A stretch of DNA of 49,560 nucleotides, counting the filler, from Sphacelaria rigidula (Eukaryota): assembly GCA_964200075.2 (NCBI GenBank). It is 3 parts of 3 records of this genome, joined end to end, with 100 filler letters (N's around TTAATTAATTAA, not from the genome) between each part and the next. Parts side by side here need not be neighbours in the genome. Positions count along the whole stretch, not along the records: positions 33,110 to 49,560 come from CAXNAA020001353.1; 2 more parts are not named here. One strand, given 5' to 3'. The position numbers and the translations under genes are program-made. This document shows positions 1 to 49,560 of this stretch, one piece after another (within the stretch, counting starts at the first letter, position 1; every line of letters starts with the position of its first letter). Below the pieces are notes generated by a model. That model did not search any database, had not been told where the DNA came from, and saw only the letters and a program-made list of their open reading frames with translations.

Positions 1-228
1 AAATACTTTTTTTACGTGCGAAACGACGCTTATATGGAGGGAGACTAGGGGGGGGGGGGGCATTTGGGATGACAACTACACGAACTAATATACGTCGAAA
101 ACGAAAACGCAGTCATCCAAAGGAACATATTTATCTACACACAAGAAGTGAGTCGAGCATTTCACCTCGAATGTTGCTAGATCGGGATCTTCACTGCAGG
201 AGCAGTGGTGAGGAAAATGAACCTTTTT

Positions 229-332
229 GGAACCTGTTGACGATTCTTGTTTTTGTGAATCGGCATCATTTTGACTCGAAAATGACTGAAAATGACGCCG
301 ATTCACAAAAAAAAAATCCGTCAATTGGTTCC
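229..332. repeat. Small palindromic (MITE-like) inverted repeat
   Basis: ggaacctgttgacgattcttgtttttgtgaatcggcatcatttt pairs with aaaatgacgccgattcacaaaaaaaaaatccgtcaattggttcc. Confidence 0.7.
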
Positions 333-472
333 AACAGGATTAACGTTTCGTAACGCACGATGTGAGTGTGGTTCATTGGCATAGATGAATTAATATACTA
401 TATATACGTATGTATGGACTGGCTGCTCCGCGATCAAAGGGAGTTACGCACCCCACTGTACTGTAAAATTGG

Positions 473-502
473 TTGATTGATTGATTGATTGATTGATTGA
501 TT
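473..502. repeat. (GATT)n microsatellite
   Basis: Read directly from the sequence. Confidence 0.9.
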
Positions 503-785
503 AATTGACCGCCGCACATTAACTAACTTATGATCAAGGAATACCACGGTGGTTAACGATCAAGATAGACGTACGAAGGTAAGGGTGAACAAGTTAGGAA
601 AACATTCGCAGGAGGAAACTCGAAAAAGAAAAAAAATACGGGCAGAACAAAGAAGAATAATAAAACAACAAACGGCGTAAACTGGACAAAAATATCTCGC
701 CAATGCGAGAAAAAATAACGAGCGATGCTGCGGGGAAAAAAGAGGAGGAAAACGAACAAACCAACAAACCAAAAAAGTACCGTAC

Positions 786-13520
<12,735 letters not shown>

Positions 13521-15018
13521 TTCTTGACAGGATGTTGGTACTGATCTGTGTGCAGCGTGATGCTAGTGCTCGTACAGACAGGGAAACCATGAATATAATT
13601 TATTTACTCAGAGTACGTGCAACGGCCACCGCGGGGTATCGCCGATGACGATCTATAACACCCGCCATGCAACGACCATTTCAACTTCGATTTTCTCGAT
13701 AATCAAGGCGAGACGTAGTTTGACGATGTCCTCTTTATTGGTAAATGATAAAATATTATAACATATATCGAATTCAAAATCATTCTATCGGACGGAAGCC
13801 TCTGTTTGTGAAAAGACGGACGTAAAAAAAACATCATATAGGGGTGTTATCTCCCGTCCCATCAGCAGTGAATCATTCCGCTGGCGCAGTAGGCTAGCCA
13901 TCGTGCAGCCGACGTGGGGTGGGTGCTCTACTGCCGCCGTTGATGTATGGGTATATGGTAGGACGGAGGAAGCATACTGAGTGTAAGTCGAGGTCACACT
14001 ACAATACAGTCCGTCTATGGGGGTTGTGTGTTGCAATTGATAGTCAGTTCCAACAGCCAATAGAGCTATCATAGATCAAGATGCCCGTCAGCGACGCCAA
14101 CCCCTTTTTCCAGGAGTTTGAGGTAAGAGCGCCATGATGCATGTGCGCGGGAGATAGTGCAATACAGTATCACCTGTGCTTTAGTTGTATGTGTACCGAG
14201 TGAGAAGCAGATATGCCTGAGGTGCTATCTCATTACTGCAATACTTCCCCTCTGCTTGTTGACTGTTATAATGGCTGCTGCTGAAGTTGAACATTTGAAT
14301 ATTTCACCACAACATTCAAGACTCGGCGCAACAACAAACGGTACCTGGTCTAAACCGCACACACCTTCTTGCTCAACCATTTATTGCTGAAGTATTGCGC
14401 GTCGATAACGCACGCCATCAAATCGTTGGTTTACTCTCACCATGTTCTGGGTGTTTCTGCGTCTTTTTTCCCATTCTTATGGGCCAGGGTGTAGATACCC
14501 TAATCTTACCTGATAAAGCAGGGAAAATCACGGTACGCTTAGCTTCGTTATTCCAAAAACTCTCTACGTGACGTTGTATATCACCCCCTTCGACGGTTTC
14601 CAGACGATGCCGTAGCGCGGGTAGATGCTGTTCTCGGCAACGATTAAAACGCAGCCGTCCATTATGTGGTGTAATAAATAGCGAGTGAGAGTTCGGTTTT
14701 GCTTCAGATATGAGTCTCTGGATTGTGCAACCTCGAGTTGTGACAAAGTGAGGCGGGTCGGTCCTTGCCGAGTGGAACTGGGTCAGCAACGGTTTCAAGC
14801 AGTAGCCACACACAGGGTACAAAGTCCCATGAAAACGTGGCCATCATAAGTTCGTCCTCACAACATTCTGCGGCCCAAGAGAGATATATTCACCTTGACA
14901 ATTGGGGGGGAAAGGGATAAACGTTGAAGGATGTACTTTGCCGCTGTATTTGGGGTGCTCTGCGCTGCTTTGCCGGTTCGCTGCTACCCTGCACCAAGTG
15001 GGAACAGCTATATCCCAT

Positions 15019-15160
15019 AGCTAGCCTCATCCAGGCCTTCCCCTCATTTTTATTTTTCAAGTAAAAATATTGCCGATTCAGCGCATGCCTCCTGCAGCTA
15101 GCCTCATCCGGACCTTCCTCTCATTTTTCGAGTAAGAATATTGCCGATTTATCGCATGTC
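15019..15160. repeat. Two-copy tandem direct repeat (~77 bp)
   Basis: agctagcctcatcc...gtaa(a/g)aatattgccgatt...cgcatg occurs twice. Confidence 0.8.
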
Positions 15161-15534
15161 CCCCACCCCCGGTAGTCGAAGGGTGGGGATAGACATCATA
15201 GGACGTTGAAGGGCATGGGTCGACTTGGTCATGCACATTCACTCATATCACCAACAACAGCAATTCCATGAATTGAAGTTGTTGCGGTACACCTCCGCAT
15301 GACCGTTACCGATGTACGGTAGGCCTGTGAGTGCACCATGGACACGTGTCAAGCGCAAATGTAATGTTCCCGCATCCTGTACTATTAGTACTGTAATCTC
15401 GCATGTCGAAGCTCTCAGTCGTCCAAGTATAGCAATGAACCACGAGTATTGATCGCACGAACTTACAGAATCCTCCAGCTGATTTCCAACCTTTTGGCAA
15501 CGAGGGTGGGTCATCTGGGTCTGAGACAATTTTT

Positions 15535-15893
15535 CAGTGTTAAAAATCGTGTCTCGAAATACCGAGTATCGATCGCGATTTTGGGCAATTCTCAGTATCA
15601 GAATCGCGAGCTGGTAAGTCGATACTTTCGATACGCAAACTGGCTCTCTCGGGGGCGGGCGCCTGCTCAAAAGGGGAGGGGGTACTGTTGTAGTGTATTC
15701 ACATCATCGTCCCCCCCCCCCCCCCCTTCTTGCGAAAATGACACTTGAAAAACAGCAAAAAAGGCCCACACAACCAGAAAACCGGTCGTTTGGCCAATTT
15801 CCGAGTATCAATGAAAGTATCTATATATCGACATGTTCTCGTCGATATTTAAAAATCGTATCGAACTTTTTTTCCGTTCGATTTCCAACACTG
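15535..15893. mobile_element. hAT-like MITE with CAGTGTT TIRs
   Basis: CAGTGTTAAAAATCG...CGATTTCCAACACTG, many internal TCGATA motifs, imperfect 8-bp flanks caattttt/acattttt. Confidence 0.65.
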
Positions 15894-16457
15894 ACATTTT
15901 TTTATGGGAACCAATCCGTATTTTGAACAAATCTAAGGATTTCAGTCCGTCTGCAGGTGAAAACTGCGATAGATTTGGTCCCGATTTGAGCAGAAAGGTG
16001 GCATACCAAAAGTCAACTTCCCGAGAATGAGAAATTTTGATCTGATTTTCTCACAGCTAGCCGAAAAACCTTGCCTAACGGACTGGGGTCCGAAAAATTG
16101 ATCCACGGGAGAAATAGCCTGAAGACAGACTGAAATTATAAGATTCGTACAAACACAGATTTGGTCGCTATAGAAGATGGTGTCACCTCTATTTGTAAGG
16201 TGAAATTGATGTCGATTCAAAGGATGGCCGACCCATCCTGGTGCTTAACTTTGAGTGCCGGGCCGCGTCGGTACAATATTTTCGACTTGACTATACCGAG
16301 GAAGAAGTGCACATCATGTTGTCGTGATCTGATGTTTGGAACACCGTCCAAAGCAGTACGAGCTGGGCCAGCTTAAAAGCTTCTAAAACTTGCTCACACC
16401 ACAGCTGCCCCAGTTTCCCGAATGAACCCGGTGTAAGCATATCACTGTGAAGTGTAG

Positions 16458-16557
16458 NNNNNNNNNNNNNNNNNNNNNNNNNNNNNNNNNNNNNNNNNNN
16501 NTTAATTAATTAANNNNNNNNNNNNNNNNNNNNNNNNNNNNNNNNNNNNNNNNNNNN
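16458..16557. other. Artificial scaffold spacer (44 N + TTAATTAATTAA + 44 N)
   Basis: Exactly 100 bp with a six-frame-stop linker. Identical structure at 33010-33109. Confidence 0.97.
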
Positions 16558-16615
16558 GCGCATACTTCGGGGGAAGCCGCCCCCGACTGCCGGTCCGCCA
16601 CGTGCGCAGTACGGG

Positions 16616-16650
<35 letters not shown>

Positions 16651-16949
16651 AGATTTTCAGCCAAGCGACGGTGAGGACGAACCGGAGACAGTGGGGGAAT
16701 CGGCAGAACACGAAGACAATGATAAAGGCTTGAGTGAGAGGAACCCACATTTTCAAAGCCTCTCCGGACAGTAGACGAGGCGGGTCCAGTCGACTGACGC
16801 AAAGTCGTCGACCGAACAGTACACATCAACAACAACGCTTAGGCAGCTGTGACGACAACGACTCCGGCAGTCGGAATTTCCTTTACGTGATACTGCCAAA
16901 CAACGGAAAAAATGCGTTCTGCACGACTAGGCTTCAGGCGAAATAGGCG

Positions 16950-18384
16950 CTGAACCGCGAAACCATGAAAGAAGCTCCATCAGCTCTAGATGTGGACAAG
17001 CGGCGTCGGGCTACGGACAGAGGCTAAATAGCCTTGGGGAAAAGGGCACCATCTGGAAGGAGCTAACCCCATCAGACGAGAGGCCACCCGAGACGCGCTT
17101 CGTTTACGAACGCAAACGTAGGAGAGACGGAGATTCAAACGACACAAGGCACGTCTTGTGGCAAGGGGCTTTAATCAACGCCCCTAAATGGACCTCGTCA
17201 GGACTTTCGGTCAAGTCATCGGTTTAGACGTTGTGCACACTGTTCTCGCCATTTTCGCCATGCGACGATGGAAACTTCGAGCGCTAGCCTTCAAGCGAGA
17301 ACACTCGAATGCCGCACTCTCCAAAGATTCATGGCTGGAGATTCCTGTTGGAAACCTCGTCAAGGCGCTCACTGTCTATTATTTGAAGCAATCGGCATCG
17401 AAATGGTACGATAAACCGAGCAACGAAATTCATAGCGACGGATAGAGCAGCAGCGAGTAGACGAGTGCACATACAGCTGCCGCGAAGAAGACGGGCGGAC
17501 TCGTGACGTACATAAACATTCTGCTAGGCGGGGAACACAAAGAGGATTTGCAACAGACGGCCAATCCGCCTTCGAAAGGGTGAGTATGGCGATACTTGGG
17601 TGTGCCGGACAAGATAATTGGATTTGGCCCAACAGTGAAAACCGAAAGCACCAGGCTTGACGCCTCAGTATCGCCGTCAAAGAAATGGGCTGCACCGATG
17701 TGCACACAGTCTTGACACCGCTTGACCCAGGAATAAACCTATCGACGAGACGAGACAACGGAGAGAAACTGGACAGTTCACTTTTCCCCTACGCGAGAAT
17801 TTTGGAGAAGCTCATGCTCATGGCAGGACTAGCGAGACCTGGTGTCTGTTGCAGCATTCGAGATCCTCGTCGCGAGGTCGCGTCCCCCTGCATGCGACAC
17901 CAGCGGGGGCTACAATATGCACGCTGCTACCTCGCGGGTACGCCTGACGTCGGCATCCAGTACAAAGTGCCAAGGACGACAACACGATGGTCGGATACTC
18001 GGATTTCGACTGGGGTCAACACACGGAGGATCCCAGAAGCATCACCAAATAGCGCTTGCCAATAAGAGGGTCACCAATCGCTGGAAAGTCCATCTCACAG
18101 ACGTCGGTAATTCCATCGTCATGGGAGAAAGAAGGTACAACGATGGAATACGGTTTACGTGATGCGATATTCATCATGTCGAGCGAAGAATCTCATTGCC
18201 CTGTGATAACCGCGGTGCCATTCAAGCGGCATTGAAGATTGTTTTCAGGTGGCGTACGAAGCATGTGGATATTGAGCCAAGGTACACACGCGAGTATATC
18301 CAGAATGGGACGAAGAAATCAATGAACGTGCCTACGAAGGACCGAATGGTGACATCTTCTGAAGAGGCAAGTCGATACGAGTAG
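16950..18384 (+). mobile_element. Decayed Ty1/copia LTR-retrotransposon pol (RT and RNase H), with many stops and frameshifts
   Basis: Frames give RFVYERKR, HKARLVARGFNQ, RTFGQVIGLDVVHTVLAI, YYLKQSASKWY, FPYARILEKLM, CDNRGAI...RTKHVDIE. These are copia RT and RNase H motifs in copia order. A purine-rich tract follows at ~18393. Confidence 0.9.
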
Positions 18385-18816
18385 GGTAATGTGAGGGCGG
18401 CAGTGACCCCTCACAACAATATCGAACGTTGAACATGGTGTCGACTCTGGGGTGGACTCATGTACGATGGAATATTGACAGAACATTAGGGCGGTGATGC
18501 TGTCATGAGAGATTGAAGTGCAGAAGAATTCCAGAAGGAGGTTCCAGAACAGCGGCTGCTGCATATTCTGCGGGTGTTTTATTAGTGTTATCTGGAAGGA
18601 TGACGTTTCTCGAAAGTGAGTACATGAGGAAGAAAAATGAGCAACGCCCCGAGCGGGTCCGTAATATTTTCGATTATACCACCATCTCTCGTGACAGATA
18701 TCTTGTTCTACAAAACGAAGCGCCGCGAGATAGTGCGCCACAGCCGTTAACCACCTCCCAAGTGCACAGGTACGCACCACAAGTGCACACGTGCGAATCA
18801 TAAGTGAAGAAAACGG

Positions 18817-20615
18817 CAATAGACAAAGGGGGGGTACAGACCCTATATTTCAGCCAAGATGTAGGTACAGTTAACCGCGCTAGTTGGAGCTGTCTGTGCC
18901 AGACCCAAACCACTCAAAATCAATCCCCACGAAAACGCAAGGCGCGCACAGCTCATGCAGAGCATGTTTACCAACGTTCGCGGAAAAAGAGCGCGGTTTG
19001 ACGGTGGAACAGTGCCGCGGGAAACAACGACCGTGCAGTGTACCCCGCTTTGTCCGATGCCGGGATATGAATACCCCGCAAAAACCTCACCAAATATATC
19101 TTGTACACATCCTGCCGTGTGCTGTCTTATATCATGTTCAAGGTGTTCCTCTGTTTCATCAATCTGGGTCTTCCACAGCCCTCGTCTAACCCCGCACGGC
19201 ACGAAATCGAGTGGACGAAGAACTCCTCCGACACTTCTCATCTCTTTCTACGGCCTGGCGACGCAACTGCCCACGCCTCTATTGATCTCTTCCTGCGGCC
19301 CGGAGACGCAACAGCCCACGCTCATTTCGACCTCTTTCTACGGCCTCGAGACTCGAGACCTCTGCGACCGTTGTCAAACGACACAGCAAGCTGCAAAACA
19401 AGTTGCCGAAAACAGAGCACCAAAAAAGTACAAAATACGGAATACAACGGCTGAACCGCTCTGTCCCTTAGCGATGGCCTTCGCTTCCAGCGCAAGCAGG
19501 TACAGATAACTTCCCTACGGGGCGGGGGCAACATGGTGAACACTGCCCCACCGCCGGCGGCACTCTCGGCGAGAGAAATTGCAGTTGGTGACGTGTTACA
19601 GAACGCGTATCGCGGGATTACTCAAATTCTATTCTGCGTTTCCTGTGAGGGGACCGAAGCATTCACTGGTCGTTGTGGGCGGGCAAGCTATCTAGCTTCC
19701 TCCTTTTTGGGTTCTTTAATCGCCTCGACAAGTCACGGCCATTCATCTGTCGAAATAAAAAACAGAAACCGTACAACGAATAAGGCGATATTTGCATCAC
19801 CTCCAAATCCTCCAAACGCTACTCCGCGCAGTACCTGGTATTGCTCGCTTGTATTTGCATGTCCATGATCGATTCACGTATTATACCCCGCGATTACTTC
19901 GTGTACCTTTACTGCTCCTCCGATTGTTTTGTTTCACGTTGCCGCCTCCCCGAAGGAGAAATGTCTGTACCTGCTTAGCACTGGGGGCGAAATCCCTGGC
20001 TGAGAAAGAGCGGTTCAGCCGTTGTATTCCGTAAATTATGGCTTTTTTGGCACTCTATTTCCGGCAGCTTGCTGTGTCGTTTGACAACGGTCGCGCGGCG
20101 TATCAATCACTCGACAGACGTCTCGAGTCTCCAGGCCGCAGAACGCGGTCAAAATAGGCGTGGTCTGTTGCGTTCCCAGGCCGTAGAAATAGGCCAACAT
20201 GAGCGTGGGCATTTGGGGCTCCGGGCCGTAGAAAGAGGTGAAAGGAAGGGTAAAGGATCGGGGAAGTTCTTCGTCCAGTCGGTTTTGTCCTGTGCACGGG
20301 ATAAGACGGGGGCTGTGGAAGGCCCATCCTTGTCAAATAGAGGCACACTTCAAACATAATATAAGACAGCACATCACACTATGGGGTACAAGATAATTTA
20401 GTAGGGTTTGAGGGGTATACCTACCCAGTGCCGGACAAAGCAGGGTACACTGCATTGCCCTTGTTTCCCGCGGCGCTATTCCGCCGTCAAACCGCCCTCT
20501 TTTCTTGCAAAAGTTGGTGAGTGGTTTGGGCCTGGCACGGACAGCTCAACTAGCGCGGTTAACTGTACCTACATTTCGGCTGAAATATGGGGTCTGTAAC
20601 CCCCTTTGTATATTG
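18817..20615. mobile_element. 1.8-kb foldback element with ~700-bp inverted arms containing ~45-bp tandem sub-repeats
   Basis: 18817-19530 is the reverse complement of ~19940-20615 (caata.acaaaggggg.tacagaccc.atatttcagcc...gtaggtacagttaaccgcgctagtt). No ORF with recognisable homology and no clear TSD. Confidence 0.85.
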
Positions 20616-20949
20616 ACCTCAAAAAAAGGCTGAAAACAGTCTTACAGTACGCATCAAGCGTGGGATATGCCCATGTTGGAAAATCTTGTGATGTCCAAAT
20701 GAAAGGAGGGGAAAATGTTGGAAAGAGTTGGGACGTCCAAATTGAGACTGGGTAAAACGTACGCATAACCATGACGTACGACCTACGTGTTCAAAACAAG
20801 TACGACTAATGTTTGCCGTTTGAATCACACAAATGATTCGTGCGAAGGTGGATAGGGATTGATCACAATTTGATCTGTCTTATGTGTACATTGCTGTCCA
20901 ATACACAGTGCTTCTCCGCGTTTGTGACAAGTCTCGCCAAGAGGTGGCG

Positions 20950-22060
20950 GGACTGCAATACTAGAGTTATCTAGAGCTCCAGACCTGAGATGTGCGGATG
21001 CACCGACTTGTGGCGTGTTCGTGAGTGCATCAACCATACTGAGACAGGCACTACGCGACGCCCTCATAGAGCATGCTGAAAACAAGTGCACAGAGGGGCA
21101 TCTGCTTTGTCCATGTAGTATTTGTATGGGTCTTCGCGCGTGCTTCGGTTGCTGTTTCTTCAATTATCCCTTGGAAACGGTAAACAAAACAGCTGAAGAG
21201 CTTAACCCGGGGACATGTCTCGAGCACAGCCTTTTGCGCTCCAGAGACCCGGAGACTTCTTGTGTGAAGGTACATCGTTTGTCATGGGTCGCGATGTATC
21301 GGTTGCATCTGCCAACCCTCCGTTCTTTCGTCGAGGGGGGGTCGGGCCGTCATCATTTTCGTGTAGGATGACGTTCAAACATATTTTGTGGTGTTGTACG
21401 CCGAGATGCTTGCACATCAGAGACAGCTAGGCACACCCGGCGGAGCGACACACAAAGTACCACGCTACAGATGTCCGTAGCCGAAAGCTTACACCACCCA
21501 TCACACGCCGATCCATCCACAGCGAGGGGCTTGTGACATCAACAGTGGTAACTGCCACTTGTTGGTGTTGATTGCCCTCAAAGAGACGGCTTTCTCCTTT
21601 GACTTCTACTGCTAGGTGTTTCCATCCGGGTGCAGTCCTTCATACATGACGGTCTACCGTACGTTTGTCTGGGTCGCGGCGGCAGAGGTCCACTCTTGGC
21701 CGTCGGGACATGACGTCAGAACGTCGAAATGATCTCCACAATGAGCACAAGTCAGCGATTCAGATTGGTAGCAGAACGGCATCAGTACAGCAATATTTCT
21801 CTTCTGGGACATGGACTCGACGCTGGGTATTTGCTGCCGTGCTATCCTCGTAGACTTGAAAAATTGTGCGATTTGTTTTTCACCTCGTCGGCCCCATGGC
21901 CGACAGGGGGGTCATCTGGGTTTAACATCAATGTTTCAAGCGAAAATGGTGCTCATTCAACTGACCCACACTTGCGGTCGAAACTCCAACACGACGGACA
22001 GCAATACAGCGCCGCGAATCCTCAACATACTATTGTACTGCGTCCATGATTCTAGTTTCG
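20950..22060 (-). pseudogene. Possible Mutator (MULE) transposase relic
   Basis: Fragments CHKPLAVDG (~21511-21540) and GAQKAVLETCPRVKLFSCFVYRFQGI (~21160-21245) resemble MULE DDE motifs in the right order, but are heavily degraded. Confidence 0.33.
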
Positions 22061-24189
22061 GTCCCTGATCTGTGTCCAGATTGGACGAAGCGCTCGGCAC
22101 AACTATAGTGCACACGGGAGAGAGTGCGGTCGAAGTAGACTATAATTTTCAACTGCAGTCAGATGCAGATTATACGCACCGCACCTGTATCCGCACGCAA
22201 CATACGAGCAAGACAGCACAACAGTAGTGCAACTGTACAGCTGCTGAAGTACATCTGGCGTTTGTTGAATTACTTGATAGAGTGCGACTCAGTACCGTAG
22301 CACAAGTAGCGTGCGGTATCTGTTGCGCGTAGCCAACACGAGAGACTTTTACGACGACATGCAGCTTCTGTTGCCAATACAATCGCACAAGCGTCTGCTG
22401 CATCATGTCGACCTGGATAGACGGTGTGTAACATGAGAATTGTGAAAATATGAACTCCTCTGCAGTGCAGTATTAGCGTGCATCATCAGTATAGGCCGTG
22501 AAGATACCCCACACATGTGTGTGTAGGCAACCGTGAGCATGACCCACCGTAGACAGCGGGGGTGTTGAATCGACGCCCGGGTACTGCACACGACGGTTAC
22601 GTGCTGTGCGTGCAATGAAACACGTTATTTGTCTGAACGTTCATTTTGTTGGGACGGTTACTGCACAGCGTATGTTTGAATCCCACACAAACCGAAACAG
22701 AGAGCCCGCTAATTTTTCGCTCGATCTTACAATGCCCGGTATGGGGAGAGAACAATGCCTGCGGCTCAGTATGAGGGGTGAGCGCTGGACAAGGACCAGA
22801 AGTTGGCGCTAACTGGAGGGGGTCCCGATGTCTCAGAGTTCGAGTAGATTCTGACTTCATTACTGTGGACCTACCGGATTGTACTGTGTTTTGATCCACA
22901 CATGAGCGCATACTGAGTGTCGCGCTGAACATCTTGCTTCCTGGTGACTTGCCGTGATGGCGTCGGTTATGTCCACTGACGACCGCGCTCGAGCATGCCC
23001 CTTGGTTGTGGGTGAGTCGCGGTTGATGAACGACAAGTACAATATTCTCAGGGCTTTTCGCGCCCTAAACAGCTAATCGCTATCGGCACAACAGTTACTC
23101 GAGGCGGCTATATACTCTACACTACTTCGGTACGTTCTCCACCCGAAGTTGTCTACACTCACCTAATTGCGCGAACGCTTCTGTCCGAGATACGAGTATG
23201 ATTAGCGCAGCTACATACGCAGGTTCCTGACCGAATAGTTCTCTGCCCACAACTAGTTCCACAGGCTCATCGCCCAGGAGTTCACCGCACACAATTAGCT
23301 GCATACATGTCCCACCGAGTTACCAGGCGGAAGTATATACCCACTCCGGAGTGAAAGCAACTACATGCACGCCCTCGGGCAATGAGATACATATGATAGC
23401 ACAGCTGTTTCTGAGCCACTACCTTCACACATTTCACATCTTGCCTCCGCTGTCTGCCCAACATACACGCGCACGAAGACACAGAACAGATGCTCACGTT
23501 ACCAACACTCATATCCTCCATGTACACCTCATCAACGCACTTGAGCTATCAACATTTTACGAAGAAGAACATTTTACGAAGAAGCACTGTCTAGATGAAA
23601 TGATGAGAAGCACGCAATCCGTACCCAGTACAGCACAGTACAGTATAGTGCGATAGTACAGTCACAACAGTACTCAAGTGGAGAGATGTCCCCTTTTCTA
23701 ATGCACACTACAAAGCCACTGCTGTGCGTCTACGGGTAGCGTCACGTATTGAGTTTTTGGTTGCGTGGTGCAAGCTATGAAAACACACGCGTAACAGGAA
23801 TGCATTCACCACCACCAGGACAGCACTCGCCATTTAGAACCATCATCACGGTGTGTATCTGCCTTTATTCCAACAGTTTGGATGTGGTTGCATGCACACC
23901 GAGGTGAATATACACTGTTTTCGGAATAGTTGTCCGCATGCAACTAGTCGCACAGCTTTTCCATCGAGTTGTTGCCCGTAGACAAACGGTAACACATTTA
24001 TATCTAGTAGTTTTCTAAATCCTACAATTCCATCCAGTAGTTGTCTATACTCGACAACTTCATATCGTAATATTCTACACCCAAAAAATTGATCCAGTGC
24101 TCGTCTGTAGACTAACATCGTCATCCAGCTACAAGCAACTAGCTGCACATGACTCTCGTCCGGTGCTAGTGTGCAGGCAACACGTCAGC

Positions 24190-27100
24190 GCCTATAGTTG
24201 ACCCGCGAGTGGATTGTGTAGCCATTCGTGTACTCGCTTGGAGTTTATCGTATCGACTAGCATTATTTCGTGTTTGAAAGTCGGCCTGAAAAACTGTCCA
24301 GTGCCGATTACGGTCTGTGTACTGAAGTCAAGTAAAGCACGGTTCAACTTCCCGTATCCCGAAGCTTGCCCAACTTCTGCCACGTTGTATAATTCACGGC
24401 ATGGAAGAATTCCACCCAAACCATTTGCAAGAGATTTATGATGCTCCACAGATCATGTGCATATCTTCTTGTTATCATAGACTGCATAGCGAGGAGGAGT
24501 TTAGAAAATAGTGTCAGCACAGAGGTACCAGAAACCCAGTTGACTATGCACAGCGTGTACTAAAGTCAAACTGCAGTAGGAAGCTCAGGCATTTCCCATA
24601 ACGTTCGGGACTTTAACTAACATTTGCGGTTGAGGTTCGAATGAATTCGCCAAGCCTTTGCGATAGAACACAAGTGATCGGAAGGTTGTGTGAGATGCCT
24701 GGGGAGGGAGGGAACCGATGCATTGCCAGGGTAGCGGTTTCTTGCAATAGTACAGTCTGGTCGGCACGGGAGGGTCGTTAAACACCAAAACACAAGAACC
24801 CAAGAACGTGGTCTACTTCGGTTCGTCCCATGCCACCTCATTTATCTCTAAAGCTTCGGTTACACTTAGCCCATTACATATTTTGTACATTCCAATCGTT
24901 TGCACAAACGACCATGATCGCTGCGTTCAATATTTTGCCCTGAAAATTTAGGGATTGTGCAGCGTCCAGTTCAAAAACCCGCAACATTCTTAATTTACCA
25001 AAATAAATCAAGGCGTTCAAACCTTCGACTGCGAGCCTCGCCTCGGAATATTTTCGCCGGCTGACAGTCCAGGGACATTCAGGGCTTTCCAGGTGGTAGG
25101 AGGTGGTCTCAACAGCGGGTGGGTGCCTGTTCTCCGAGCAGCCGGAAAGCTCATCGAGTCAACCATGTGTGTTTGGAAGTTTCCCGCAGAAAATTTCCAG
25201 CCGGGAACGAGGGCCGAGAGGAGGAGTACGACCAGTTTGATAGCCGTGATTGGTCAGGATGGTTACATTGCTCGCTTACTGATGGACTACCTCGCAGCGA
25301 AGCTGTGTTTGACCATTTTCGTCACAGTCACTCAAACCTAGAAAACATACGTAAGGAGCGTGTTATACTCTGATCGTAGTCTTTGCCGCCTGCCTGACCC
25401 CTCTTGCGTTTCCAGCATAGTTTTACACCGCCTGTGTAGTTGTGCAGCACTCCGCAGAGACAGCAGGAGCGTGCAGCAGATTGTTTTCACTGGAGAGCGA
25501 TGGGAAATTGACTGTTTCTTACCGCTCTATCCAACCACTGATGAATAAAGTTCGAAGTGCAGTCGAGTAGAAGCCGCAGCAGTGGTTCAGAGTGTGTTGT
25601 CATCCCATTTATTCTGAACGTCGGTTACCCCTTTCGGTATATGTGGGCGAACCAGCCGGGGTCACACAGGGGGAAAGGGTACGACAGGAGCTTCTTTTTT
25701 TCAGTTCTCCACCTTCGTTCTGCGGCGCTTGCTTTTATTTCTATCGCGAGAGGGGTTCAGCAGTCCCTTTTCCTCGTCGATCGTGGAGTCGAAACTTGTG
25801 TACCCACGACATAGTCGCTCTCCAATGTCGGGCATTGTGTGAGAAAAATCCCAGATCACTCCGAGGTTCGAACCAACGACCCAACCGTCAGAAGGTTTCG
25901 AGGTTACCAACTGAGCCACCGGGGCGACCAGTACTGTATCACGGAATACTGTGCCAACTTCGGGATTCACGCGACACCGTGAACGCAGGCTGCTCAATAT
26001 GTGTCTGAATGGTTCCGAGTCGTGGAGGAGGGGGTTATTATGTACATGGCAACCTGGACCACAGCACACCTTACCAGGGAATTGTGTGCTGTGCGAACAC
26101 TAGAGTTCCCCCAGTGCCCATCAGGGAGACCCGAGAAGCAACCAGTAGTCCGTCGCGTGGTACACTCGCTAGTGCATCTGCCCCTCTCCGAACAGCTTTG
26201 GTAGTTAGTTGTCCATGAGGGTGCCAGGGGTTATTGAGTTGACCCTTGTCTGGTGCCCATGTCAATCTCCTCTTGTTATCTGTTTTTTCTTTACTTTCCT
26301 TTCGGCGTGCTCTATAGGGAGATCTGAAGTTTTGTGTCGGTTTCCTCTTGACCCCGATGAACTCCGAGGAAGCTACATCGTATTTGTTTTCCAGGCGTAT
26401 CTTTTCATATTATTCGCTGATGCATTGCTTTGTTTCTGTTGTTAGTCTGGAGTCTCAGACTTGTAAGGAATGGCACGGACGGTATTGAAAAGGCGAGCCT
26501 ACGCCTGTGACCACGGGTTCGAGGGATCGGACTCTTGTGTGGAAAATAACAAAGCTAACGTGGTTGAGACGATGAGACATGCACGCAAGATCAGAACATG
26601 CTCAGAGTGTGCCACCCTTGCCCTCGCAGTACACCATGTTAAGTGGAAAGCGATGGCACGCTGACTGTTTTATACCGTTGTGTTCAACTGGAGAAAAAGG
26701 TCTCATGCATGTATGGTACAGTACAGAGCAGGAGTACAGGCTTGGTACAGTGAAGGAGGGGGTGCAATGAAGACGATGTGGCATGCGTGCAGGATCGAAA
26801 CACGCCCAAGGTCCATCAGCCCCGCCCATATAATACCAGAATTTCTGCGAGAATGAAGATGGGGAGGAAAGGATGTATGTTGTTCTCATGTATCGCAGCA
26901 GTGGCGGTTGCCAGGGTGCGCCACTTGCCGCTTGCCAATTACAAAAACATTTACTCCACGAAAACTGAAAATTGCGCAGCGAAGACAGATGCTCTGTACA
27001 TTCTAACTCTGCATGCACACACTTGACTTCTGCCTCAAAACTGGTCAGGGTTCTCCGGGACTATGCAAGTAGTAGTAGAATTTAGGCATGAAGGTACTCG

Positions 27101-28820
27101 AACAATTTGGGGGGGGGATGCAGATCGAAATTGGGCCAACATCATGTGCTCAACATGCGACAGAGCCACATGTACTGATGATTTTCAACGAGGACGTCCC
27201 TTACACGGACGAGTGAAGTACATACAGTCGCCGGGTGTGTGATGTGGGCTGGGCGGATGTTGGTCGACCACCTCGTCATCTTTTGAGGAGCTTGATTTAT
27301 CGGATGCTATCGTTCTGCAATTTTTTGCGGATGACTCGCCTTGTGCAAGTGTATTTGTCATTCTGTGGATATGGCTTTTCACTTCATGAACATGATACTT
27401 AATCGGACTCCAAAGATATTTGTGTTCCAAGAGGGAACGGAAAGAAACCATCGTCACGTGCGTTACTCAGCAGTGCCGATCGCAACAGACGCGTGTCTTC
27501 GGACGGGTGGGTCCACTGAAAGACATGAATGGGGCTTCGGTGCCATGTGGCTTCAGCAAAAGTGGGCCGACGACTTGATGCTGTATTTTTCGTCGTCTTG
27601 ATGACGCAGTATAGTTCACCATCCGGGAGGGTAAGTTAGGCCAACTTGACTATAGTGTAAACACCGAAATCCGGATCTTTAATGAGGGCTGTGCTCTTTG
27701 CGTGCTCTTCGCGTACTCCTAGCGTGCGCAGAATGCATTTTGTCCAAATCGGCGCCTGGGGCGCCGATTTGAGGTCTGGCAACGCAAACTTCGCCTAGGG
27801 AACACTTCACACCGCCTTGCCCAATGGTTCATGTTTGGGTTAGGGATAGTGCCATAGTATGTTCGCTTCGCTGCTGCAAGGCCGCGAAGATTCTTGATTG
27901 CTTTCATGCGATTCATTATTGACGGCTGTTGGGGTGTGTTGTCATCGCGTTGAAGACACTGCTGGTCTCTTCTCTCGCAGATTTCCCGTCAAGCCAGCTT
28001 GCTCTGTGGCTTTCTGTTCTCCTTCACTTTCCCCATACGTGCCGCCAGGTGAGAATAGATGCTAAGCTACGCTGTCGATGGTGGCGTGGTGATTGCACTG
28101 GGTGCAGGAGAACGACCGCTACTCTAGCCACCGACACGAGCGATGCGTAGATGAGGGTATATGTCTCGCAGACACGGCGTATGGGGGTTCGGTCGAAGTA
28201 TAATACAGGCCTGCGGACAGCGGGTGTGACTGATCTAACCCGAAGTGTGGGTGCGTGTAGGTCGTTGCTTCTCACTCGGAGAAAGGGTACGGAGGATGTA
28301 GAGACGCGACGTGGACTTGGACAGGACGGGCTTTGCAAGGAAAGGCTCACGGTTGAAACATAGAGTGCTCGAGTGGGGGGCAGGCAGACTGGGTGTCTCC
28401 CAGACGAGGAGTAAGACGAGCCCAGACAAAGAGTTGGAGGATGACGGTCCCAGGGTGACAGGCCCGAGATGACGCTCCGGGTTGACCGGCCCTGGGTTAC
28501 TAGTAAGCGGGTCGGGTCATGTAGAGGTCATAGTCACAGAAGGTCCAAATTCTACACGTGTCGAATATTCCACGCATGCGATGTATCTACTATCTGCACT
28601 GTTCGGAGTCGTTCATGGACGTAATCTATTATGAGGCCTTTGAACAGGGGTGAGGTTTTCGCGTATCGTGGAAACCGGCGAGGCTTGGAGGCGCTTGTTC
28701 GCGCTCATAGCCCAAATCGTTTCCCCAGTTACTCATCGCCAAGGCCATCGATTGGGATACAATTTTTTGCACCATCTGCGCCAAAACCACAACTTCAACT
28801 TGGATCATGAAAAACATTCG
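24190..28820 (-). mobile_element. Decayed KDZ (Kyakuja-Dileera-Zisupton) transposase element, interrupted by a SINE; boundaries approximate
   Basis: Ordered frameshifted fragments RYGKCLSF (~24580-24605), TPPRYAVYDN (24472-24501), VWVEFFHAVNYTTW (~24378-24421) and GTGQF match the KDZ pattern CxHG..GF / P..vYDxxC / D.FH..NH..C / N...EQ. Upstream coding-like debris includes SFSQKFWYY-AGLMDL. Confidence 0.55.
25591..25929 (-). mobile_element. tRNA-derived SINE, best-preserved copy
   Basis: Head GGTCGCCCCGGTGGCTCAGTTGGT carries an A box (25907-25918) and B box GGTTCGAACC (25865-25874). There is an anticodon-like stem aacc-TTCTGAC-ggtt, then a ~260-bp non-tRNA body shared with two other copies. 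Confidence 0.85.
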
Positions 28821-30079
28821 ATCTCACCAGGATCCGAGTTTAATAACGAATTAACTTGGAAAACCATAGTCTCTTTTTTGCAGTTTTCTCAATCACCATA
28901 ACTTCTTTCGTGAAATGACTGAGGCATCGTAACTTACACGCATACACGCCGGTGAGTAGCCAAGTCGTGCCGTGGTTCGTCGTCTGGGACGAGAATAATG
29001 GAAAGCTGTGAAGTGGAAATCCCACACGAATCGCAAGTACTTTAGTGATTTTACGGCGTGCATCATCGGGAATGAACAAGATCTGCGATATCTTCGTGTT
29101 TTTGGTTGATGACACTTTTTTTGCCCATTTTGGGGGGTCAGGCGCACCCATAACAGTTATACCCGTGAATGAATGTCTTACCGACCAAAACTCCGTTGCC
29201 CACACAAAAAAAACGAATGCGGACGGATATTGAAGACGTATTGGATATGCCATACACTGGTCGGGCCTGTGCCGAACCTCTGCCGAATATAACACACGCT
29301 CCATCCCAAGTCACCTAGGTTTAGTAGGCGACAGCTGTAAATATTTCATCGCTACTATCTGGAGACAGAAACAAGCCGGCCTCTGGAACTTCACAGCCCC
29401 CCGCACACACACTAGACGTAGTGAGTTTGACAAGCGGAGTTGCTAGATCGCCACAGCGGATCCAAAAAGCCCCAGAACGTTGCAGGAAAAGTGTTGTGTA
29501 GTGCATTCTGTGTTAGGTGCAGCGGTTGGCAAACTGCTGCGTCCTCCGCGGCACGCGTATGGAAAAATTTTCAAATTCACTAGTTCTGGTGTGTGGGAAG
29601 CTTACGCGTCAAACCGCAGTCCAATCCTCTGCGTCGTTACCGAGAACGTAGCATTGAAAGAGAAGCACAACATACTGCAACAAGGACACAACAACAACAC
29701 GAGCAGCAGCTTCTATCCTCCTGTTGTTGTAACCCTGTGTACAGGTGTACAGCAACGTCAGTCACAGGTGTTTTGTAGAATGTACTTGAGCAATAGTATA
29801 TTTTGTATGAGCGTCGACGCCATTTCGAGTAACGCGTGTACTTGTGATTGATACTGATTGGCTCACCTAGGTTTCATTTCTTCTGCATTCAAGTGACAGT
29901 GGTTGGTCGGTCCATTTTTCCCGGTATATAGCGCCCAAAATCGAGCCCCATTCATGGGCATAATAGTGCAGCACAATATTTTGCACATGTAGTAATTATA
30001 GTTTTGGTATATAGGAGATTATTTGGGTTGGGTTGGGGTTGGGTTGGGGTTATTGTTCATGGAAAAAGGGGACACAACA

Positions 30080-31315
30080 TGTTACCATCGCCGCAGGGGA
30101 CGGCGTCAACACCTATTATCCGCTTGTCAAACTCCGTGCGTTGCTGCTCCAGCAGCTGGCGCTGGCAAGCATAGCCTGGGCTGTCACAAAACTGTCTCCT
30201 GCTGCGGTTGCAAAAATATCAAACGCGTGCTGCCCCATTACCTTACGTCAATGTACGTACATGACTTCCTGCAGATTCGGAGGACCTCGATTTTCCGCCG
30301 AGAGACCTCTATTTCCCAAATCTGCGCTCAGATTCGGGGGAAACCGTTCTCATAACATGGACACACGGATATGAGCTTCCCCGATGTGGGCCAAATTGGG
30401 GTCCGTTATAGGCGTTTCCCGATTCGAGTTCCCCTTTCTGCGTACACATCCAGTTGTGTGACTGCCATAAAAAATGGTCCAACACCGTCTTTCATCGCAG
30501 TCACCAATGTCGATTTTTCCAAGCATCGGTGGAAAACAAATGGGGGAAGGCATTTTATGGACTCCGATTTGGATCATATCGGGGGAGAAATAGTCGGGGT
30601 GTCACGATCTCAGAACGAATCTCCCCGATTTTGTTGGAAAGCTGAGGTCCCCTCGATTTGAGGAGGTGACGTACATGCATTGGCGTACATTGATCGAGTA
30701 CGAGGCGTCTGATATTTTTCCAATCGCAGCAGAAGACAGTCTCGTGACAAGGCAGGGGTGTTTGCTCACGCCAACTCCTGAAGCAGCTTCACACCGGGTT
30801 TGACAAGTGGATTATGAGTGTTGATGCCGTACCCTGCGGCGATGGTAATATTTAATGCTGCACTGCGCGGCATCCCTTTAACAAAATGTACTACTACAGT
30901 ACAGTACCCTAGTCTGTTGTCGCTGTACTTGCAGGATGATGTATCGCACTGAACTGCTGAACTCTTCTCGCGCACTATATGTTCACCGTTCTCGCAATAT
31001 CGTGTGTGCCATCATGTTACAACACGGCATTATCATGTACTATAATGATGGAGTGTCCTGCACTGTATTGCCCTAGGGTACCACGGTACGACGCTGTACT
31101 CGAAGAATTACGCACTGCCTGCCTGCTCCTTGGCTTTATGCACGAGTACGCGATGCCACACTCATCCAGAAAATGACTGTCTGTGTACAGAATCTTTGCG
31201 CAAATCTGTGATGCCATAAAACGCTTCCCCCGATTTGAGTTCGCGGATTTGAGTCCGCCCGATTTTGAAGAAATCGGGGTCTCGAAAAAATCGAGATTCG
31301 TTGCTATGAAAGAGG
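30080..31315. mobile_element. Two tail-to-tail copies of family B (Harbinger-like) element
   Basis: 30080-30480 matches 7820-8212 directly. 30485-31315 matches 7340-8200 in reverse complement. Confidence 0.75.
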
Positions 31316-33009
31316 CACAGGATCCATACACGGAGATGATTTTGTAAGAGAAATAAATTATTTGCGCGAAGCGTGAGAATAGCCTAGTGTTCAAGATCGG
31401 CACCCGGCAAACACCAAGGACCCGTTTATAATCAGCCCAAGAACTAAAACATGGAACATGTCCTGTTTCACTGTACTTCGGCAAAAACACACTCACGTCC
31501 GCATTCATGTGCTGTAGCTATCATTGTTTTGTGGTGTGTTTAGGCCTTGGGGAGGCGGTTTGATCTCCGCTGAGGTTGCCTGAACTGTTGTGTTGTTCTG
31601 TTCGTCTCTGTAAAACATAGTATCAGTTGGGACGCAGTGCGGTATACACACTCGACTGTTGAAAACCTCATGTTACCCCGACCCGTCACTTACGCGATAC
31701 CGACGAACATGGCTGGGTAAGGACACACAACCAGCGCCGGTATACACCGCTCGACCGGCTGGGCCAGAACCCGTGCTCCGATGAAAGGAGCAACCCACAG
31801 CATGGTGCGGGTATACTGCACAGCCACGGTACTGCTTGCACCCGTCAGCATGGCGGCTGCTGCCGCTGGCATTAGCGCCAGTGCTCGCGGCCATGGAAAA
31901 ACACAACCAGCCGTACTAAGGTGGGGATGTACCGATGAACGAACATCCCAATGACCCCCCACGGCGGCAATGTACCACTTGCTGTCTGCTCATCTGCTTA
32001 CAGCTTCGTTTCTTTCTTGCTGTTCTATCCGTCCCGCCGCTACTGTTCACTCCTGTACTGTAGTACGTACACTACAGGTGTGACTCGAGTCTGCGAGCCA
32101 ATCATGAGCATCCTTCACTACATAATTGACTACGATGGTCGCATTTCATTGGCGCTTGAGTCCGCCGGTTCCTGACTGAGGGGCCTCTGAACGATCGAAG
32201 TGCACATTTCACTACAAAAATCTATCCCCATGTATCTAATTTGTGCCATGAAACCCACCTCATTTTTTGTCTTCTACTGGCTGCAAGGTCGGGGCGTCGC
32301 CGCGACGATTTTCGGAACAGTTTCATATTTCAACGGGTGCTACTCGTACGGAGTGGTGTGCCGCGAAACGAAACACATGAGGAGGTCTCTGACCACTCCT
32401 CAGCTTCAAGACGGTAATCTGCCACCGTAGGCAAGGTAAGCTGCAACAGATGTGCAGAGAAGTAGGAGGGGGAGTCGCGTCGGCATGCATTCAACTCACC
32501 TGTGGCCACATGACCTACACGATAGTATCACGTGGAATATCAGCGAAGTGGGGACACGCAACACATGTCTGGCTACACCTACTTCTATTTTTACAGCTGG
32601 CGGTATGGCGTTGACTGAACAGGGAACTAAACTTACCTAGCAGGCCGCGCCTGGAAATAGGAAGAGTGCGGTAGACAGCAGCGGCGGGCAGAGAAAGTCT
32701 CCTCCTGGTTGCTTGTTGCGCGTGAAATGAAAGCTGTAAAAAAACAAAATCGCCCCTTATTAGAGGCGCCTTTAGCTTTTTGACGCTCTTATTATAATGT
32801 GTACAGAGTACTGGTGTCAATTAGAACATGATCATAAATTGTGATGCAAACGGAAGATAATGAACTATATTCAGCGTTCCATGCACGGAAGATGGTGCTG
32901 ATTGTAAGGTGACAATATCCAAGCGAAGTGGCTCGGCTGGAGCAAGCGCCGACCCACCTATCGTCGAGTATGGCCATCGAGGGAAACATGTCACAATAGC
33001 AGTCATATG

Positions 33010-33109
33010 NNNNNNNNNNNNNNNNNNNNNNNNNNNNNNNNNNNNNNNNNNNNTTAATTAATTAANNNNNNNNNNNNNNNNNNNNNNNNNNNNNNNNNNN
33101 NNNNNNNNN
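33010..33109. other. Artificial scaffold spacer (44 N + TTAATTAATTAA + 44 N)
   Basis: Same 100-bp structure as 16458-16557. Confidence 0.97.
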
Positions 33110-33399
33110 AGGGATGCGAGGTCAATGGTCTTATGACTATGGCATGCATGATCATGAGTACACCCCCCCCCCCTCCACTCAAAAACTCGATTTTTCGATG
33201 TTGAGACCCACGTGCCCACAAATCTTTTTTGCGTAGCCAGCCCCCTGTCCGTGGTAATGGATTTTGGTCAGCGGGCGGGTTTCTGATCAATATCGGCACC
33301 CCACTTCAAAAGCACGGTAAAAATGGAGGAGCTGTTCCAAATGGGCTGAAAACTATACTACGGGACATTTCATACTCTACTGTATTGCAGTACAAGCAC

Positions 33400-34070
33400 A
33401 TTCACGCCCTCTCTCATGAGCTGTAGCTGTCACTGTACTGCAGTGTGTTCAGACCTTCCGAACACGGTTTGGTCTCCGCTGGGATTCCCGGAGCTGCTAT
33501 ACGGTTTTGTTCCGCTCTGTACGAAAAGTTGCAATCGGCACGCAGTGCTGTCTCGTGGAACTTGAAAATGGCACCATGTGTTTGTTGAATGCTGTCTTTT
33601 GCGACGAACCGCTTCGTGCCCAGACCCATCATTCCTGTACTGTTGCTGACACTGTAGTATAGTGCGCTTCAACTCTGTGAATACGGTTTGATCTGCACTG
33701 GAGATTGCCTGCATTGCTGTACTGTTGCGTCCCGGTCGGTACGAAAAATGTAGCCGACGTGCGGTGCTGTCTCAACACGATTGAACACCCCGTGGCGTGT
33801 TGGGCGGTTGAGCCTTATGCAAAATCAAGAAGGCGCTTCGTGCCCACACTCATCGTTGCTACGCTGTGGTTGTCGCCGTACTGTGGTGCGTTTGAATCCC
33901 ACGAATGCGCTTCGATCTGCGCTGGAGATTGCGTGAACTGCTGGGCTACTGCCGTGTTCCGGTTGTGCAGGATTGGTGTGGGAACAACGTGCTGTCTATG
34001 CGAAGTTGAAAAGGTCACGCGATGGCTGTGCAGTCGTTGCGTCTTCTCTGCGTGCTTTTGTACAGGTGCA
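33400..34070. repeat. Degenerate tandem repeat, 3 units of ~220-224 bp
   Basis: Anchors g(g/a)tct(c/g)c(g/a)ctgg at 33471, 33690 and 33914. gcttcgtgccca at 33611 and 33835. Confidence 0.75.
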
Positions 34071-35619
34071 AAACTGCCCACATAGGTCACGCCAACTTCA
34101 GGTGTGCTGCTCCGATTTTTTGTCATACGACATGTGTTCTTGTCTCCACTCAAAATCGCGACAGAAAAAATAATGACAATCAAAACCGGCCAAGACACAT
34201 CTTTGAACGGCTCCCATAAGAGTTGGTCTGACAGCATTTTCGTGAGATTCAGACCGCGACCTGTTGTCGGTTCCTGAACCATACATGATCATTTCCTACA
34301 GTCTTCACCTGAACGGTGGACATTATATACAGTCAGCGCGCCCAGAACACAAGTTGAAGTTCCTACTCGTCCGGACAATATTCGAGTCTGTATTTTCAAT
34401 CCGATGACATCCGACAAAGATAGCGGGTTCTATGCGATGCCCTTCTATAAATTCTCCATGGTGGGCATGTGAAAAGAGGGACACCGACTTCGTCATCTGG
34501 CCAAATTTGTTGGACCGACGAAGTAGACCCGGTCCATTGTCCCTACGAGGCAGGGTTTCAACCTTTGCTCCGGGTGCATCGGCTGTACAGTCTGTTATTC
34601 ACGCCCGTTGTAAAAATCTAGAAAATGGCTCAGGATCTGGAAAAAAAGGTCACGATCTGAATCTCAAAAGTATGCTTTTAAACCATGCCTCGGATCAGAG
34701 CCTCAGTAGATTTCGAGGGAACGTTCCATGAAATGAGATTACGAAACAGCAACAGTAATTGAAAATATGGAAACACAGTACGAAAAAAGTGACGGCAAGC
34801 AATAGTAAGCTTCACCGGGGGGCATTCTGGGTACACACGGAGCGATTTCGGTGAATACGGCGGACAGATCCAAGATCACGTAGGCCAGTGCCGTGCACCG
34901 GGAATTCTTCACCATTCAGCACACGCAGCGCAAACAACCGCACAGGAATGTACGGCTGTTTATACACATACCTGGTATGTATTCATGCATATATATATAT
35001 AAATATACTCATTACGAGGAGTACGAATAAATCACATCGACAGATGGCACACCGATCGAGCTGCAGCGATGTTTGTAAAATTTCTGCCAGTCATATAGTA
35101 GTAACTACCGTTTGTTTTGTTACCTGCATATACACTCGTATATCACCCCGATTATTCACGATGACGCTGGTTATATCTGCTGACGCCCACCCGCAAGCAG
35201 GCTGAATTGGTCATTGGCATGCTGCGGTTGCTCAAGGGTTCATCGAACGTAGAAGAAAACAATAACATTTTCTGACAGGAAATTCGATGGAGACTCTGAA
35301 TCAGATATGGTAATTTTGAAAATAAAACAATAGTGACCATCTCGTACATGTGATGTGTCAAATTTGACGTGGTGCAGCTAGTTGGTCAAAACTCCAAGCC
35401 CATGAATCGACTCGACGACATCGAATAAGTGGGGTTAGACCCACCGTTTTCAGAATCGGGTCACACTAGCCGGTGCAAACGCTAGATGGAGGTTTCAGTA
35501 GCTACGACCAGCGGGCCCAAAACATTCTCGACCCATGTCGGGGAATGTGTGGCGGAATGTAACCAGATGATTTGCCGAACGAAAATTCTTATTAGAAGTA
35601 TAGTACAGCTACGTTGCAC

Positions 35620-36930
35620 GTGTTCGAGTGATACCTCTTCCATCCCCAGGGGCATAGTCACTCGTACGTTACAAGGCGAGAAGCGGTAGATGACCCCCGA
35701 GTGTATTTGGGGAGGGGATAAAACGATTTCCTCCCTGGGTTGGGAGCGACCAGGGGTTGTCGTAAACGAAGGAATAGGGTAGGAGTAGCTGCTGTCATTA
35801 GCTGAATCGCCCTTCGTATGATAAGAGCCAAAACGTTAGATAACACCCGTCCTGAACCCGCTTGAGAAGGGAATGAAACAATTCCTAACCTGAGGTACCA
35901 AGTGAAGGGTTGTCATCAACCAAGTGGTAGGGTGGAGGATTTTGGTTATACCTTCCCAGTCCCGGCAAGCGATCGCTATTCGTACGTGATGAGCCGAAAC
36001 TGTGAATATCAGCTCCCTAAAGAGTGCTTGGAGGCGGGATGGAGATGATATTTCTCCTGGAATAAGAGCGGTGGAGACTCATTATGAACGAATAGGGTGG
36101 GGCCGCGGTTGTAGTATTACTTCTCCCATCCCCAGTGGCACCGCCTTCTGAGCTTGCTTTAGAAGGGTATAAAATAACTTCAATTTCGGGGTGTTGAGGT
36201 GATGTGATTCATCAATAGGGTAGGGTAAAGGCGTTCTAGTGATACCTTTCCGGTCTCAACAGGCATGGCCCCTCGCACATGACGGGCCCAAGCGGTAGAT
36301 AGTAGCCCCGAGTGCATTTGGGGAGGGGATGGAATAATTGCACACGTCGCACAGATCATGATCTGACTGAAACAACTCATCAAAGACTGTCGAATCCGTT
36401 GGTGCAAAAATACACGACGTGGTCGCGGAGTCAGAAAAGCCAAAACGCACCTTTGCACTACTCGGCGTGCTCAGCGTCCGGGGCTGTAAGGAGCAGCCAT
36501 GCAAAAGGGGGCAAAATGATCCGGATCATGATTCGGATCAGCATACTGAGAATAATCAAACTTTAGACGGATCATGATCTGTCCAACGTGTGAACAATTC
36601 ATCCCCCGGGTCGGAGGGGTGAAGAGTCAATATTAATGAACAGGAGAGGATACAGAGGTTGTAGTCATCCGTTTCCAATCTCCAGGAGCATCGACTTTTC
36701 GTATGGTACTGGCCAAAACGTTAGATAGCACACACCCTGAGCACGCTTGAGGAGGGAATGAAACGATTTCATCGCCTGGGTGGGAGGACAGAGACTCAGA
36801 AACCATCAGGGTAGGCTACTAGCGTTCCCCTGATATATGCCCCGTTTCCAAGGGCATTGCCATTCGCAAGTCACATTTCAAAACGATCGATACGACTCCC
36901 TGCGGATTGCGAGCAGAGCATTCCTTGGAC
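35620..36930 (-). pseudogene. Decayed tandem-repeat coding sequence, ~165-bp (55-aa) unit, ~7 units, unidentified
   Basis: Anchors at 35681, 35831, 35997, 36290, 36716 and 36881 translate to GVIYRFSP, GVI*RFGSY, GADIHSFGS, GATIYRLGP, CAI*RFGQY and GSRIDRF. Confidence 0.55.
36341..36592. mobile_element. hAT-type MITE inserted into the 165-bp repeat array
   Basis: TIRs CACACGTCGCACAGATCATGATC / GATCATGATCTGTCCAACGTGTG with an imperfect 8-bp TSD aataattg/aacaattc. Removing it restores the ~166-bp period. Confidence 0.78.
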
Positions 36931-37754
36931 CGCCATTTAGGTAACAAACTACAGAAAACTAGCAAACAGTTCCCGATCTGACTGGAACGATACCGAAATA
37001 TGATCTCCACGAACTCTTTTGTTAGTGCCAGGCCGGCGAAATTGGTCAAGTCGCAGAGCAACGCGAGGGCAAGCGCCATCGCGTGTAGTCAAGTACAGCA
37101 AACCGCCCGGACGAGCCTTCCACGAAGAGCTCCACCACTTTTTTTCTATTCTTATTACTCTATTGGGTTGGGGATGCAGCCAAGCAAATGCCACGTTGTT
37201 TATATCTGCTCGGGCCATCTCCTGTTGCGTACCATAATCAGAGTCGACCTTGATTCCAAACTTGTGTGGGCATCAATCGCTGATGTTTCTTATCTAGCTG
37301 TTCCCACTCTTTCTACGATAGCCTCCCCACAAAAAGTGGCTGATTTGGGGAGGCATAATCTACGCATGAATCGAAATGAAAGAAGCCGGGCACAGCGAGC
37401 AGCCGGGAATTCTCACGCTTAGGTTCGTTTTCGTCTATGTCGCCCATCTGAGGCGCTTCATGCAACCTGAAACCAAACGTCGGGGGCTGCATGACCATTT
37501 TCTTCGTGACAGTTTTGGGCTGTTTTTTTTTTCTTGGGGGGCGGGGCTATCCCAGAAAGTGTCTTCTTTATCTTGTTTCTCAGGTCTAGTACAATTTTTT
37601 ACGCGAGTTTTTTTTTTTTTTATTTTTTCGCGGGAAAGTGGGCTGATATTTCTCCCGAAAAAATATTTTTTATTCCGGGCGCCACCCCTGTACGCAACGA
37701 CAGGGGCTGGTGGTGCACGCTGTCGCGTCCAGAACACAAATGTGTTGTTCGTAC

Positions 37755-38092
37755 CTCTCTGTCGCGGAGAAACAGACCCTGTGCTCGGGCGACCGCTGCA
37801 GGGCATCCGATCATATCCAATTCGCTCAAGTTCTTGCGACCACCGCTCAGAGCAAACGCACGTATCGCTTTGCACCCGGCTGCCTGCAACTGCAAGTCTC
37901 GCGGGCGACGTCTGAGGGCCGACACCACACCCTCACACGCACCATGATTGCCAAGGTAGTCACATATCCTCTCGTCTGCCATTGCCATATTCGCCAATCC
38001 GGTTATAGCGTAGATCAATACTGCGAGATACATGCACGCGTGAGCGTGTAGGGTATTGAGCAGTGACTCTGAATCGTCAGAGAGATTGCGTG
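37755..38092 (-). CDS. Exon M, ARM repeats (…LGNHGACEGVVSALRRRPRDLQLQAAGCKAI…RDRE)
   Basis: Acceptor cattcag (phase 1), donor GAG|GTACGA. No downstream exon was found before the contig break at 33109. Confidence 0.83.
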
Positions 38093-41000
38093 CTGAATGA
38101 CAACGATGAATTCGCGACGTGGTGGGTGGCACGTGGTGTTATATATCGGACGAGGTCACGATGGGAACAAATCGGGTGAATTCGTCGTCTATACCAGACA
38201 TAGATGGCAAAACATCGGAATGGGACCATGAAAACGTCATGCGGGTCTACTATCTCGATTCTACAGTTCGATGAATTGATAAGTATCAGGCATTGCATCG
38301 TCACAGCATCCATCAGCACAGATACCCTTGGAAACATGGGAGGCGATGAACAGGCCATGGATATGGTTCTCACCATCCCTGTCAACCCTTTCCCTCTCGG
38401 CTAGGCCCCCTTCCCGTCCCCCTTCCGATTCTCTTCCGCGAGTTAGTCCAAAGTTTCTTTTTCTCGCTGTTGATGATTGCGTTGTAACGGTGCCCGAAGC
38501 GGCACCGATTCTCAACGGATTCCGCACCAGTTGTATGACCACGGGGGCAACACCTGCCCTCGTCATAGCGCGAGCGCCGCCAGCCACGAAGCTCAAGTTT
38601 TGCACTGTCAAAGATCCCTCACAGCGCACGCGGATGTCGTCCGGAAAGTTCTTCAAGGCTGATACGACCGCAACAGGCACGCCGTCTTTGTATCGGTGGA
38701 GGCGGCGACGATTATCAGCCCCGGAGGCAGACATCGCCGCAAGGGTAGCCAGTGCTGCTCGCTGGGTCGCAGCGTCTCCCGGGTTGCGCTTCATCATGCC
38801 AGCCAAAGCTTCCCCAGCACCCTCTTGCACAAGTCGGCGACGACCGTCCGACGATTCTGCCAGAAGCAGCGCACAAGCACACGCCTGGAACTGGATAGCG
38901 TGTGATTCTTCTGGGGTACAAACCCTCAGCTCACTATCCCCGCTGCCGTCTTCGTCATGCTGGACGCGCCGGCCCGACCCATCCTCACCGAAGGCACGAA
39001 GCGTTCGCACGACAGCCTCGGCAGCACCCGCCTGTGCCCACGCCAAGCACTCTTCCCCCCTGCCTATCATTGCACGCATTGTCGCCATCCCCCAGTGTTG
39101 GACGTCACCGTCATTTAGGTACAGCCCAAGCGCCCGGATGGTCGGAATGAGTGCGCTCGCTTCCCAAGCGGCAGCAACTCCCTTTGGTCCCGCCGTAGCA
39201 ACCTTCGCGAACGCCCGTAGCCCTTGCGCCTGCACAGGGGGGTTATGTGGAAATCTGTTGAGAGCTCGCGAAACCAGCGCAAGTACCTTCGCGTCCGCAA
39301 TTTTGTCGGTATTGCCCGAAGGATCGGCATCTTCCACGAGCGCTGCCGTAGCTGTCAATCCCCATCGCTGAAGTTGAGGATTGGACGGATGATATCGGAG
39401 GGCATCAGCGACGGCTTCGGCCGCCCCACCGTGACCAAGGGCCGTCCGATTGAAGCCGCTGAGCGCAGCCATGGCAGCAACAGCACGACATCCTTCTTCT
39501 GCTATGATTGACTTCACCGCAAACTCCTCCAACACTCTCGAGATCAGACGGCAGGCTCCAACTTCCCCGAGTAGGCGACGGTTTTCGCCGCTCACGGCAA
39601 GCTTAGCAACGGCGAGCAGTCCTGCCCTCGCAACCTCCAAATCGCCGGCACATGCACTTAGAGCGAGAATCACAGCCCGCGCTCCACCTTTTCGACCAAG
39701 ACTTGCAACGTATTTCGGCTGGCGACATGCAAGGGCCACGCTTCCCAGAGCGAGGCATCCAGCTTTCTGTAGTTGACTGTCGGAGGGCCGTTTGTACATG
39801 GCTGCAAAGAGGGCCCGGAGAGCCCCCGCCTTCACGAGTTCAATGCATCGGCTATGGGGTGCGTGCCCACCTGCCAGCTCTGCGATTCCTCGCGCTGCCC
39901 ACACCTGCGTTTCCATTTGCATACAATCAATACTGTCCTTGCCGTGCTCTGCCCGCGTCTCTGTTTGCAACTCCGGCGTCTTTCCCTTCACGGCAGGTAT
40001 CGGATTTTCTGCGTCGTCATTGTCGACTCCGCTGGTGCTACGACCCGATATTGCCACTGCTCTCGTGAACGCAGCGCAACCGCCCATGTTTGCTAGTTTG
40101 TCCTGGTTCAGGGTGCTTTTACGGCATAGAAGAGTCGCGGCCTTGCAGGCCATCAAAAGGACCGATATCTTCTCCTTTTGGCTGACGTTGCTGCCCGGTC
40201 CATACCCTACACCCTCCGATACCCAAGCGGGTGCAGTTACTGTGCGCAGCCACGCGGCAACAAATGCCATCGCTCCCAGGGAACCGAAACGATGGGCAAC
40301 AGCGGCGGACTCGACCGAACACAGCTCAATGCGGGCATCACTCGGGTCGGGAACGACGGATTGACTGTCGTCATACCGCCGTGCTTCGTCTGATGACACG
40401 CTATTGGGCACGCCACCGCCGTGTTCGGCAATGCCGACGATGGCTGCCAGGCCGGCTTTTCGCACGACGTTATCTTGCGGGAAGGCGTCGACCGTCTTCA
40501 TAATCTACAAACATGAAGGCAAGAAATGATTTTGAAAGGTGATTGCAAGGGATAATCAAGCAGAGCGGTAGTCGTGAGATTGATGAGGTTGCGACACCTT
40601 CTGTTCTCAATATGCCGCTGAGGTATACACGCGGTACTTTGACCACCGGTGAAGGCTTTGCGGCCATCGTTGTGGTTGTTATTTGACACAGCCCATCAAC
40701 CGTACCTGCTCGCAAATGCCGGAATCGACAAGTTTCTTGCCTGCCACTGGTCCTGCTCCCTGACACAAGGCCGCCGCCACTCTGAGACACCCAAGGCGCA
40801 AGTCGCGGTCCCGCGGGAACGTCTTGGCGCTTTTGCAAATGAGTTCGCACCCACCCGCGCCCATCAACTCTGACACTACCGATGGTGATGGCTGCTGTTG
40901 CCTTGCAATCATGCGGTTGTCGCGCGGCTCCACCCCAGTGGTTGCCGACGGCGGTGGCGGCAACATCTCAGGTTTCCCTCGTCGATCCAGTCTGGTTATT

Positions 41001-44000
41001 GTACTCGCTAATGTCTCGTCACGGTCATCACCGTCGCCACCCCCGCCACCCCCAGCCCCACCAGCCCCATCAGCCCCACCAGCCCCACTGCCACCAGCTT
41101 CATCCCCAACACCGACACCACCACCGCCTTCGCTCTTGCCACCGCAACGTTCGACAAGCTCCGCAATCGCGAGCACCGCGGGTAGTTGCACCTCGTGCTT
41201 CGTCGGCGACGCAGCTAGCACATGAACCAGAGCTGTCGCGCCGCCCACCATGCCCACGCACTGAGCTGCGGTATTTTCGCTTAGATACTGAGTGGCACCA
41301 GTATCACGCTCGGGCTTTGGGGTCGAGACAATGAGCGCCAGGACAGCGCGACTAGCCGCACTGTGGATCGTGCTATCCCGGACGAACATTCGGATACTCT
41401 CTACAACTCCTCGACACACCCCTTCGATCGGTTTTGAGGTGGGGGCGATGAAATCGCCTGGACTCGGTTCCTTGAATTTTAGGAGCACGGGAAAGAGAGG
41501 CAGGGATAGGTCGAGGAGTTGTTGCTCGACGAAAACCGTTCATTACGATCTGCTTATTACTTCTCCACTGGCATGTAAAGGAAGCGCACGAGGAACGAAA
41601 GGGGATGGTACAATACGCACAGAGTCAGCTTACTCCTCATGCGCATGCCTGCTCCCCTAATCTCAGTCCCTCCGTGCTCTGATGTGCAACAAAAGCTCAC
41701 GTTCGACCACGCGCCAGGCATGCTGGCAGCAACCGCCGCGAGTCTTTCGACTATTTCTAGGCATGGAATCTGGACTTCGTCTTTGCGGGCACCGGCACTC
41801 ATAGCCACAGTAACAGCGTATCCGGCGCCCGCCTTCACCAAGCGCCGTGCCAGTCCGGGTTCTTGCGCAAGGACCGCCAAAGCTTGACACGCCGCTTCCC
41901 TCACGCCATCCTCCATCAGTGACTCCCCGGAAGTCGGCCTTTCTGAAGAAGTGGACGTATCTCCGCCGTCACCAACGGCAGTACCACCATACCCAGCAGG
42001 ACTACCCTCGCCGTCGCCGTGTGTGCCACTCTCGTCTAGATCGCTCGCGGCCACTGAAACTAATTGCTCGCAGCACTCGGCAAGGCACCGCCGGGCCGGC
42101 ACGCCGCAGGTGATACCTAGCTCTACCACGAAGAGACAGCACAGGCGCTGTATCTTGCGGCTACGCGGGAAACATTTTCCAACCTGATGCATGGACACAA
42201 GCGCCGCAGCGTAGCGGCTCAGAAAAAAAACGCCAGCAGAACAAATTTCGAAGAGCAATAGAAGGCAGAGTAAAGTTTCCGTCTTCCAACGTTACGTATC
42301 TTCTCCTGGTCCAAAAGTGATATATTTGCGAGAAACAAATTGTTGGACTTCTGCCAAGAAAGTGGCCAACAACCCACCGCAAACCTGTGCAATGATTTTG
42401 CCCAATATTTTCTGGTGACATTCATGAATTGACGTTCAACCGGTATTGTGTCCCTGAGGTGGGGAAAAGTATCTCTAAACACACAGTCCAAGCGTTGTGT
42501 CTTTAAACGACGCATTCGCACCTCAGCGACCCTACGACAGGTTGTCGGAGTGTGGAGGACCTTCAGCAGGGGGAGCAGAGGAGCTGAAGATCCCATCTCG
42601 TATGTTCCTTCCTCGACCTTCGAGTGCGATTCCAGCGATGAGTGTAACGGCGACGTCAACGAAGGCGTTGATGATGAGGCATCCTCGCCTAAAGGGCTTT
42701 TGGTCACCGACGCGCACCCCCTGATCAACGACACGGTCAGCGTAAGTGCCTCAGTCATCAGCTCCTTATCCGCGGCCTCAAACATACGGAACAGCAATGT
42801 GACAGCGTTCACTCCACCGCGTTCCGCTATTTCTGCGGATATACTCTTCGGCGCCGTTGTCGCCCCCACGCTCTGCTCGCCGACGCCGGCACTGCTACTA
42901 CTACCGCTCGCGCCGCTGTGCTCAACGTTGAGGATGAAGCAGAGACGGTTCGCCAAGCGACAAGCGACGAGTTGTACGTCTCTAGTAGTCGCCCCACTTG
43001 TGGTCGATTTGACGCCTTGGATCTGTTGTGAACGCTTCTGACGTAGCTGCTGGAGCTTGGCTTCCACCTGCACGATACAGTATCATACCGATGACGTCAT
43101 TACGGCATCAACGGTTCACACGCCTTCGCTTCGGGAATCAAGGGTCTGCGAAGTACGATTCCGCGAAATGATGGCCGACCTAAAGTAGGTACGCTTTCCC
43201 CTCTGTGGTATGACGAGTTGTGTCCACCTCAACAGAAGTACCTTCCTTTGCTATTCTTCGGCCTGTACTATACGCCATCAGGAGAGGACTTGCCTCCGCG
43301 GTTTCTTGCAGCACATCCTGCTCCAAGCCGGCGGCTGCCACGAGGGCTCCTGCCTTTCCTGCAGGAAGAGTGAGCGCGACCTATCTCATAGTGTTTAGCA
43401 AGAGAAATGAACGTGGCCGCATTCACGTCAAGGAAATATAGATATGCACAAGGAGGAAACTGAGATTGGAAGAGGCAGGTGGATGAGGATTTTGCGTCAT
43501 CTGGCGTGGCAAGACCGAGCTCGCGAGACCGTACTCACGTCATAAGAATGGGAACGTTTCTCGCGCAACGTTTGTCGCCGTCTGCCGATAGAGTGGCGAT
43601 GCTACGGCTGCCAGTTTGCTCGAATTTTCTCTTCATCGGCGTATTGTTGGAGGAGGTGGGGCTGCTTCTGTGGATGCTCGCAGTGGACGCACATACTCTT
43701 ATTCCGTAATCAAGAGTCAAATTTGTCGGTATGCAATGTGCTTTCATTTGGCAGGTTTATGTATTTTTACATATTGAGCTATGGGACCTTAATCGATCCG
43801 CAGCGGGGTATCAAAACCATGGCTCGAGATAAAACGCCCCTAGTGCACTGAGAACGCCTTACACCCCGGAGGGGGGGAGGGGGATCGTTTGGGTATGTGC
43901 ATTCCTGCAGGTCCCAAGGGGATGAATTTTTCAGCCATAAATAGCACCACGGATTAGCGGGTGGGTAATCGGGCCTGTCCCAAGCATTTCAGGGTCTGTT

Positions 44001-47000
44001 TCCTACTCCCTGTGCTCTACTGGTTGGTGCCAAAGACAACATAATGTGTGACGGCGGGGACTCCCTAGTCATGTCCCCGAGGAATATCGTGCCTCTCCTC
44101 AAGCGGTACCGTTTTGTTTCTACCCGGGTGCATCCAGTCGCTCCTCGAAACGTTCTAGCTGTTGTTTTCTTCCGTCACCCCGTCACCCCATCACCCCGTC
44201 ATCGTTCTGAGGATTGTTCGCGGATTGGATACGTCCGTCCGTTGAAGTCATTTTCGGACATGACGACGTACCTTGGGTATCATTGTGTGCCTCTGACTGC
44301 CGAACGTCTCCGCCAAGGTGATGTAGAACGCCGCCGCAGTCACCTTTCCCTTGCGGTATGCCGCCGTCTGCTCTCGCAGTCTCTGTGCACGCTGTTTTTG
44401 CACTTCACTCTCCGCGATTCTTGCGTTCTCTATCTCCCGCCTGCGCAATAATGCGGAGTGGGAGTGGTCGAGAGTTCAACGACTATTTCGCGATGAAACG
44501 AAGGTAGCAACAACTACAAGCGAAAAGTTCCAGAGATGGGCTAACGACAACTTCGAAGTATTGTTATTTTCGTTCACAAAATCTCTGTCCTGCAAAGAGC
44601 CCGTCGTAGCTGAGGTTGTCGTTGATCCTTCAGACATGGAGAACGCGTATTTCCGGAAGGGAAACAGGAACAATTCTCGTGGTCTATCGTTTGACACAAG
44701 TAGCCTCAGCAGGAGAAACAATCGCCCGATGCCCATCAATCCATACGCTCAAACGCTGCTTCCTTCGAACGGGAATATGTAACGTAGGAAGAGGTGACGT
44801 CCCTGAATGCGCACCGTGACTCGCATGAGTAAACCAATCCAGGGGTGACGGACAACAGGGGTTCCTTCTCACGCACGCGCAAGCGACACCTTGTCTTGAG
44901 CACCCTCACCTGGCGTTCCTAGCTTTAGAGCCCTTATTCGATGCTTGGGCCCCATCTGACGGCGCAGACGTTGACCGGTCGACTGCGGATGTAGCATTTC
45001 CCCATGCTCCGGGACCCCCTAAACTCTTTGGTAGGTACTGCGGTATTGGAAGATTCTTCCTGGTGACGCACCTTCCGACGGATGGGCGGATGAATAATGC
45101 AAGTGACGGCGCGGTAGATGAAGGGTATCAAAATATGTAGGACCCCAGTGAGGCAGCAAAACGTAACATTCTGCATCATTTCGAGCGCTGATTTGAGCAA
45201 GGCGTTAAGAAAGCGAGAGCGATTTGTTGAACAGGGTATTTTGACGAATCAGGCGTCCAGAACATCTTGTGTGCTTCGCATTGTATTGCCGCTCCTGTTT
45301 CGTTGCGGTATCACCTGATGAGATGCATGGCGTTGGCCCACTCCATTGGATCTAGCTCTCCATCGTGGTCGGCATCCGCCAAGTCCCACACCGCTGCGAG
45401 CTGTTCGCGCGTTAGACCGCTCTTGGTGAGCAGCTCCACAGCTTCCTGGCCACTCACCTTGCCATTATCATCGCTATCGATCTAAACAGACATTCCATTC
45501 CAATGATCGTAAACGGGAAGAAAAACAATAATGCGGCCCGAAAACGGTGATCAGAGGATGCAAACACACCTTCAGCTGCACGTGAAACGCGTCTTCCGGC
45601 TGGGTATGCGAAACTCTACTTAGTTGTGGCCATCTCTGCAAGTGAGTCGTATATTTTCTCTGCCAATGGCGATTGTTTCTTCACCAGCCCCTCTCCCGAT
45701 TTCCGCCGAACTGCGGTAGTATGCCGTTCATGCCCACCTGCATGAAAACCACGTCGTACCGTCCCCGCTCCGCTGTGGTCATCGTGTACGAGTCGTCCGA
45801 TACCTGTTCTTGCCGAACAACACCGTTCGCTCGCTTTTTGTCTCTTCTCTTCTTGATTTTCTCTCTAGTTCCGCCGTCTTCTGATGCCACGTGGCCGTCA
45901 TCCCACACCGCCTTCGTCTTCCCGATCGGATCTACCTGCTTCGGGTTGCCAGGTTCTTCCGAAATGTTTTTCTTCACAATGGACGCCGTGACTGCGCTTG
46001 ATGCGGCACCATTTTGACCGCCGTTGTCTTCAATATCCCGCCCGGGCGTCTCTTTGACCGGTGGCGGTGCTTTTGCTGCTTCAGTCGCACCTCCTCCGCC
46101 TGCTGGTGAAGCCGTAGCCCGTGATGTCGCTTCAGCCGTGCTGCCGCCGGCGGCAGAACGATTATTCCGTTTCTTGGACTTCTTCTCTCCACTTACGGCG
46201 GGTTCGGCCGGTGACACCGCTACCTTTGCTTTGGTGCGACGCCCTTTGGCCTTCACTCGAGACCGATCATTCCGCGCGGAATCTCTACTCGTGGGCCCTC
46301 CAGCTGCACTATCACTTTCAGTCGCACTTCGTCCGGCAAGAGAGAGACATTCTGGCAGGGCACTCGGCAGCGGAAGTTTCTTCTTCCCAGCAACACACGA
46401 GGCGAGGTGTACTGCCACCGCAAACTCGTGTCTCGACAGTCGCCCGTCTCCATCAGCGTCAGCCATTGTCCACACACGACTGAGGTCCCCCTTGTCCAGA
46501 CCGGACTTGGCCAAAACGGCGGCAGCCTTTCGACTCGGACACACGGGGAGGAGTTACGGCAACTCAGAATGATCACGTGAAACCAAAGTACGAACATTTC
46601 ACCAGACCCTCCTTGCGGGTCAGAAAAGCTTGCTTGTGCCACACACTGGTTTGTGCCATCACTGAAGGAGAAGAATAGCACGCCGTGGATCGGGTAGTCA
46701 GAGATACGCGGTTAGAAAATCAAGTTCACGCGTATGCCGGATAATCTTGAGATTTACCCATACTGCGTATCCGATCTTGCTGAAGGAAGCACAGACGCCG
46801 CTTACCTCCTTTCCGCCGATGTGATCGGAAGGGCCGAAACCCAATGAGCAGAACGCTTTTTCATGCTGCGCCTTTTCCTGTTCACTCATTTGGTACCTCA
46901 GATCTCCTTCCACCACATTACCCTTTTTGCCGGGCGTTTCCGTGCATGTCGACTCAAGCGCTTCTTGTGCTGAACTCCCCCGTGCTTTTGTGTGCTTCGG

Positions 47001-49030
47001 GCCGACCTGCACAACCACCGGTTCTAGACCTTTCCGTGGACGTTCTTCCCTTTTTGCATTCCCCTTTCCGGTTGGGGTGATTCCCGATGCTTGCTTCTTG
47101 GGGTCAAGAGTAGCTTGTTCACACGACTTCGTAGCACTATCCGCCAGGCAACACGGTAAAGTGTGCGGCATGGGCAACTTCTTTCCAGCGACACATGAGG
47201 CGATGTGCATTGCCACAGCAAATTCTTGTCTCGAAAGCTCTCCATCTTTGTCGGCGTCAGCCATGGCCCACAGACGACCGAGATCCTTCTTGCCCAAGCC
47301 GGACTTGGCCAAAACGGTGGCGGCCTGCGAAGTCGTCGCCACCGCAAAAATTTGTTTGTGGGCAAGGACGTGTATATTTACATGCTGTTTCCGTGGACAT
47401 GTTTTTCGTGTTGTTGGCGATCACTTCGCAGTAGTTTCAGTCAAGGAAAAGCTATTTACACGTCCTGGACTCAAGATATTTGAAACCGCAGCGCAGACAA
47501 GTCACTTCTCTTTTGCCATATGGCCAACGTCTTGACAAGCAGCGCAAGCGGCGCTTACCTCCTTCCCGCTGAGGTTGCCCGAACCACCAGGAACCAATCT
47601 ATTGAAAGCCTTGTCGTGGTGGGCCCTGTCGCTCTCACTCATTTGATACTTGAGACCTTCGTCGTCCACGACCTGCTCACGGCTCGACGTCCCTGACGGT
47701 GTCGACGCATGCCCTCCCGTTTCCGCATTTTCTTGTGGCCCTTCGCAGTTATCTTGGATCTTTATGCTCTTTGTCGGTTTGCTACCCTCTCGTAGACTAC
47801 GCTTCTCCCTCGGTTCCTCCTTGCCGCTGTCTCCGGATACCTGCTGCTCGCCATCAAGATTACTAGCTATCGCAGTACATTTCTTCGCCGCAGCATTAAT
47901 GTCATCGAAAGCAGCAGACCCCTCCCCCTCCGCTGAGCCATTTGTAATCCGCGCCAGACAACATGGCAATGTGAGCGGCATAGGCAACTTCTTCTTCCCG
48001 GCGACACACGAGGCAAGGTGGAAGGCAATAGCAAACTCTTGCTCGGAGAGTTCACCGTCTTCGTCGGCGTCAGCCATAACCCACAAGCGCTCGAGATCTG
48101 AATTTTCCAAGCCGGACTTGGCTAATACTGAGGCAGCCTGTCGGCTCAAACGCGCGGAGGAGGTCGGAACCAAATAGAAAGAAACGTTCCACAACAAAAC
48201 GTGCGCAGAAAGTTGAGAGGCCACTCGCTGTACACGGGGAAAGGTTGGCGCCGGTGAGCGCAAAGGCTCCGCGAAAAATCGCGTCGGCACAGAAAGGACT
48301 TCGCATCACGTATCGCTTTTGAGTTGTAAATTGCGACTGAGGGAAACTAGGAGGTAGACCTAGATCTACTCGGGGATACGTGCAATCAACACTTATTGAT
48401 CGCCCCTGTCACGGGGTCCCTCTTCGACTCAAACGTACCTCAAGCAAGCACAAACGACGGGCTCACCTCCTCGCCGCCGAGGTGACCCGAACCGCCGGAC
48501 ATCAACTTGCTGAAGGCCTTGTTGTATTGCGCCCTTTCCTTGTCAGTCATTTGGTATCTCAGATCTTCTTCCACACTTGACCGACTGCTCGACTTTCGAG
48601 ATTGCGCCGACCCTGTCACCCCTTCTCCTACGCTTGCTTGTTGTTTCAAGTGTGCATCCCCGACCTGCTTTCTTTTTTCTGTCGGCGAATCGTGCTTCGG
48701 CTTTTTGGATCCCGTACCGCTCGATGCACCTCCCGATACTTCCTTCTGGGGCACAAGATTTGCCACGTTACTATTAGTGTTTGTCGCAATACCGATGCCA
48801 CCTGAGGCAAGAGGCCCTCTTGTATCTCCCGCATGTTCCAATGTTCGCACCAGATGATGTGGCAACGTGCGTGGCATGGGCAACTTCTTCTCAGCAACAC
48901 ACGAAGCGAGGTGCATGGCAGCGACGAATTCCGGTCTTGAAAGTTCACCGTCTCCGTCGGCATCAGCCATGGTCCACAGACGACCGAGGCATTTTTTACC
49001 CAAACCAGACTTGGCTAGTATGACTGCTGC
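37755..49030 (-). CDS. Large tandem-EH-domain plus armadillo-repeat protein, multi-exon and open at both ends. Exons: 48467-49030, 47559-48137, 46806-47324, 45738-46526, 45315-45481, 44910-45071, 44272-44440, 43294-43380, 42522-43067, 41701-42183, 40706-41470, 38374-40504, 37755-38092
   Basis: Thirteen exons join in one open frame (>2400 codons) with phase-consistent splice sites. The N-terminal part repeats the EH signature AxxxLxKSGLxxxxLxxxWxxADxDxDGxLxxxEFxxAxHL...LPxPxxLP. The C-terminal part carries many ARM repeats of the type HPxxxxVQxxGxxALxxLA and GAxEAVVxxL. Confidence 0.88.
38374..40504 (-). CDS. Exon L, main armadillo-repeat solenoid (~710 aa)
   Basis: Acceptor ttgtag, donor G|GTGAGA (phase 1; an alternative phase-1 donor lies after 38326). 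Repeats include HPSNPQLQRWGLTATAAL, FPHNPPVQAQGLRAFAKV and NPGDAATQRAALATLAAM. Confidence 0.9.
40706..41470 (-). CDS. Exon K, ARM repeats with a Gly-rich insert
   Basis: Polypyrimidine tract plus ttcaag acceptor, donor CAG|GTACGG, 765 bp, phase 0-0. Confidence 0.85.
41701..42183 (-). CDS. Exon J, ARM repeats (VGKCFPRSRKIQRLCC...LVKAGAGYAVTVAM...)
   Basis: Acceptor catcag, donor AAC|GTGAGC, 483 bp, phase 0-0. Confidence 0.85.
42522..43067 (-). CDS. Exon I, start of the ARM-like region
   Basis: Acceptor gtgcag, donor GAG|GTGCGA, 546 bp, phase 0-0. Confidence 0.85.
43294..43380 (-). CDS. Exon H (VALTLPAGKAGALVAAAGLEQDVLQETAE), ending at a GC donor
   Basis: Acceptor gatag, donor GAG|GCAAGT, 87 bp, phase 0-0. 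Confidence 0.7.
44272..44440 (-). CDS. Exon G (REIENARIAE...AAYRKGKVTAAAFYITLAETFGSQRHTMIPK)
   Basis: Acceptor ttgcgcag, donor AAG|GTACGT, phase 2-0. Confidence 0.82.
44910..45071 (-). CDS. Exon F (CVTRKNLPIPQYLPKSL...KARNAR), EH tail and linker
   Basis: Acceptor ggaag, donor AG|GTGAGG, phase 2-2. LPxPxxLP is the EH C-terminal motif. Confidence 0.8.
45315..45481 (-). CDS. EH exon E, canonical EH core (IDSDDNGKVSGQEAVELLTKSGLTREQLAAVWDLADADHDGELDPMEWANAMHLIR)
   Basis: Acceptor ctgtttag, donor AG|GTGAT. Two EF-hand loops. Not in the supplied ORF track. Confidence 0.9.
45738..46526 (-). CDS. EH exon D (EH C-terminal part, long linker, first helix of the last EH)
   Basis: Acceptor gaaag, donor CAG|GTGGG, 789 bp, phase 0-0. 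Ends YTMTTAERGRYDVVFMQ. Confidence 0.88.
46806..47324 (-). CDS. EH cassette exon C
   Basis: Acceptor ttcgcag, donor GAG|GTAAGC, 519 bp, phase 0-0. AATVLAKSGLGKKDLGRLWAMADADKDGELSRQEF...YQMSEQEKAQHEKAF...GGKE. Confidence 0.9.
47559..48137 (-). CDS. EH cassette exon B
   Basis: Acceptor gacag, donor GAG|GTAAGC, 579 bp, phase 0-0. AASVLAKSGLENSDLERLWVMADADEDGELSEQEF...YQMSESDRAHHDKAF...SGKE. Confidence 0.9.
48467..49030 (-). CDS. EH cassette exon A (C-terminal part of one EH, linker, N-terminal part of the next EH)
   Basis: Acceptor aagcag, donor GAG|GTGAGC, 564 bp, phase 0-0. AAVILAKSGLGKKCLGRLWTMADADGDGELSRPEF...YQMTDKERAQYNKAFSKL...GGEE. Confidence 0.9.
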
Positions 49031-49113
49031 CTGCTTTGAGGTATGCATGTAGACGAAGGAAATTGTGCCATCTGTCAAGGGCGGATGAAAAAAATATCCC
49101 TGGATCCACACAA

Positions 49114-49144
<31 letters not shown>

Positions 49145-49191
49145 ACCGCATGATTTAATTATAAAAAAAGACAACCAATTCNNNNNNNNNN

Positions 49192-49560
49192 GCCATCTGT
49201 CAAGGGCGGATGAAAAAAATATCCCTGGATCCACACAACCCCCCCCCTCCCTCCCCAGCAGCTGCTGATGTGAATTGTTAACTTCTCAAACGAGACAACT
49301 GTTTATCAGCCTTTGGGGCGTCACTTGCTCAGCAAGACGTTGTCGAAACAATGCGCACGAGCCGTGCGTGGTTCGTTCGTGTGCTTCATGAATAAATTTG
49401 GACTGTGTGCCAAGGGCGGGTGAAAAAAATATCCCTGGACCCACACTACCCCCCTCCAGCAGCTCCTGATTTGATTTTTTTTTTTCTCAAACGAGACAAC
49501 TGTTTGTCAGCCTTTGAGGGGTCAATTGATCAGCAAGACACTGTCGAAACAATGCGCACG
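49192..49560. repeat. Intronic tandem repeat, ~210-bp unit
   Basis: caagggcgg(a/g)tgaaaaaaatatccctgga...ttctcaaacgagacaactgttt...gtcgaaacaatgcgcacg at 49201 and 49411. Confidence 0.8.

Follow-up and report, generated by a model that had tools for sequence, protein, structure and literature searches.

EH domains each bind NPF-type motifs weakly, and in scaffolds such as Eps15 and Ede1 they form an N-terminal cluster, together with a coiled coil and DPF repeats. Among brown algae the nearest described exon systems are the ROCO-LRR and NB-ARC-TPR genes, in which each repeat occupies one symmetric exon; the relevant sections of the published accounts give as their hallmarks exons of equal length, inverted copies within introns, intergenic exchange, diversifying selection and splice variants (PMC3341825, PMC11378527), identical length of successive exons being the criterion in section 17 of PMC3341825, and ROCO type I exons stand in a fixed register of their repeat. 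For nebulin and other proteins, the part of PMC1553488 that treats them describes repeat expansion in mid-array by internal tandem duplication of repeat blocks, with exon patterns that recur and junctions that fall within domains.

Here we describe a giant gene of Sphacelaria rigidula (GCA_964200075.2) in which three successive exons have both their borders at one and the same point of an EH domain. We read them, with a probability of roughly 0.7, as in-frame copies, spliced in order, that trace back to the tandem duplication, long ago, of an EH domain that had a phase-0 intron in it, in what is probably a constitutive scaffold with additional EH binding sites. The unit resembles that of nebulin in its mode of repetition and differs in kind, being, in this brown alga, one globular EH domain together with a disordered linker.

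The window, by which we mean the whole stretch of DNA analysed (49,560 nt), consists of separate contigs, nearly equal in length, joined through N-linkers at 16458-16557 and 33010-33109, the latter with TTAATTAATTAA between its N runs; both linkers join unrelated contigs, and the flanks are not genomic neighbours. Positions 33,110 to 49,560 are contig CAXNAA020001353.1 (C1353), which carries the array, and since the window was pieced together in this way its right edge coincides with the point where that contig stops.

Exon structure and extent of the array

All exons of the gene lie on the minus strand. Exons A (48467..49030, 564 bp), B (47559..48137, 579 bp) and C (46806..47324, 519 bp) are all of phase 0-0, with open frames, AG acceptors and consensus GAG/GTRAG donors (the stroke marks the splice point), and the sequence encoded by each extends from AAx[VI]LAKSGL to G[GS][KE]E, so that the EH domain is split at the same point in all three. 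Exon A encodes helices 2-4 of one EH domain, a low-complexity linker of ~94 amino acids, and helix 1 with the loop of the next EH domain. Exon D (45738..46526, 789 bp), likewise of phase 0-0, starts where A-C start, continues through a long linker and ends at FMQ/GT with helix 1 of the terminal EH domain; because its two ends are not equivalent it is not a clean cassette, its phases notwithstanding. The terminal EH domain is spread over the end of D, exon E (45315..45481, 167 bp, phase 0-2), which encodes its core, and the start of exon F (44910..45071, 162 bp), which encodes its end and a linker, and its intron positions differ from those of the other copies.

Exon G (44272..44440, 169 bp) is conserved in orthologues, and exon H (43294..43380, 87 bp) has an in-frame GC donor and, at 43241, a second possible donor of the GT type. 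Further downstream, exons encoding ARM repeats occupy 37749..43067, an approximate span from tblastn, and the gene probably ends on contig C24216. Built on RNA-type joins, a model from A to I is open over 1193 codons.

The Pfam EH profile (PF12763) matched exons A, B, C, D and E at 39.6-53.7 bits against a cut-off of 22 (E 2e-14 for exon E), and the EH domains of A-D align to Eps15 EH2 (E 1e-9). Invariant in A-D are L5, L15 and W19, which we take to be residues of the EH pocket, and the second EF-hand loop, DAD.DG.LS..EF. An allele of exon B (P0131) is identical to it at 171/173 amino acids. A six-frame profile scan of the window found the coding copies only, with no inverted or intronic EH copies, and searches of the assembly, which lacks the upstream part of the gene, returned no cassette copies elsewhere. 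Other EH-encoding exons do exist in the genome (L009:388-609 on C6035, L015:198-368 on C8415, L020 and L021); in the two that were read, those on C6035 and C8415, the borders differ from those of the A-C cassettes.

At the end of C1353, the intron upstream of exon A contains three copies of a ~200-bp repeat (49067..49560). In the DNA run X7 this repeat reaches a depth of 1400-1800 against about 15, about 100-fold over the gene, and it is a high-copy dispersed element. The transcript goes on beyond it: X8 contig 25 carries 861 further letters 5' of exon A, and a loose end in X2, upstream of exon A, reads as another N-terminal EH third. Given these two sequences, the gene has at least four split-type EH domains in addition to the terminal one, and a sixth, divergent EH domain is probably present, as it is in the orthologues. 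The exon upstream of A did not turn up in searches of the assembly with a 30-base pattern, an N-terminal EH third and the first EH domain of an orthologue, and C1354 and C1355, the neighbours of C1353, are unrelated contigs, similar to it in length, that gave no tblastn match and do not extend the array rightwards. A search of the assembly with an orthologue matched its far N-terminus to C25625 and its C-terminus to C24216, the only parts found, from which we infer that C25625, C1353 and C24216 are one gene split over at least three contigs.

Exon sizes and phases, the shared start and end points of A-C, the start of D, the deviating introns of the last EH domain and a count of at least five EH domains had all been proposed in an earlier sequence-only reading, and the frames, splice sites and sequences agree with it on every one of these points. 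Its further statement was that the array runs past the right edge, which is a contig end; the transcript does continue, into what reads as an N-terminal EH third that may belong to another symmetric cassette.

Could so fragmented an assembly, with one gene over at least three contigs, have created the copies? X7 consists of unspliced DNA from a different haplotype and carries A-D in the same order at a flat depth of 13.6-18.2, in a comparison of order that covers this one other haplotype. Its successive pieces share 30 bases at all but two junctions, one of them in the B-C intron, where the overlap is 5 bases and the contigs are not bridged. The EH copies are only 65-75% identical, and each is covered by spliced contigs as well as by this independent haplotype at flat depth, which leaves an assembly artefact a negligible probability, as the sequence-only reading had anticipated from the divergence of the linkers. 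X7 departs from the window at 40 of 1951 letters around D-E, at 18 of 878 around C and at none of 1007 around A-B; divergence is about 1-2% over 43000-47422 and gives way to near identity over 47731-49072, a sharp step inside the array.

Splicing of the cassettes and the EH pocket

Contigs of four of the eight listed runs were compared, of which X1, X2 and X8 (from two studies) are spliced and X7 is unspliced. The records bear no RNA label, and the former three are treated as RNA on account of the GT/GC-AG sites at which their contigs are joined. Exons A and B are joined in X8 and X2, B and C in X8 and X1, C and D in X8 and X1, D and E in X1 and X2, and E and F in X8 and X1; among the downstream exons the H-I join is also present in spliced contigs. 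A single X8 contig reaches from the end of A across the whole of B into the start of C, and another covers C-D, both without branching. The cassettes are therefore not arranged like the mutually exclusive arrays of the Dscam type, where one exon is used per transcript: here A, B and C occur in one contig and C is joined to D.

The sequence-only reading had proposed a potential combinatorial system, in which EH number and spacing could be tuned by splicing or by copy number. It was right that skipping or duplication preserves the frame, as it does in all four of the skip combinations tried; the gene shows alternative splicing at exon H, and the part of PMC11378527 concerned with Ectocarpus ROCO genes describes LRR splice variants. 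The joins themselves argue otherwise. Among 12 listed joints in the four runs (three of them spliced, with contig depth about 2.5-17) none skips a cassette, and those of the three spliced runs link neighbouring exons only; the cassette donors match the GAG/GTRAG consensus, and duplication alone accounts for the symmetry.

Contigs at a depth of about 2.5-17 drop rare isoforms, and minor or tissue-specific skipping could for that reason escape. Alternative joins can nonetheless surface in these contigs, because one was caught at exon H: X8 uses the in-frame GC donor, giving a GC-AG intron (43068-43293) that is in frame with the orthologues, whereas X2 uses the GT donor at 43241, which shifts the frame and leads to an early stop. 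We consider alternative skipping of the cassettes unlikely; were it regulated, the array would be of greater importance. On the reading that we prefer, the symmetry of A-C needs no splicing function, because duplication alone necessarily yields it, and the equal phases would be a by-product that does not point to a splicing switch.

The position of the intron within the domain bears on what a skip could achieve. Presumably the intron sits at the start of EH helix 2, and, for the part encoded after it, the alignment to the 100-residue chain of Eps15 EH2 begins at residue 39. According to the portion of PMC8927860 that describes the domain, the NPF pocket is made up of the second and third helices, and it is thus likely to lie wholly after the intron. 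A cassette skip would swap only helix 1 and a degenerate loop, which would probably alter valency and spacing and not specificity. The proposal that skipping or recombination makes complete chimeric EH domains is correct as to frame, but such chimeras would not be expected to gain new pockets, because helices 2 and 3 likely lie together in one exon part.

Orthologues and history of the copies

The largest downstream exon encodes ARM repeats, with ARM_LRRK2 above its cut-off, and used as a query it returned orthologues of 2508-3452 residues from Ectocarpus fasciculatus, E. sp. CCAP 1310/34, E. siliculosus and Cladosiphon okamuranus, along with a partial orthologue from Discosporangium (accessions CBN77331.1 for E. 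siliculosus, CAM9344248.1 for E. fasciculatus, CAB1119102.1, and g6665.t1 for Cladosiphon). Identity to the Ectocarpales orthologues over this exon is 54-63%, and in their annotation none of the proteins has a name or an assigned function. Where complete, the orthologues consist of an N-terminal region, a short ARM stretch, a charged helical region, a divergent EH domain, two split-type EH domains, the terminal EH domain and ARM repeats; in an orthologue of 3452 residues the EH domains lie at residues ~790-1810 with the ARM repeats behind them. Five orthologues have 0-1 DP[FW] motifs and no NPF. Searching for longer homologous proteins with exon B yielded none among 1625 candidates, and a search with part of exon A yielded 4 among 279, none reaching upstream.

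The EH domains of this gene, which align to Eps15 EH2, are common to it and the Eps15/Ede1 and intersectin/Pan1 scaffolds. It does not belong to the Eps15/Ede1 family by organisation, in that its EH domains are internal, have linkers of 80-180 amino acids between them and are followed by ARM repeats. Literature searches on brown-algal EH-plus-armadillo proteins, the four accessions and EH exon duplication found nothing on the gene in openly accessible papers, in which the brown-algal family of EH-plus-ARM proteins is so far undescribed. A count of five or more EH domains also occurs outside this family. ArfGAP proteins of other eukaryotes (P0011-P0013) have 6-8 tandem EH domains and belong to a different family; these proteins top our profile search and are unnamed in the sources checked.

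Between the Ectocarpales orthologues and the Sphacelaria gene, the domain order, the divergent first EH domain, the split-type and terminal EH domains and, apparently, the intron sites are the same, whereas the linkers cannot be aligned and the orthologues have one symmetric cassette in place of three. Split-type EH domains number two, that is, one symmetric cassette, in all five long models (E. fasciculatus being represented twice), against at least four here, and the total is four in the Ectocarpus-type relatives against at least five. EH number thus varies between lineages, which supports the sequence-only reading on this point.

Conservation of the intron sites was followed in a profile search of 1.84 billion proteins, the matches used being exon-sized ORFs called on genomic contigs. 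Eighteen proteins were selected by hand, 16 of them among the 150 best matches and two in later searches. The start xQ/AA..LA[KR]SG is present in 13/18 and the end FMQ/V in 11/18, and six have the cassette-type end G..E/V, two of the six being the B and C exons of this species itself; P0022 reads through an intron and holds a cassette and a D-type exon in one frame. To judge by the points at which these ORFs depart from the spliced protein, the intron within the EH domain appears to be old and shared.

DNA identity among the EH parts of A-D is 65-75%. Of 10 intron pairs none clearly beats shuffled sequences (the best at 4 of 200), and of the six linker pairs A-C alone does so. The values of dS are 0.78-2.23, and dN/dS is 0.07-0.38 over nine pairwise comparisons; between D and a close relative of it 55/59 EH residues match and only 119/180 linker residues do. 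These pairwise values indicate that copies A-D are old and under purifying selection.

On these data the gene is set apart from the ROCO-LRR and NB-ARC-TPR genes, with which the sequence-only reading had compared it. One repeat per symmetric exon in a fixed register, in the same algal group, is all that it has in common with these systems as portrayed in the sections cited above. The features reported there otherwise differ from those found here: exons of equal length against 564, 579 and 519 bp, inverted or intronic copies and an outside reservoir against none found, and diversifying selection against pairwise dN/dS of 0.07-0.38. Of splice variants with different repeat combinations there is none among the joints from three sets of spliced contigs, but such contigs drop rare forms. 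A fast shuffling of this kind, by germline or somatic recombination and with chimeric EH domains of new specificities, would fit the difference in EH number between lineages, and the residual similarity of the A and C linkers is compatible with some later exchange. Unequal exon lengths, near-saturated synonymous sites, unalignable introns and dN/dS well under 1 speak against it, as do the lack of inverted or intronic copies in the window and of dispersed ones in searches of the assembly, the same order in the second haplotype and the likely confinement of the pocket helices to one exon part, and we regard it as highly improbable.

The longer array may have arisen in the lineage of Sphacelaria or been ancestral in brown algae, with cassettes lost by in-frame deletion in the Ectocarpales and kelp-like lineages and splicing constitutive throughout. 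A 65-column tree separates all split-type EH domains from the terminal EH domain at 100/100 and places A-D outside the Ectocarpales EH1 and EH2 groups. AU tests rejected neither A-D as one clade (p 0.178) nor A-C with Ectocarpales EH1 (p 0.136) nor D with EH2 (p 0.119), and because they leave these alternatives to a lineage-specific expansion standing, loss in the Ectocarpales is possible. Placing C alone with Ectocarpales EH1 was rejected (AU p 0.024). Duplication of a two-exon block (AB to CD), suggested by an extra Lys common to B and D, gained no support, B-D identity being 66.7% against 75% for B-C.

The kelp-like sequences touch on the same matter. Three D-type ORFs (P0070, P0075 and P0080) group with a Laminaria digitata fragment at 92/93 (unstarred), and P0070 and P0075 carry a cassette linker like L1 of the Ectocarpales (0/500 shuffles; 136 pairs tested). 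These ORFs hint at an orthologue form that may have no symmetric cassette, and a deletion fusing two exons could give the L1-like linker; this, the age of the copies and their branching outside both Ectocarpales groups speak for an ancestral array. Against it, all four cassette-ended ORFs of other species among the proteins selected (P0022, P0095, P0103 and P0161) fall in the Ectocarpales EH1 group, and no A-, B- or C-like cassette of another lineage is found in the best 150 matches, examined in part. An ancestral array followed by losses is doubtful in our view.

Under the duplication reading that we favour, the unit copied would have been an EH domain with its internal phase-0 intron and linker, and any copy of such a unit would give an exon whose two borders fall at one position within the domain; with one cassette present, unequal crossing-over could add more. 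The binding of a single EH domain to NPF-type motifs being weak, additional copies on flexible linkers may give higher avidity or a longer reach towards partners, probably ones in membrane traffic; other partners would be bound by the ARM repeats. By analogy with the EH family, a role as a multivalent scaffold in membrane traffic seems likely.

The array is best read as an ordinary, old and constitutively spliced repeat expansion. Its interest is that a globular binding domain was expanded through exons whose borders lie inside the domain, with an EH number that depends on lineage, and that it offers an example of successive homologous phase-0 exons that are neither LRR nor TPR. The Ectocarpus screen for exon pairs of equal length, as set out in section 17 of PMC3341825, would miss cassettes of unequal length such as these.

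The N-terminal region

The N-terminal 220 residues of the orthologues are also present in Sphacelaria, on C25625 (L059:4531-2058), and there, as in residues 1-221 of P0001, the N-terminus bears a weak resemblance to a SAM followed by a TIR domain, with a CLME motif as in the flax L6 TIR. Pfam TIR_2 gave E values of 0.023 and 0.061, below the cut-off. The Atlas row for the region (0.91) has TIR_2 on 42% of its members, and the first Atlas match was SAM at 0.88, a lead only, with no Pfam SAM match. PDB sequence searches gave no match, PADLOC and NCBIfam lent no support for TIR or SAM, a fold model reached a pLDDT of 42, and two fold searches returned no useful match. In a profile comparison with a true TIR domain encoded elsewhere in this genome, 9 of 500 shuffles reached an equally high score. 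Tentatively, the region might be a SAM-TIR.

SARM1 has the domain order ARM-SAM-TIR, and shares with this gene the ARM repeats (ARM_LRRK2 above cut-off) in a different order. One might picture a protein restricted to brown algae and built as SAM-TIR-ARM-(EH)n-ARM, which would be an enzyme of signalling or cell death like SARM1, placed on the endocytic machinery, with valency set by the cassette number of each lineage and, within an individual, by regulated skipping. We think such a protein very unlikely. If the N-terminus were an active TIR enzyme, algal immunity would be tied to endocytic scaffolds. Elsewhere in the genome, on C3297 (L061:1108-1998), there is a clear TIR ORF that scores above the Pfam cut-off and matches the flax L6 TIR.
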